A DNA stretch of 64,000 nucleotides from Longimicrobiales bacterium. GTDB lineage: Bacteria > Gemmatimonadota > Gemmatimonadetes > Longimicrobiales > Gaopeijiaceae. The stretch is from positions 384,001 to 448,000 of the forward strand of contig CBDAON010000004.1 of assembly GCA_965198065.1 (NCBI GenBank). Direction: 5' to 3'. This document shows positions 1-64,000 of the stretch, one piece after another; the stretch's first letter is position 1, and each line of letters starts with the position of its first letter. The position numbers and the translations under genes are program-made. The notes beneath the pieces were generated by a model that saw nothing but the letters and a program-made list of their open reading frames with translations, did not search any database and was not told where the DNA came from.

Positions 1-158
1 TCCTGCAACTGACAGCCTGCGTTGAGCACGAGCCGCGGGTAAAAGGCGAGCTCAGCGGATACGCTGCGTACCCAGACCGTTCCCACCTGGTGGGTGCGCA
101 GACCAAGATCACCTTGACCTAGTCTAGACATACCTTCGGTGTCGCTTCTCATGGCCAT
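1..158 (-). CDS. Hypothetical protein, N-terminal part (runs off window)
   Basis: Minus strand GGAGCGAAAGG-ATG-GCC-ATG; open frame MAMRSDTEGMSRLGQGDLG... to position 1; no recognisable motif. Confidence 0.35.
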   Translation of the reverse strand, partial: MAMRSDTEGMSRLGQGDLGLRTHQVGTVWVRSVSAELAFYPRLVLNAGCQLQ

Positions 159-305
159 CCTTTCGCTCCGAAGAGACTTCCTGGAGGCTGCCCACTACAT
201 GTCTATCGAAGCATCTCTTTCCATCTTCATCCGGCAGACCGTTTCGATCCGGCCAAACTGTCAGGTGAATGCCATCACAGAACACCCGACGCTTGCTGAT
301 TTCGA

Positions 306-1697
306 TCAGGCCAGGAGTGAAGGCGCAGACGATGTTGCTTTCTCGGGAGGGGATTCCTCCGGTTCATCACGCGGAAATCTGGGAGCCTTCGGCACATACG
401 GCACCAGACCCTCCATTGCTTGACGATAGAAGCGTTCCACACCGTCCGTAATGGACGTGAGTACACGGGCACCGGCCCGTCGTCCACGCCCGGTAGCGGC
501 CCGTCGTCCACGCCCGGTAGCCAGCCCCATTGTCCAACTGAGCACGAAGAAACGAGGTTCTGCGTCTGTAGAGATCGCCGCGCGATCAGGGCCCGTCATG
601 ATCGGCATGGGTCCGTCTTGAAGGGCGTCGATCGGGGCTTCAGTGTATAGCCCTCGCCTGTTCCACTCTACGTGCACCTGCAATCCCTTGGGAAGGTCGT
701 CAATGGGAAGCTTCCGCAGCAACCAATTGAGCCGTGTCTTTGTTCTTCCTTCACTCGGCGCCGGGAACCTGACCGAATACCGCACGACTTTACCCTGAAG
801 CATCAGCTCCAGACGTATATCACCAATCGCATCTCGCACTTTCAATGCGCCTGTCAAAATGCCACTGTCAAGGGCCTCCGCACACATCTGTTTCGTGCGT
901 CTGCCAGGGTCCTTCACATCTGCCCGAGACGTACGGCGCTGCACGTCTGCTCCCATTTTGGCGCGCAGCCGGAAAGCCAGCTTCTTGAGAAATGCATCCC
1001 AATGTTCGGTAACGTCGGTCAGTTGATTAGGTACCGTAGAAAGTTTGTGTTCTCTCGCAGCCTGAAGCACGATACCCCAGTGAGCACCGAGCGACGGGGG
1101 GGCGATGATGCGCGACTCGTCGTCGGTGATATACTTGATCCACTCATCAAGCATCCAGTGTTGATCCGAATCTTTGATCTCCTTCTTGGTACTGAGCACT
1201 TGTGCTTCCGCGAGAAGACGCTCCCACGATAGGTGGACGACCGGCACCTTACGCAGACGTCTCCCATCTAACTCCACTGGAGGTCGTCCGTTGGGCAGGG
1301 AGGCCTGGTTGCTGATTGTCACGAGGGCATCAAAACCTCCCTCGCCCGCCAACTTGTGGTAGGTATCGACCTGTCCAGCGTCGAGGAGATTGTCACCCAC
1401 CTTGACCTCGACGGGCGCCGACCACTGGGTCTTTCCGCGGATGACACGGATTATGCCATCTGGTCGAACGATCCTGGTCGGAGAAGTCCCCATCTCGAAG
1501 CTCGCTTCGGTGTAGCACGAGATGCGCCCCGCAGGCCCGCCCGCAGCACGAACCACGATCCGCCCAAACTCGGACACCGCCCGTACCATAGCTAATAGGG
1601 ATGCTGCGGCGCGCAGCTCGGCCTCCCGTGTGCTGGAGATGTGTGCAGACGGAAACAGACGGACTTCGTGTCCCTCAAGTCTGTCGCTGTGTACCAT
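306..1697 (-). CDS. Conserved hypothetical protein with PD-(D/E)XK nuclease-like N-terminal domain
   Basis: Long ORF with RPDGII...VEVKVG motif and LVTISN; GGAG SD before ATG 1697. Confidence 0.65.
   Translation of the reverse strand: MVHSDRLEGHEVRLFPSAHISSTREAELRAAASLLAMVRAVSEFGRIVVRAAGGPAGRISCYTEASFEMGTSPTRIVRPDGIIRVIRGKTQWSAPVEVKVGDNLLDAGQVDTYHKLAGEGGFDALVTISNQASLPNGRPPVELDGRRLRKVPVVHLSWERLLAEAQVLSTKKEIKDSDQHWMLDEWIKYITDDESRIIAPPSLGAHWGIVLQAAREHKLSTVPNQLTDVTEHWDAFLKKLAFRLRAKMGADVQRRTSRADVKDPGRRTKQMCAEALDSGILTGALKVRDAIGDIRLELMLQGKVVRYSVRFPAPSEGRTKTRLNWLLRKLPIDDLPKGLQVHVEWNRRGLYTEAPIDALQDGPMPIMTGPDRAAISTDAEPRFFVLSWTMGLATGRGRRAATGRGRRAGARVLTSITDGVERFYRQAMEGLVPYVPKAPRFPRDEPEESPPEKATSSAPSLLA
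473..520. repeat. Exact 24-bp tandem duplication (ATGRGRRA x2) inside CDS
   Basis: cggcccgtcgtccacgcccggtag at 473-496 and 497-520. Confidence 0.95.
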
Positions 1698-1859
1698 GGT
1701 GTCGTCTCCCACCGTTGATCGTTGGGTTTGCCCGACAGCTGCTTCGAGGATTTGAGATGTGGTGGGACTTCTTTGATTCCTCTGAGTGGTGCTGCCTACC
1801 GGGACCAGCTACCCCCCCTAATATCGCCACTGTTGGTGAACCTGTTGGGACGCTGAAGC

Positions 1860-1898
1860 CTTAGGAGATATACTGACATCTTATCTCATCTGAACCCC
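1860..1898 (-). mobile_element. Probable end of an inserted element, Tn3-like terminal inverted repeat shape
   Basis: Minus strand GGGGTTCAGATGAGATAAGATGTCAGTATATCTCCTAAG (39 nt, GGGG...CTAAG); abrupt GC drop; truncates adjacent gene; partner end not in window. Confidence 0.45.
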
Positions 1899-2397
1899 AG
1901 TGCGCGGCTACGACCGCCTCGTACGCGGACCAGCGCAAGCGCTGTGGCGCGGTCGAGTCCCCCATTCCGATCAACGGCATCTTCGCCCATGTCCTGCAGT
2001 CCCCGCACTGCCTGCCGGCGCACGCCGTAGGCTCGCACTGCGGCGGCACCGTCCAGTCGTCCGGCCACAGGAACACTTGGCGGTAGCGCGTGGCGACTAC
2101 GTCTGCAACCCTCGCGGACGTCGAGCGCGGTGTCATCGGCGCGTCCGTTCGGTATTCGCGCACCCGTAGACTGACTTCCCCCGTTTCCGGGTCTATCCCG
2201 TCGACGATCCCTTTCGCGTACACGCCGTTCTCGAAGCGGTGGGGGCCGTGGAAGTACACCCAGCATTCCCAACCCTTCTCCACAACGTCGATGTAGTGGC
2301 GCCACCCGAGCCGCAATCGGCGACCCTGCATCCGTTCCGGGAGCACGGCTGGCCGGAAGCCGTCGTAGCCGCTGTGTATCTTGTAGAGAAACCTCAC
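1899..2397 (-). pseudogene. 3'-truncated protein: PUA/EVE-like N-terminal domain plus Cys4 cluster
   Basis: GTG overlaps HAD stop (GTGA); GW..Y...VEKGWECWVYF...GVYAKGIV pattern; CEPTAC-CGDC; coding character ends at AAHW where the element end begins. Confidence 0.6.
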
Positions 2398-2987
2398 AGG
2401 TCAAGCAGTTCGTCGAAGCGCGCGAGCACCTTGTCCGCGCGGTAGGGCTCCTCCGTCTCGTACCCGAACGACGCCCAGGCGAACCGCACTGAGGCCGCCT
2501 CCGCAGCCTCAGCGTCCGTGGCTCCGTCCCCCACGAACCAGATCCCCGCGTCCGCTTCCCGCCCAATCTCGGCCAGAACCCAGCGTATCCCGTGCGGCCT
2601 CGGTTTCGCTGGTATTTCCGCCCGGGGTGTCGCGATGGCGGCGGAGTACTTGCCGACGCCGGTCGACTGCAGCAGGGGCTGGACAAGCCAGTCCGGCAGG
2701 TTCGTCACGATACCGATCGGCGTTCCTCTTCCCCGAAGCCGGTCCAGCGTCGGGACGACCCGGTCGTACAGCTCGACCGCACCGCCGTCCTCCCTCGCCG
2801 CCCGGGCCAGCCGCGCGTTGCTCACGCCGCGATCCCTCGCTGCCCGTACGACGCTTACGCCAGCTTCGAGTTCCCGCTCGACCTGCAGCGCCGAAACGCC
2901 GGACAGCCGTGCGATGGTCCCCGCGTACCACGGGCGGCTGTCCCAAACCGTCCCGTCTAGATCCAGGACGACAACTGTTGCAGCCAC
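2394..2987 (-). CDS. HAD-family hydrolase/phosphatase
   Basis: Motif I VLDLDGT, motif II IVTN, motif III AKPRP, motif IV FVGDGATD; GTG 2987 overlaps dprA end. Confidence 0.9.
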   Translation of the reverse strand: MAATVVVLDLDGTVWDSRPWYAGTIARLSGVSALQVERELEAGVSVVRAARDRGVSNARLARAAREDGGAVELYDRVVPTLDRLRGRGTPIGIVTNLPDWLVQPLLQSTGVGKYSAAIATPRAEIPAKPRPHGIRWVLAEIGREADAGIWFVGDGATDAEAAEAASVRFAWASFGYETEEPYRADKVLARFDELLDL

Positions 2988-4066
2988 GCTTCTTGTTCTT
3001 GCGGATTGTCCGTCAGTTCGAAGGCGAAACCGCCCGTGCGATCGTCTTCCTCGATGAGTGCGTTGCCGCTCGTCTCCTTGGACCCATCCGTCCTGAATGT
3101 GGCGACCAGCTTCTTCTGCTCCCGTCCGAAGCGGTAGGCGTTCATCGCTCCCCCGGTCAGCGACGACTGGGCAACCAGGACGCCCTGGGCGAACGCCACG
3201 ATCAGCTTGTTCCTCTTTCTGAGCAGCAGCGACGACGCCCGCTGTCCGAAGCCGAATTCGCTGACGAACGCCGCTCCTGGGTGCGCGAGCAGCTCTTGCC
3301 ACAACTCGCGGTTCTCCGGTGGAAACACCTTGTCGAGTCCACAGGGCATAACGCACACCGTGCGGCCCCCAGCCTCCACGGCTGCGCTGTGCCCCATCGA
3401 GTCGGCGCCCATTGCGAACCCCGACACGACCACCATTCGATTGCGCGCCGCCACCGTCGCGAACCGCTGAGCGGCGCTCGCGTAGGGTTCGTGCGTCTTC
3501 CGCGAGCCCACGATGGCCACCGTCCCCGCCGCGTCCCAGACCGCCGGATCCCCGCGCACGTAGAGCACGGGTACCGGATTGTTGCTCGCGTACACACGCG
3601 CCGGGTACCCCGGGTCGCCATGGACGAGGATGGTCGCCGAGAGTTCGGCTGCACGTTCGAGTTGGTCGATTGCCCTCCCCCGCCCCGCGGCCACGTCCGC
3701 CTCCGAAAGGGCGGCAATACCGCCTCGCAGCTTTTCGCCCGTGCGCCCCCTGAACGGCAGGAGATCGGGGTTCCTGATCGCCGCCTGTGCGTCGACGCCG
3801 GCGTCGTACATGGCACGGAACTTCACAGGACCGAACCCGGGGACCCGCTCCAGCGCGAAAATGGCGCCGAGACGGTCGGCGCCAGGGCCGCGCCCGCTTC
3901 GATACGGTGCGTCCCCTACGATGTCCCGGCCCCTCAGCAACCGTTCCTCCAGCAACAACCTGACGGCTTCAGACCTCGATGGCGCTGGGGTACGAGTGGT
4001 CCGCCAACCGTCCAGCGCTTTGATGGTCGCCTCGTCCAGCCGTGACTCGATACGTTGCGTCGTCAT
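2957..4066 (-). CDS. dprA: DprA/Smf-family protein with N-terminal ribbon-helix-helix-like domain
   Basis: VAIVGSRK, VVVSGFAMGADSMGH, RNKLIVAFAQGVLVAQSSLTGGA; N-term IESRLDEATIKALDGW...SRSEAVRLLLEE; GAGAGAGGA SD. Confidence 0.9.
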   Translation of the reverse strand: MTTQRIESRLDEATIKALDGWRTTRTPAPSRSEAVRLLLEERLLRGRDIVGDAPYRSGRGPGADRLGAIFALERVPGFGPVKFRAMYDAGVDAQAAIRNPDLLPFRGRTGEKLRGGIAALSEADVAAGRGRAIDQLERAAELSATILVHGDPGYPARVYASNNPVPVLYVRGDPAVWDAAGTVAIVGSRKTHEPYASAAQRFATVAARNRMVVVSGFAMGADSMGHSAAVEAGGRTVCVMPCGLDKVFPPENRELWQELLAHPGAAFVSEFGFGQRASSLLLRKRNKLIVAFAQGVLVAQSSLTGGAMNAYRFGREQKKLVATFRTDGSKETSGNALIEEDDRTGGFAFELTDNPQEQEAWLQQLSSWI

Positions 4067-4174
4067 TCCTCTCTCACTACCAGCACCGCCGCCAGGCGGT
4101 CGTCTTCCTGCCAACCGGCGCTCCCGTCGCGTTTTCGTCAATGGGACGCGACCAACGGGCCGTTCCGTACGTCC

Positions 4175-5197
4175 TCAACTCCCCGTTCCCTGCGTGTGGC
4201 GGCTGGACTGGAGCGAACTCTCCGCCAGCGCAAGCACCAGCAGCACGACGCGCTGGCAACCGGACTCGCGAAGCCGCAGAGCACACACGCCCGTAGTGTG
4301 ACCGCGGTTCATCACGTCGTCGAGCAGTAGGACCGTTCGTCCCCGCACCTCATCCGCCTTCCGGTCGGCGAACGAGTACTGGCGGGCCAGCTCTGTTTTG
4401 CCGACGAATCTCGACCGCGCCGAGCTGTCCGCTCGTTCGAGGAAGTCCGTGCGCAGCGGGATCCTGAGCCTCGAACTCAGGTGTTCTCCGGTCTTGGCCA
4501 GGATGTCCAAGCCTCTCTCTGCCCTCCGGCTCTCCGCCGCGGGCACTGGTACGATGTAATCCACTTCACGGATCCACGCTCGGCACATCGGGCTGGCTCG
4601 CACATGCTCTGCCAGAACGCGCCCGAAAAAACCCGGTAGCACAGGATTGCCCTGTTTGAATTCCCGGATTAGTAGCGACCATTGCTCGTTGCGGTTCTTG
4701 TCGCCGGCCCAGCGGTAGACGCCGATGGCCGACACCTCGTCGATTCCCACTACGGTCGGGCTGCGTATCGCTTGGTTCAATCCGAATTGCTTCAGGAACC
4801 TGCCGCGCAACTCGACCTCCGAGGGCGGCCTCTCGAACTGTTCTGCGATCGCCGCGTCGAACTTCCTGACTTCCGCGCTCGCACCTTTCTGGATGACGGT
4901 CAGCTGCTGCTGGATCAGCCACCTGAGTCGCCGGGGCACGCCGGGAAACCGCAGAGCAGTTTGGAGATCCCCGACGGTCCGCGATTCGTCCAGATCGCTT
5001 TGGTGCGCCAGCGCGCGCCGATAGAACGCGTATGCTAGGTCGTCAGCGTGCTTCGCCTGCTGCTTCGGCGACGAGCCCGACCGATCAAACCTCTCGGCGG
5101 CATCCGAGTGATGCCCCTCTCTCGCCAACCGGGCAGCGTCGTCCAGCTGCTTGCGCTGGAATTTAGCCTTCAGACTGGATAGGTCCGCGGACATCAT
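4175..5197 (-). CDS. ComF-like phosphoribosyltransferase with helical TPR-like N-terminus
   Basis: IVPVP and PRPP loop LLLDDVMNRGHT; lacks the ComF double zinc ribbon. Confidence 0.85.
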   Translation of the reverse strand: MMSADLSSLKAKFQRKQLDDAARLAREGHHSDAAERFDRSGSSPKQQAKHADDLAYAFYRRALAHQSDLDESRTVGDLQTALRFPGVPRRLRWLIQQQLTVIQKGASAEVRKFDAAIAEQFERPPSEVELRGRFLKQFGLNQAIRSPTVVGIDEVSAIGVYRWAGDKNRNEQWSLLIREFKQGNPVLPGFFGRVLAEHVRASPMCRAWIREVDYIVPVPAAESRRAERGLDILAKTGEHLSSRLRIPLRTDFLERADSSARSRFVGKTELARQYSFADRKADEVRGRTVLLLDDVMNRGHTTGVCALRLRESGCQRVVLLVLALAESSLQSSRHTQGTGS

Positions 5198-5742
5198 CAC
5201 CCCTCGGCCGGTCCGTTCGACCCGTCGTCCACGACTCGTGCGGGTTCCCCAAGTGCAACACCTTCACCGGCGCGACGTCCCGTCGATCCGTTCGTCCAAT
5301 GTCGTTTGACATATAGGGGATTGACGGCTCGCTCACCCATAACAGACGAGATGACGGCGCACGGTATGACCTCCCCTGTGATGATCCATGGGCGCCGCGA
5401 TGCCCGCCAATCCCTGTACTGGCGCTCTAAGGCGCATACTCCCCACGGGACATCCATCGCGGCTGCTGGCGGGGGTACCCCGGAGTCCCCCCAGTGCTCA
5501 CCGGCGCAGGGGGCAATTGGTCACTCCCGGCCCGTTTGCCCGTACTGCTCAAGTCAAGAGCACTCGAAGCGAAAACCGCGCTCGCAAGGGTACAGGGGCG
5601 CCTGTCGGAAGTCTCGCCGCGCCACGATACCACCAGCAAGACCATGAACGTGTCGGCCACCGGACGGCCACGCCGCCACGGCCGGAAGCCACGTGCCTGG
5701 CCTAGCCGCGCGCCGCAGGGGGTTCGAAGGGGCAGCATAATG

Positions 5743-6164
5743 CTAGGGTTCGAACCCATACCTGCCCCCCCGCCCTATGATCGGATGGCTAGGTTCAACG
5801 GCGGTGCCCTGAAAGCGGTTCGGCTGCAGCTGCGAGGCCCCCAATTTCACGCGGGGGTGGCGCAGTGGCGACGCACGAGCCGCCTGCGCACGTTGAAAGC
5901 CTGCCTGCCGAAGCAGATCTGCCAATTCAGCCAAGAACTGGCGGTCTCCGCGTAGCGGCGCACGGAGGCGCTTGTCCATCAGTCCACCTCGTCGTCCAGA
6001 AACTCACGCCTCTCGTTCGTCTCGCGGTTCAGATACACCATCGTCCAGTCATCGGCTTGCGGTCCATTTGCCGACCCGAGAAGCTCCCGAGATAGAACTG
6101 CCGCGACGAGCTGTACGGCGGCACGACACTTGTCATATCTTGCCTGCGAAGGTGAACGTGCCAC
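5743..6164 (-). CDS. Two small coupled hypothetical ORFs (5979-6164 and 5743-5979)
   Basis: TGATG stop/start overlap at 5979; no motif recognised. Confidence 0.3.
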
Positions 6165-6374
6165 TGCGAGGCATCGGGAGGCAGGCCACCCACGGTGCTA
6201 GCGTTTCAGCGGAGGGCGGATGACCCGCTAGCCAAGTTGCGGTCCACCCTCAAAGAGTATGAACGAGCAGGAACTCTCGGCAGCGTGCCGGTAGCGGAAC
6301 TACTCCTCGTCTCGCACACTCGCTCGAACGGTTCCAGTTGACCTGGCCTACGCACAACCCGAGTCCCTAGGCAC

Positions 6375-6866
6375 ATGATCCGAAACTACACCGATGAGGA
6401 GCTCATGAGGCTCCGTAAGCTTCCCAAGAAGGTACGAAACCCGGGAGCCCACTGGTCTGAGAAACCGACAGAACATCCGGCCCACAGACAACGTACTTTA
6501 AAGGCGACAGGAACCAGTACGGATGGCCGAGAACACCGTTTCCTGATCTATCAACGTAAGAACCTTCGTGACGAGCCCAGTTACTCGTGCGGGATCGTCT
6601 ACCTGCCACCAAGTGGGCCGAGGCTCACGCTGGCTCGGTACAATGGGCCGAGTCACCGGCACGGGGGCATCCGTTACAAAACTCACATTCATCGGGCCAC
6701 GGAGACCGCCATGGCTGCTGGGGCGCGACCAGAGCAGCCAGCCGAGGAAACCACGCGCTACAGTACCCTCGAGGGTGCCTTTGCATGTCTTATCGAAGAC
6801 TTTAACCTGTCTGGAGTACACGCCGAACCTGATCATCCGAGTCTGTTTCATGGCCATCAAACCTGA
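6375..6866 (+). CDS. Hypothetical protein with RYNG-x2-H-x-H...HIH motif (DUF6978/TumE-like), partner of DUF1828 gene
   Basis: LARYNGPSHRH...KTHIHRATE; overlaps next gene by 17 nt. Confidence 0.7.
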   Translation: MIRNYTDEELMRLRKLPKKVRNPGAHWSEKPTEHPAHRQRTLKATGTSTDGREHRFLIYQRKNLRDEPSYSCGIVYLPPSGPRLTLARYNGPSHRHGGIRYKTHIHRATETAMAAGARPEQPAEETTRYSTLEGAFACLIEDFNLSGVHAEPDHPSLFHGHQT

Positions 6867-7629
6867 CGACCTTGAGCGGCGACTGTGCGAACAGCTCTGC
6901 GCCGCCGTTCGTGTGGAGCAACGTCCCGACGGCGAGTTCATGCTCGCGGCTGAATTCGAATTCCCCGATGGGGACAAATACCCAATCCACCTATCGGAAG
7001 CCCCCGGCGGCGTCCGGTTATCAGACAAGGGCGACACGTTGATGCGGATAAGCTACGACCATGACATCGACGCTTTCATTACCGGAAGTCGCGGGCTACT
7101 GATCGAGCGCATCTTGAGCGAGGAACGAGTCGACCAGGACCGAGGCGTGTTCTACCTAGATACGCCTACCGACCGTCTTTCCGATGCCCTCTTTCGTTAT
7201 GGTCGCGCCCTCACCCGAATCTATGACCTCACACTCCATTCACGGTCACGGGACGCCTCCACCTTCTACGAGGACCTCGCGGACCTTATCCTCCATACGG
7301 CTGACGAAGAACAGATCCAGCGCGACCACCTTCTGCCCGACATTCCCAACTCCGAGGCCTATCCGATCGACTATCGATTGCCAGGGAAGCGTGGTGGGCA
7401 GGTTTTCTTGTATGGCGTTCCGAATCGGGACAAGGCCCGTCTGACCACCATTATCCTGTCCCACTTTCACCGAATTCACTTGGACTTCGAGTCGATTCTA
7501 GTTTTCGACGATCAGGCTGAGATCCCTCGGATGGACTTGGCCAGGCTCTCGGATGTGGGAGGAGAAATGGTTTCGTCGCTCACGTCGAGTGACGATCTGC
7601 GCCGAAAGATGGAGCGCCGGCTCGCCTAG
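6850..7629 (+). CDS. DUF1828/DUF1829-type protein
   Basis: FEFPDGDKYPIHL...VRLSDKGDTLMRISY signature; C-terminal YPIDY... REase-like segment. Confidence 0.8.
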   Translation: MAIKPDDLERRLCEQLCAAVRVEQRPDGEFMLAAEFEFPDGDKYPIHLSEAPGGVRLSDKGDTLMRISYDHDIDAFITGSRGLLIERILSEERVDQDRGVFYLDTPTDRLSDALFRYGRALTRIYDLTLHSRSRDASTFYEDLADLILHTADEEQIQRDHLLPDIPNSEAYPIDYRLPGKRGGQVFLYGVPNRDKARLTTIILSHFHRIHLDFESILVFDDQAEIPRMDLARLSDVGGEMVSSLTSSDDLRRKMERRLA

Positions 7630-7991
7630 CCTTCGTTCCTTTACGTGCTGGCCCATGACAGTGCCTCCGGCGTGACGCTGAATCCCTTTGGTCAAACTGT
7701 ACCAGTACCTCAATACCGAACAATGCAATCCATCAACGAGTCCCGTGTAATGTTTCTAGATCTCCGAAGTCACAACAGCCTGACGTCACCAGACCGTGGC
7801 GACGCCGTTGCCCTTCCGGATCTCCCCGCACGCCATCAAGATACGCGTTCCACGAGATGGCGGAGGGTGGTTCACGGAAGCTTCAGTAGGCGACTCAGAG
7901 GGGGGGACGCAACCCGACGGATCGGGAACTCAAGGAGGACACGGTTCGGGTCGATACCTAGCCGCCCAGCGCGGACATCGCGAGGCCTGAC

Positions 7992-8935
7992 ATGAAGGAG
8001 TGGCAGCAGGCCGCACGCATCACAGGCGCGCCTTGGTTCCTTCTCGTGCTCGCCGTATCCGGGTGTCTCCCGACACAGGACTCGCCCGAGGCGCAGTACA
8101 ACCTCGGTGTCATGTACGCCAGCGGCGAGGGGGTCCCTCAGGATGACGCCGAAGCCGTGCGCTGGTACCGCATGGCTGCCGAGCAGGGTCACGCCGAGGC
8201 GCAGAACAATCTTGGCGTCATGTACGACAACGGCCGGGGGGTCACTCAGGACGACGCTGAAGCCGTACGTTGGTATCGGATAGCCGCCGAGCAGGGTGAA
8301 CCCCGTGCCCAGTTCAACCTCGCGGGCATGTACGACAACGGCCGGGGGGTCACTCAGGACGACGCTGAAGCCGTACGTTGGTATCGGATAGCCGCCGAGC
8401 AGGGTGAACCCCGTGCCCAGTTCAACCTCGCGGGCATGTACGACAACGGCCGGGGGGTCACTCAGGACGACGCTGAAGCCGTACGTTGGTATCGGATAGC
8501 CGCCGAGCAGGGTGAACCCCGTGCCCAGTTCAACCTCGCGGGCATGTACGACAACGGCCGGGGGGTCACTCAGGACGACGCTGAAGCCGTACGTTGGTAT
8601 CGGATAGCCGCCGAGCAGGGCGAGGCCCGTGCACAGTACTATCTCGGGTGGATGTACGTCGGCGGCGACCCTTGGGACCAGCTCTGGCTGGGCGGCCAAG
8701 CTTCCGTTGAGCTGGCCCCGACGGTCCCGACGGACACGGTGTTGGCGCATATGTGGTTCAACATGGCCGGAGCAAACGGAGACGCACGGGCCCGAAGCGA
8801 AAGGGAGCGCCTAGAGCGATACATGACGCAGGAGGACATAGGCGCGCTACCGACTTCGCGCGCCGGTGTATTGAGTCGAGCTACCGGGAATGTGGCCCAG
8901 GGCAGCACCCGGATTCGCCGCCCTCGTCCCGATAA
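7992..8935 (+). CDS. Sel1-repeat lipoprotein (apparent 1-nt deletion near 8841)
   Basis: Lipobox LAVSGC; repeated AQxNLGxMYxxGxGVxQDxAEAVRWYRxAAEQG; typical C-terminus RATDFARRCIESSYRECG lies in the alternative frame ending at 8935. Confidence 0.9.
8219..8620. repeat. About 3.7 identical 108-bp tandem units (one Sel1 repeat each)
   Basis: tgtacgacaacggccgggggg recurs at 8221, 8329, 8437, 8545. Confidence 0.95.
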
Positions 8936-9411
8936 GGCTAGCCTTGCCACCCGGGCAGAACCAGATACTTCGCGTACCCTTCGAGGCCTCCTCCGGCGAG
9001 GAGGCCGTCATCGGCTTGCCACAGCATGTTCACCTCAGCGGAGACTATTCGAGCCAGACAACGGATGAGCCTAGGAAATCGGTGGTGCCATGGCGATCAC
9101 CGATACAATCGGGACGCGCTGACACGGGACCCGATGCGACCCGGATTCCCGCCATTCGATGCCGTTTTCTCGCTGTTTCGGTACGCTGCAATCAGCCATC
9201 GGCCAACGGCAAGTGCGGCAGATCGTGCAGTCCCGGTTGAACTTAGACGATTACTTGCCGTAAACGCACAACTTGAATCCGATACCGTCCAAGGATTTCC
9301 GGGTAGGTGCATAACATCCAGTATTTACAACAGGTTACGTAGTTTCTTTCTTGTCTCGTTCTGCCAGCAGTGCCCTTTGCGATCCCGTTCCATCCCAGTT
9401 ATGATTGTGGG

Positions 9412-10590
9412 ATGGATAATGTGATTCGATCTCCCGTCAAGCGCCGCCTAGGCAAGCCCAAGGGCCGCCATCCCCACAAGCGGCTCTCGACCGCCTTCGT
9501 GCGCTCGGCACCGCCCGGCAGGCACTGCGATGGCAACGGTCTCTACCTTTACGTCCAGAAGACCGGAACCCGGAGTTGGATTCAGCGGCTCGTGATCCGG
9601 GGCCGCAAGCGCGAGCTCGGACTCGGCAACGCCCAACTGGTCTTGCTCGCCGAGGCGCGGGAGCAGGCGCTGGCCAACCGCAAGCTTGCCCGCGCGGGCG
9701 GCGATCCGCTGGCCGAGAAGCGGCGTTCGGCGGGCATTCCCACCTTCGCCGAGGCCGCTAAGCGCGTCATCGAGCAGAAGAGCGCCGGATGGCGCAACGC
9801 GGCGGTGCCGAGGAACTGGTATCGCAGCTTCGAGATTCACGTCTTCCCAAGGATCGGGAGGGTGCCGGTCTCCGAGATGACGAGCGCCGACGTGCTCGAG
9901 ATCCTCACACCCATCTGGCACGCGAACCCGCCGACGGCCCGGATCGTTCGCCACCGCATCCGCGCCGTGCTGGAATGGGCCATCGCCATGGACTGGAGAA
10001 CGGACAACCCGTGCGACCGGCTCCTGCCGGTGCTCGGCTCCCAGCAACATGTCGTCAGACACCGGAAGGCCCTGCCTCACCGCGAGGTGGGGGCGGCCAT
10101 CGAGAAGGTCCGGGCGGCGAAGGCGGGCAAGGTGGACGCGCTGGCGTTCGAGTTCATGGTGCTCACGGCGGCGCGGGGCGTCGAGGTCCGCGGGGCGGTA
10201 TGGAGCGAGATCGACCGGGAGGAGCGCGTCTGGACGGTCCCCGCGAGCCGGATGAAGAGCCTGCGCGCGCACCGTGTGCCGCTGTGCGGCCGCGCGCTGG
10301 AGATTCTCGACGCGGCGCGGAAGCTGGGCGGCGGCGGGAGTCCGATCGTGTTCGTCGGCAAGCGCGGCAGAGAGGTGGGCGGCGAGCAGATGGGCCGGCT
10401 GCTCAGGAAGCACGGGATCGCGGCGGTGCCGCATGGGTTCAGGTCGTCGTTCAGAGACTGGGCCGCCGAAGAGACGGACCACCCCCGCGAAGTCGTCGAG
10501 GCGGCCCTGGCCCATGTAGTCCGGAACCCGGTCGAGGCCGCCTACATGCGCTCCGACCTGTTCGAGCGCCGCCGTCGGCTCATGGACGTG
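9412..10590 (+). pseudogene. P4-like tyrosine integrase with Arm-binding domain, lacking its last residues and stop
   Basis: DGNGLYLYV...SWIQR...ELGLG; catalytic TAARGVE, HGFRSSFRDW, LAH, AYMRSDLFERRRRLMD; then reads into antisense of the next gene. Confidence 0.9.
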
Positions 10591-11422
10591 GCCGCTCACG
10601 CCGTCAGTCGTCGCCGTGATGGTGGCCGACCCGTTGGCCACCGCAGTGACGAGCCCGGTGGCGCTTACGGTCGCCACGTTCACGTCCGACGAGGACCACG
10701 AAAAGACCTGTTCGGCGAGGATCTCGCTTCCATTGTCGTCCACGGCCCTGGCCACGATGGACGCTGTGCCACCGAGGCTGGTCAGCGTCAGCGCGTCCGG
10801 GGCAAGCGTGACCGCTATGACAACTTGCTCGACCGTTACAGAGGCACTCCCGGAGGACGGACCCGATCTGGCAGTGATGGTGGCCGAACCGTTGCCGACC
10901 GACGTCACGAGTCCTGTGGACGAAACCGTTGCGATCGCTTCGGCCGACGACCCCCACGTTACGACGGCACCAGCCATCGCCGTCCCGCTGGCGTCCGTGA
11001 CCGCAGCCGTGAGGCGCACCGTTTCGCCCAGGGAGGCGAACGCGACCGAGGTGGACGAAATCTCGAGGGACACGGCTACCTGCTCAACCGTGATCAGGAC
11101 ATTACCCGAGGCCGAGCCCGATCCGGCGGTGATCGTCGCAATACCGTTGCCGACCGACGTCACCAGTCCCGTGGACGAAACCGTTGCGATCGCTTCGGCC
11201 GACGACCCCCCACGTTACGGGAACACCCGTCATGGTCACCCCAATCTGATCCTTCACGCTGGCCGTCAGCTGCTGGCTGGCACCCACCGAGTTGAAGCTC
11301 AACGTGGAAGGCGACAGGTTCACCGCGGTAGCGACGGGAGGCACATCGGCCAGTCCGGTCAGTATGTCGCAAGAGGCTGTGAACAAGGACAGAACAGTGA
11401 GCGTGCAGAGGCGAGCGGACAT
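10590..11422 (-). pseudogene. Ig-like (BIG2) repeat lipoprotein, frameshifted and 3'-truncated
   Basis: Lipobox FTASC; three VTWxSS..IATVSSTGLVTSVGNG.ATITA repeats; C6 at 11206-11211 versus C5 in the paralogous repeat at 10951. Confidence 0.85.
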
Positions 11423-11770
11423 GTGGAGCCCTCTCGACTGGACGGGTAATCCCTCTCGGTCCAATCCGCGGGGAGGACGGCGGGTCTCTGGGAAGACAGG
11501 ATGCATCAGGGTCACGATCCGTACAAGCTTGAAGCACGCCATCTCGGCGGCGGCTAGGAAACTGAGGGAGTGCGTCGTTAGGGGACGTCCTCCCACGCTT
11601 ACGCCCGATGTGGTAGCGAGTGAGGTTGGACGGAGGCACTTAAAGGGTGCCGCAGCCGCGAACCCGCCTTGTTAAGCGAAGACGACTTCCGCTCGATCAC
11701 GACTTCTGGTTGGATCGTAAGCGTTGGGTAATCCATTGATCCCGGCGGATGCCGAGTGTGGTTGTTGAAG

Positions 11771-11854
11771 TGCCGGGGCTGGGATTCGAACCCAGAAGGG
11801 GTTGCCCCCGGGGGATTTTAAGTCCCCTGCGGTTGCCGATTTCGCCACCCCGGC
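11771..11854 (-). tRNA. tRNA-Leu (anticodon TAA), CCA not encoded
   Basis: GCCGGGG/CCCCGGC acceptor stem; GGGGA-CTTAAAA-TCCCC anticodon arm; long variable arm; GGTTCGAATCC T loop; discriminator A. Confidence 0.97.
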
Positions 11855-12198
11855 GAACACACCGTACTGTAACGACTTACGGCCCCTCGCGCTGGGCGCA
11901 CCGAACGCTCTGGGCGACGAGCCGGGTGACAAACGGGCGTCAGGAAGGTCCAGTGCGTTTCCATTCTACCCTCCCTGCGCGCGCTGGCGGAAGGGCATGA
12001 TCTTCGGCTAGCCGTGCTCGGCCGCGGCGCTCCGCACGTGCGACCGGGCAAGCGTTACGGGGGCCCCTTCTCAAGGGTGCGAGCTGTTTGACCGCGATCC
12101 TGCGTGGGCGTACTCTGCGCCTTCTCCGAGAGTCCTGGGTGGAATCGGGGGATCTCTGGTTCCACAGCCCAAGAACGAAGACATGCAAGGAGCCGTCC

Positions 12199-12452
12199 AT
12201 GAGATCCCATTTCACGCGCGTCATGCGCTGGCCGTTCGCGTTCCCGGTCGCGGCCATGCTTCTCATTGGGCGGTTGCCGGGACGCCGGCATCGCAGCACC
12301 TGAGTCGGCTGCCCTGGCCGTGCCCGAAGCTTTGCCGCTGGCCGACAAAGTCCCGCAGATCACCATCACGGACCTGGGCACGCTCGGCGGGTCCACATCC
12401 ACCGCCAACGCCATCAGTGACCGGGGCCAGGTGGTGGGATCGAGCCGGCTGG
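12199..12452 (+). pseudogene. HAF-repeat extracellular lipoprotein fragment
   Basis: AAGGAG SD; frameshift near 12268 in lipobox LLIGGC; ITDLGTLGGSTSTANAISDRGQVVGSS then abrupt end. Confidence 0.8.
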
Positions 12453-12559
12453 CGGTCTACAAAAGCGTCAGAGATCAGCTCGTCGAGCACTGAAAGTTCC
12501 TTCTTGCCAATGACCTCGTTCATAAACCTCTGATACGCCCTCTTGTTCTGCTCCGACAC
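12452..12559 (-). pseudogene. SnoaL-like ester cyclase N-terminal fragment
   Basis: MSEQNKRAYQRFMNEVIGKKELSVLDELISDAFVD then abrupt end. Confidence 0.75.
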
Positions 12560-12796
12560 GGTCTGCCTCTTGACTTAGGCTTGGGCGAATCACTTGCTAG
12601 GAGCGCAAATCAATAGGCGCCCAGTTTCTGGCCCGCAAGATCACCCGGAGACGGAGAGGGGTCACCGCACAATTTCGCTCGCTGACCCGCAACACGTGGC
12701 TCCGCCGCAACACGCAGGAGACCCCTGGAGAGACCCCCCAGGAACTGACCGGGCCTCCGCGGCCCAGGGTTGACTCCGACACCCAGTCCAAACTAG

Positions 12797-12834
12797 TTTA
12801 GTCAATCCTAATCTCATAATTAGGTTGGGCTAAA
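12797..12834. promoter_or_regulatory. Paired DtxR/MntR-type operator boxes over a probable leaderless promoter
   Basis: TTTAGTCAATCCTAAT-6nt-ATTAGGTTGGGCTAAA imperfect inverted pair ending on the ATG; TAGGTT 7 nt upstream of ATG; no SD. Confidence 0.75.
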
Positions 12835-13520
12835 TGACAGTGCTGTCCCAGTCCGTAGAGGACTATCTCAAGACCATTTATGGCCTGGCGCGCTCGGGGG
12901 AATCGGTGCAGACGGGTGCTCTCGCCGAGGCATTGGCGGTTGCACCAGCTTCAGTGAGTGGAATGGTCCGGCGGCTTGCCGATGCTGGATTGGTGGAACG
13001 TGCCGCCTATCGTGGCGTCAGGTTGACCGATAAAGGGCGCCGAGCAGCGCTCCGGGTCGTTCGGCGGCACCGGATCCTTGAGACCTACCTTGCCCAGGAG
13101 CTCGGGTGGGACTGGGACATCGTGCATGAGGAGGCCGAACGCCTCGAGCATGCGGCCTCCGACAAGTTGATCGAGCGGATGGCTGAGGCGCTGGATAATC
13201 CGAAATACGATCCCCATGGCGCGCCGATCCCAACCGTGCATGGGGAAGTGGAACGACAGGAGTTGGTGCCGATGACGGAGGTCGCTGTGGGGACACTTGG
13301 GGAGGTCCGACTGGTCAGCGACGATGATCCGAGTCGGCTCCGTTACATCGCGTCGCTCGGGTTCCGGGTCGGCGTGCGATTCGAGGTGTTAGAAGCGACG
13401 CCCTTCCGTGGACCGGTCACGATACGGCGTGTGGATGCTGGCGCTCGACCGCAAGTGATTGGGTTTGGGTTGGCGCAGTCGCTCTTGGCTTTGCCCTTGG
13501 GGCAGGAGGTGGCGGTATGA
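12834..13520 (+). CDS. mntR: DtxR/MntR-family metal-dependent repressor with FeoA-like C-terminal domain
   Basis: SVEDYLKTIY, RRHRILETYL, HEEAERLEH, DPHGAPIP. Confidence 0.95.
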   Translation: MTVLSQSVEDYLKTIYGLARSGESVQTGALAEALAVAPASVSGMVRRLADAGLVERAAYRGVRLTDKGRRAALRVVRRHRILETYLAQELGWDWDIVHEEAERLEHAASDKLIERMAEALDNPKYDPHGAPIPTVHGEVERQELVPMTEVAVGTLGEVRLVSDDDPSRLRYIASLGFRVGVRFEVLEATPFRGPVTIRRVDAGARPQVIGFGLAQSLLALPLGQEVAV

Positions 13521-14524
13521 ACGACGGTCGAATTTCGCGGCGCACGCTCCTCACCCGGGGCGCACTGGGTGCCGCCGGAGTCGTGGTGGGAAGCCGAGCG
13601 CTGAACGCCACTGAGGAACGACATCTTCCGATGACGAGCTCTTACGATCCTTCGCTGCCACTCATCAACGGCAAGGTCAGTGACTCGTCAATCGATCCGA
13701 TGGCCTTCCTCGAGCACTTCGATTACGGCAAGGCGTCGCAGTTGCCTGACGGCAGGACCCTTCGCGAGTACCAACTCACGGTGGTCGACCGCGAGATCGA
13801 GGTGGCGCCGGGGGTGAGATACGCGGCCTGGACCTTCAATGGCCAGGTGCCTGGGCCGACAATTCGTGCGTCTGAAGGCGATGTAATGCGGATACGGTTC
13901 TCGAATGCGGGAAGCCATCCCCACACCGCCCACTTCCACGGCATTCATGCGGCTGACATGGACGGGGTGTACGAAGTGATTCAACCGGGCGAGAGCTACA
14001 CCTACGAGTTCACCGCAGCGCCCGTCGGCCTCCATCTATACCACTGCCACGCTTTCCCTCTCAAGCGACACCTCGCGAAGGGCTTGTACGGGACGTTCAT
14101 CGTCGACCCCCGTACGGCACGGCCTCCTGCGCGAGAGATGGTGATGGTTATGAACGGTTTCGACACGAACTTCGACGGCTCGAACGAGACCTACGCCGTC
14201 AATACCGTGCCGTTCGCCTACCATTCCGATCCGATCCCGGTACGAAAGGGTGAACTCCAGCGGCTATACATGGTCAACGCTCTCGAGTTTGACCTGATCA
14301 ACTCGATGCATCTTCACGGCAACTTCTTCAACGTCTTCCGGACTGGAGCGCAGGCCCCATCCGAGTTCACTGACACGCTGATGTTCTGTCAGGGAGAGCG
14401 ACACATACTGGAGTTCACGTACGAGTACGCAGGAAAGTTCATGTTCCATGCTCACCAGTCGGAATTCGCCGAGCTAGGCTGGATGGGCGTCTTCAACGTG
14501 ACGGAGCAAGCGGTAGCGGAATGA
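13517..14524 (+). CDS. Tat-exported two-domain multicopper oxidase (type C: type-1 Cu in domain 1)
   Basis: SRRTLL signal; HTAHFHG, YHCHAFPLKRH in domain 1; NSMHLHG, FHAH in domain 2. Confidence 0.9.
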   Translation: MNDGRISRRTLLTRGALGAAGVVVGSRALNATEERHLPMTSSYDPSLPLINGKVSDSSIDPMAFLEHFDYGKASQLPDGRTLREYQLTVVDREIEVAPGVRYAAWTFNGQVPGPTIRASEGDVMRIRFSNAGSHPHTAHFHGIHAADMDGVYEVIQPGESYTYEFTAAPVGLHLYHCHAFPLKRHLAKGLYGTFIVDPRTARPPAREMVMVMNGFDTNFDGSNETYAVNTVPFAYHSDPIPVRKGELQRLYMVNALEFDLINSMHLHGNFFNVFRTGAQAPSEFTDTLMFCQGERHILEFTYEYAGKFMFHAHQSEFAELGWMGVFNVTEQAVAE

Positions 14525-15672
14525 CCGGACGCCGCTGGATCTGGGGAGTCCTTCCCCTGGCGCTTCTCGCCGGGCTGGTGGTCGTGGTAACCCAGACGGG
14601 GTTGCTCGAGCGCCTACGCGGGACCTTTCCGCCGGTGGAAGACCTCACCGTCGAGCGCGTGTCACTTGCACCGGGGTCGATCACCCTCGCCGTCGTCAAC
14701 GGCGGACCAGAACCGGTGACGATCGCTCAAGTAACCGTGGATGAGGCATTTCGGCAGTTCGAGATGACCCCCTCGACCACCCTGAATCGCCTTGGGCGAG
14801 CCACAATCGTGATCCCTTACGCCTGGGTCCAGGATGAGGCTCACCTGGTCACGCTGCTGACTTCGACGGGGCTCACTTTTGAGCACGAGATCGCGCTCGC
14901 GGTAGAGACGCCGACAGCCGACGCCGGGAGTCTGGGCCTGCTCACGATGATTGGCATCTACGTCGGCGTTCTTCCGGTGGCCATCGGGCTGCTCTTCTTG
15001 CCACTGATCAGCCGGCTTTCGCGGGGGCGCTTCGAGGCCATGCTCGCACTGACGACAGGGTTGCTGATCTTTATCGGCGTCGAGGCCCTCTTCGAGGCCC
15101 TGGAGACGGCGGGCGAGGTGCCGGCTGCCTTCCAAGGCACTGCGCTGGTCTTGTTAGGGTCTCTGGGCACGTTCCTGGTGCTCCAGCTCGCCGCCGGCGC
15201 GCGCACTGTCCAGGTCGGGGCCGATGGACGTCGAGCGGTGGGGTGGTTCATCGCGCTCAGTGTGGGGCTGCATAACCTGGGCGAAGGCCTCGCGGTGGGT
15301 GCGGCCTACGCCATCGGCGAAGCCGCGCTGACCGCGTTTCTTGTGACCGGGTTCATGATCCATAACACTACTGAGGGACTCGCCATTGTCGCACCGATTG
15401 CGAAGGACAGACCCCGGATTGCGACCTTAGCCGGAATGGGCGCGCTGGCCGGCGTCCCGACGATCGTCGGCTCCTGGATCGGTGGCCTCGCCTTCACCCC
15501 GACTCTAGCGACGGTCTTCCTTGCGGTCGGTGTCGGAGCGATCGCGCAGGTCGTAGTGCTCCTCTTCCGGATGTTCAGTCAAGGTGCGGAGGGGGTATGG
15601 CGACCGGCAATCGCGGGCGGCGTGCTCGCGGGGCTGGCGATCATGTATGTGACCGGGCTTCTGGTCGGGTAG
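14521..15672 (+). CDS. ZIP-family divalent metal transporter with N-terminal extracytoplasmic domain
   Basis: HNLGEG and HNTTEG motifs; multiple TM helices; ATGA overlap with the oxidase gene. Confidence 0.9.
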   Translation: MTGRRWIWGVLPLALLAGLVVVVTQTGLLERLRGTFPPVEDLTVERVSLAPGSITLAVVNGGPEPVTIAQVTVDEAFRQFEMTPSTTLNRLGRATIVIPYAWVQDEAHLVTLLTSTGLTFEHEIALAVETPTADAGSLGLLTMIGIYVGVLPVAIGLLFLPLISRLSRGRFEAMLALTTGLLIFIGVEALFEALETAGEVPAAFQGTALVLLGSLGTFLVLQLAAGARTVQVGADGRRAVGWFIALSVGLHNLGEGLAVGAAYAIGEAALTAFLVTGFMIHNTTEGLAIVAPIAKDRPRIATLAGMGALAGVPTIVGSWIGGLAFTPTLATVFLAVGVGAIAQVVVLLFRMFSQGAEGVWRPAIAGGVLAGLAIMYVTGLLVG

Positions 15673-15793
15673 AGCGAGCTGAGGCGGAGATCTCACCCTG
15701 AGCCGCCTTGAGGCGAGCCTCCCGCCTCCGCTCGCTGCAAGCGACGTCGGTCGTGGAAGCGGGCCTGCCGATCGGGGAACGGTAGAGGTCGCG

Positions 15794-16572
15794 ATGCAGC
15801 GCTATCACACCGGGGCGTTCTTGCCCCTGAGCGCATGGGCCGTGTCGCTCGCGCTCGTCACCGGCTGCGCCTCGGACTCCGGCGGGGGCACCGAGGACGT
15901 GACGGGCCCCGACACTGGCCCTGACACCGGCCCGGGCACAGGCCAGCTCATCGTGCACGTGGAAGAGTTCCTTGGTTCCCTGGTCGGGAGAGACCTGGAG
16001 GACCGCGAGTTGGAGCACGTCTACGCCCTTGAACACCTCGGCGGGCCCAAGCTCTTCCGGCTTCCCCTGGCGCCGAGCAGCTACGCCTACCGCCCCATTC
16101 CCGCAGGTGGCGAGGAGCTGAGCCTCGTCGTGCACGACGGCGTGGCCTACTGGCACGATCAAGCTACGTTCTACTGGTGGCCCGTTTCGGGCGGGGACAT
16201 CGAGTCCGTGTCCGTGGGCTCCTACATCATCCAGAACGTACCTCTACCGGCGCCTCCGTACATCTACTTCGACGAGTTCATCACGGATCGCCTTTACCGG
16301 ATCCGCATGGCCGGGGGGACGCCCGAGGAGGTTGACGTCTTTCCTCTCGGTGGGAACCGGGGACTCGCCAGGGACGCCAATAACCTCTACTGGATCGGGG
16401 CCACGGATGGCTCGTACCTGAAAACGCAACCCGTGAGCGGCGGGGCCCTGCTTTCGGGCGCTGCCTTCCTCCCCCACAAGCTGAAGGCCGTCCCTGCCGA
16501 AGGCGGCACGACCACCCTGTACTGGCTAGACACCGCCACCAACGGAAACCCAGTGGTCCGGAAGTTCCCGGT
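15794..16572 (+). pseudogene. Lipoprotein with beta-propeller-like repeats, 3'-truncated
   Basis: Lipobox LVTGC; repeated YW...PVSGG units; no own stop, frame runs into antisense of korB. Confidence 0.6.
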
Positions 16573-16628
16573 CACCGCCATGATATCCTCCTCCTGCGTG
16601 TCAGACCGACAGGCGGGTCACCCCCCGT

Positions 16629-17543
16629 TCACATCATCCGAGCGATCAGCGGCCGCGCTTGTTCGTCGCTCAAGCCCAGCGGACGGTGCGCCAGAGGCGG
16701 CGCGTTCTCGAGGATCGGCTCCATGGCGTCCAGAGTGGGCCGCTCGGTCTGGAAGAAGAGACCGGTGTAGATAGTGTCTCCCCACTCCATGGCCCGCTCG
16801 CAGGCGCTCTTCCAGTCCTGGGGATCGTGACCCTCGTCCTCCAGCTTCTTCAGGCGCCGCTTGAAGAACGCGTAGTCGTTATCGAGGTTGAACGTGACAC
16901 AGGGGCTGAAGACGTCGATCAGGGAGAACCCTCGGTGTTCGATGCCGCGCTTCATCAGCGTCGTGAGCTGCTTGGGATCGCCGCTGTAGCCGCGGGCCAC
17001 GTAGGTGGCGCCGTTCATGATCGAAGAGGTGAGCGGGTTCAGGGGCCACTCCACGCTCCCCTGCGGCGTGCTCTTGGTCTTCATATCCATCCGGCTGGTG
17101 GGAGAGACCTGGCCGGTGGTGAGACCGTAGATCTGATTGTCCATCACGATATAGGTGAGGTCGATATTGCGGCGGGCGGTGTGGGTGAGGTGATTGCCGC
17201 CGATGCCGAAGCCGTCGCCGTCCCCGCCCGTGATAATCACCGTGAGCTCGTGGTTCGCGAGCTTGGCTCCCGTGGCCACCGGGAGAGACCGGCCGTGCAG
17301 CGTATGCATGCCGTAGGCGTTGACGTAGCCGGGAAGGTTCGACGAGCAACCGATGCCACTCACCAGGAGCATCTGGTGCGGCTTTAGGCCGAGCTCGAAG
17401 CAGGCGCGCCGCAGGGCGTTCAGCACCCCGAAGTCTCCACAGCCGGGGCACCAGTCGGGCTCCACCCGGCCCTTGAAGTCCTTGGGAGAGGCGGGGGTCC
17501 GGGGCAGCTGCGCGGTGGGCGGACTCAGAGTCGCCTGGCTCAT
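16629..17543 (-). CDS. korB: 2-oxoacid:ferredoxin oxidoreductase beta subunit
   Basis: DWCPGCGDFG, SGIGCSS, GGDGDG, YGLTTGQVSPT, SPCVTFN. Confidence 0.95.
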   Translation of the reverse strand: MSQATLSPPTAQLPRTPASPKDFKGRVEPDWCPGCGDFGVLNALRRACFELGLKPHQMLLVSGIGCSSNLPGYVNAYGMHTLHGRSLPVATGAKLANHELTVIITGGDGDGFGIGGNHLTHTARRNIDLTYIVMDNQIYGLTTGQVSPTSRMDMKTKSTPQGSVEWPLNPLTSSIMNGATYVARGYSGDPKQLTTLMKRGIEHRGFSLIDVFSPCVTFNLDNDYAFFKRRLKKLEDEGHDPQDWKSACERAMEWGDTIYTGLFFQTERPTLDAMEPILENAPPLAHRPLGLSDEQARPLIARMM

Positions 17544-19321
17544 ACCATGATCTCCTGGGTGGGTACGAAGAGGGCGGTCTCGCCCTGCAGGATCTCGAGC
17601 ACGCCCTCCGCGACGTGATGCGGCATGAAGGGCTCCCCGTCGTACTTGCGGATGTGGGCGTGCGCTGCGATGCCGGTCTCGCTACGCAGATAGCGGGCGA
17701 ATTGCCCGCTGTAGTTGTTCTCCACGATGATGATTCGCTTCGCGGCCGTGAGCGCCGCGGTGACGGCATCGGCGTGGAGCGGAACGATCCACTTGATGGG
17801 CAGGTGATTGCCGCTAACACCCTGCTCCGCAAGTAGTTCGAGCGCCTCCTTGATCACGCCGTAGGTCGATCCCCAGCCGACCAGCGTCACGTCCGCGTCT
17901 TTCGGGCCCTCGACTGAGGGAGCCGGCACGTCGGCGGCGACGGTGCGGAACTTCCGGGCACGCTTTTCCACCATCTGCCGCCGTTTGAGCGGATTCGTAA
18001 ACTCGTCGCTGATCAGGACACCAGCCTCGTCATGCTCGTCCGTGGCCACGACGTGGACAAATCCCTCTGTTCCCGGCGGCACGCGGGGAGAGATGCCGCT
18101 CTCCGTGTCCGCGAAGCGGTGGTAGTCGCCGTTGGGGGAGGGATCGAGCAGGAGCGCACCGCGATCGATCGTCGGATGGAGGTCGAGGTCCGCGGGGTCC
18201 ACAGTGAAGGTTCCCTCCGAGATGAGCAGATCGGAGATGATAATGCCTGGACACTGGGCTCGGTCCACCAGGTTGAACAGCTCCGGCACCGTGTTGTACG
18301 CGTCCAGGGCGTTCTTCGGCGTCACGATAAAGCGCTCGAAGTCCCCCTGGCTCGCTCCCAGCGCCTGCCAGAGGTCGCCCTGCTCGGTCTTGGTGGGCAC
18401 GCCCGTGGATGGGCCGGCACGCTGAACGTTGATGAAGACGACGGGCACCTCCATCATGGCCGCGCTTCCCAGCGCTTCGGTCATGAGGGCGAAGCCGCCC
18501 CCAGACGTGGCGCACATGGCACGGACGCCGGTATGCGCCGCGCCGATGGTCATGTTGGCCACGCCGATCTCGTCCTCGACCTGACGCACCATGATCCCGA
18601 GCGCACGGGCGTTCTTTGCCATCCAGTGTAGCACCCCGGTGGACGGGCTCATTGGATACGCAGCGTAGAACTTGACCCCTGCCGCCGCGCCGCCCATGGC
18701 GAGGGCTTCGTTGCCGGCCCACACAGCGAGTGGCTGCGAGCCCTGGGGTAGGGACACCGGAAAGGGCTCGAAGTTGGCTTCCGCGTGGTCATATCCGGCA
18801 CGCGCCACGGACACGTTCTCCGCGACCACCTCGGCCCCCTTCCTCCCCAGCATCTGCTTCAGCGCCTCATCGAGGGCCCCGAAGTCGATGCCCAATAGGG
18901 ACATGATCACCCCGAGCGACAGGGTGTTCTGGATCAGCTTGTTCTTACTGTTCCCTGAGAGCTCCTTTACAGACAGGGGGCAAAGACGCACCCCATCGCG
19001 TGCCGTTCCCACCTCGATGCCGTCGCTGTTGAAGAGGACGCGCGCGCCGTCTTCCAAGAGCCCCAGGTGGCGGTCCATGGTCGATTGATCGAGACACAGG
19101 AGCAGGTCGATCCGGTCCCCGTGGGTGTACAGTTCCTGGTCGCCAACGCGTAGCGTCAAGAGGATATGGCCGCCCCGGATGATCGACTGATAGGCGTTAT
19201 AGGCATAGAGGTGAAGCCCCCGCCGGGCAAAGATGCGCGCCAGGACATTCCCGGGCGTCGCGATCCCCTGGCCGGCGGCTCCCCCTATCGCAATGGTAAT
19301 ATCGAGACCACTCGTGCTCAT
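17540..19321 (-). CDS. korA: 2-oxoacid:ferredoxin oxidoreductase alpha subunit (gamma-alpha fusion)
   Basis: [60 protein letters not shown]. Confidence 0.95.
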
Positions 19322-19607
19322 TGCATGGCTCCTCACACCGGTGGGTCGGTTGAGCGCCGATCGGGACGCGTATGGCCCGCCAAATCGACCCGTGAAGAAG
19401 GGCCTGGAGGGACGGCATCCAGAGGCTTTTCGGATGCGAAAGGTAGAGCGCGGGGTTCTTGGGGACCAGGGGGTCCGGGCGGGGGCGTCTGGCGCAGCGA
19501 GCAGAAGCGGAGGGGGTGCGTCGGAGGCCCGCTGGAGCCCGCGTGGCGGAACGGGCTAAGGCGATGTTGGGGGAGCGCGATCCGCCGGATGGCCACGACG
19601 CCGTCTC

Positions 19608-19636
19608 TTGACAGCCGTTCCGGCCCCTGCCAAGAT
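19608..19636 (+). promoter_or_regulatory. Sigma70-type promoter for ferredoxin (near-leaderless)
   Basis: TTGACA-17nt-CAAGAT, ATG 9 nt downstream, no SD. Confidence 0.5.
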
Positions 19637-19645
19637 TTGCCCCTC

Positions 19646-19918
<273 letters not shown>

Positions 19919-19951
19919 CTCGCCGACAACCGCGAGACCAGCACACCGGTT

Positions 19952-21358
19952 TTACCCTTCCCAGTTCAGCGCGGCGAGAATCTCCTCACTCGACGTGCAT
20001 TTCACTCGCGGCCGCCCCTGTGGTTCTCCCCGCGCCGTCTCGAACTGATTGATCCGCTGCCAGTCGGCGTACGTTACCAACGCGGGCTGCCGCTGCCTGA
20101 CGAACGACTCTACGCTCGCGGGCTCCGGATGAGCAGGTGACGGCAGCGTTTCCAGCTCCAGATCTTCCAGCATCGCCTTGACCGTCTCCGCCGCGTCCGG
20201 CTTGTTGGTGCCGATCACGCCACTCGGGCCACGCTTGATCCACCCGCTAACGTAGACGCCCGGCATCGGCGCGGCGCTGGGGGAAGTGAGCACCCGCCCG
20301 GCCTCGTTCGGCACCACGCCCCACTTCTGGTCGAAGGGCAAGTCCGCTAGCGGGACACCGTGGTACCCGACCGACCGGAAGACCAGGCCCACGGGAAGCA
20401 GCTCGGACTCATCCGTGGCTTCAGCTCGGAGCCTCCCGCGTCCGTCCGCAACGAGCCGGTTGCGTACGAGCCGCAAACCCACCACCTGACCGTCCTCGTT
20501 TCCCACCAGCTCCGCGGGAGACACCAGAAAACGGATCGTAAGCGTGCGAGGCTTCCCGGCCGGCGAGCGGGCCGCGAACTCTCGCAGGATTTCCAGCTTC
20601 CGATGAAGACTGCGTTCATCGCTCTGCTCCACTTCCGCGCGGCTCAGCGGATCCAGCTCGACCTCACCTTCTCGCACCCGAAGGTCGGCCCCGGCGAGCT
20701 CCCCGAGCTCCTTCACTTCCGCGTTGGTGAAGGCAGCCTGCGCGGGTCCTCGCCGGCCCAGCATGTACACTTCCTTTATACGGCTCTTCCCGAGGGCCTC
20801 CAGCGCATAGTCCGCGATGTCTGTAGTGGCAAGCTCCTCCGCCGAACGGCTGAGGATGCGGGCTACGTCCACCGCCACGTTGCCTACGCCCACTACGGCG
20901 ACCCGCTCGACAGAGAGATCGAAGTGGCAGTCCCGATACTCCGGATGCCCGTTGTACCACGCGACGAACTCGGTGGCAGCGTGACTGCGAGCCAGGTCTT
21001 CGCCGGGGATGCCCATCTGCCGGTCGGTCTGCGCACCGGTGGTGAAGCAGATCATGTGATAGTGGCGCCTGAGCTCGTCCAGGGTCACGTGCGAGCCCAC
21101 GTCCACGTTCCCGAAGAAGCGGAAGCCGGGTTTCGCGGCCGTTTTCTCGAACTGGCGTGCCACCCGCTTGATTTCCTCGTGGTCCGGCGCTACGCCGAAG
21201 CGGACCAGGCCAAACGGCGTCGCCAGACGCTCGTAGAGATCCACGGTCACTACGAGGTTCGGCTTGGCCAGCAGATGCTGCGCCACGAAGAAACCTGCGG
21301 GCCCCGAGCCCACAACGGCCACGCGCAGCGGCTGATCGGCAGTACCTGGGCTTGCCAT
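19952..21358 (-). CDS. Ferredoxin-NADP+ reductase (FprA/adrenodoxin reductase type)
   Basis: VVGSGPAG, GLVRFGVAPDH, VGVGNVAVDVAR, GWIKRGPSGVIGTN. Confidence 0.93.
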   Translation of the reverse strand: MASPGTADQPLRVAVVGSGPAGFFVAQHLLAKPNLVVTVDLYERLATPFGLVRFGVAPDHEEIKRVARQFEKTAAKPGFRFFGNVDVGSHVTLDELRRHYHMICFTTGAQTDRQMGIPGEDLARSHAATEFVAWYNGHPEYRDCHFDLSVERVAVVGVGNVAVDVARILSRSAEELATTDIADYALEALGKSRIKEVYMLGRRGPAQAAFTNAEVKELGELAGADLRVREGEVELDPLSRAEVEQSDERSLHRKLEILREFAARSPAGKPRTLTIRFLVSPAELVGNEDGQVVGLRLVRNRLVADGRGRLRAEATDESELLPVGLVFRSVGYHGVPLADLPFDQKWGVVPNEAGRVLTSPSAAPMPGVYVSGWIKRGPSGVIGTNKPDAAETVKAMLEDLELETLPSPAHPEPASVESFVRQRQPALVTYADWQRINQFETARGEPQGRPRVKCTSSEEILAALNWEG

Positions 21359-21664
21359 CCGTGTCGGTCGGGGGATTCGGGTGTCGACCCGGTCTTCACT
21401 CTGGAGGAATGGCCGTCCAAGGCCCGCTTCAAACGCCCGGGAAGGTACAGCGCGGGGTTCCGGGGGACCAGTTGAAACCCTCCCCTTCCACCGAGGCGCG
21501 GAGAAAGGGCAGAATGCAAGCGCACTGAACCTCTGTGACGAGCCACGCGTATCCGCCTCGCGCTGGCGCGCGAGCCTACTAACCCTAAAGTTGAGCCCAG
21601 GCCCAAAGCCCACACGCCTGTTGCGGCGACGTCGCCCCATGGGTTTACGAAAGAGGAGCCTCCG

Positions 21665-22849
21665 ATGAGATCGTCACGCGCCATGATTCCCATGTTCCTT
21701 GTCTTCTCCGCCATCATCCTCGCAGGCTGCGCCGAGAGTGCAGACACTGCGGGCTCGACCATGGCACAGGGGGGCATGGTGGCGGGAGAGAGCTACTTCC
21801 CCAACCCGATCACGGGTGAGGGAATGCCGAACCCGAACCCGAATCGGATCGGGAGCTGGGCAACCCTTCCCGAGGGACGCGAGTGGGGCTCGACCGCAGG
21901 CATCGACATCTCTCCGACGGACGGCCACGTCTGGGGCTACGAGCGCTGCGCTTCGGGCTCGGCCGGAGGCGCCGGGGTCAACTGTGACAGCAACCCGGTC
22001 GACCCGATCTTCAAGTTCGACCGAAACACGGGCGAGATCCTAGCGAACTTCGGGGCTGGCATCTTCGTCACCCCTCACGGCATCTATGCCGACGACGAAG
22101 GCAACGTCTGGGCCACCGACTTCGCCGGCAACAGTGCGGGCACCAAGGGACACCAGGTCCACAAGTTCAGCCCGGAGGGCGAGCTGCTCCTGAGCCTCGG
22201 CGTCGCCGGCCAACCCGGCAACGGACCCGGCCAGCTCAACCAGCCCAACGACGTCATCGTCGGCCCCGACGGCAGCGTCTATGTCGCCGACGGCCACAGC
22301 GGCCAGGGTATGACGACCGCCCAGCAGATGGCCGAAGGACGTGAGGCGGGGCTCACTGGTCGCATCGTCAAGTTCACGCCCGAGGGTGAGTACATCATGG
22401 AGTGGGGCGAGATCGGCACCGAGCACGGTCAGTTCCGGACGCCTCACGCCCTCGAGTTCGACCCGCAGGGCCGCCTCTGGGTCGCCGATCGGGGCAACCA
22501 CCGCCTCGAGGTCTATGATCAGCAGGGGAACTATCTGGAATCGCGCTACCTGTACGGGCGCGTGAGCGACCTCTTCATCACCGACGACAACATGGTGTAC
22601 GCCGTCGACTCCGAATCGAATCAGGGGCGGCACATCGGCTGGAGCGACGGCGTCCGCATCGGGCCGGTCGATCGGGACTGGCTCGTGGGCTTCATCCCGC
22701 CGTGGGATTCCGACAGCCGGCCGCAAAGTGGCGTGGCGGGCGAGGGCGTAGCGGTCGACGCGGACGGCAACGTGTACGTCGCCGAGGGGCCGGCTTCGCT
22801 CCAGGATGCGGGATCTGCCTTCACGAAGTACGAGGTCGGGGGGATGTAA
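21665..22849 (+). CDS. NHL-repeat lipoprotein (PAL-like beta-propeller)
   Basis: Lipobox LAGC; TPHGI, QLNQPNDV, QFRTPHAL, VADRGNHR. Confidence 0.88.
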   Translation: MRSSRAMIPMFLVFSAIILAGCAESADTAGSTMAQGGMVAGESYFPNPITGEGMPNPNPNRIGSWATLPEGREWGSTAGIDISPTDGHVWGYERCASGSAGGAGVNCDSNPVDPIFKFDRNTGEILANFGAGIFVTPHGIYADDEGNVWATDFAGNSAGTKGHQVHKFSPEGELLLSLGVAGQPGNGPGQLNQPNDVIVGPDGSVYVADGHSGQGMTTAQQMAEGREAGLTGRIVKFTPEGEYIMEWGEIGTEHGQFRTPHALEFDPQGRLWVADRGNHRLEVYDQQGNYLESRYLYGRVSDLFITDDNMVYAVDSESNQGRHIGWSDGVRIGPVDRDWLVGFIPPWDSDSRPQSGVAGEGVAVDADGNVYVAEGPASLQDAGSAFTKYEVGGM

Positions 22850-22894
22850 GGGCCAGGAAGCGGCCGCCACCTATATCCTCCAAGAGGAGTCGCC

Positions 22895-24301
22895 ATGTCG
22901 ACAATCCGCATCGTATTCGCTTTGCTCCTCGTGGTCTCCCCCGCTCGTGCGCAGAGCCCCGACAACCCGTTCCCTGCGTCGATCGAGGCCAACGGAGGCG
23001 TCATCCGGGTCAACTATGTCGAGTTCGCGACCATCCCTGACGTAGACGGCGAGCCCGCCCGGACGATGCATGTGGTGAACGAGCCGGTAACGGGAAGGCT
23101 CTTCGTGAGTGACATGCGGGGACCGATCTACGTCGTAAGCCATGACGGCCAGACCGTCAGCGAGTACGTCGACATCGACGAGCCCCGTTGGGGCGTCAGC
23201 GTCGAGGCGGGCGGCCGGGAGCGTGGGATGCAGAACTTCGCCTTCCATCCCCAATTCGAGGAAGCGGGCACCTCGGGGTATGGGAGGTTCTACACCTGGA
23301 CGGACTCGGATAACACCTCTCCGGCCCCCGACTTCACTCCCACCGGGGACGAGGAAGCCCACCATACGGTGCTCCTGGAGTGGACCGCGGCGGACCCCAC
23401 GGGCGACACGTACGACGGCCGACCGCCAAGAGAGCTGTTCCGCTTCCGACAGCCCTTCGGCAATCACAACGGCGGGTTCCTCGCGTTCAACCCGCTGGCG
23501 TCTCCCGGCGATCCGGACTTCGGGCTCCTGTACATCGGCGTGGCAGACGGGGGGAGTGGGGGCGACCCGATGAACCTTGCCCAGAATCTCGCGAACGGCT
23601 TCGGCAAGATCCTTCGCGTCGACCCGTTCGGCTCCGACAGCTCGAACAGGGCCTACGGCATACCGGACGACAATCCCTTCGCAGACGACGGGGACCCGAA
23701 CACGTTGGACGAGATCTATGCGTACGGCCTTCGGAATCCCCAGCGGGTCGCCTGGGACCCGGCCAACGGAAACATGTACGTGTCGGACATCGGCCAGAAC
23801 CTCGTGGAAGAGGTGAGCCTTGTCACTCTGGGCGCGAATCTGGGCTGGAATACCTGGGAGGGAAGCTACCGATTCCTCTCCCGCTCCGGGCTCGATCTCT
23901 CGAACCCTCGTGGCGACCCCGGCGTGACCTACCCAGTTTCGGAATACGGGCAGGGCGATCCGCTCTTCGGGCCGTGCTGCGCCGCGTCAGGGGTACACGT
24001 CTATCGCGAAACGGAGATCCCGCAGCTGACCGGACTCGTCATCTGGGGAGACAATCCCAGCGGCGAGATCTTCTACTTCGACGCCGACGACCTTCCGGAC
24101 GGTGGTGAGAGATCAGTCCGTCGGATCCTCTTGAACCACGACGGTCGGGCAATGACGCTTCTCGACATCATTCGGGAAAAGAATCGGGAGCAGGGCCGTG
24201 AGCCGGCGAGCCGCGTGGACCTTCGGATCGCCTCCGGCCCGCAGGGACAGATCCTTCTGCTGAACAAGCAGGACGGGATCGTGAGGATGCTCACCCCTTA
24301 G
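22895..24301 (+). CDS. PQQ-dependent sugar dehydrogenase (GSDH) family secreted protein
   Basis: Signal peptide; ERGM..FAFHP, NHNGG, GKILRVDP, YAYGLRNP, DIGQNLVEEV. Confidence 0.88.
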   Translation: MSTIRIVFALLLVVSPARAQSPDNPFPASIEANGGVIRVNYVEFATIPDVDGEPARTMHVVNEPVTGRLFVSDMRGPIYVVSHDGQTVSEYVDIDEPRWGVSVEAGGRERGMQNFAFHPQFEEAGTSGYGRFYTWTDSDNTSPAPDFTPTGDEEAHHTVLLEWTAADPTGDTYDGRPPRELFRFRQPFGNHNGGFLAFNPLASPGDPDFGLLYIGVADGGSGGDPMNLAQNLANGFGKILRVDPFGSDSSNRAYGIPDDNPFADDGDPNTLDEIYAYGLRNPQRVAWDPANGNMYVSDIGQNLVEEVSLVTLGANLGWNTWEGSYRFLSRSGLDLSNPRGDPGVTYPVSEYGQGDPLFGPCCAASGVHVYRETEIPQLTGLVIWGDNPSGEIFYFDADDLPDGGERSVRRILLNHDGRAMTLLDIIREKNREQGREPASRVDLRIASGPQGQILLLNKQDGIVRMLTP

Positions 24302-24438
24302 GGTTCCTGATCTAGACGCTTCGTCCGAGCCACCCTTGGAGGAGATCTTCCTCGGCGTCCGAGAGCGCCTCAGGCCGTCCGGCGCACCGGACCATGCCGC
24401 GCGTTGCTCGGCTCGCCCGCCTACGCTTCTTCCTGAGA

Positions 24439-25211
24439 CTACCGGTGCTCAGGGTTCGGAAAGTCGAACCGACATCCGGCATCCCACTCCGAGCGCTGGT
24501 TTCCGTGAGCGGGAATCCCTCCCTGGTCGCGGAGGGTGCGGGCCAGGTGGAGGAGGTTCCACGTCATGAACGTGGTGTTCCGATTCGTAAAGTCATTCTC
24601 GGGGCCGCCGGAGCCCGGGTCCAGGTAGGAGGGGCCCGGTCCAGCCTCGCCAATCCAGGCCGCATCCGCCTGTGGAGGAATCAGGTAACCGACGTGTTGG
24701 AGGGAGTACAGGATGTTCATGGCGCAGTGCTTGGCCCCGTCCTCGTTTCCGGTGATCAGGCATCCGCTCACCTTGCCGTAGTACGAGTACTGCCCAGCCT
24801 CGTTCAGTTGCACCGAACACGAGTAGAGCCTCTCCACGACCCGCGTACAGACCGAGGACTTTTCCCCCAGCCAGATGGGGGAGCCGAGAACGAGGATGTC
24901 CGCTTTCTCGACCTTTTCGTAAATTCCGGGCCAATCGTCCCGCTCGGCCCCATGCTGCTCCCGCATGTCCGGGTAGACTCCCGGCGCGCGAGCTCGTAAT
25001 CCACGGGCCGAAGCAACTCCACTCCGACCCCCAACTTCTCCATGGTGGCGACGGCGATCCGAATGAGCCCTTCCGTGTGTGACCGTTCCGGCGACGGCTT
25101 CAGGGTGCAGTTGAGGAAGAGGGCGTTCAGATTCGAGAAGTCCCACTGACTCTCACTGCAGAGCCGTTCCTGCCGCTCGCTCAGCACGGCTCGCTCACTC
25201 GAGGGTTCCAT
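24439..25211 (-). CDS. Flavodoxin-fold NADPH-dependent FMN reductase family protein (frameshift near 24985)
   Basis: LNCTLKPSPERSHT in one frame; PGVYPDM...ADILVLGSPIWLGEKSS...GNEDGAKH in another; start overlaps egtD end. Confidence 0.85.
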
Positions 25212-26223
25212 CGCGATCCGCCTCCCGCTCCAGAAAGTGAACGGAAAACCACCCGCGGGGATCGGTCCACCGTCGGATCGTCTCCCAGCCCGCGCTCCGA
25301 CAAAGCGCTTCGAACTGATCCGGGCGGTACTTGTACGAGTGCTCCGTGACGATCTCTTCTCCCTCCTCGAGCCGGATCCGAAGAGGCTCGCCATCGGGGA
25401 ACGCCGGCTCGAGGCTCACGTCCTGCTGCGCCGTGCAGACGAGGCGCATCTCGATGCGGGAGCGCGCCGCGTTCCAGACGGCCCGATGCGCGAAGGAAGA
25501 GACCGCGAAGTCGCCGTCGAACAGCTCGTTTAGGTGCCGAAGCGCGTTCCGGTTGAACTCCGCGGTCACTCCTTCCGGATCGTCGTAGGCCCGCAGCAGC
25601 GGCTCTCTCTCCTTCACGCAGTCCACCCCGATGAGCAGGGACGACCCCGGACCCCCGATCCGACCCACTCGGTGGAGGAACCGCTCCGCTTCGGTGGGCC
25701 TGAAGTTGCCGATGGACGAGCCGGGGAAGAAGAAGAGGAGCCGACCGACTTCCCCCTCCTTGCCGTCGCCCGTTTTCGGCAAGGAGAATGGCTGCGTGTA
25801 GTCCGCCACCACCGGGAGCACGTCCACCCCCGGATACTCGGCCTGGAGTCGATCCGCGAACCCGAGCAGCTGTGTCTCGGAGATGTCGACGGGAATGCAC
25901 CGCGCTGGTCGATCCAGCGAGTCCAGGAGCAAACTAGTCTTACGCCCGCTTCCGGAGCCGAACTCCACGACAGTAGCGTCCGGGCCCACGAGCTCGCGGA
26001 CCTCCTCCAGGCAGGCCTCGAGAATCTCGATCTCGAGTCGCGTCGGGTAGTACGCGTCCAGGCGCGTAATCTCTTCAAAGAGCTCAGCGCCGCGCTGGTC
26101 GTAAAGGAGCTTCTCGGGAATCCGCCGGGGGGTCGATTGGAGACTGCCCGATACCTCCCGGAACAGACGTGAGAGCGGGTCCTGCCCGGTGAGCGCGGAC
26201 TGCGTCCTGGCTCGAGAGAACAC
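25195..26223 (-). CDS. egtD: L-histidine N-alpha-methyltransferase
   Basis: YDQRGAELFEEIT, YYPTRLE, VEFGSGSG, PGSSIGNF, AYDDPEGVTAEFN, TEHSYKY. Confidence 0.95.
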   Translation of the reverse strand: MFSRARTQSALTGQDPLSRLFREVSGSLQSTPRRIPEKLLYDQRGAELFEEITRLDAYYPTRLEIEILEACLEEVRELVGPDATVVEFGSGSGRKTSLLLDSLDRPARCIPVDISETQLLGFADRLQAEYPGVDVLPVVADYTQPFSLPKTGDGKEGEVGRLLFFFPGSSIGNFRPTEAERFLHRVGRIGGPGSSLLIGVDCVKEREPLLRAYDDPEGVTAEFNRNALRHLNELFDGDFAVSSFAHRAVWNAARSRIEMRLVCTAQQDVSLEPAFPDGEPLRIRLEEGEEIVTEHSYKYRPDQFEALCRSAGWETIRRWTDPRGWFSVHFLEREADRDGTLE

Positions 26224-27578
26224 TACCTCGGGTCTTGGGCCAGACGGACCCCGCTGAACTGCCACGCGGCGTCTGGGGGGAAGAAGTTTCGGTAGGTCGC
26301 TCGAACATGTGTCGAGGGCGTGGCGCAGGACCCGCCCCTGAGGACGAATTGGCCGCACATGAACTTCCCGTTGTACTCGCCGACAACCCCTTCGAGGGGG
26401 GCGTATCCTGGATAAGGGGAGTAGGGACTGGCCGTCCACTCCCACACGTCCCCGAACATCTGACGCAGTGATGGGCTCTCTTCGCCGGGCGATCCGGCGC
26501 GCCCGGGGTGGTAGCGTCCCGACTCCGCCAGATTCCCGACGATCGGAAGCTCTGCCGCTGCTACCTCCCACTCGTCCTCGCGCGGGAGCCGAGCGTCGCT
26601 CCAGCGCGCGAAGGCGTCCGCCTCGAACCAGGTCAGATGACAAACAGGCTCTGCCAGGTCGAGGGGGCGCATCCCCCCAAGGGTGAAGATCCACCGCTCG
26701 TCTCCCCTGCGCTCCCAGTAGAACGGCTCGGTCCACCCTTCGGCCTCGCGCCGCGCCCACCCCTCGGACATCCAGAGCTCGGCCCGTTCGTACCCACCGT
26801 CCTCCAGGAAGGCCAGATACTCTCCGTTGGTTGTGAGCCGGTCCGCGAGCTCGAACGGTTCCAGGTAGCGCCGGTGACGTGGCGCCTCGTTATCGAAGTG
26901 AAAGCCCTCCCCCATCCAGCCGACTTCCCGTAAGCCGCCCTCGAAGGTGAGCCAGCGCAGTAGATCCGGATTCGCGGGGGAGCCTTCGCCTCCCGGTTCC
27001 GTGGAGTCCGACTCCCGGTACGCCGGGCGAAGAGGGTTCACCGAGAACACGTGCTTCAGGTCGGTCAGCATGAGCTCCTGATGCTGCTGCTCGTGGTTCA
27101 AGCCGAGCTCCACCAGGGCCGTGAGCTCCGGATCCTTCGCCCCGTCGGATTTCCGCTCGATCAGTTCGAGCATCGCTCCGTCGACGTGACGCCGGTAGTT
27201 CATCACCTCGGGCACCGTGGGCCGCGAGAGATATCCTCGCTGGGCGCGACAGTGTCGTTCACCCGCTTGCACGTAGTACGAGTTGAACAGGTAGTGGTAT
27301 CGCGGGTGGAACGGCTCGTATCCGGGCATCCACCTGGAGAGCACGAAGGCCTCCCAGAACCAGGAGGTGTGGGCGAGGTGCCATTTGGTGGGGCTTACCT
27401 CGTCCATGGACTGCACGACGAAGTCCTCCGCTGCCAGGCCCTCCGTCAGGGCCTCGGTGGCCTCTCGGACGGACTGGAAGCGGGCGCTGATGTGGGAGGC
27501 TGGGTCGCCCACGCGGGTGGCTCGAGCTCCCGTGTGCCGGGTTGGGTGGGTCCTCGCGTGCGTTCCTGGTGTCGTCAT
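26223..27578 (-). CDS. egtB: Ergothioneine sulfoxide synthase
   Basis: SPTKWHLAHT, FNSYY, NHEQQHQEL, FGE-like C-terminus GDVWEW, EYNGKFM, RATYRNFF. Confidence 0.95.
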   Translation of the reverse strand: MTTPGTHARTHPTRHTGARATRVGDPASHISARFQSVREATEALTEGLAAEDFVVQSMDEVSPTKWHLAHTSWFWEAFVLSRWMPGYEPFHPRYHYLFNSYYVQAGERHCRAQRGYLSRPTVPEVMNYRRHVDGAMLELIERKSDGAKDPELTALVELGLNHEQQHQELMLTDLKHVFSVNPLRPAYRESDSTEPGGEGSPANPDLLRWLTFEGGLREVGWMGEGFHFDNEAPRHRRYLEPFELADRLTTNGEYLAFLEDGGYERAELWMSEGWARREAEGWTEPFYWERRGDERWIFTLGGMRPLDLAEPVCHLTWFEADAFARWSDARLPREDEWEVAAAELPIVGNLAESGRYHPGRAGSPGEESPSLRQMFGDVWEWTASPYSPYPGYAPLEGVVGEYNGKFMCGQFVLRGGSCATPSTHVRATYRNFFPPDAAWQFSGVRLAQDPR

Positions 27579-27716
27579 GAAAACGGAATCCCCTCGTAGG
27601 TGTAGCTTGTGAATCCGGATCGCCTTGCGTTTGTTCCGCCCGCGGCCGGCAACTAATCGACCGCCATCTGCGCCCTCAGCTCAAGTTCGCTCGTCGTCGC
27701 TCCCAGCCTGCAGCGT

Positions 27717-29063
27717 TCAAATCCAGCCCAGGACCCAGAGCACGTACACGGCCCCCATCGTCACGACCCCGTTCACGAGCGTGACCCCTCCGTACGAGAG
27801 GAGCGCCGACCGGAGCGGCATGCGCGAGAGGGACGTGCAGACCCAAAAATAGCTCGAGTTCACGTACTTGATGATGATCGAGCCCGCCGCACCCGCGAGC
27901 ATGGTGGCCTCGGGGCTGAGGTCCAGCGTTTCCATCATTGGGGCGGAGATCGCGGCAGCGGTGATGACACCCACAGTCGTGGACCCAGTGATCATGTTTC
28001 CCACGACACCGAGGACGAAGGGGAGGAAGATCGCGGGGAGCCCGGTGGAGGCGACCGCCTCCGCAACCGCGTCCACGGCCGGAGTGGCCCTGAGAATCTG
28101 GCTGAGCGCCCCCCCGAGCCCGGTGACCACGATGATCATGGCCGACGTCTTGAGCCCGTTTTCAACCCACTCCCCCGTGCGTGCTTTGGACTGCTCCCGT
28201 CTGGTGTTCCGGTACGCGAGGAGCACTCCGATGGTGAGCGCGACCACGGGCCAGCCCAGGTAGAGCATCACCGCGTTCGCGAAGTGGTCCTCCGAGAGCG
28301 TGAGCTGGGTCACGCTCAGCCCGGCGATGAGCGCCAGCGGGACCAAGATGGGGGCGTACGCCCAGACCGCCGACGGGAGCTCGCTCTCCCGCCCCTGGTC
28401 GATGAACGACTGGCCCACCCACTCCTCGGAGGGTGCGGACTCGATCCTAGGGCCCACGAGGAGAGCGAAACCCCACCCCGCGAGGGCTCCGGTGAGGCAC
28501 ACGAGGGACCCGAAGAAGATCACGCGCCCGATGTCGGCTCCCACGATGGCCACGGCGGCCAGGGGTCCCGGGGTGGGAGGCACCAGGGCGTGCGTGAGCT
28601 GCATGGCTCCCACCAGCCCCGTCGACATCACGCTCATGTTCAGGCCCGTTCTCAGGGCAGCCGAGTGGACCAGAGGGTTCAAGATCACGTAGCCGACGTC
28701 CGAGAAGATCGCGATCCCGATGACGAGGCCGCTGAGGGTGAGGGCGAGCGGCATGCGACGCTCCCCAACCCACCCGATCATCGTCGTCGTGATGCGCTCG
28801 ACCGCACCCGTGTGCTTCAGGGCTTCGGCCAGGATCGAACCCAGCACGATCACGACCGCGATGCCCCCGATCGTCCTCCCGAACCCTTCCTCGAACGCGG
28901 CGATGAACGCCTCCCGGTCCAGCCCGGGGGCCGCCGCAAAGATGAGGATGGGCACCAGGAAGGCGGCGAAGACGTGCCACTTGTAGCGGGTGATCAGGAG
29001 GAAGAGGAGGACCACCACCGCGGTGAGCCCGGCCAGCGCGATCCAGACGCTTTCGGTGATCAT
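27717..29063 (-). CDS. GntP-family permease
   Basis: Multi-TM; FSDVGYVIL, HALVPPTPGP, GSTTV, VNSSYFW. Confidence 0.9.
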   Translation of the reverse strand: MITESVWIALAGLTAVVVLLFLLITRYKWHVFAAFLVPILIFAAAPGLDREAFIAAFEEGFGRTIGGIAVVIVLGSILAEALKHTGAVERITTTMIGWVGERRMPLALTLSGLVIGIAIFSDVGYVILNPLVHSAALRTGLNMSVMSTGLVGAMQLTHALVPPTPGPLAAVAIVGADIGRVIFFGSLVCLTGALAGWGFALLVGPRIESAPSEEWVGQSFIDQGRESELPSAVWAYAPILVPLALIAGLSVTQLTLSEDHFANAVMLYLGWPVVALTIGVLLAYRNTRREQSKARTGEWVENGLKTSAMIIVVTGLGGALSQILRATPAVDAVAEAVASTGLPAIFLPFVLGVVGNMITGSTTVGVITAAAISAPMMETLDLSPEATMLAGAAGSIIIKYVNSSYFWVCTSLSRMPLRSALLSYGGVTLVNGVVTMGAVYVLWVLGWI

Positions 29064-29223
29064 GGAACTCTGACGGCGTCGCGGAGGAGGAGGACGGGGT
29101 GGAAGGTCCTTCGCCCCGTGCCATGATCGATCTGCTGCTGACAGGAGACCCCGGTCGCGGCGACGAGCGCGTCGTCGGGTGGACGGGCACCGGGAAGTGC
29201 GGGCTCAGAGAGCCCCCCGCCGC

Positions 29224-29253
29224 TTGACACCGTTTTTCGACAATCTCTACTTT
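29224..29253 (+). promoter_or_regulatory. Sigma70-type promoter
   Basis: TTGACA-18nt-TACTTT about 80 nt upstream of the aminotransferase. Confidence 0.55.
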
Positions 29254-29332
29254 GCGCCCGCTCGCCCTCTGGACCGCGCAGAACGGTCCGACGACTCGCC
29301 ACCGTCCCCCCCATCCCCGACGCGGACTCACC

Positions 29333-30517
29333 ATGCCGAGGCACTCCCCCGGCTGGCACTTCCTCCAGATCCCCGGGCCCACGAACGTTCCGGAGCGGGT
29401 TCGCCTGGCCATCGCCCAGCCGACCACCGACCACCGGGGCCCCGAGTTCGCGGAGCTGACCCGCGAGGTGCTCTCCGGCCTCGGCTGGGTACTCGGGAGC
29501 GAGGGGCCCGTGGTCCTCTACCCGGCGTCGGGCACCGGGGCCTGGGAGGCCGCGCTCGTCAACACGATGAGCCCCGGCGACCGTGTCCTCATGTTCGAGA
29601 CTGGGCATTTTGCGGTAGAGTGGTCCGAGGTGGCGCGTCGCTTCGGTCTCGAGGTGGAGATGGTGCCCGGCGACTGGCGTCGCGGCGCCGACCCGGGCGC
29701 CCTGGAGGAGCGGCTGACCGCAGACCGGGAGCACGCCCTCCGGGCGGTGGCTGTGGTCCATAACGAGACCTCGACAGGGACGCTCAGCCGGATCCCCGAG
29801 ATCCGTCGCGCCATAGACAGGGCGGAGCACCCCGCACTCCTCCTCGTCGACACGATCTCGTCGCTCGGTTCGACCCCCTTCCGGCACGACGAATGGCGCG
29901 TGGACGTGACCGTGGGCGCTTCCCAGAAGGGGATCATGCTTCCGCCGGGGCTCGCCTTCAACGCGGTGAGCCGGCGGGCGATGGAGGCCTCGAGGGAGGC
30001 CGCCCTTCCCCGCTCCTACTGGGGATGGGAGCGCATCGTCGCCCGGAACGAGGAGGGCTACTTTCCGTATACGCCCGCCACGAACCTCCTCTTCGGGCTT
30101 CGCGAGGCCCTGGCCATGCTGAAGGAGGAGGGACTCGAGCGCGTTTTCGAGCGCCACGCTCGTCACGGTGCCGCGACCCGGGAAGCCGTGTCGGCCTGGG
30201 GACTGGAGGTGCAATGCGCGAGCGCCGCGGAGCACAGCCCGGTCCTAACTGGCGTCCGCGTCCCGGATGGCCACGACGCGGACCGGGTCCGGAGGCTTAC
30301 GCTGGACCGCTTCAACCTCTCCCTCGGGTCGGGGCTGGGGAAGGTCAAGGGAAGGGTGTTCCGCATAGGGCATCTCGGGGACTTCAACGATCTGATGCTC
30401 CTCGGAACGCTCGCGGGAGTCGAGAGCGGGCTCGCGCTCTCCGGAATCCCCATTCGCCGGGGTGGCGTGGACGCCGCGATCCGCCGGCTCGAGGTCGAGG
30501 ACGGACCGCCTGCGTAG
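29333..30517 (+). CDS. sgaA: Serine-glyoxylate/alanine-glyoxylate aminotransferase (class V)
   Basis: HFLQIPGPTNVPERV, SGTGAWEA, HNETSTG, VDTISS, SQKG, FRIGHLG. Confidence 0.9.
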   Translation: MPRHSPGWHFLQIPGPTNVPERVRLAIAQPTTDHRGPEFAELTREVLSGLGWVLGSEGPVVLYPASGTGAWEAALVNTMSPGDRVLMFETGHFAVEWSEVARRFGLEVEMVPGDWRRGADPGALEERLTADREHALRAVAVVHNETSTGTLSRIPEIRRAIDRAEHPALLLVDTISSLGSTPFRHDEWRVDVTVGASQKGIMLPPGLAFNAVSRRAMEASREAALPRSYWGWERIVARNEEGYFPYTPATNLLFGLREALAMLKEEGLERVFERHARHGAATREAVSAWGLEVQCASAAEHSPVLTGVRVPDGHDADRVRRLTLDRFNLSLGSGLGKVKGRVFRIGHLGDFNDLMLLGTLAGVESGLALSGIPIRRGGVDAAIRRLEVEDGPPA

Positions 30518-30789
30518 TCGTACTTCGGCGGTGAGCCGGTGTCAACAACGATCCGACGCGTTCCGCAGGCGGCCCCCTCGAGTTCGCTCGCAACCCGGTG
30601 AGGCCGCCGTGGCTCCAGCCCGGTGCCAGTCTCCCCTGGCGTTGGACGACGGAGGCCTCTGGCCCCCGGCCATTGCGGAGATCAACATCAGTCCACAGGC
30701 TGAGACGGGACGGAGCCGCAGGCGATGGGCTGGGGCGGTGAGGGTGCGCTCTGCGATGCTGGAAGGCACATCTGAGGGGGTAATGCTCA

Positions 30790-32010
30790 ATGAAAAAGGA
30801 ATTGGGGTCTCGGATCCAGGATCGGCGTTCGTGCCTCCTGGGCCTCCTCGTAGCGTTGGCCGCCATCGGTCTGGCCCGGACGGTCGACGCCCAGCAGTTC
30901 CCGTTGCCGGAGCCGTTCGCGACGCCCTCCGCTCGCGCCTCCGCGCAGGTGATCGAACGGGCTCCCAGCTCCCAGCTTCAGCTGCCAAGTGGCTTCAGCG
31001 TTGAGGTGTTCGCTGAGAACCTGCCAGGCGTTCGAACCATGCGGCTGGCGCCGAACGGAGACCTCTTCGTGGCCCAGTCACGCGCCGGAACGGTGACGGT
31101 GCTGCGGGATACGAATCGGGACGGTGTGCCCGATACCCGAAGCACCTACATCGACGGTCTCGGCGGCGTTTTCGGAATCGCCTTCCAGCCCGGGTACATC
31201 TATCTCGGAGCACCCGAGCGCGTCGTCCGGGTGCCCTACACGCCGGGCGAGATCGTGGCGCGGGGCGACCCCGAAACGCTCGCCGAGCTGCCGGGTGGGG
31301 GCCACAGTTCACGGAACATCGTCTTCAACCGGGCGGGAACCAAGATGTACGTGGCCGTGGGATCGCGGTCCAACAAGAGCGAGGGAGAGGACCCCGTACG
31401 CGCCGCCATCAACGAGTACAACCCGGACGGTACCGGGCACCGGATCTTCGCGTCCGGCCTTCGGAACCCGGTGGGGCTCACCCTCCAACCCGGCACGGAT
31501 ATCATCTGGACCTCGGTGAACGAGCGCGACACCCTCGGCGACGACCTCGTGCCGGATTACATCACCTCCGTTCAGGACGGGGGTTTCTACGGCTGGCCGT
31601 ACTCGTACCTCGGGAGCAACCCCGATCCCGAGCATGTGGGGAAGCGTCCGGACTTGGTTGGAAGGGCGATCGTGCCCGATGTATGGATTCCCGCTCACGC
31701 CGCGGCGCTGAGCGTGACCTTCTATACGGGCGACCAGTTCCCGGAGCGGTACCGCGGCGGCGCCTTCGTGGGCCTCCATGGGTCCTGGAACCGCTCTATC
31801 CCAAGTGGTTACAGGGTCGGATTCGTTCCGTTCGAGAACGGCCAGCCGGCCGGGCCGATCGAGGACTTTCTCACGGGCTGGCTGTCGAGCGACGGGACCA
31901 CCACATGGGGCCGGCCCGTGGATGGCCTGGTCACCCAGGACGGATCCCTTCTCGTTTCGGACGACGGGGGAGGGAGGATCTGGCGCGTGCGCCACACGGG
32001 GATGGAGTAG
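30790..32010 (+). CDS. Sorbosone dehydrogenase-family protein
   Basis: ASGLRNPVG, VNERDTLGDDLVPDY, FYGWPY, HGSWNR, GRPV, VSDD. Confidence 0.9.
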   Translation: MKKELGSRIQDRRSCLLGLLVALAAIGLARTVDAQQFPLPEPFATPSARASAQVIERAPSSQLQLPSGFSVEVFAENLPGVRTMRLAPNGDLFVAQSRAGTVTVLRDTNRDGVPDTRSTYIDGLGGVFGIAFQPGYIYLGAPERVVRVPYTPGEIVARGDPETLAELPGGGHSSRNIVFNRAGTKMYVAVGSRSNKSEGEDPVRAAINEYNPDGTGHRIFASGLRNPVGLTLQPGTDIIWTSVNERDTLGDDLVPDYITSVQDGGFYGWPYSYLGSNPDPEHVGKRPDLVGRAIVPDVWIPAHAAALSVTFYTGDQFPERYRGGAFVGLHGSWNRSIPSGYRVGFVPFENGQPAGPIEDFLTGWLSSDGTTTWGRPVDGLVTQDGSLLVSDDGGGRIWRVRHTGME

Positions 32011-32137
32011 GAGGGAAGCCCGTCGGGACCGAGGGTCCTCCGTGCTGGCGCGACGCGACGACTACAGCAAGGTTGGAGGTGAAGCCCGGCGTGCATCACA
32101 GGTGCGATCGGCTCTCTTCCGGAGAAGAAGGTGGACC

Positions 32138-33050
32138 GTGTGGCCTCGCGCTCTGTCATCCCTACTAGTGGTAGCCATGGCCGTAGGTGTTGGGGAGGCC
32201 GTGGGAAGCCTCCGAGATCCAGGAGCCCACATGTGGCGGCCCCTCGCCGGTGAGCATGGTCCAGTCGCCGGCCCCGGCTGCCCCCCTTCCTCCCGCGCCC
32301 GGCACGCTTCTCAGCACCGATCGCGTCGGGTACCCGCAAGGATACCGGTCGTCGTTCAGCCAGTTCTACGTATTCGATCGGTTCGACGCCCGCAGCATTT
32401 CCTTCGTCTGTGCCAACGAGATCGCTACGCGGGTTCAACCAGGTCAGCCGTATCCCTACGGCAGTATCCTGGTCTTCGAGTCCTGGCGACCGGTCGTTGA
32501 CGCGAACGACAACCTCGTCATGGACGCTGACGGACACCTCATCCGATCTCAGCTCTCGGGGATCTTCGTGATGCGAAAGGAGCAAGGTTTCGGAACGGGG
32601 TACGGCGACGCACGCTCGGGAGAGTGGGAGTACGTGTCGTTCCGTCCGGATGGAACGTACCAGAGTGCACCCGAAAACACGGCCAATTGCGCTGCTTGCC
32701 ATGGTGCCGGAGCGGCTGCCGCGCGGGACCACGTCTTCCGAACGAACGTCCACCAGCTCCCGGGACAGTACGCTCGATCAGACGAGATACGCGAAGGCGA
32801 GGTGGGGATCACGCGGATGGGATTTCGAGCTTCCAACCGTGCCATACCGGTCGGGACGACGGTGGTATGGAGAAATAGCACCATCGATCAGACGCCCCAC
32901 GCGGTGACCGCGACCGGAGGGACGTTCAGCTCGGACGTGCTCGGCCCCGGTGAGACCTTCAGCCATACCTTCACGGCGCCGGGCCGCTACGAGTACAGGT
33001 GCGCCCTGCATCCGGATCAGATGCGCGGGGTCATCGAGGTAACAGATTGA
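32138..33050 (+). CDS. Cytochrome P460/c-prime-beta-fold domain fused to cupredoxin (frameshift in G run 32192-32195)
   Basis: YPYGSILVFE, IFVMRK, GEWEY, CAACH...DHVF; then PHAV...YRCALHPDQMRG type-1 Cu ligands; signal peptide in adjacent frame. Confidence 0.8.
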
Positions 33051-33174
33051 GATTCTCGGACGCGCTCTAGTCGTCCCGACCCTCTGGGGAGGCGCGTAAG
33101 CCACGAGGCTCCCCGACCGCCTCTCGCGAGAGCGACACAACCGGCCTGAGGAACGGGCCCCGACCGGCCGACGT

Positions 33175-34536
33175 GTGCCTCAGCCTTCCCTCTCCGAGAC
33201 CGAGACGCGGCTCCGGCGGGACGCGCTCTCGATCTTTCACCGAGCTCTTTCCGCCGCGGACCCCGAGGTCCTCGCCCGCAACGCATTGGTGGGGGTGCTG
33301 CTCTCGCAGCTGACCCCGCCGAAGGACGGACGACTCATCGTCCTTTCCGTTGGAAAGGCAGCGATCGCCATGGCCAGGGGCGCGACGGCGGTGCTCGGGG
33401 ACGCGGTCGCCGAGGGCGTTGCCGTGGCGCCGGCAGGGAGCGGAGGGCTGGCACCTACGGGGTTCAGGATCCACTTCGGCGGCCACCCCCTGCCGACCTC
33501 CGAAGGTGTGGCCGGGGCCATCGAGGTGAGGGACGTCGTGCGTGAGGCGAGCCCCCGGGACCGCATCCTTCTTCTCCTCTCTGGCGGCGGTTCAGCGCTC
33601 CTCACCCTCCCCCATCCGGGCATCTCTCTCGAAGACGTCCGGCTCGTCACCGAGCTACTTACGCTCGCCGGTGCGACGATCCGAGAGCTGAACGCGGTGC
33701 GGAAGCACGTTGAGTCGCTCAAGGGTGGCCGGCTGGCCTCGCTGGCTCACCCCGCTCCACTGACCGCCCTCGTTCTCTCGGACGTGGTGGGAGACCCTCT
33801 GGACGTCATCGCCTCTGGTCCGGTCTCCTTCGACCCGAGCACGTTTGCCGAGGCGATCACCGTGCTCGAGACCCGAGCTGTGTGGGAAAGCTTACCCAAC
33901 TCCGTCAGGACACACCTCGAGCGGGGAAGGAACGGTGGGGTCGAGGAGACGCCGAAGGAAGGAGCCACCGTCTTCAGCGGGGTGGACGTGAGGGTCGTCG
34001 GCAATGCGGCGCTGGCAGTCCGCAGCGCCGCGGAGGAGGCCAGACGCCTGGGCTATGACACCCGAGTGGAATCCACGGAAGTGATTGGGGAAGCTCGGGA
34101 CGTGGGCGCCGTCCTGGCAGCGAGCGCGCTCCGCCTGCGGGCGTCGAGCTCCCTACCGACCTGCCTGGTTTGCGCTGGGGAAACGACGGTAACGGTACGA
34201 GGAAGGGGCCTGGGAGGACGCAACCAGGAGGTCGCGCTCGGTGCTGCACGTCAGCTCGCAGGTGCGGAGGGGGTCCTGGTCTTCTCGGGCGGAACCGACG
34301 GTGTGGACGGCCCCACGGACGCGGCCGGTGCGATGGCGGCGGGGAGCACTGTCCCCCGCGCGCTCGCGATGGGGCTCGACCCCGACGACCACCTGGAGCG
34401 CAACGACGCCTACAGGTTCTTCGAGGCGTTGGGAGATCTGGTGAAGACCGGCCCCACCGGGACCAACGTCATGGACCTCATGCTGGCGATGGCTGCGGAC
34501 TCACCGCCGCCAAAGGTCGGGGTGGAAGAGGAGTAG
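33175..34536 (+). CDS. Glycerate 2-kinase (MOFRL/TtuD family)
   Basis: VGKAA, LSGGGSAL, ELNAVRKH, SDVVGD, GETTV, GGRNQE, GTDGVDGPT, TGPTGTNVMD. Confidence 0.95.
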   Translation: MPQPSLSETETRLRRDALSIFHRALSAADPEVLARNALVGVLLSQLTPPKDGRLIVLSVGKAAIAMARGATAVLGDAVAEGVAVAPAGSGGLAPTGFRIHFGGHPLPTSEGVAGAIEVRDVVREASPRDRILLLLSGGGSALLTLPHPGISLEDVRLVTELLTLAGATIRELNAVRKHVESLKGGRLASLAHPAPLTALVLSDVVGDPLDVIASGPVSFDPSTFAEAITVLETRAVWESLPNSVRTHLERGRNGGVEETPKEGATVFSGVDVRVVGNAALAVRSAAEEARRLGYDTRVESTEVIGEARDVGAVLAASALRLRASSSLPTCLVCAGETTVTVRGRGLGGRNQEVALGAARQLAGAEGVLVFSGGTDGVDGPTDAAGAMAAGSTVPRALAMGLDPDDHLERNDAYRFFEALGDLVKTGPTGTNVMDLMLAMAADSPPPKVGVEEE

Positions 34537-34554
34537 CACCGTGAAGATTCCAGG

Positions 34555-34650
34555 ATGGGGCTGGATGCGGGCGTTTCCCCTCGCATTTCGGCGGCGAACG
34601 CGATCCTGCGCTACCTGCGGAGAGGGCGGGTCACGTCGGTGGCCACGATC
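34555..34650 (+). pseudogene. trkA: Internal/C-terminal trkA fragment, inverted relative to the N-terminal fragment
   Basis: GLDAGVSPRISAANAILRYLRRGRVTSVATI matches the end of the second TrkA RCK_N domain. Confidence 0.7.
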
Positions 34651-35027
34651 TCCTGTTCGGGACCGATTAGGAGGTCCACCCCGAGCTCTTCCTTCGGGAG
34701 TCTGCTACGTAGGCTGAAGTGCTCCGGATGTCTCACCCGGGCCACCTTCACTCCGACCCCGCTCCAGGCCGCTACCATGCAGGCGATGAGGTTCACCTCG
34801 TCCACCCCGGATACCGCCATCACGATGTCGGTCTCCGATATCCCGGCTTCCTGGAGAACCTGGAGGGAGGCTCCGTTTCCCTGGATCGCCAGCACATCCA
34901 GACTGTCCACCGCCCTCTGGACCTTGGCCGGGTCCGGGTCCACGAGGACCACCTCGTGGGGCTCGTCCGTCAACCGACGGGCCAGATAAAAGCTTACCGC
35001 ACCAGCACCGATAACGAGGATCCGCAT
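34647..35027 (-). pseudogene. trkA: TrkA N-terminal fragment
   Basis: MRILVIGAGAV, GNGAS, DEVNLIAC, KVARVR, LGVDLLIGPEQE then abrupt end. Confidence 0.88.
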
Positions 35028-35254
35028 AACCCACCCCAAGCCTGAGCCCTGACTCGGGACTTCGCCAGGGACCTGGACGAGCCCCGGCGGAATCCGCGCC
35101 GAGAACGGAAGCTGACAGAGCGGCCCAAGGGCAGCAAGCGCTCACGGAGCTCTACCGATGGACCTTCGTCTTCACGGCCGACGAGTTGCAGGCTGAACGG
35201 GGCTAGCCTAGTATGCGCGCCTCTTCTTTCCGGACGTTTCACGCTTCCCGACCG

Positions 35255-36102
35255 GAGGAAGACGGCCAATTCCTCACCGGCCGGACCGTCAGCTGGAGCA
35301 CGACCAATGCAGCGGTTGCGGCGATCAGCCCAAACGGCCGGCTCACCACGGGCGTGCCCGGCACGGCGACGATTCGGGCAGCGAGCGAAGGCCGCACGGG
35401 TACCCTCCCGCTCACGGTGGAGCCCTCGGACTGGTGCGAGTATCTGTTGCCTTACTCCATCGGAACGACCGTGTCCGGAAGGCTCGAGACCAGCGACTGC
35501 CAGCTGGGCGGCGATGATAGCTACGTCGATTATTACGCCATCGAGATCCCGTCCCCACAGGGGGGATGTCGTCCGATCAGGTGGACCCCTTTCTTCTCAT
35601 GAGTGACGCCTCGGACGACGGGCTCGGGTTCAACGACGACAGCGCGGGCTCGCTTAATGCAACGCTCCGCATGTTGCTCGCGTCGGGCAGCTACCAGCTC
35701 TGGGCGAACGCGGACGACGAGGAGACGGGAGACTACACGCTCCCGTCGCTGCCGGGCCCATCCAACGTGACCGGGTGCATAGACATCTGGATCATGGCCG
35801 GTCTGGAGGCGACGCAGAGCCTCACGGCCAACGACTGCCTCACGGACGGGTTCTATTCCGACCAGTACTGGATATTCCTCGCGGCGAACGCCAGAGTGAC
35901 GATCTCCATGGACTCCGGCGAGATGGACACCTATCTCCGGATCCTTAACATCTCCGGCAACGTTCTTCGGCAGGACGACGACAGCGGCCCCGGCACGAAT
36001 GCCCGCCTGGTGTTCAGCGCACCCTCCACGGGGGCGTACGTGATCGACGCGAGGACGTTCTCGACGCAGGTGCTCGGGAGCTACACGCTCACCGTCCAGT
36101 AG
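35255..36102 (+). pseudogene. BIG2 + PPC (pre-peptidase C-terminal) domain protein, 5'-truncated and frameshifted near 35560
   Basis: GRTVSWSTTNAAVAAIS...ATIRAASEG; two D(P/T)(F/Y)L...(N/D)DDS(A/G) PPC units. Confidence 0.75.
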
Positions 36103-39100
36103 CGCGGGCGCCCCTCGGCCGAAGCCGCGATCTCGCGCGTCCACCAGACGGCGAGCGACGCGACCACGACGAGCCCTACCAGACTGCCGACCCTCACCCC
36201 GGGATACGCTCCAGCGAGGAGCCCCGCGAGGAAATCGGCTCCAATCAGCGTCGCAATGATGCCCGGGATCAGAGCGGGCGCACGCGCGCCGAGACGCGTC
36301 AGGCCGAAGACTACGGCCGCACCCAGGAGAGCCGTGGGAGCCCAAGTGAGAAGAGACTCCTGGAGCGGCTCGGGGACCAGGAGCAGCCCCGCCGCAAGGG
36401 TCGCTATGTACAACGCGGCGGACAACCAAGGACGTCCCCGCGACCTCAGCGCGAGCCCGCTAAGCAGGAGCAGCCCGGTGGTCACGAGGAGGTACGCGAA
36501 GGTGGCCTGGAACGCACCAGCCAGTGGCGGGACGAACGACACCGCCCCGCTGAATTCTGGCCATGTAGGCAGGCCCCCGGAGAGGAGCTCGCCGGCGGTC
36601 CCGAGCCCGAGGAGAACGGAGCCCACTGCTACGGCAGCCCCCGGGGCAGCGGGCCCTCCCGGCCTGTCTGCAAGCCACGTGTGGGCCAGCGCGGCCACGA
36701 GACCGATCGCCGCCGATCCGACGAGAACCGCGAGGGAGCCCCCGAATATCGCGATCCCCGCCTGAAGACCCCACGGTCGGGTCGGTGAAAACACTGCCGT
36801 GGTCGCCGGCCAGGAGTTCGCCTGCCCCAGCCCCAACGCCAGCAAAGCAAGGAGGGTCGCCTGGACGAGCGGCCGCGTCTCCAGCCGCCGTTTCGCCCAC
36901 GCCATCACTGCCAGCACGCCCGCGGCGACGAACCCGAGCAGGAGCACGAGCCCTGCGCCCGCCGTCACCAGCGTTCGGAGCGCCTCGCCGCCCCGCCGAG
37001 CGCGTTCCCACTCCTCGGGCACGCTCACCGAGCGACTCACATCCACCACCTCGTCGCCCGCCAGCTGCACCGTCAGCCGCGCCTCTCCGGCTACGCCCGC
37101 AAGCACCGAGGGGTCTTCGAATGTGAACTCCCAGTCAGTGCGCGCCGGGCGCGTCGTCTGAACGGCACCGACGTCTTCCAACGACCCCGCGTCAATCCCG
37201 AACCGATCCCGGATGACACGCAGCGCGGCGGCTCGGGCGTTCTCCTCCTCCAGGCGCGCCCCGGGGCGTGCCTCGGGCAGGACATGCTCGATGTGCAAGG
37301 GCTCGGGCGCCGCTCCGAGGGCGCCCCCGAGATGGACCCGAAACTCCTCGACCCGCTCCTCCGGGTCCGCCGCGAAGTCCACGGACCGCACCACCCAGCG
37401 GGGGCCGGCCAGATAGGTCCCGAGCAGACTCGCGTACACCTCCTCGCCGGCTTCCTCGAAGACGTACCGGTGGTCGTCCCCCCGGTTCGAAGGCACTGCG
37501 GCGAGGGCTCTCCACGACCCCACCGGATTGCCACGTTCCCCGAGCGCATCGAGGGCGACCGCGATGACCTCGCCCCTTGACTGCGTCAGTCGGGGCACGT
37601 CGCCCACGGACCTGACCACGCCGGCCCCCCACACGAGCGCACCGGCCGCGCCGAACAGGTACGCCACCCACCGGGGAAGTAGAAGGCTCCGCGCGCCGTG
37701 CCTCGCAACCGGTTCGCCCGCGGGAGCGATCGCTTCGGCGACGGGCGCGGCGACTTCTCCGGCAGAAGCGGCGGCCGCCTCGGACGGCTTCCCCTTCGCC
37801 TGCACCACCGGCTCCTCGACCGCGGTCGCCTCCACCGCGGGCGGCCCCCGGTCCTGCGGCTTCCAGGCCCGATTGTACGCCCACTCGGGCGCCTCGGCGC
37901 GGGCGCGCCCGCCGAGCCGCGCCCTGGCCACTATCACGAGCGGCACCACCCCCACCGCCACCACCATCGCGCGGTCGAAGAGGGTGCCGGGTGCCGCCGA
38001 GGCGAAGAGCGGAAGAGAGATCAGCGAGAGGTCGTACGCGAAGTGAGTGAGGATCGTCGGAACGAGACCGAAGTAGAGGTAGATCGCGCCCCAGAGAAAC
38101 GCGGGGAACGTGAGCTCGACGACACGCGCGTAGGCGGGCTGCTGCGGGTAGTTGGCGTGGGCTGCGGCGAAGACGATGGCCTGGAGCGCCACCGCACCCC
38201 AGATCCAGACGCTCTTCCTGCCGTAGCGCGCACCCAGGAGCGCCGCACACGCGATGGGGACCGCGCGGAACACGCTCTCCTCCCAGAACGCCGCAAAGAG
38301 CGAGATCGACACCGCCTGAAGCCAGGGCTGAAAGGTCGCGAGCAAGTCCGGCTGCACCAGCGCCTCGGCGGGTGACCACCATCCCTCGAGCAGCGACGTG
38401 CCCAAGTAGAAGAGCACCACGTACCCGAGCCCGATCCCCAGGAGCAGATACGCGGCCACGGTTCGCCCAAGAGCAGGCGTGGACGCCGCCACCTCGGAGG
38501 ACCAGAAGCGCCACTGCTGGAGGTGGCCGGGAAAGGCACGCCGGCCGAGTGATTCCCCCGCCAGGAAGAAGAACGCGAAGAGCGGCGTGCCCACCACTGC
38601 GACCACACCCGCCACAGCCAGCTGCTCGAGCAGAAAGGTCCGAACCGAGACGGCGGGGTCGTAGGCCATCCAGGCCAGCGGGAGGGCGTTGGCGATCCCA
38701 AGGCCGAGGAGAACCGCGGTGACCCCGCCCCAGAGCAGGGGCGTACGCCAGACGACCCAACCCTGCCTCATGAGCAGGGCCGTTCCCACGACCCCTCCCA
38801 GAAGCACGAAGACAAGGATGAACACCGACTGAGAGACGAGGGCGATGGCATCGTTGGCCGACCGCATGTCCAGATAGCGCTGGGAGAAGGCCTCTGGCAC
38901 GTAGACGAAGTGGGTAAGCTGGGAAGCCCGGTTCCCGGCGACCTCGATCCGAAGCCGGAAGCCGCCGTCACCGGGCGCGGCGTCGGTCCGCTCGAACACC
39001 AACGTGTGGTCCACCCGCCCGCCCGGCTGGGTCTCCTCCGACGACTCCAGGAGCTCGAAGGAGCCGAGATCCACCCCCCACTCCTCCGCCGTCCGCTCGG

Positions 39101-39554
39101 CCACGGCGCGCGCCTCTTCCTCCGAGAGGTTGCCCCCGCCGGGATCGTCCTCGGAGAGCTGGAGGCTGAATCCATACGCCTGGCCTGCGGGTGTGAAGCG
39201 CACGCGGCTCTCCTCTACCGCCCCCTCCGCGAACCGTCGAACGCTCCACACGTACGGGTGGTAGATGCCGCTCTCCGCGAGCTCCACGAAGGCGTCCCGT
39301 CCCCCTCCCTCCAGCTCGACGTACGTCTGCACCTCGGGATCGATCTGGCCGAACGTGGCGGCCGCTCGGGCTTCGGGCGGGTCCCACCCGTACCGGAGGG
39401 CAAGGGCCTCGGCCTCGGCAACGGCCGCATCGCGATCCATCGCGATGTCCAGCGTGATGATGGGGAACGCGGCCGGAAAGAGCCGGACCGCGGCGACGAA
39501 GCCCGCCACGCCGAGGACGGCGAAGACGATCCAGAAGGTCGGGCGACGCGTCAT
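36081..39554 (-). CDS. Large CPBP (type II CAAX protease) family membrane protein with internal duplication
   Basis: WEESVFR, FAAAHANYPQQP, HFAYD motifs; about 1157 aa; converging 22-nt overlap with the previous gene. Confidence 0.88.
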   Translation of the reverse strand: MTRRPTFWIVFAVLGVAGFVAAVRLFPAAFPIITLDIAMDRDAAVAEAEALALRYGWDPPEARAAATFGQIDPEVQTYVELEGGGRDAFVELAESGIYHPYVWSVRRFAEGAVEESRVRFTPAGQAYGFSLQLSEDDPGGGNLSEEEARAVAERTAEEWGVDLGSFELLESSEETQPGGRVDHTLVFERTDAAPGDGGFRLRIEVAGNRASQLTHFVYVPEAFSQRYLDMRSANDAIALVSQSVFILVFVLLGGVVGTALLMRQGWVVWRTPLLWGGVTAVLLGLGIANALPLAWMAYDPAVSVRTFLLEQLAVAGVVAVVGTPLFAFFFLAGESLGRRAFPGHLQQWRFWSSEVAASTPALGRTVAAYLLLGIGLGYVVLFYLGTSLLEGWWSPAEALVQPDLLATFQPWLQAVSISLFAAFWEESVFRAVPIACAALLGARYGRKSVWIWGAVALQAIVFAAAHANYPQQPAYARVVELTFPAFLWGAIYLYFGLVPTILTHFAYDLSLISLPLFASAAPGTLFDRAMVVAVGVVPLVIVARARLGGRARAEAPEWAYNRAWKPQDRGPPAVEATAVEEPVVQAKGKPSEAAAASAGEVAAPVAEAIAPAGEPVARHGARSLLLPRWVAYLFGAAGALVWGAGVVRSVGDVPRLTQSRGEVIAVALDALGERGNPVGSWRALAAVPSNRGDDHRYVFEEAGEEVYASLLGTYLAGPRWVVRSVDFAADPEERVEEFRVHLGGALGAAPEPLHIEHVLPEARPGARLEEENARAAALRVIRDRFGIDAGSLEDVGAVQTTRPARTDWEFTFEDPSVLAGVAGEARLTVQLAGDEVVDVSRSVSVPEEWERARRGGEALRTLVTAGAGLVLLLGFVAAGVLAVMAWAKRRLETRPLVQATLLALLALGLGQANSWPATTAVFSPTRPWGLQAGIAIFGGSLAVLVGSAAIGLVAALAHTWLADRPGGPAAPGAAVAVGSVLLGLGTAGELLSGGLPTWPEFSGAVSFVPPLAGAFQATFAYLLVTTGLLLLSGLALRSRGRPWLSAALYIATLAAGLLLVPEPLQESLLTWAPTALLGAAVVFGLTRLGARAPALIPGIIATLIGADFLAGLLAGAYPGVRVGSLVGLVVVASLAVWWTREIAASAEGRPRYWTVSV

Positions 39555-39936
39555 GGGCTGCCTCCCCGGGCGGTGGGGGCTCGCCGAGGAACCTACCGCG
39601 CCGTTCGGACTGTTCGCAAACCGAGTCTCCTTGCCGCGTTTTGCGAGAGAGGGCCGGGGGGATCCGACCCAGCGGACGGGCCTGCTCAACCGCTCCAAGC
39701 CCCTGCGCTCCAACCATTTCCACTCTCCCACACCCCTCTCTGGCACGGAGGCTGCAGAGGAGATGGGGCAGTACAGCAGAGCAGCGACCGGGTCCGCGAG
39801 GACCGTGTTACGCAGCCGGGCCGCCCCCGGGGGGTGGCTCTCGCTCGACGAGCACGGTCCTCGCTTTCGTTTTGGCCGCGCTCGCCCAGCCGGTCCTCTG
39901 CCTTCGAACGAGGGAACCCGAACGAGGTGGAGAACC

Positions 39937-41723
39937 ATGACGAAGACGACACGGCGACTGCGGAAGCTGGCGGTGGTGGTAACCCTCGTCCCTGCGGGCT
40001 GCGACGTGCCGAGCCCCACGAACCTGGTGGACGACGTGACGGAGGGTCCGGCCGGGTCCTTCGGCATCGTCCTTCAGGCAGCGTCGACCCCGAGCCCGGC
40101 CCCGATCCCGCAAGGACCGGCCCTGGCCACCATCTCCCTGGACGGCGTGGCGTCCATCACCCTGGAAGTCGGATCGGTCGAAGCGAAGCGGGAAGGCGGA
40201 GGATGGGTGACCGCCGGAGTGGTGAACGCCACGGTGGAACTCATCGACCTGCCCGAAGAGGGGCTCGAGCTCCTCGAAGGCTCCCTTCCCACGGGCAGCT
40301 ACGAGAAGCTTCGGCTCTTCCTCACCGCCGTGCCAACCATCACGCTGGAGGAAGACCTTCGGGTCGGCCCGATCACCCTCGAAGCCGGTGCGCATCCCCT
40401 CTTCATCCCGAGCGTGGAGCCGAACGGCCTTCGTCTTCACGCCGAGTTCGAGGTGGACGCGGACGGGGAGGTCCTGACCATCGTATTCGACGCCAGCGCC
40501 ACGGTCCGGAAGGTGACCGCCACGGGCTCCGGTGTCGTCGAGGTCTCCCCGGAGCTTCAGGTGAAGAGCCAGGACGGCGAATACGTCGGTGCGCTGGAGG
40601 TGGACGGCGAGGATCGGGACCCGGGGGAGGAGCCCGAGGTCGAGAGGGTGGCGGTGGGGGCCCGGTGACCGCGGTTGACCCCGATGAGGGCACCTTCACC
40701 GTGGCGAAGGGCGATGACGAAGTGCTGGTCGTGGTAGGCGAGGGAGCCGAGTTCGACGGCGACTTCGACGCCCTGAGCGGAGTCGCGGAGGCCCTCGAGG
40801 AAGGCCAGGCCGTGCGAGCCGAAGCCGCCGGCACGCTTCGAGACGACGGTGCCCTCGTGGCCGACGAGGTCCTGTTCGTGGTCGTGGAGGAGGATCCCGA
40901 GCCTGACGTCGAGGAGGTCGAACTGGGCGGCGATGTCACGGCCGTCAACCTGGAGGAGGGTGTCTTCACCCTGTTGAAGGGTGACGACGAGGTGACAGTG
41001 GTGGTGAACGACGCCACCGTCTTCCACGGGGAATTCGAGACCCTGGGCAGCGTTGCCGAAGCCCTCGAGGCGGGGCGCGCCGTGAGGGGTGAAGCGCTCG
41101 GCGTCCTCCAGGACGACGGCTCCGTGCTCGCAGCCGAGGTGGCGTTCGGAATCGTGGAGGAAGACCTCGGTGACAACGTCGACGAGGAAGAGCCGGAGGT
41201 CGAGAGGGTGGCAGTCGGGGGCCCGGTGACCGCGGTTGACCCCGATGAGGGCACCTTCACCGTGGCGAAGGGCGATGACGAAGTGCTGGTCGTGGTAGGC
41301 GAGGGAGCCGAGTTCGACGGCGACTTCGACGCCCTGAGCGGAGTCGCGGAGGCCCTCGAGGAAGGCCAGGCCGTGCGAGCCGAAGCCGCCGGCACGCTTC
41401 GAGACGACGGTGCCCTCGTGGCCGACGAGGTCCTGTTCGTGGTCGTGGAGGAGGATCCCGAGCCTGACGTCGAGGAGGTCGAACTGGGCGGCGATGTCAC
41501 GGCCGTCAACCTGGAGGAGGGTGTCTTCACCCTGTTGAAGGGTGACGACGAGGTGACAGTGGTGGTGAACGACGCCACCGTCTTCCACGGGGAATTCGAG
41601 ACCCTGGGCAGCGTTGCCGAAGCCCTCGAGGCGGGGCGCGCCGTGAGGGGTGAAGCGCTCGGCGTCCTCCAGGACGACGGCTCCGTGCTCGCAGCCGAGG
41701 TGGCGTTCGGAATCGTGGACTGA
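39937..41723 (+). CDS. Lipoprotein with DUF4382-like domain and four DUF5666-like repeats (frameshift near 40655)
   Basis: Lipobox VPAGC; LPTGSYEKLRL, IVFDASAT; repeated G.VTAV....GxF.......V.V...T.F...V.AEG....DG...A.EV. Confidence 0.8.
40656..41719. repeat. Direct repeat of about 503 bp, period 561 bp, apparently identical
   Basis: 40656-41158 versus 41217-41719. Confidence 0.92.
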
Positions 41724-41806
41724 GGCAGACGCTGCCGCATGCCAGGGAGCGTGAACCCGCGCTCGACGAGGTTGCCCCTGAGGATCGGTGGCTGGATGTT
41801 GGCGAT

Positions 41807-42628
41807 GTGCCCGAGGGCACGAACGACAGGAATGCGCGTGAGCTAGCGTTTCCCACAGAGACCGTTCCGGTGAAACCGCGCCCCGATCCCGGACCCGAGC
41901 CCGACCATCCTGGCCCTCTCATGCACCGGCCCGGCGAGGACCGCCGGCCCCTGCGCCGCCCCTCGCCTACCGACTGGAAGGGAGCTCGGGACATCGACTC
42001 GCAAGAGCGCGTGCTGCGGATCCGCGCTCTTCAGGGGGCGATCCCGGGTGCGGTCCTGGGCTTCCTCCTCGGCCGGTTCGGCTCGATCCAGTGGGGGTGG
42101 GGCGGCGGGATCGTGCTGGCCGTCACGCTGCTCGGGGGGGTGGCTACCTACTCCGCGATCCTCTGGATCTTGCACTTGAGCGGTAGGGCGGCGAGCAAGA
42201 TCTATCACCCCTCCGGGTCTTCTACCCCGCGCCGGCGGGAGTACTCCCAGGCCGAGTCGTTTGCGGCCCGGGGCGACCCCGAGGCGGCGATCACGGCCTT
42301 CGAGCTCGCCATCGCCGAGGACGGCTCCGACCCGACTCCCTACCTGCGGATCGCCCGACTGTACCGCGACGAGCTGAAGCGCTTCGACAACGCGGCGGCC
42401 TGGTTCAAGCGGGCCCTTCGCGACGCCCGAATGCCTGCCGGGACCGCGACGCTTACACGCAGAGAGCTCCTCGAGCTCTACGAGGGGAAGATGGGCGATC
42501 CGGAGAAGGCCGCTCCCATGCTCGCGAGAATGGCCGAAGAACTGCGGGAGACCGAGGAAGGAGATTGGGCCCGGGAGGAGCTCGCCCGGATCAAGAGGCT
42601 CATCGCGGAACGGCCTGAGCTCGGCTGA
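41807..42628 (+). CDS. Membrane-anchored TPR protein (start uncertain)
   Basis: Two TM helices followed by TPR-like helices AAITAFE...YLRIARLY...AAAWFKRA. Confidence 0.75.
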   Translation: MPEGTNDRNARELAFPTETVPVKPRPDPGPEPDHPGPLMHRPGEDRRPLRRPSPTDWKGARDIDSQERVLRIRALQGAIPGAVLGFLLGRFGSIQWGWGGGIVLAVTLLGGVATYSAILWILHLSGRAASKIYHPSGSSTPRRREYSQAESFAARGDPEAAITAFELAIAEDGSDPTPYLRIARLYRDELKRFDNAAAWFKRALRDARMPAGTATLTRRELLELYEGKMGDPEKAAPMLARMAEELRETEEGDWAREELARIKRLIAERPELG

Positions 42629-42736
42629 AGGCGCAGGCGCCCGCCGCTCTGCACGCCAATCCACTTGCGTTCACGTGAGGCCTCGCTTCAGCTTCGAAAG
42701 GAATCCACGTAAAGACCACATCAACGGGGGTGCGTC

Positions 42737-43885
42737 ATGGCCCGGCTCGCGAGTCTTCTCGTCGGATCTTTGGTTCTCGCCGCCCTCCTCTTCCGGGCCG
42801 GGTCCACGACCTCGGAGGCCCGGGGGGTTCAGCGGATCCTCACCACCGGAGGACGGGCTCAGGTAGACGTCGAAACCTTTCTAGGCGACCTCGACACGGT
42901 CTGGGACATGATCTGGGCGCCGGACGGTTCGATGTGGTTCTCCGAGCGCGGAGGCCGAATCTCGCGCCTCGACCTCGCAGAGCGGACCCGCACGGTCTTG
43001 GGAGAGGTCCCGAACGTGCTGGAGAGAGGTGAGGCAGGACTCATAGGCATCGCTCTCCATCCGGACTTCCCGGACGTTCCGATGGTGTACGCCGCGCACT
43101 CGTACGACACGGGAGGCGGCATCGGAAATCGCCTGGTTCGCATGCGTTTCCAGAGTGGATCGCTCGGTGCTCCCGAGGTCCTGCTCGACGGGTTGGCCGG
43201 GCGGGGAAACCACGACGGCTCCCGTATCGTGTTCGGGCCGGACGGGTTCCTCTACATGACGATGGGAGACGCCGGGAACCGGCCCTTCTCACAGGACCTC
43301 ACGTCCCTCAACGGAAAGATTCTCAGAGTCACGGCGGAGGGGGCGCCGGCCCCGGGGAACCCGTTCGGCGACCACATCTGGAGCCTGGGCCACCGGAACC
43401 CGCAGGGTCTCGTCTTCCACCCGAACGGGAGGCTCTATTCCGCCGAGCACGGCGCGGGGGATGAAGACGAGCTGAACCTGATCGAGCCGGGCCGGAACTA
43501 TGGATGGCCCACCCTCGAAGGCTTCTGCACCACGCGGGAGGAGGAGGCGTATTGTGCGGCAAACGACGTGGTGGAGCCGCTCTACAGCTGGTCCCCGACC
43601 GTGGGCATTGCGGGCGCGGAGGTGTACGTCGGCGAAGCCATCGCGGGATGGGACGGAGACATCCTGGCCGTCTCGCTGCGCGGGGAGTCGCTGTATCACA
43701 TCACCCTCTCCGACGACGGTCGTCGAGCCATCTCGGCCGAGACGATACTGGACGGCGAGTACGGACGGCTGCGAGATGTCCTGGTGGGCCCGGCAGGCGA
43801 GATCTACGTCGCGACCAGCAACCGGGATGGGCGGGGCGACCCTGTGGCGAGCGACGACCGGATCCTGAGGCTCACCCTGCCGTAA
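42737..43885 (+). CDS. PQQ-dependent aldose sugar dehydrogenase family protein
   Basis: GEAGLIGIALHPDF, HDGSRIVFGPDG, GKILR, SLGHRNPQG, NYGWP, YGRLRDV. Confidence 0.9.
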   Translation: MARLASLLVGSLVLAALLFRAGSTTSEARGVQRILTTGGRAQVDVETFLGDLDTVWDMIWAPDGSMWFSERGGRISRLDLAERTRTVLGEVPNVLERGEAGLIGIALHPDFPDVPMVYAAHSYDTGGGIGNRLVRMRFQSGSLGAPEVLLDGLAGRGNHDGSRIVFGPDGFLYMTMGDAGNRPFSQDLTSLNGKILRVTAEGAPAPGNPFGDHIWSLGHRNPQGLVFHPNGRLYSAEHGAGDEDELNLIEPGRNYGWPTLEGFCTTREEEAYCAANDVVEPLYSWSPTVGIAGAEVYVGEAIAGWDGDILAVSLRGESLYHITLSDDGRRAISAETILDGEYGRLRDVLVGPAGEIYVATSNRDGRGDPVASDDRILRLTLP

Positions 43886-43950
43886 GGCTTGCTCCGGCGC
43901 CCGGGCGTTGGGTCCGTCCTTCGCACGATCCCCGGAAGAGAGCGGGCTGA

Positions 43951-44097
43951 GTGATCTGCCGCGCGCTCGATGGCCTGGGAGCTGGATCGGCGCGGGACGC
44001 GATCCATCTGGTCGTCATGGAGCGGCGCGGCGTGACTCGCATCCTGAGCTTCGACCCTGCGTTCGACGCCGTTCCGGGAATCGAGCGCGTGGCGTGA
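43951..44097 (+). pseudogene. vapC: C-terminal remnant of a VapC/PIN toxin
   Basis: SARDAIHLVVMERRGVTRILSFDPAFDAVPGIERVA-stop; N-terminal PIN half and antitoxin absent; not in ORF track. Confidence 0.75.
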
Positions 44098-44573
44098 GCC
44101 ACGGGTCCGAAAGCCGTCGCCTCATGCCCCGCCCTCGGGTCCTGCCACCGGTCTATTTCCTCGGCTCCATCCTCCTCATGGGTCTGCTCGACGCCCTTGC
44201 CCCCCTGACGCAAGTCGTCCCTTCGCCGTGGAACCTCGGTGGGGCCGTCCTCATTGCTGGCGGGCTGTGGATGAACATCTGGGCCTCCGGGCACTTCGAT
44301 CGACTGAAGACGACGATCCTGCCCTTCGGAGAGCCTAGCCAGCTTACGACCGAAGGGCTGTTCCGCGTCACGCGTAATCCCATGTACCTCGGGGGCGTGG
44401 TGCTCCTGACCGGGTTGGCCATCTTGCTGGGAAGCCTCTCCCCATGGCTCATGATCCCGGTGTTCGTGTGGGTCATCTCCATCCAGTTCATCCGGGCGGA
44501 AGAGGAGATCCTGGAACGGCGCTTCGGACGACAGTACATCGAGTACACGGAGCGCGTGAAACGCTGGCTCTAG
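44094..44573 (+). CDS. Isoprenylcysteine carboxylmethyltransferase/PEMT family membrane protein
   Basis: GLFRVTRNPMYLG, EEEILERRFG..YIEYTERVKRWL. Confidence 0.9.
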   Translation: MSHGSESRRLMPRPRVLPPVYFLGSILLMGLLDALAPLTQVVPSPWNLGGAVLIAGGLWMNIWASGHFDRLKTTILPFGEPSQLTTEGLFRVTRNPMYLGGVVLLTGLAILLGSLSPWLMIPVFVWVISIQFIRAEEEILERRFGRQYIEYTERVKRWL

Positions 44574-44784
44574 GGACATCGGTCTCGAGACGGGACCTTT
44601 TCCGGGACGTGCCCTTCTCAGAGCCCGCGGAGGAGCCCGACCTTGAGCGCGAACCGCACCAGCTCGGAGCGGTGGTTCTGTTGCAGCTTTTCCATGATCC
44701 GCGACCGGTAGCGAAGGGAGAGCGAGACGGGTCCGGGCCTCCCCGGGCCCGTCCAAACATTTCCAGACTCCCCGGCCCCCGCCC

Positions 44785-45255
44785 TCAGTTGGCGATGGCG
44801 TCCGCCCCGGCCTGAGACACCCGCTCGTCGTCGACGGCGGCCACGCCGCTGGTCCCAATCGCTCCAATCAGCTGACCGCCGCGCAGGATCGGGACCCCGC
44901 CCGCGAACGGCGTGCCGTCGGGGACCTCCGGTACGGACCCGGCCTCGAGGCGCTGTCCGTAAACCGCGGTCGTGAGCCCCGTGGCCGCGACGGTGGCGGC
45001 CTTCCGCATGGCGACATCGTGGGTCCTGGGTGAAGCGCCATCCAGCCGCCGCACGTACACGGGCATTCCTTCGGCGTCCGCGACCACGATCGTCACGTTC
45101 CAGCCGTTTCGCCGCGCTTCGGCTTCGGCCGCGTCAATCGCGGTCCGCGCCAGCTCGTACGTGAGGGCCCCCGGAGCACCCTGCTGTGCAGCTCCGAAGG
45201 CTGGAAAGGCCAGCGTGCTTGCGAGGAGCAAGGTCGTCGCGATTCGCTTCGTCAT
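44785..45255 (-). CDS. Secreted GlcG/HbpS-family heme-binding protein
   Basis: Signal peptide; VTIVVAD, RLDGA, RKAAT, GGVPI, GAIGTSG. Confidence 0.88.
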   Translation of the reverse strand: MTKRIATTLLLASTLAFPAFGAAQQGAPGALTYELARTAIDAAEAEARRNGWNVTIVVADAEGMPVYVRRLDGASPRTHDVAMRKAATVAATGLTTAVYGQRLEAGSVPEVPDGTPFAGGVPILRGGQLIGAIGTSGVAAVDDERVSQAGADAIAN

Positions 45256-45488
45256 CAATGACTCCTTCAATGACTCCTGTGGAGAAGTGAGACTTCGGAA
45301 ACATGTCACCCGGGGGGCGCCTTCCGTTGAACGTCGGCTCGCCCGGCCACGTCCGCAACACCGGCCACATCAGGGCGGCTGCGTCTTCCGATTGGGGGGC
45401 GGCCGCTGGACGCCCTCCTCTCCGCATGATACCGTCCCGCGCGGGACATCCTTCTTCGATCACCCGGTGGCCATCGGAGCCCGGCGGC

Positions 45489-46283
45489 TTGTCCAGGCAG
45501 AACATCGTCGAGATGAGGAACGTCGCGGCGTGGCGGAGCCACACTCGCGTCTTCGCAGGGCTTTCCCTCGATCTCCCGCTAGGCTCGAGCACGGTGATCC
45601 TGGGACCCAACGGCTCTGGCAAGACCACGCTGCTCCGGCTCCTGTCGCGCGAGATTTTCCCGGAGCACCGCGAGGGGAGCGCGATGCGGCTCTTCGGGAG
45701 GGAGCGGTGGAACGTCTGGGAGCTCCGTACCCGGCTCGGCATCGTGTCGCACGATCTACAGACGGCCTATTTCTCGTACGCCACCGGCCGGGACGTCGCC
45801 CTCTCCGGTTATTACTCGACGCCCAGGGTCTGGCCCCATCATCGTTTCACCAATGCGCAGCTGGCGCGCGTGGAGGAGGTGCTGGATCACCTCGGCATCA
45901 CGTTCCTGAAGGAGAAACGCTACGGCGAGATGTCCACGGGCGAGCAGCGGCGCCTCCTGCTGGCGCGGGCGCTCATCCACGACCCCGAGGCGCTGGTCCT
46001 AGACGAGCCCACGAGCGGCCTTGATCTCCAGGCCTGCTTTCAGTACCTGGCGCTCGTCCGAAGGCTGATGCGGTCGGGGAAGACCGTCATCCTGGTCACC
46101 CACCACATCCACGAGATCCCGCCCGAGATCGAGCGTGTCGTGCTGCTCAAGGAGGGTCGGGTCGTAGGGGAAGGAAGAAAGGAGGAGCTGCTGACGAGCC
46201 GCCGGCTGAGCGAGCTCTTCGGGACGCCGGTCGACGTGGTGCAAGCGAACGGGTTTTACCAGGCCGTCCCCGGCCGATGCTGA
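45489..46283 (+). CDS. ABC ATP-binding protein (ModF-like)
   Basis: GPNGSGKTT, MSTGEQRR, LVLDEP, VTHH; start approximate. Confidence 0.9.
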   Translation: MSRQNIVEMRNVAAWRSHTRVFAGLSLDLPLGSSTVILGPNGSGKTTLLRLLSREIFPEHREGSAMRLFGRERWNVWELRTRLGIVSHDLQTAYFSYATGRDVALSGYYSTPRVWPHHRFTNAQLARVEEVLDHLGITFLKEKRYGEMSTGEQRRLLLARALIHDPEALVLDEPTSGLDLQACFQYLALVRRLMRSGKTVILVTHHIHEIPPEIERVVLLKEGRVVGEGRKEELLTSRRLSELFGTPVDVVQANGFYQAVPGRC

Positions 46284-47608
46284 GTCCGGAGCGCCCCACG
46301 CTGGTTCGCGCGGTCTCCCGTTGGCAGATCGTGGGCCTCTCCTTGAACGACGTGATCGGGAGCGGAGTCTATCTGCTCCCCGCCGCGGCCGCGGCGCTCA
46401 TGGGCCCGGCCAGCGTGTGGGCGGTCGTCCTGGCCGGCTGCGCGGTCGCGCTTCTCGTGCTCTGCTTCGCCGAAGCTTCCAGCTACTTCGACGAGCCTGG
46501 GGGCGGATACCTGTACGCGCGGGAAGCCTTTGGGGAGATGGTGGGCTTCGAAGTGGGCTGGATGACATGGCTCGCGCGCATCGCGTCCGTGGCTTCGCTC
46601 TCCGCGGGGTTTGCGCTCGCCACCAGCTTCCTCTGGCCTGCGGCGGCCAGCGGATGGCCGCGGGCCGTGGTGATCGCGGCCCCCTTGCTCATCCTCACCT
46701 GGATCAACGTCCTGGGAGTCAGGGCAGGCGCGCGGGTCGCGGTCGGCCTCGTGATCGTGAAGACGCTCCCCCTGCTCCTGTTCATCTCCGTGGGCATCTT
46801 CTCGGTGGACTGGCAGCGGGTGGCCGTGACCGAGATGCCCGATCCGGGAGTCCTGGGGGAAGCCGCGCTCCTCCTCCTCTTTGCCTATGCTGGCTTCGAG
46901 AACACGCCGGCGCCGGCCGGCGAGTACAGGAACCCGCAGCGCGACGTACCGTTCGCGCTCCTCGTAATGATTGGGACGATCACCGTCCTCTACACGCTGG
47001 TTCAGATCGTGGCCTTGGGCACCCTTCCCGCCCTGGCGGACTCCGCTTCCCCGCTCGCGGATTCAGCGGCGCTGTTCATCGGTGGATGGGCCGCGATCCT
47101 CATGACCGTCGGCGCGATGATCTCGATCGAGGGAAACGTCGGCAACACTACCCTCGTAGGCCCTCGGTATCTGTTTGCGTTAGCTCGGGACGGCTTCGGA
47201 CCGGCCGTGCTCGCTCGCGTGCACCCGGTCTACCGCACCCCCGCGGCGGCCATCGTGCTCCAATCCGCTATCGCGCTCATCCTCGCGCTTTCGGGATCGT
47301 TCGTCGGGCTGGCCATGCTGTCGATCGTCGCTCGCCTGGCCACGTACGTCGGCACCGCGGCAGCCGTTCCCATCCTCCGGAGGCGGTTCCCCGGACGGCC
47401 GGACGTGTTCCGGATCCCGGGCGGCTACGCCGTCCCCGGCGCCGCGCTCGCCCTCTCCTTCGTGTTCCTGGCAAGCGCGGAGCTGAACAATCTCGTGGCG
47501 GGCGGCGCGGCGCTCCTCGTGGGCCTCATCATCTACCGCGCACGGCGGACGCCGGTAGAATCGGTCGTCGGGCCTTCGGTTCCACCCGCCGAGCCACCCG
47601 GGCTCTGA
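46277..47608 (+). CDS. APC-family amino acid permease
   Basis: IGSGVYLLP, FAYAGFE, YLFALARDG, YRTP. Confidence 0.92.
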   Translation: MLSPERPTLVRAVSRWQIVGLSLNDVIGSGVYLLPAAAAALMGPASVWAVVLAGCAVALLVLCFAEASSYFDEPGGGYLYAREAFGEMVGFEVGWMTWLARIASVASLSAGFALATSFLWPAAASGWPRAVVIAAPLLILTWINVLGVRAGARVAVGLVIVKTLPLLLFISVGIFSVDWQRVAVTEMPDPGVLGEAALLLLFAYAGFENTPAPAGEYRNPQRDVPFALLVMIGTITVLYTLVQIVALGTLPALADSASPLADSAALFIGGWAAILMTVGAMISIEGNVGNTTLVGPRYLFALARDGFGPAVLARVHPVYRTPAAAIVLQSAIALILALSGSFVGLAMLSIVARLATYVGTAAAVPILRRRFPGRPDVFRIPGGYAVPGAALALSFVFLASAELNNLVAGGAALLVGLIIYRARRTPVESVVGPSVPPAEPPGL

Positions 47609-47647
47609 CCCCGGTCCGGACCGCCGCGTGGATGACCACCGCGCGGT

Positions 47648-48465
47648 CTACCTCAGCGTGAAGTCGGGGTGCCTGGTCCGCCAGAGGCCGAAGGCCAGCA
47701 TATCGGCACGACGCTCGAACAGCTGGGATTTGTTCAGTTCATCACCCGGCCGGAGGCCCCGAGGCCGCGATCTCTTCCGGCTCGGCTGCGCCCCTCCCTC
47801 CACGTCTCGCGCCGCCCCTCGGAGCCCCGGCGGCCGCCCCTCGGAGCCCCGGACGGAGACCAGCCTCTTCAATAGGTCAAACCAGAACGGAGCCCCCAGG
47901 CTAGCCGCGGTCGCCGTAGAGAGCCAGCCGAGGATTCTCAAGATCGTCTCGAGCCCCCAGGGCCAGAGCTGGCCCAAAACCGTAGGTCCCCAGTGTCGGC
48001 GACTCCGGACCCCTGGGATGGAGGGAGGACAGCGATCCCCGCCCACCCCATCGGGATCCCCGCAGTGGAGAGCTCGCCCTGCATCCTCGCGACCGCCTCC
48101 GCGAACTCGGCGGTGGCCTGCTGAACGGTGGGGTCCTCGGACGCCTCCGGAAGCGCGTTCATGAGCTCGGCGGCGGCAACCGCGTCGGCGCGGAGGGCCG
48201 GACTGCGATACAGCTCGCTCGTGATTCGGAGGGCATCCACGTTGAAGATCGCAGCCAGACCAAGCCCCAGGAGGAGGAGCGCCTTCTGCGTGTGACGGCG
48301 GTACCAGCCGCTCACCTGGTCCATGCCGGAGTCGAACCACGCCTCGATCTCGGCCAGAAGCTCCTCCTCCCCGGAGCCGGCTTCCACGCGCCGCTCCGCC
48401 CGGTCGATGAGGTGGACGAACGTCTTCCCCACCGTCGAATCCCCGGGTCCTCTTCCCTGCCCCAG
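47648..48465 (-). pseudogene. C-terminal half of IS256-interrupted conserved membrane protein (additional frameshift near 47990)
   Basis: EAWFDSGMDQVSGWYRR and LGWLSTATAASLGAPFWFDLL motifs. Confidence 0.8.
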
Positions 48466-49899
48466 GAGTCAATCCCAAAGTTAGTTGAAACTGGAGCGGC
48501 CTCCGTCTCAGGCGACAGCATGTGAACGGCTCTCGGGAAGGGTGATCCCGAGGTCCTTCTGGATCGCGGCCCTGAGGAGCGGGAGGTGTCGGTACCCGAG
48601 CAACCTCCGGAGCCGTGACTAGATCTCCAGGAGCGTGGTCGCGAGCCATCGGTGCTTCTGGCTCGAGTTCTTCCAGTGGTCCACGCGTCCGCACCTCTGC
48701 TCGGCCAGGGCGTTCACGGACTCGAGCACGTTGGTGGTCTTGAGCGACTGGCCGACCAGGGGGAAGACTCCCAACCGGTGGAGGGTGAGGGTCTCCTCGA
48801 ACCCCTCATCGAGACTGGCCGCCGCGGACTGGTTCACCCCCGCGAGCTCCTGGCGCAGGGCCTTGAGGTCCTTGACGGCCTCTTCGTACGTGGGCCGCTG
48901 GTAGGCGCGCTGCAGACGCTGGCGCCAGCCCTTCTGCTCCGCTCTCGGCAGATACGAGATCACGTTCTTCCGCTTGTGCCACTGGCACCGCTGGATGAGC
49001 ACCTGTCCCTTGAAGACCGCCAGGACGCCGCTCCGGAGACCGCGGGCTCCATCGATCACCACGAGCGCTCCGGCCGACAGGTCGAGACCTCGGTCCTTCA
49101 GACTCCGAAGGAAGGATCGGATCACCACGGCGTTCTCCGTGTCGGTCTGGACGAACCCGAGGAAGACCTTGTCCCCCTTGGTCGTCACCCCGAGCGCGAC
49201 GACCATCTCGTCCTCGGCAAAGCTCTTGCCGTCCAGGACGAGTGCCACCCCACGTCGTAACCCGAGAGGTCCCGCTCCTGAAACTCCTTCAGCTTCGCGG
49301 CCGTGGCCTTCTTGAACTCCCGCGAGACCGTCGACTTCGACAGCCCGATGGCTCCAGGCACCGCCTCGACCGCTGCCTCGTAGTCCCGGCACGAGATCCC
49401 GAGCAGCACCTTCCGAAACAGCCCCTCGTCCATCTCGCCGGGCGAGCCATGCAGCTGCTCATACGCCGCCAGCCTCGACTCTCCGGCCGGGCCTCGCACC
49501 CGCGGTACTCGCACCGGATGCCGCTGGCCGCCCAACCGCACCGACCCTGGGTTATGCCCATGCCGGCAATGTCGATCGTCCTCGGTCTTCCTGGCGTGAC
49601 GTTGCCCCGCCAGTTGCTCCACTTCCTCCTCGAGCATCCGGCCCACCTCCGCCAGTCCCAGCGGAATCAGCTGCCGGATCAGCTCCACCCGAGGGTCCAG
49701 CTCCAGCGCCTCGATCTCCTCCCAACTCACCTCCCTCGGTTCCCCGAGCCGCCGGTCCTTCTTGCCCCCGCTCGACGAGCCTTGGCATCCTTCCCATCGG
49801 TGGCCTCCTTCCTCTCTTGTGATCCCGTGGTGTGGTCGCACACCCACGTTACCTGAGGTTGGAGGCCGCTTCAATTTCAACTAAAGATGGGACTCACTC
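48466..49899 (-). mobile_element. IS256-family insertion sequence
   Basis: 39-bp imperfect IRs gagtcaatcccaaagttagttgaaactggagcggcctcc / gagtgagtcccatctttagttgaaattgaagcggcctcc; removal restores host reading frame. Confidence 0.9.
48508..49797 (-). pseudogene. IS256 transposase with two frameshifts and an in-frame TAG
   Basis: LVLDGK, VVIDGARGL, QRCQWHK, TTNVLES; indels near 49767 and 49250; TAG at 48619 followed by RLRRLLGYRHL. Confidence 0.9.
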
Positions 49900-50379
49900 C
49901 TGGATGCCTCTTCGAAGGAGAGGGAGCGTGCGCGGATCGGCGCGATCCCTTCCTACCATCGCGCTCACCTCGTCGAGGAGCACCTCGCTGAACGTCGCGG
50001 TCGGCATGTAGCTGAGGCCCACCACGCTTCGGAGGGGTGCCTTTCCCCCGTCCGCCGCTTCGACGAACCGCTTCCCATCCCAGCGGCGAAAGGGACGGGA
50101 CACGTTGACGACGGCGTTCTTGAGCTTCCCCGGCTTCTCGGGAGAGAAGTCCCGATCACCGCGGTTCAGGGTCTGCACGAGGGGATGGCGAAACACCCTC
50201 TCCGCCAGCTCGGTGGACCCACCGTGGTAGAGCAGGTTCTCGATCCCCTCCTTCAGAAACTTCCCCCGGGAGTCCAGAAGCGAGGCGAGCAGCTCCTGCA
50301 CGGCCGTGATGAGAAGGCTGAACAGGATGAACACGAGAGACAGGCCGATCGCCGTCTCGAGCATGGGGAAGTCGAACAT
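49900..50379 (-). pseudogene. N-terminal half of IS256-interrupted membrane protein
   Basis: MLETAIGLSLVFILFSLLITAVQE, HPLV, SYMP; GGAGGG SD. Confidence 0.82.
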
Positions 50380-50387
50380 CCACCCTC

Positions 50388-51491
50388 CTATACGGGTTCG
50401 AGCTCCTCGTCGCCAATGATGAGGTTCAGCGCCCCGTACTCCTGAGAGATCCTGCGCTCCCGAAACTCGGGCGTGCGGCGGACCCACCGGAAGCTGGCCC
50501 CGATCCGCTTGAAGCGGACGAAGGCGCCGAGCTCCGCGTCTCCCACCACGCCCTCCTTCGAGACCGTGTGCGGATCGTCCCCGAACCACCCCCCGTCCAG
50601 GAAGATGTTGTGAGCGACGACGCGGGCGCCCACCGACGCGAAGCCGTAAGCCTCGAAGTCGCCTTGGCGAGCCATCATCGGAGCGACCGGCTGAATGCGG
50701 CTTGGACCGAAGTCGTCTCCCAGATTCCAGCCCAAACGCGCGGTCACGCCCCCACCGCCGTAGGTGAAGATGTTTCCCGCGACGACCGTCCACTCGGGGA
50801 TCACGTCGAACGCTCGGCGGTCGAACGCCGTCCACTGGATCGCCCGCTGCTTCCCCACGTACTGGAGCACGATGCCGGGCTCAGTTCGGATCTGGTGATC
50901 CCAGCCCTGGGGCTCGGGCGCCCCCGTGGCGACGTGCTCGTGCACAAAGGTCTGCGTCTCGTCCGAGAATGACAGATCTCCCGTGACCCCCACGTCCACC
51001 TCGAAGGTATGCTGCGTCGCTTTAAAGTCTCCGAGGTCCCCCACGTCGGGCCGGGACACGTGCAGCATCTTCCCCAGATAGAGCCATCCGCCGTATGGCC
51101 GGTCGTCCTCGATGAGGTCGGCAATCGTGATGTCCTGGGGGCTATAGAAGTTCTGCCCGATCACCCACCCACCCGACCACTCCCAGCAGAGGTCGGGGTC
51201 GATGTCACACGAGGGCTGGAACACGCGCCGGACCAGATCGTCCGGGAGCCACCAGTGGTTCTCGCCGGGGTCCAGCGACTCGACCGAAAAGACGATGCGG
51301 GACCCGTTCGTGTAGGACTGGTCCGTGTCGTAGAACGTGTCGTTCTCCCAGTAGAGCGACCAGAACGAGTTCTCCCCCCGCTCGAACGTCTGGGCCGCAA
51401 GCCCGGCGCTCCAGGTGGGAGCCGATGCGAGCCCCAGGAAACAGATCCCGAGGCACGCGGCGGTGCCTCGAGGAGCCGTCCACCTCGTCAT
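50388..51491 (-). CDS. LpxR/DUF2219-family outer-membrane beta-barrel
   Basis: WENDTF..TDQSYTNG, GQNFYSP, DRPYGGWLY, GWDHQI, HNIFLDG, TPEF. Confidence 0.88.
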   Translation of the reverse strand: MTRWTAPRGTAACLGICFLGLASAPTWSAGLAAQTFERGENSFWSLYWENDTFYDTDQSYTNGSRIVFSVESLDPGENHWWLPDDLVRRVFQPSCDIDPDLCWEWSGGWVIGQNFYSPQDITIADLIEDDRPYGGWLYLGKMLHVSRPDVGDLGDFKATQHTFEVDVGVTGDLSFSDETQTFVHEHVATGAPEPQGWDHQIRTEPGIVLQYVGKQRAIQWTAFDRRAFDVIPEWTVVAGNIFTYGGGGVTARLGWNLGDDFGPSRIQPVAPMMARQGDFEAYGFASVGARVVAHNIFLDGGWFGDDPHTVSKEGVVGDAELGAFVRFKRIGASFRWVRRTPEFRERRISQEYGALNLIIGDEELEPV

Positions 51492-51520
51492 CCCTTCCTC
51501 CTGTCTCGTAGGGCCCGACC

Positions 51521-52600
51521 TCAGGGGTTGAAGCCCAGGCGGAGGGCCCAGTAGTGGAAGCCGTCCATCGAACGGAACTGGCCATGCGGGTGGATCCCAC
51601 CATAGAAGCGGGCGCTGAACTCGACCTCGGACTGACCGAGCCCCCGCTGCCCGAAAAGCCATCCGAATCCTCCCGACCAGCTCGGCACCCGCTCGGGGGC
51701 TTCCGTGTCGAGACGGTCGCGCCAGTAGCGCTTTCCAGCCACGAAGAACCGCGCCTTGCGCCCCTCCACACCGATCAGAGGAGACCACCACTCGGCCCCT
51801 ACGCTGAAGTCCCACTGGTTCTGGTAACGGAGGGGAGCAATGGGGACCGGCTCCGATCCCCGATCGGCCGGGACACCGTGCCCCTCCGCCGTGTAGTCAA
51901 ACCTGAAGAGGCCCTCCTCACTCCCCATGTGGAACCGGGTCCCCACATACACGCGGCTGTACCACCCGATTTGGACGAACTCGGGGGCATTGTCGAGCCC
52001 GAGCTGCAGCTCGAGCGTCTCGACGCCCACGTTGTATCGGCGAAAGTCTCCCTTCGACGCGGCGTTGAACGTGTACTCGTCGCCCAGGTGCGTGCTCTCG
52101 TGCTTCCATCGCAGCCGCCCCGAAACGCGCTCCATCGGCCCCCATAGCCGGAACCGACTTCCGATACCGAACCCGAAGTCCGAGTTCACGATGTCCTGGT
52201 CACTCATGCGGAGGAGGGTGTGGACGCTCAGGTGGAAGTAGACGTCGATCCCGCTCGTGCACTCCTCCTCCCCGATCATCCAGGACACGATAGGAATGTC
52301 CCCGCCAAAACCCGCTTCCGCATGGAGGCGGCCCTTCTTCCCGTTGAACGGATTCCTCTCGACGGAATAGCCTGCCATCGGAACGCTGTCCGACAAGGGC
52401 ATGATCTGAGCGTAGATGGCGGGAGTGCGGATGTCCGCCCGGGGTGACTTGAAGTACTGGAAGTCGCGGAGCCAGAGACGCGGCTCAGTTCCGTCGCCCT
52501 CTTGAGGCTCGATGCACTGGGCCAGGGCGGCGGTCGGAAGGAGCAGGGGGAGGAGGACCGTGGACATGGCCCACCGGATCGGCCTCGGACGCGTCCTCAT
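51521..52600 (-). CDS. DUF1207-like outer-membrane protein
   Basis: Signal peptide; IVNSDF, HESTHLGDEY, FYGGIHPHGQF; terminal beta-signal-like ALRLGFNP. Confidence 0.75.
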   Translation of the reverse strand: MRTRPRPIRWAMSTVLLPLLLPTAALAQCIEPQEGDGTEPRLWLRDFQYFKSPRADIRTPAIYAQIMPLSDSVPMAGYSVERNPFNGKKGRLHAEAGFGGDIPIVSWMIGEEECTSGIDVYFHLSVHTLLRMSDQDIVNSDFGFGIGSRFRLWGPMERVSGRLRWKHESTHLGDEYTFNAASKGDFRRYNVGVETLELQLGLDNAPEFVQIGWYSRVYVGTRFHMGSEEGLFRFDYTAEGHGVPADRGSEPVPIAPLRYQNQWDFSVGAEWWSPLIGVEGRKARFFVAGKRYWRDRLDTEAPERVPSWSGGFGWLFGQRGLGQSEVEFSARFYGGIHPHGQFRSMDGFHYWALRLGFNP

Positions 52601-52660
52601 CGGTTCTCTCGACTCATGGAGGGCTCTCGACTCCCGGGTTTGGCCCTGGACTCGCAGGCG

Positions 52661-54424
52661 CTATAGCGACGGGGGCAGATAGATGCGCCCCGGCTGATCG
52701 GCGGAGGTGTCCGCGGGGGGCGGCAGCCCCCGCTCCTCCCACGTGAGCATGATCCGGAATTGCGGGGTGAACTCCCCCACGAGCGGCCGTTGAATCGCAG
52801 GGTTCGTGTAGTGGCTCGTTCGCCAGAAGCCGAAGAAATCGAAGTCGAGTCCCCACGCTCCCAGGGGGGAGGGTAGGAGCTTCAGCCGGGCTCCGAGGGC
52901 ATGGACGTCGTGCCAGGAGTCCCAGTAGTCATCGTTCGATCCGCTCAGGGTGAAAAGGCGGTGGTACTGGTAGCTCAGGTCCAGGAGCCTCCGATGCGCT
53001 CCCTGGTCCCTCACGAGGGCCACTCCGAGCTTCCCCCGCACCCCGGGGCCCATGGTGAAATCGTATTCCCTCTCGCGCTCTTGATACCCGACGATCCCCG
53101 CCCTGTGCGCTTCCTCGGACTCGACGGCCGCGAGGACGGCCATGTCACCCCCGAGCTGGCTTCGCCAAAGGAATCCCCCCCGCTGGAAGCTCGAAAAGAG
53201 GGAAAGCCCCACGCTCTGCGCGCCGAAGCGAAACGCTTGGTTATGGAAGTAGTCGAGGTTGTGCACGACGAGGAGCTTGTGCACGCTCGGTTCCTGAGAC
53301 GTGTCCTCGGGCTGCACGGACGGCGTGTCGCCGTCCGTGGCGGCCGGTCCATCCACGTCCCAGAAGTAGAGGCTCCCCTCGATCTGCGCGCGTCCCACCA
53401 AGGGACCCTGGCCCCCCAGGTTGATCTCCGATGCCACCGAGAACAGCGCGAAGGGCTTGTGCTTGATCGTGTCGTCTAGCGCGAGAAGGTTACCCCACCG
53501 CCACCCCATTTCTAGGAAGACCCCCTTCTGCCGATCCTCCTCCTTCCCCTGCGATCGCCATCCCACCGCGGCGATGAGATCCGACTGCGTGGGCTGTTCC
53601 TCGTCGAGCTTCGGGCCCCGAGTGACGTTGATGGGCGTGAGGTGGCGGGTGAGGAGCCGATCGAAGAGCCGCGGGGGGTTCAGGATCCCGGCGGTAAGCT
53701 CCCTCCAAAGGCGGTCGAACCCGGTCGCCGTGTCGTCCAGAATCCACGACGAGGTCCGATAGGTGATCTCACCCAGCGCCGCCCCCCCCATCGTCGTGGT
53801 GATGAGGTCGTTCGTGGACATGAGCTGGCTCTCCCCACAACACTCCCAGGCCAGGCTGCCCAGGAACGTGTAGAAGACCGCCGACTCCCAGAACCGGAGG
53901 CCGCCCGCCCAGAAGGGAAATCCGTGATTGCGGAACGAGTTGTAGAACGCCGCACCGTGGTAAGGGTGAGCGATCTGGTTGTACATGAACGTGTTGTCAT
54001 CCCACTGAAATCCGGCCTCGATGTTGCTCCACCAGATCCGCGGGCTCGTCTGGGTGATGCGCGGGATCTTATTGGGGTTGAGCTCGTTGGTGACCCAAAC
54101 CGCGAAGCTCGACATCGTCCACCAGAACGACGCCCTCGCGAAGCCCCGGCGTGCGCCCCAGTAGGTGGAATCGCTCTCCTGTTGCAGTGACCTCCCTCCC
54201 AGGGCCAGGTCCGAGGGGCCCAGGAGGCTGCTGGCGAAAGCGGCTCTGTCGGGCGAATCCGCAAGGAACCGCGGGGTCGATCTCCGGAGTGCACGAGTGG
54301 GCACACCGCCCAGGAACATCCGCGCGGAGTCGGGCGCCCGTGGGGCAGCGATTTCGTCCCGGAGCTGGGCACCGGCGAGCGCAAGAAGGGCGCGAGTCGA
54401 CCTACGGGTACCAGAAGGCGCCAA
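52661..54424 (-). CDS. DUF3943-domain outer-membrane protein (start uncertain)
   Basis: WDDNTFMYNQIAHPYHG, GSLAWE, STNDLITTTMGGAALGE. Confidence 0.85.
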   Translation of the reverse strand: MAPSGTRRSTRALLALAGAQLRDEIAAPRAPDSARMFLGGVPTRALRRSTPRFLADSPDRAAFASSLLGPSDLALGGRSLQQESDSTYWGARRGFARASFWWTMSSFAVWVTNELNPNKIPRITQTSPRIWWSNIEAGFQWDDNTFMYNQIAHPYHGAAFYNSFRNHGFPFWAGGLRFWESAVFYTFLGSLAWECCGESQLMSTNDLITTTMGGAALGEITYRTSSWILDDTATGFDRLWRELTAGILNPPRLFDRLLTRHLTPINVTRGPKLDEEQPTQSDLIAAVGWRSQGKEEDRQKGVFLEMGWRWGNLLALDDTIKHKPFALFSVASEINLGGQGPLVGRAQIEGSLYFWDVDGPAATDGDTPSVQPEDTSQEPSVHKLLVVHNLDYFHNQAFRFGAQSVGLSLFSSFQRGGFLWRSQLGGDMAVLAAVESEEAHRAGIVGYQEREREYDFTMGPGVRGKLGVALVRDQGAHRRLLDLSYQYHRLFTLSGSNDDYWDSWHDVHALGARLKLLPSPLGAWGLDFDFFGFWRTSHYTNPAIQRPLVGEFTPQFRIMLTWEERGLPPPADTSADQPGRIYLPPSL

Positions 54425-54987
54425 GATACAACCCCCGGGTGCTGGCCGAATTCACGGGTGGAGCCCCATCGAAGAGCTCCAGCGGCCAGGTTTGGAAGAT
54501 CCCGAAGTGGAACGAAGCGGTCCAGTTGAATCCCTGAAACCAGCCCCGGGGAAGCGGGCCCTCGAGCCCCCAGACGGACTCCACCCCCACACCGTCCGCC
54601 CGGAGCACCTGGTCTTCGACCGTCCTCTCTCCCTCCTCCGGCACGGGGCCCGCCTGCCCGACGTCCTCGGCCTTCTCGGACCGCAGGCGGACCAGGGCGA
54701 CCCGCTGCTCGGAGTAGGCCCGGATCCCCCGTCCGATCTCCCACGGGAAGCCGATCGCGACGTGGCCCCTCGCGCTGCTCAGGGTTCGGCCCGCCTAGAA
54801 CGGGTCCGAGAGGGCGTAGGAGACCCACCCGAACCCCGCCCCGAGGCGGATGCGGTTGATCCGATTCTCGTAACCGTAGACGGTGAACTCAGCCCTGGTA
54901 TGCCCGCTGAGAAGCGCACCGTACTCGCCGGATATGTCCGGCCAGGAGAAGCGCACCCGCCCAAGTGATCAGAGCCCTGCGCCTCAC
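54402..54987 (-). pseudogene. Small outer-membrane beta-barrel-like protein with frameshift and in-frame TAG
   Basis: Signal VRRRALITWAGALLLAG; amphipathic strands RIRLGAGFGWVSY; TAG 54795-54797 in frame with C-terminus GLYLGAFWYP. Confidence 0.6.
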
Positions 54988-55116
54988 AGGCTCACTCCCT
55001 CGTCGCACACTCCTCGCCCTCCCGACCACAGGACAGATTTCGCCGAACTGTGCTCGGCGATGGAGCGAACGGGCCTAATATGCCGTTATCTGCGCCGCGT
55101 GGGCCAGCCCTCTGGG

Positions 55117-57325
55117 CTAGTCCAGGAGCGCGGCGAAGCCAGGCTCGCCCCGAAGGGGCGCGACCAACGGTTCAACCCCCAGAAGCATGATCGCCTGTGA
55201 ACGCGCTTCCTTGGCCCTCAGCAGGCACTCGATCGCGCGGCCGTACTCTTCTGTTCCGAGGTACACGATCGCCAAGTACTCGTCGGGCACGTAGTGTCGC
55301 AGGCGCGCTTTTTTCAGAGCCACGGCCACCCGCCTCGCGTCCTCCAACCGCCCCGCCCTGGCGAGCGCGTGCCCCCTCAGGGCCTCGAGCATGAACATCT
55401 GATCGCCCACCCTCGACCGCACCTCGTCCAGGACGGCGAGGCCTTCCAGAGGTTGCCCGCACTGGACCTCGCACAGCGCGAGACCCAGGAAGGCCGGCAG
55501 AAACTGCTCCTTCGAGATCTCGATCGAGTGCCGGAACTGCTCGGCCGCCCGCTCGGGCTCCCCGAGGAAGCGGTAGATCCTGGCCAGGTTCCCGGCGAGG
55601 AAAGGCGCCCACGGGTCGAGCTCGAGGGCCAGGGCGGCTTGGCTGAGCGCCTCGTCCTCGCGGCCATCGATCACGAGAAGGGTGGAGTACCACTGTCGGG
55701 CGGGCGAGTAGGTGGACTCCAGCTCGATCGCCGTTCGAAACGCCTCCTCGGCCCCGGCGAAGTCTTGCTCATAGGACATGAGGGCGTTCCCGAGGGCCGC
55801 GTGCCCCTGCGCCAGATCGGGGTCCAGCTCCAGCGAGGTGCGGGCGGCCTCGAGCACCTTCGGATAGGCCTCGTCGGGAGGCATCACCCCGTAATCGAAG
55901 GCCCCCAGGAGGTTGTACGCATCCGAAATCGCGGCATGGGCCCGAGCGTAACGGGGATCCAGTCGGACGCACTCACCGAAGGTCTCGAGAGCTCCCTGGA
56001 GACCGTGGACCGTACGGCCGAACCAGGCGTGTCGCCCCTTCAGGTAGGCCACATACGCGGCCGGATCCGTCTGTGGCTCCAGCGTCACGGAGCGCCGCCC
56101 GGAAGGCGGGGGGGGCTTCTCCTCGGAGCGGGGTTTCTCCTGCGGCGGGACGGCCGACGGAACGCGGGTCCTCAGGGCATCGAGCACACAGGTGGCCACG
56201 TTCTCGTCCAGCTCGAAAGCGTCGCTCGTTTCCAGGGATCCGTTGAATTGATCCTGCCAGACGGGGGTCTCCAGCCGCGTGTCCAGGAGGCACACGGTCA
56301 CCCGGTAGCGGCTCCCCTTGAACTTCGCACTCCCTTCCACGAGGTGCGTGACCCCGAGCCGCTGCGCCACCTCCCCCACCTTCACGCCGGCCTCGCTCAG
56401 GGCGAACGCGGTCGTGCGCGGGGTGACTCGGAGGCCCTCGGCCGTTCCTAGGACGCTGATTATCTCTTCCGCAACGCCCTCGCAAAAGTACGCCTTCGAG
56501 CGGTCCTGGGAGAGGTCAAGTAAGGGGAGGACCGCGACCCCCTGATCCGCCCTCAGGACGCTCGCCTCACGGAACTCGTCCTCCCCATTCACCGGGACAC
56601 TGCCGTGCCCCTCCCTGAGCGCCTGCACCAGGGCTTTCGTGTCCTCCCGCGGCTCCGCATCGAGCTCGGCGGCCTCGAGGCGCCGACAGTAGGTCTCGTA
56701 GTGGTGGATCGCGCGGATCCGCAATACCCCTCTCGGCGAGCCGCTCTATGAGCTGGTGATTCGGCTCGTCCTCGAGCGGATCGGCAAGAGCCCAGCACCA
56801 GGCCGCCGCCAGGGCCGCATCGCCCTCCGAGCTGGCCGCGAGCCTGGACAGGTGGATCCTCTGCGCGTCGCGGTAGAGGCCATCCAGGGCGTACCGCTTC
56901 GTCTCCACCCACTCGTCGAATTGCCGGGGGAGGTCCTGAAGGTGGACCGTGTCCAGGAAGGGTCCCGAGTAGAGCGCGTCGGCGTCCTCGAACCGGCCCT
57001 GGGCGACCGCCTCCTCGAATTCCCGGGTGTCGGCCCGGAGGCGGTCCGTCGCGACGAGCCTGAGCGGCGGCCGGTCGATCGGGTCTCGCCCGATGTCCCT
57101 GGTGAGGACCCTGAGGGTCTCGCTGAGGTTGTGGAGCGCGCGTTTGGGATCGTACTCGGGCCAGATCAACGCCGCTGCGCGTTCCCGGGTTACGTCCCGC
57201 TAGACCGCTACGAGGGTGAGGAGCGCGCACCGCACCGGTTGCTCGGGCAGCTTGAGCTCCTGGACCTCGCCGGAGTCATCCCGCCATGCGCGGATTCCGC
57301 CCAGGGCCTTGAGGCGAATGGCCAT
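55117..57325 (-). pseudogene. SARP/BTAD-TolB-like-TPR transcriptional regulator with in-frame TAG (57200) and frameshift (near 56725)
   Basis: IRLKALGG, LIWPE, LYSGPFLD, DPLEDE, VAVLPL...YFCEGVAEEI, AYVAYLKGR, multiple TPRs. Confidence 0.85.
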
Positions 57326-57472
57326 CCAACCCCCAGCGTCCGGAGCCCTCTCCTGCGGAAGCAAGCTACTCCAGGGCCTCGTGGACGGGCAAGCAGCGAC
57401 CGGGAGGAAGGCCAACAGTGCCCCGGCCGAACGGGCTGTTCGGAGAAGAAGGAGCGGCCCGGGCCGCTGGGA

Positions 57473-58342
57473 CTACTGCTCCCCACCCAGCTCCGAGTAT
57501 ACGGCGCTGAGGAAGCGTCCCGGGTCGCCCCACTTCGCCTCGTACTGAGCCGCTGGGCGAGCCGCCTCGACCTGATCGTACGTCATGCCCCGCTCCACCA
57601 TCTCGGCCACACGGTCCCGCACGTCCAGGATCATGTCCCTGAACTCGATTACGTCCTCCCGGGTGGAGACCACCCCGTGCCCAGGGACGAGCAGCGTCTC
57701 GGGGGTCGACAGCCCGATCGCGACGGCGAGGGCCTCGATCGTGCCCTGGAGGGTGCCCCCGTTGTTGAGATCGATGATGGGGAAGGCAACCGTGCGGAAG
57801 AAGTCTCCCACGAAGATCACGTCGGACCCGCGGAAGTGGATGAAGCTGTCCCCGTCCGTATGCGCCGGCGGCACGGCGAAGATCGACGCCTCCTCCCCGT
57901 TCAGGTGGAGGGTCATGTCTCCGTCGTACGTGAGTACGGGGAGCGCGAGGGAGGGCCGCTGCCCCACCATACGGACGCGGACCTCGTCCCGCGCCAGGAT
58001 CGTCACGCCCATCCTACCGAAGTTCTCGTTCCCGCCGATGTGATCTCCGTGGACGTGCGTGTTGATCAGGAAGCGGATCTCACCCGAGGAGAGCTGCCGA
58101 ATGGCCGTTACGATCCGCTCCGTGAGCGGGGCGAACTGGTCGTCGATCATCACGACCCCGTCCTCTCCGATCGAGAGGCCGATGTTGCCGCCCTGTCCCT
58201 CGAGGTAGTAGATGCCTCCCCGGATCTGGTGCGCGACGATCTGGACGTTGTCCATGTTCTGCTGAGCCCACGCCTCGGGCGTGGAGAAGATCGCGAACGC
58301 TCCGAGAAGCGGAATCAGGCGGTGCAGCGGTAGGCTCCTCAT
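57473..58342 (-). CDS. Secreted MBL-fold metallo-hydrolase (cyclase-like)
   Basis: GGNIG, IDDQFAP, INTHVHGDHIGGN, AHTDGD, VPGHG. Confidence 0.92.
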   Translation of the reverse strand: MRSLPLHRLIPLLGAFAIFSTPEAWAQQNMDNVQIVAHQIRGGIYYLEGQGGNIGLSIGEDGVVMIDDQFAPLTERIVTAIRQLSSGEIRFLINTHVHGDHIGGNENFGRMGVTILARDEVRVRMVGQRPSLALPVLTYDGDMTLHLNGEEASIFAVPPAHTDGDSFIHFRGSDVIFVGDFFRTVAFPIIDLNNGGTLQGTIEALAVAIGLSTPETLLVPGHGVVSTREDVIEFRDMILDVRDRVAEMVERGMTYDQVEAARPAAQYEAKWGDPGRFLSAVYSELGGEQ

Positions 58343-58637
58343 CTTGATCCTCCGTGCTCGGGAAACCCGGACGCGTCGGCAACCCTGTCGGCGATCGACC
58401 TGTACCCTGGGGGTGCTCCTCCGTAATACCTCATGATACGTCGCATCCCGCATGCGTGCGACCTTCCGGAGCCGATGAGCCCATCTAGCAGCGTCGGCCC
58501 TTGCAAGACTCCTACTTGACGCCTCATCGCTCGCTTGCCGGTCCAAAGATGCTCCGGTAGCTTCTCTTTCCCCTCGAAGTAGGCGCTGGACCCCTGCCCC
58601 CGAGACGTCGATCCATGATCGCGTCACTCGCTCATGA

Positions 58638-59000
<363 letters not shown>

Positions 59001-59003
59001 TCG

Positions 59004-59383
59004 TTACGGGCGGCTTCCCATCTGACTTCTGACCCACGTCAGGTTCGTCGCGAGCTCGTCACCGGGCCGGTACCGGAGGACTCTCTCGAACGCCGGGATC
59101 GAGGTCTCGAAGAGGCCGAGGCTGGCCAGGGACCATCCGAGGTTGTGATAGGCGTCGGCGGACGCGGTGTCGAGCTGGAGGACCCTTCTATAAAGCAGCG
59201 CCGCCTCGAGGTGCTCGCCCCGGTTCATGTAGCCGACGCCCAGGTTGTAGTACCCGATGGGAGTGCGGTCCTCAGGTTGGCTCGGGATGGGCACCTCTCC
59301 CACCGCGTACGCGCCCGCCACCGAATCGGCAGGTGAGCCGGCCAGCGTTCCGCTCACAACGCGTTCCAGCTCCGCCGCACGTT
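59004..59383 (-). pseudogene. C-terminal TPR fragment cut off by IS1595
   Basis: YYNLGVGY...ADAYHNLGWSLASLG TPRs; composition switches at about 59384. Confidence 0.75.
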
Positions 59384-59430
59384 GGCTAATGAAATCGCGC
59401 TTGTATACTTTACAAAGTAACCCCATGGCC

Positions 59431-59607
59431 TTAACTTGGTTCTATGAGACCCGCATCACCTTTCGTTTCAACGCTTTTCGACTCTTTGGCAAGCTCCGCG
59501 TCAACGGCTTTCATGACGCGCTTGCCGACGATCTTCTCCAAGAATTCGTGGTCGGGAAGCTCCAAGGCGTTGCGCGGTAACTTCCGTTTCTTGGGAGTCT
59601 GAGCCAT
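59431..59607 (-). CDS. 58-aa hypothetical protein divergent from the transposase
   Basis: MAQTPKKRKLPRNALELPDHEFLEKIVGKRVMKAVDAELAKES...; GAGG SD; below ORF-track cutoff. Confidence 0.55.
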   Translation of the reverse strand: MAQTPKKRKLPRNALELPDHEFLEKIVGKRVMKAVDAELAKESKSVETKGDAGLIEPS

Positions 59608-60496
59608 GGCTATGAACCTCGTAGAGTTGGTCGACCGCTATAACAGCGACGATACGTGCCGCGCTGCCTTGGAGCGCCTCCGCTGGCCCGCTGGCGTTGC
59701 CTGCCTCCGGTGCGGCGACATGGACGTGAACGACCTCGGGAAGCACAATCGTTGGGAGTGCCGTTCATGCCGCTACCAGTTCAGCGTCACGTCGGGCACC
59801 ATCATGCACGATTCCCACCTTCCGCTCCGCAAGTGGTTCATCGCCATCTACCTCATGTGCGAGTCCAAGAAGGGCATGAGCGCCAACCAGCTCAAGCGCA
59901 TCCTGGGCGTCTCCTACAAGACCGCTTGGTATCTCTGTCACCGCATCCGCGAAGCGATGGGCAACGACCCGCTGACCGGACCCATCTTGGTCGGGATCGT
60001 TGAAGTGGACGAAACCCTGATCGGCGGCAAGACCAAGGGCAGGGGCCGTGCCTACAAGGGCAACAAGACTTGGGTCGCGGGGGCCGTCCAGCGCGGCGGG
60101 AATGTCCGAATCGAGCGCATCCCCGACGTGACGCGGCGTACCCTCCATGACTTCATCGGCCGCGCCGTGAGAGACGAGGCCGAAGCCATCTACACGGATG
60201 ACCTCAAGTCCTACCTGGGCATCGGAGACGATGACACGCGCCATGAGACGGTGCGTCACTCCGCTGAGGAATGGGTCGTTGGCGACGTTCACACCAACAG
60301 CATCGAAGGCATGTGGAGCCTCTTCAAACGTTCCATCGTCGGGGCCTTCCACAAGATGAGCGTCAAGCATATGGACCGTTACCTGGAAGAGCTTGAGTGG
60401 CGGTTCAACAACCGCAACAACCCCCACATCTTCCGCGACACGCTAGCCCGGATCATGCACACCGACAACCTCACTTATCGGGAGCTGGTGGCCTAG
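59606..60496 (+). CDS. IS1595-family transposase
   Basis: CLRC...CRSC zinc ribbon, VSYKTAW HTH, VEVDET, IYTDD, HTNSIEG, YLEELEWRFN. Confidence 0.95.
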   Translation: MAMNLVELVDRYNSDDTCRAALERLRWPAGVACLRCGDMDVNDLGKHNRWECRSCRYQFSVTSGTIMHDSHLPLRKWFIAIYLMCESKKGMSANQLKRILGVSYKTAWYLCHRIREAMGNDPLTGPILVGIVEVDETLIGGKTKGRGRAYKGNKTWVAGAVQRGGNVRIERIPDVTRRTLHDFIGRAVRDEAEAIYTDDLKSYLGIGDDDTRHETVRHSAEEWVVGDVHTNSIEGMWSLFKRSIVGAFHKMSVKHMDRYLEELEWRFNNRNNPHIFRDTLARIMHTDNLTYRELVA

Positions 60497-60526
60497 ATAT
60501 TCCTACCTTGATTTGTGTTTCCATGA

Positions 60527-60827
60527 TCAATCATCATCACTGCCTTTTTCAGGTAAAATGATGATTGTAACATCATCTTCCACGTCTGATTGTTTAGGCT
60601 TGTCGTAGATCTTCTCTCCGTTCAAGAGGTTGAATGTCCGCATAAGAAAGCATAAGTGCCCAGCGCGCTCATCATTAGAGAAGAGCACAATGCGACTGTC
60701 TGGACACGGGTTGTCTCTCACGGCATCTCCACTCAAGAGTATTTGGTCGGGCTTCTTAACTCTCCACGATATTCCAAATAGCTCCGTGATCTGCTTGGCT
60801 AGATGACAGTCATCAAGGGCGACAAAC
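60527..60827 (-). pseudogene. Low-GC passenger gene, 3' fragment
   Basis: Open frame QFVALDDCHLAKQITELF... cut at the IS3 IR. Confidence 0.55.
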
Positions 60828-62035
60828 TGACCTGCCCCGAAGAGCGGTACCACAACCTATGTTAGTCCCAGCACCTGTGGAGGGCGGTGAAGGACGGGCA
60901 TCCTCAGGAACCAGGGCGACGGCTTAATCGCCTCAGGGGCCGGGGGAAAGCCGCCGCAGGCGCTGTGGGGTCGGACGGTATCGTACTCGCGCCTCCATTG
61001 CTCGACCAGCACGGCCGCCTCCGCCAACGAGCAGAAGATCTCCCCGTTCAACAGCTCGTCCCTGAGCTTGCCGTTGAAGCTCTCGTTGTAGCCGTTCTCC
61101 CACGGGCTGCCCGGCTCGATAAAGAGCGTCTCGACGCCCACGCGCCCCAACCACCGCCGCACGGGCTTCGCGGTGAACTCCGGTCCGTTGTCCGACCTCA
61201 GATACTCGGGAGGGCCCGTGTCGGACGAACAGATCGTCCAGCACCTCGAGCACGTCGTGCGAGCGGATCTTGCGAGCCACCACGATCGCCAGGCACTCCC
61301 TCGTGTGCTCGTCCAGCACTGTCAGCAGCTTCAGCGCACGCCCGTCGTGCGTCCTCGAGGCCACGAAGTCGTACGACCAGACGTGGCCCCGATACAGCGG
61401 CCTCAGCCGGATGCACGATCCGTCGTTGAGCCACAGCCGACCTCGCTTCGGCTGCCGCTCCGGGACCTTCAGCCCCTCCTGCCTCCAGATCCGCTCCACC
61501 CGCTTGTGCTTCACCCCCCAGCCCTCGATGCGGAGCGTGTCCGTGACGCGTCGCTAGCCGTAGCGGCCGAATCGACTCGCGAGTCGCACGATATCACCTC
61601 GGAGCGCCCCCTCGTCACTCGCCACTCTCCTCGCCCCGCGCTGGGTCGTGCGTGGCTGCCCGAGCACCCGGCACGCTCTCCTCTCCGACGCCCCGAGCTG
61701 CTGACGTACACGCACCACACAACGTCGTCGGCCCTCGGGGCTCAGAAGTTTCCCTTGGCCGCTTCCTCCACGATCAGCTTGTCCAGTGTCAAGTCCGCCA
61801 CTGCTCGCTTCAGGCGCCCGTTCTCGCGCTCGAGCTCCTTCAGGCGCCGTGCCTGGCTCACCTTCATCCCGCCGTACTCCCGCCTCCACCGGTAGTACGT
61901 CTGCTCGGTGATGCCGAGCTCCCCCCTGATCAGCTTCACGGATTTGCCGCCGGCCAGACCGACCTCTGCCTCCCTGACGTGACACCCGGAAGCTGAGCCA
62001 GCTATTCTCTGACTCCTCGGAGTAAGTGAGGAGTC

Positions 62036-62302
62036 ATGAGGAAGAGTAGGTTCACGGAAGAGCAGATCATCGGGATCCTACGGGAGGCGGAGGCGGGCGG
62101 AGCGACGAAAGAGGTATGCCGACGCCACGGGATCAGCCACGACACGTTCTATCGGTGGAAGAAGAAGTACGGGGGCCTTGAGGTCAGTGACGCGAGGCGG
62201 TTGAAGGCACTTGAGGACGAGAACCGACGGCTCAAGCGCATCGTGGCCGACCAGGCGCTGAACCTTCAGGTGCTGAAGGACCTGCTGGGAAACGAGTTGT
62301 GA
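62036..62302 (+). CDS. IS3 transposase OrfA
   Basis: MRKSRFTEEQIIGIL...TFYRWKKKYGG...LEDENRRLK; slippery G-GGA-AAC at 62287-62293. Confidence 0.95.
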   Translation: MRKSRFTEEQIIGILREAEAGGATKEVCRRHGISHDTFYRWKKKYGGLEVSDARRLKALEDENRRLKRIVADQALNLQVLKDLLGNEL

Positions 62303-63144
62303 CGGCCGGGGAGCGGCGCCAGGTCGTCCGGAGGGTGCAAGCCGCCGAGAAGGCCTCGGAGCGTCGAGTGGTCCGTTGGACAGGCTTCCCGCGTTCAACG
62401 ATCCGGTACCGAAGCGAGCGCCCAGCTCAGGAGGGGTTACGTGCGAGGATCCGGGAGCTCGCGGGCGAGCGGCCTCGCTGGGGCTACCGACGCATCCACG
62501 TGCTTCTGCGCCGCGAGGGATGGCTGGTGAACCGGAAGCGGATCCACCGGCTCTACCGCGAGGAAGGGCTCGCGGTGCGGCGAAAGGGTCGGAGACGACG
62601 GAGCCAGGTACCACGACCGGTGCGTGACCCACTCGGCCATCCGAACGAGCGGTGGAGCGTGGACTTCATCATGGACACGCTGAGTACGGGCCGAGTGTTC
62701 CGGTGCCTCGCGGTGATCGACGAGTTCAGCCGCGAGTGCCTGGCACTCCACGTCGCTCACTCGATCCCTGCGGCGAGCGTGATCGAGGTGCTCGAGAGAC
62801 TTCGGGAGGAACGCGGCTTGCCGGAGCGCGTGATCTGCGACAACGGCTCCGAGTTCACGAGCCGTGCCTTCGACGCCTGGGCCTACTCCCGGGACCTCAA
62901 GATAGAATACATACAGCCGGGCAAGCCGATTCAGAACTGCTTCGTCGAGAGCTTCCTCGGGAGCTTCAGGGACGAGTGCCTGAACCTCCACTGGTTCCTC
63001 TCCCTACGGGATGCGAGGCACACGATCGAACGCTGGAGGCAGGACTACAATCGCGTCCGACCCCACAGCGCCCTGGGCGATCTCCCACCTGCGGACTTCG
63101 CCCTCAACCACCACATGGAGTCAGGGAATAAACGGATCAACTAA
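62299..63144 (+). CDS. IS3 transposase OrfB (DDE)
   Basis: WGYRRI, WSVDF, CDNGSEF, QPGKPIQN..VESF, RPHSALG. Confidence 0.95.
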   Translation: MTAGERRQVVRRVQAAEKASERRVVRWTGFPRSTIRYRSERPAQEGLRARIRELAGERPRWGYRRIHVLLRREGWLVNRKRIHRLYREEGLAVRRKGRRRRSQVPRPVRDPLGHPNERWSVDFIMDTLSTGRVFRCLAVIDEFSRECLALHVAHSIPAASVIEVLERLREERGLPERVICDNGSEFTSRAFDAWAYSRDLKIEYIQPGKPIQNCFVESFLGSFRDECLNLHWFLSLRDARHTIERWRQDYNRVRPHSALGDLPPADFALNHHMESGNKRIN

Positions 63145-63470
63145 GGGTGTCACGTCATCCCGCACTGCAGTGATGATCTGCTCCGGAGTGTGTCGCTTCC
63201 TTCCCATCCTGACCTCCTCGCTGAAAAGCTTCGGACCAGGTCGATCCTAACATTGCACCTGGTCTCGTTTCAGCGGGTCAGGTCAGTCTGACTCCGGCCT
63301 TTTGTGGGCCCGTATGCTCCGGTTGGGTGACACCGTCCGCCGAATTCCCTTTCGGCGGACGGATGTGTTGAGAATAGCAGGGAAACTCGGCCCACCCATA
63401 CTTTGCGGCCAAATGGGGTCTTACAATCGTCGAGGTGGATACCGCGTCCGCGATCGGACGGCGTGCGTCG

Positions 63471-63793
63471 ATGCGTAGCCTGGAGAAAGGCCCGGAAGCG
63501 GCGACCTCCCGCGTTGCCCTCCTGCTCTCGCTCATTGCTTTGGTGGTTCCTGTCGTCGGATCCGCCGTGGTTCCGGACCTCGTGGCCGGCGACGCAGGGC
63601 TTCTCCTCTGGATCCTGCCGATCGCGCCCGCCTTCGTCCTGTCGTACCACCACGGCTGGAAGGGCGCGTCGGTGGCCCTCGCCGCAGGCATGGCGGCGCT
63701 AGCCGTGACGCATGCGATCCTCACCTCGTCGGGAAGGGCAGTCCCTCCTACCGGGATCACACTCGCGCTCGTGGGCGTCCTACTCATGGTCGC
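63471..63793 (+). pseudogene. Membrane sensor N-terminal fragment (type often fused to GGDEF/kinase domains)
   Basis: LLWILPIAPAFVLSYHHGWKGASVALAAGMAAL; four TM helices, then reads into antisense of converging gene. Confidence 0.65.
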
Positions 63794-64000
63794 GCCCTCC
63801 TCGCCCTCGCAGTCGAACTCGAAGATGAAGGGCGCTCCGACGTTCGTGTCGGTACCGCAATCCAAGAAGTCAACGGTTACCGACGTGACCGTGCCGGCCC
63901 CAAACTGGATGGGAATCGCCGTGATGCCGAACTCGGAGGTATTGGAACCGCCGTACCAGATGAGGCCGTTCTCGTCGGTGAAACTGGCCACCGTGCCGTT
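63790..64000 (-). pseudogene. Beta-rich extracellular protein fragment entering from beyond the window, truncated
   Basis: TDENGLIWYGG...VTSVTVDFLDCGTD...FEFDCEGEEG then antisense of the membrane gene. Confidence 0.55.

Follow-up and report, generated by a model that had tools for sequence, protein, structure and literature searches.

The module analyzed here occupies positions 1899 to 5197 of the window, by which we mean the whole stretch of 64,000 nucleotides (contig CBDAON010000004.1, positions 384,001 to 448,000, of a Longimicrobiales bacterium). Open reading frame calls and their translations confirm four co-oriented genes, all on the minus strand, with the following features:

4175-5197, minus strand: gene 1, 340 amino acids; TPR-like helical domain and ComF-like PRTase with an intact LLDDV motif
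2957-4066, minus strand: gene 2, 369 amino acids; DprA/Smf family with an RHH-like N-terminus
3935..4066, minus strand: RHH-like segment of gene 2, a predicted autoregulator
2394-2987, minus strand: gene 3, 197 amino acids; HAD phosphatase with motifs I-IV intact
1861-2397, minus strand: open reading frame of gene 4, 178 amino acids; truncated
1897..2397, minus strand: the 167 surviving codons of gene 4; predicted EVE/PUA-fold reader (residues 1-117) and Cys4 finger
1861..1896, minus strand: DNA past the break in gene 4; unrelated sequence that adds an 11-residue tail and a stop

Genes 1 and 2 are separated by 108 bp, and the last three genes do overlap as the initial annotation had it, gene 2 with gene 3 by 31 bp and gene 3 with gene 4 by 4 bp. 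The absence of competence neighbors that it noted also holds, as none were recognized among the flanking open reading frames scanned. This copy of the module sits between two identical integrase elements. No RNA data set containing it was listed, which carries no information on its expression.

The fourth gene had been taken for a small “Cys4 protein”. It is in fact a broken reader-Zn-PRTase, so that the module has two PRTases. Gene 4 represents the first 167 codons of a protein of about 351 amino acids, cut at position 1897. Over these 167 residues it is 93% identical to the 351-residue protein P0005, and the C-terminal half of such relatives is a PRTase, which led us to reject the idea of a stand-alone Cys4 sensor. 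DNA similarity to the closest relatives ends at 1897, the GC content falls to 0.52 over positions 1713-1896, beyond the break, and the missing PRTase half was not found elsewhere in the genome (assembly 87.6% complete). An assembly error is unlikely, since the break is bridged by one short-read contig with 1 difference over positions 1000-2011, though the run may be the source sample. Neither a repeat nor an IS element was seen to mark the break, where only matches of 9-11 bp turned up, which is chance level. The window's copy of the module is thus without its core PRTase domain and without the PRPP-binding DD motif that 108 of 110 relatives keep, and at most the branch represented by gene 1 could still work here.

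Intact relatives of gene 4 unite the predicted EVE/PUA-fold reader, the Cys4 finger and the ComF-like PRTase in one protein, and of 61 long matches to the reader domain among 110 clusters, 57 have it joined to a PRTase. The structure discussed here was predicted for the intact family (pLDDT 88.8), and in this model residues 121-337 match ComF with Z 14.8 and ShosT with Z 8.7; a Foldseek search with the model matched only the PRTase part. For the reader (residues 1-117), the best structural match is 2ar1 (Z 9.4, rmsd 3.1, 107 amino acids), a score little above the 7-8 typical of models without a clear match. Comparison with the THYN1-5mC DNA complex 5j3e gave Z 8.7, with 1wmm Z 7.9 and with VcaM4I Z 6.7, and chains of the PUA superfamily align to residues 1-117 in at least 13 of the 50 matches listed. 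We take 2ar1, THYN1, 1wmm and 2gbs to be EVE proteins. YTH (Z 7.8) and ASCH (Z 7.4) folds score nearly as high for this domain, so that more than one kind of ligand may be considered.

Attempts at proof of EVE on the sequence level failed: none of 39 family members matched the Pfam EVE profile (PF01878), an hhalign alignment of the reader to EVE had a probability of 4%, and a sequence search of solved structures with the reader found no match. An Atlas lead for the reader scored 0.93, in a cluster that is 52% EVE. The domain has five conserved aromatic residues (F14, W32, Y35, F49 and Y60), candidate pocket residues, and among diverse representatives W32 is invariant (54 of 54), while Y35 (49 of 54) and Y60 (51 of 55) are mostly retained. 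At the level of the fold, judged on a predicted model with a best Z of 9.4, the earlier guess of a PUA/EVE-like domain stands, and we predict that the N-terminal domain of gene 4 is an EVE/PUA-fold reader of modified bases.

Gene 1 carries the second PRTase, and it is a looser partner of the other genes. Its PRTase matches the ComF profile TIGR00201 with E 9e-10 and Pfam PF00156 with E 1.6e-5, just under the cut-off, and the DD motif is kept in 70 of 74 relatives. The model (pLDDT 93.5) matches ComF 7p0h with Z 13.8 (rmsd 4.1 over 178 amino acids) and ShosT 8zvb with Z 10.4. Its N-terminus, approximately residues 1-105, is all-helical. That this part is TPR-like, as first proposed, agrees with a moderate match at the fold level (Z up to 8.9, where helical domains need about 13 with this tool), but not with Pfam, which finds no TPR in gene 1; profile matches to TPR proteins are weak (best E 0.0013). 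Gene 1 occurs at 24 of 32 loci in four arrangements, is missing at the other 8 and shows little co-variation with the core genes, so that we no longer regard it as a fixed member of the operon. The two PRTases share 27% identity over 140 amino acids, and neither this value nor a FastTree phylogeny supports recent duplication.

The product of gene 3 is a HAD phosphatase as annotated, with all four motifs present; motifs I, II, III and IV are kept in 49, 48, 46 and 48 of 49 relatives, respectively. The initial annotation saw a toxin split into separate HAD and PRTase genes. The HAD gene is indeed separate in the window and at 40 core loci, but its likely partner is gene 4 and not gene 1. This assignment, which we consider the most likely one, follows from the loci that lack gene 1 and from its weak co-variation with the core, and from a natural HAD-reader-Zn-PRTase fusion (P0299), whose HAD domain shares 32% identity with gene 3. 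Known from one protein without gene context, this is the one HAD-PRTase fusion among 110 clusters, and it has the HAD and PRTase domains in the order found in ShosT. A split PRTase/DprA/HAD layout without a reader also occurs on a Rhizobium plasmid (locus L159), so that this layout taken by itself is not unique.

Gene 2 is a DprA-type protein, as expected (Pfam PF02481, E 5e-43). PADLOC profiles for ShosA (E 2e-45) and, weakly, PsyrA (E 4e-28) also match, and the protein stays under the cut-off of the dprA equivalog TIGR00732 (131.6 bits versus 191), which the separate housekeeping dprA elsewhere in the genome exceeds with 228 bits; a comF-like match is likewise found elsewhere in the genome. 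All 31 rows of module DprA form a clade of their own with support 100/100. The claim of a non-housekeeping DprA thus holds insofar as gene 2 is not the housekeeping copy of this genome, but the topology test does not reject a tree in which module DprA and housekeeping DprA are joined (p-AU 0.675). With ShosA, represented by two rows only, as the partner, the log-likelihood is lower by 22.5 units (p-AU 0.079). Among PDB structures, competence DprA scores 65 bits and ShosA 39 bits. These scores favor competence DprA, and neither they nor the tree tests support the descent from ShosTA that the first reading implied.

The competence-like features would also fit a cassette for DNA handling or salvage that derives from competence genes and has no role in defense. 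In it, ComF-like and DprA proteins would act on single-stranded DNA that enters the cell or is damaged, and modified bases would be recycled by reader, PRTase and HAD. ComF is the nearest fold for both PRTases, in gene 4 with the Zn finger region as well, and the DprA scores and tree just described point the same way. However, the host has its own dprA and comF-like loci, no uptake gene was found among 181 neighbors scanned, and the patchy distribution, the frequently broken genes and the nearby restriction genes reported below do not suit a salvage pathway, which we therefore consider distinctly unlikely.

With a threshold of E<=1, RHH_1 matches the N-terminus of gene 2 in 11 of 15 members of the family, the best with E 1.3e-4 and the window's protein with E 0.059; the RHH-like N-terminus is confined to the closest relatives and was not seen in distant members. 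In this clade it probably represses the operon. RHH autoregulators are typical of toxin-antitoxin operons, which favors the idea that the module is a selfish addiction device that stabilizes genomic islands, with the PRTases as toxins, DprA as unstable antitoxin, reader and TPR-like domain as regulatory parts, and no link to phages. The two identical integrase elements around the window's copy agree with this idea, as does precedent from toxin-antitoxin systems described in PMC11961720 and PMC4670107. Yet addiction needs neither the reader, which is present in every intact member, nor a second, sensor-like PRTase, and among 72,556 plasmids there was no match to the family of gene 4, making this explanation very unlikely in our view.

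The core order DprA-HAD-gene 4 is kept in 40 of the 42 dereplicated loci with enough flank, and such an arrangement is far from chance. The co-occurrence of the four genes elsewhere, on which the initial annotation depended, is thus widespread, with gene 1 as the looser partner at its 24 of 32 loci. Mantel tests show co-variation among the three core genes (r 0.55-0.62, 27 loci). Going by tree labels, the core is found in at least six phyla (Pseudomonadota, Acidobacteriota, Actinomycetota, Gemmatimonadota, Latescibacterota and Myxococcota), yet none of 60 relatives of the host carries gene 4, from which we conclude that the module is patchy and mobile. Gene 4 is in pieces at 6 of 50 loci, some of which may be sequencing errors. 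Viral contigs gave one weak PRTase match only, a contrast to ShosTA, which rides in prophages, and a point against the reading favored below.

The proposed defense neighborhood is supported by restriction-type genes, which lie no more than three called genes away at 16 of 38 loci but do so at just 2 of 20 control sites (Fisher p 0.016), a comparison in which the control sites come from one genome, related loci are non-independent and the categories were assigned after the matches had been seen; 22 of 38 loci are without such a neighbor. Frequent restriction genes are also what one would expect if the module restricted foreign DNA directly and without suicide, the reader carrying the PRTase onto modified foreign DNA to damage or tag it, and DprA capturing single strands and protecting the chromosome. 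EVE domains are described as aiming nucleases at modified DNA (PMC7897488), ComFC as binding single-stranded DNA and ComF proteins as interacting with DprA (PMC9005727). For RqlH, the DNA itself has been suggested as the target (PMC4670107), and the PRTase-containing Ophion is reported to block phage without abortive infection (10.1101/2025.09.30.679545). Against this explanation, neighbor clustering shows neither nuclease nor helicase in the conserved module, the portions of the literature examined show no PRTase to modify DNA, and ShosT and RqlH poison the host cell. Direct restriction is, we think, unlikely.

We favor the reading that the module is a mobile, ShosTA-like anti-phage toxin-antitoxin system whose PRTase toxin is switched on or aimed by a modified-base reader, and put its probability at roughly one half. 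Gene content, core order, intact catalytic motifs, the folds of the models and the break in gene 4 are what the sequence analysis itself establishes; the mechanism that follows is inferred. By analogy with ShosT and RqlH, the toxin would be the reader-Zn-PRTase of gene 4, binding PRPP through its DD motif and disturbing nucleotide pools or DNA. The HAD phosphatase may drive the PRTase reaction by removing pyrophosphate or another phosphate product, as the hydrolase domain of ShosT does. DprA, if it behaves like ShosA, would bind single-stranded DNA and recruit RecA, so that the uninfected cell tolerates the PRTase, with the RHH segment of the gene 2 clade as probable repressor of the operon. 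The fold of the reader suggests that it might bind a methylated or hydroxymethylated base, be it part of phage DNA or a nucleotide released from degraded methylated host DNA, and that binding would tip the balance to growth arrest. Least certain of all, the TPR-like PRTase may be a second, exchangeable sensor-effector that shares DprA and HAD. More tentatively, one can imagine modification-dependent immunity with a PRTase output, in which an EVE-fold reader fires a ComF-derived toxin on modified phage DNA or nucleotide, a swappable TPR-PRTase senses a phage protein, both sensor-toxins share one DprA and one HAD, and the whole arose from competence genes by a route separate from that of ShosTA; this is possible, but we would not bet on it.

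In the sources consulted, PRTase effectors recur in phage defense (ShosTA, PsyrTA, type III retrons and Ophion) with their substrate unresolved, and the trigger of ShosTA is described as indirect, through antitoxin loss or single-stranded DNA. With a PRTase hard-wired to a modified-base reader, knowing what the reader binds could reveal the trigger and perhaps also the class of substrate. If the favored reading is true, modification-dependent defense would extend past nucleases and dNTP-depleting phosphatases, and the competence proteins ComF and DprA would have been rebuilt into a separate defense lineage. Intact copies exist in environmental bacteria.

Pairs of PRTase and DprA are established toxins and antitoxins and anti-phage systems (PMC11961720, PMC12961424, PMC4670107, PMC9122126). 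In ShosTA, ShosT is a toxin made of a hydrolase/PPase and a PRTase, and ShosA is a DprA-like antitoxin (PMC11961720, PMC12961424); a further DprA and PRTase system is found in PMC9122126. The module has the same three activities (DprA, HAD-type hydrolase and DD-motif PRTase), a DprA-like gene adjoining a PRTase gene, PADLOC matches to ShosA (see above) and ShosT (E 2e-7), and models of genes 4 and 1 that match ShosT, albeit behind ComF. It differs in that HAD and PRTase are separate genes and not one protein, that a three-gene core, with gene 1 as frequent fourth gene, replaces two genes, that the core PRTase bears the predicted EVE/PUA reader and Cys4 finger, that a second, TPR-like PRTase is usually present, and that the DprA forms a separate clade. 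In PRTase trees, neither PRTase family joins ShosT with support. PsyrTA / RqlHI, a RecQ helicase-PRTase with a DprA-like antitoxin (PMC4670107), shares the pairing of ComF-like PRTase and DprA-like protein, and PADLOC gives a weak PsyrT match (E 9e-8); the module, however, is without a helicase, has two PRTases of about 340-350 amino acids with reader or TPR-like domains, and has an extra HAD gene.

Competence ComFC and DprA (PMC9005727) resemble the module in that ComF is the best structural match of both PRTases and that the Cys4 finger precedes the PRTase in gene 4 too. Reader and TPR-like domains, the HAD partner, the patchy distribution in islands, the lack of uptake genes nearby and the separate dprA and comF-like loci of the host set the module apart. 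We found no description of a reader-PRTase fusion in the literature searched, with an earlier computational mention possible in a 2015 survey of SLOG/DprA conflict systems, and the main text of the EVE context survey (PMC7641849) does not mention phosphoribosyl, PRTase, DprA, ComF, HAD or Smf. EVE-fused restriction enzymes (VcaM4I and EVE-McrB; PMC7897488, PMC7641849) carry an N-terminal EVE/PUA-like fold on the effector, as gene 4 does, whereas the module has no nuclease and the fused enzyme is a PRTase. In PUA-Calcineurin-CE-HAD, a PUA reader with a separate HAD is reported to trigger abortive infection (10.64898/2026.01.15.699771), and the main text of this preprint does not mention PRTase, phosphoribosyl, DprA or ComF. 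Both systems place a PUA-like reader on a nucleotide-acting effector and encode the HAD as a gene of its own; the effector of the module is a PRTase, and DprA is added to it.

The operon consists of four co-oriented genes, the last three overlapping as the initial annotation had it: genes 2 and 3 share 31 bp and genes 3 and 4 share 4 bp, with a gap of 108 bp between genes 1 and 2. The PRTase, DprA and HAD identities proposed for genes 1 to 3 are borne out by family profile searches:

4175-5197, minus strand: gene 1, ComF-like PRTase
2957-4066, minus strand: gene 2, DprA
2394-2987, minus strand: gene 3, HAD phosphatase
1861-2397, minus strand: gene 4, broken, itself without a family match in the profile collections searched

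Gene 4 had been read as a Cys4 protein, but turned out to be a broken piece of a protein of about 350 aa with a PRTase. Among the matches listed (the best 120 of 200 proteins), relatives are mostly of that length; the top match shares 93% identity with the first 167 residues of the window's copy, beyond which it runs on into the PRTase. DNA similarity to the closest loci stops at 1897, past which GC drops to 0.52. One short-read contig reads through the break and shows 1 difference; another run has a contig that matches 1897-2132 and then has different letters, as expected of an intact relative. The missing half was not found in the window's own assembly (87.6% complete), and this copy of the module is without the core PRTase domain. 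Directly after the break, an ORF at 306-1712 (minus strand; 468 aa, GC 0.59) has no match in Pfam, PADLOC or NCBIfam; its N-terminus carries, by eye, what we take to be a candidate PD-(D/E)XK-like nuclease motif.

A model of the intact gene 4 family (pLDDT 88.8) was compared with 48,161 solved chains. In this predicted structure, residues 121-337 resemble H. pylori ComF (Z 14.8, rmsd 3.2, 178 aa) and, more weakly, ShosT (Z 8.7). Residues 1-117, the putative reader, match PUA-superfamily chains: 2ar1 (Z 9.4), THYN1 with 5mC DNA (8.7), 1wmm (7.9), 2gbs (7.8), YTH (7.8), ASCH (7.4), DrmA (7.4) and VcaM4I (6.7), of which 2ar1, THYN1, 1wmm and 2gbs are EVE proteins. Sequence methods did not confirm EVE: Pfam EVE matched none of 39 family members, hhalign of the reader against EVE gave 4%, no solved structure matched the reader in sequence, and Atlas gave a lead only. 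Because of the structure matches, the reader is nevertheless called PUA/EVE-like at the level of its predicted fold. Its profile finds 110 clusters among 1.84 billion representatives, and 57 of the 61 matches of at least 300 aa have a PRTase attached, the other four being weak, unrelated or repeats. W32 is conserved in 54/54 diverse representatives and Y35 in 49/54. The Cys4 finger is present in 108 of 110 close relatives and absent from a deep reader-PRTase branch (L079:1012-3481; proteins P0284, P0289 and P0293-P0306). In one protein of 806 aa, P0299, HAD, reader, Cys4 finger and PRTase are fused; its C-terminal tail resembles, by eye, a gyrase B fragment and may stem from an insertion into gyrB.

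In three scans 100 loci were collected, 59 of them with the reader domain and 50 of these left after dereplication at 90%. Where 1.8 kb or more of upstream sequence is available, DprA and HAD lie directly upstream of gene 4, in the window's order, at 40 of 42 loci. Of the two that differ, L077 is a contig-end fragment and L079, on the deep branch, has a divergent TPR-PRTase and HAD, the HAD coming after the TPR-like PRTase on the other strand. The proposed co-occurrence of four genes thus stands for the core trio but less so for gene 1, whose type is present in 24 of 32 loci with enough flank on both sides, in four arrangements (window-like 12, downstream convergent 6, downstream co-oriented 4, upstream divergent 2), and absent from 8. 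The three core genes co-vary in their distances between loci (Mantel r 0.55-0.62, 27 loci), gene 1 with the core less so (0.13-0.19, 27 loci). Module hosts span at least six phyla, and gene 4 is carried by none of 60 relatives of the window's host; the RHH-like segment of gene 2 is confined to the closest clade. The gene 1 model (pLDDT 93.5) combines a helical N-terminus with a PRTase, the latter predicted to resemble ComF (Z 13.8) and ShosT (Z 10.4). Its N-terminus reaches Z 8.9 against TPR proteins, below the level asked of helical domains, with weak profile matches to TPR proteins.

All 31 module DprAs fall into one clade (support 100/100), to which none of the 16 housekeeping or 10 other mobile DprAs belongs. 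Elsewhere in its genome the host has a dprA of its own and a comF-like locus. The suggestion that gene 2 is a ShosA-type antitoxin finds backing in the PADLOC ShosA model (E 2e-45), but in the PDB competence DprA scores best, and in a topology test (24 rows) grouping with housekeeping DprA had p-AU 0.675 and with two ShosA rows 0.079. FastTree gave no supported grouping of either PRTase family with ShosT. On a Rhizobium plasmid (L159:2161-4329, CP007070.1), separate PRTase, DprA and HAD genes, all annotated hypothetical, stand beside a dGTPase with no reader; this is a split, ShosTA-like set, and therefore a split layout by itself does not make the module new. Bare DprA and PRTase pairs with no HAD occur in phages Mana, Riah and Bosnia and a Streptomyces plasmid (L155, L157, L158, L160), their DprAs apart from both ShosA and module DprA.

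Neighbours were taken from heuristic gene calls, up to three genes each side (181 proteins at 38 loci by Pfam, 142 also by PADLOC). No DNA-uptake gene was among them, in keeping with the lack of competence neighbours noted initially. Restriction-type genes flank 16 of 38 loci (L003, 006, 007, 008, 012, 014, 015, 020, 022, 043, 053, 058, 065, 067, 069, 070) against 2 of 20 evenly spaced control sites (109 proteins) of the window's own genome (Fisher p 0.016). This is supportive only, because all controls come from a single genome, kinship among loci makes them non-independent, and genes were put into categories once the scan was done. At L052:6117-7106 (minus strand), a gene divergent from the module dprA weakly matches Pfam 'wHTH-PRTase associated' (E 2e-5). 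In the window, a low-GC gene pair at 6375-7629 (plus strand), whose second gene has DUF1828 and a weak PADLOC PDC-M24B match (E 2e-9), is a possible second defence unit. An integrase pair flanks the module, with two further features nearby:

9118-10586 and G000:C4:380559-382027 (same assembly): tyrosine-integrase elements, 1469 bp, 100% identical, inverted
7992-9068, plus strand: Sel1-repeat protein, near the integrase element
11770-11854, minus strand: tRNA-Leu(TAA), near the integrase element

The integrase pair could invert or mobilise the stretch of about 11 kb between them; many further copies of the element (65-99%) exist in the genome.

Precedents suggest how the module might work. In ShosTA, as described in parts of PMC11961720 and PMC12961424, the PRTase is the toxin, helped by a hydrolase that removes pyrophosphate and neutralised by the DprA-like protein via ssDNA and RecA. 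Passages of PMC4670107 have the PRTase of RqlH required for toxicity, and in those of 10.64898/2026.01.15.699771 abortive infection follows when a PUA reader, accompanied by a HAD encoded separately, senses m6-dAMP. By analogy, gene 4 with HAD would act as toxin and DprA as antitoxin; the reader would do the triggering or targeting, and gene 1 would be a second sensor-effector that is exchangeable. We put this whole reading at about one in two; an anti-phage role of some form is rather more probable.

In the literature searched in full text, mostly main texts of open-access papers, neither a PUA/EVE-PRTase fusion nor the module's gene set is described, and no paper joins EVE, PRTase and anti-phage; the architecture, not recognised in the initial annotation, thus appears new within that literature. 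The main text of an EVE context survey (PMC7641849), as far as it was covered, mentions neither PRTase nor DprA. Other PRTase systems appear in passages of 10.1101/2025.09.30.679545, PMC13092281, PMC9122126, PMC5512222 and PMC9005727. The module is real and widely conserved. It is not a member of ShosTA in the strict sense but a variant of the DprA-PRTase kind of defence that is apparently undescribed.
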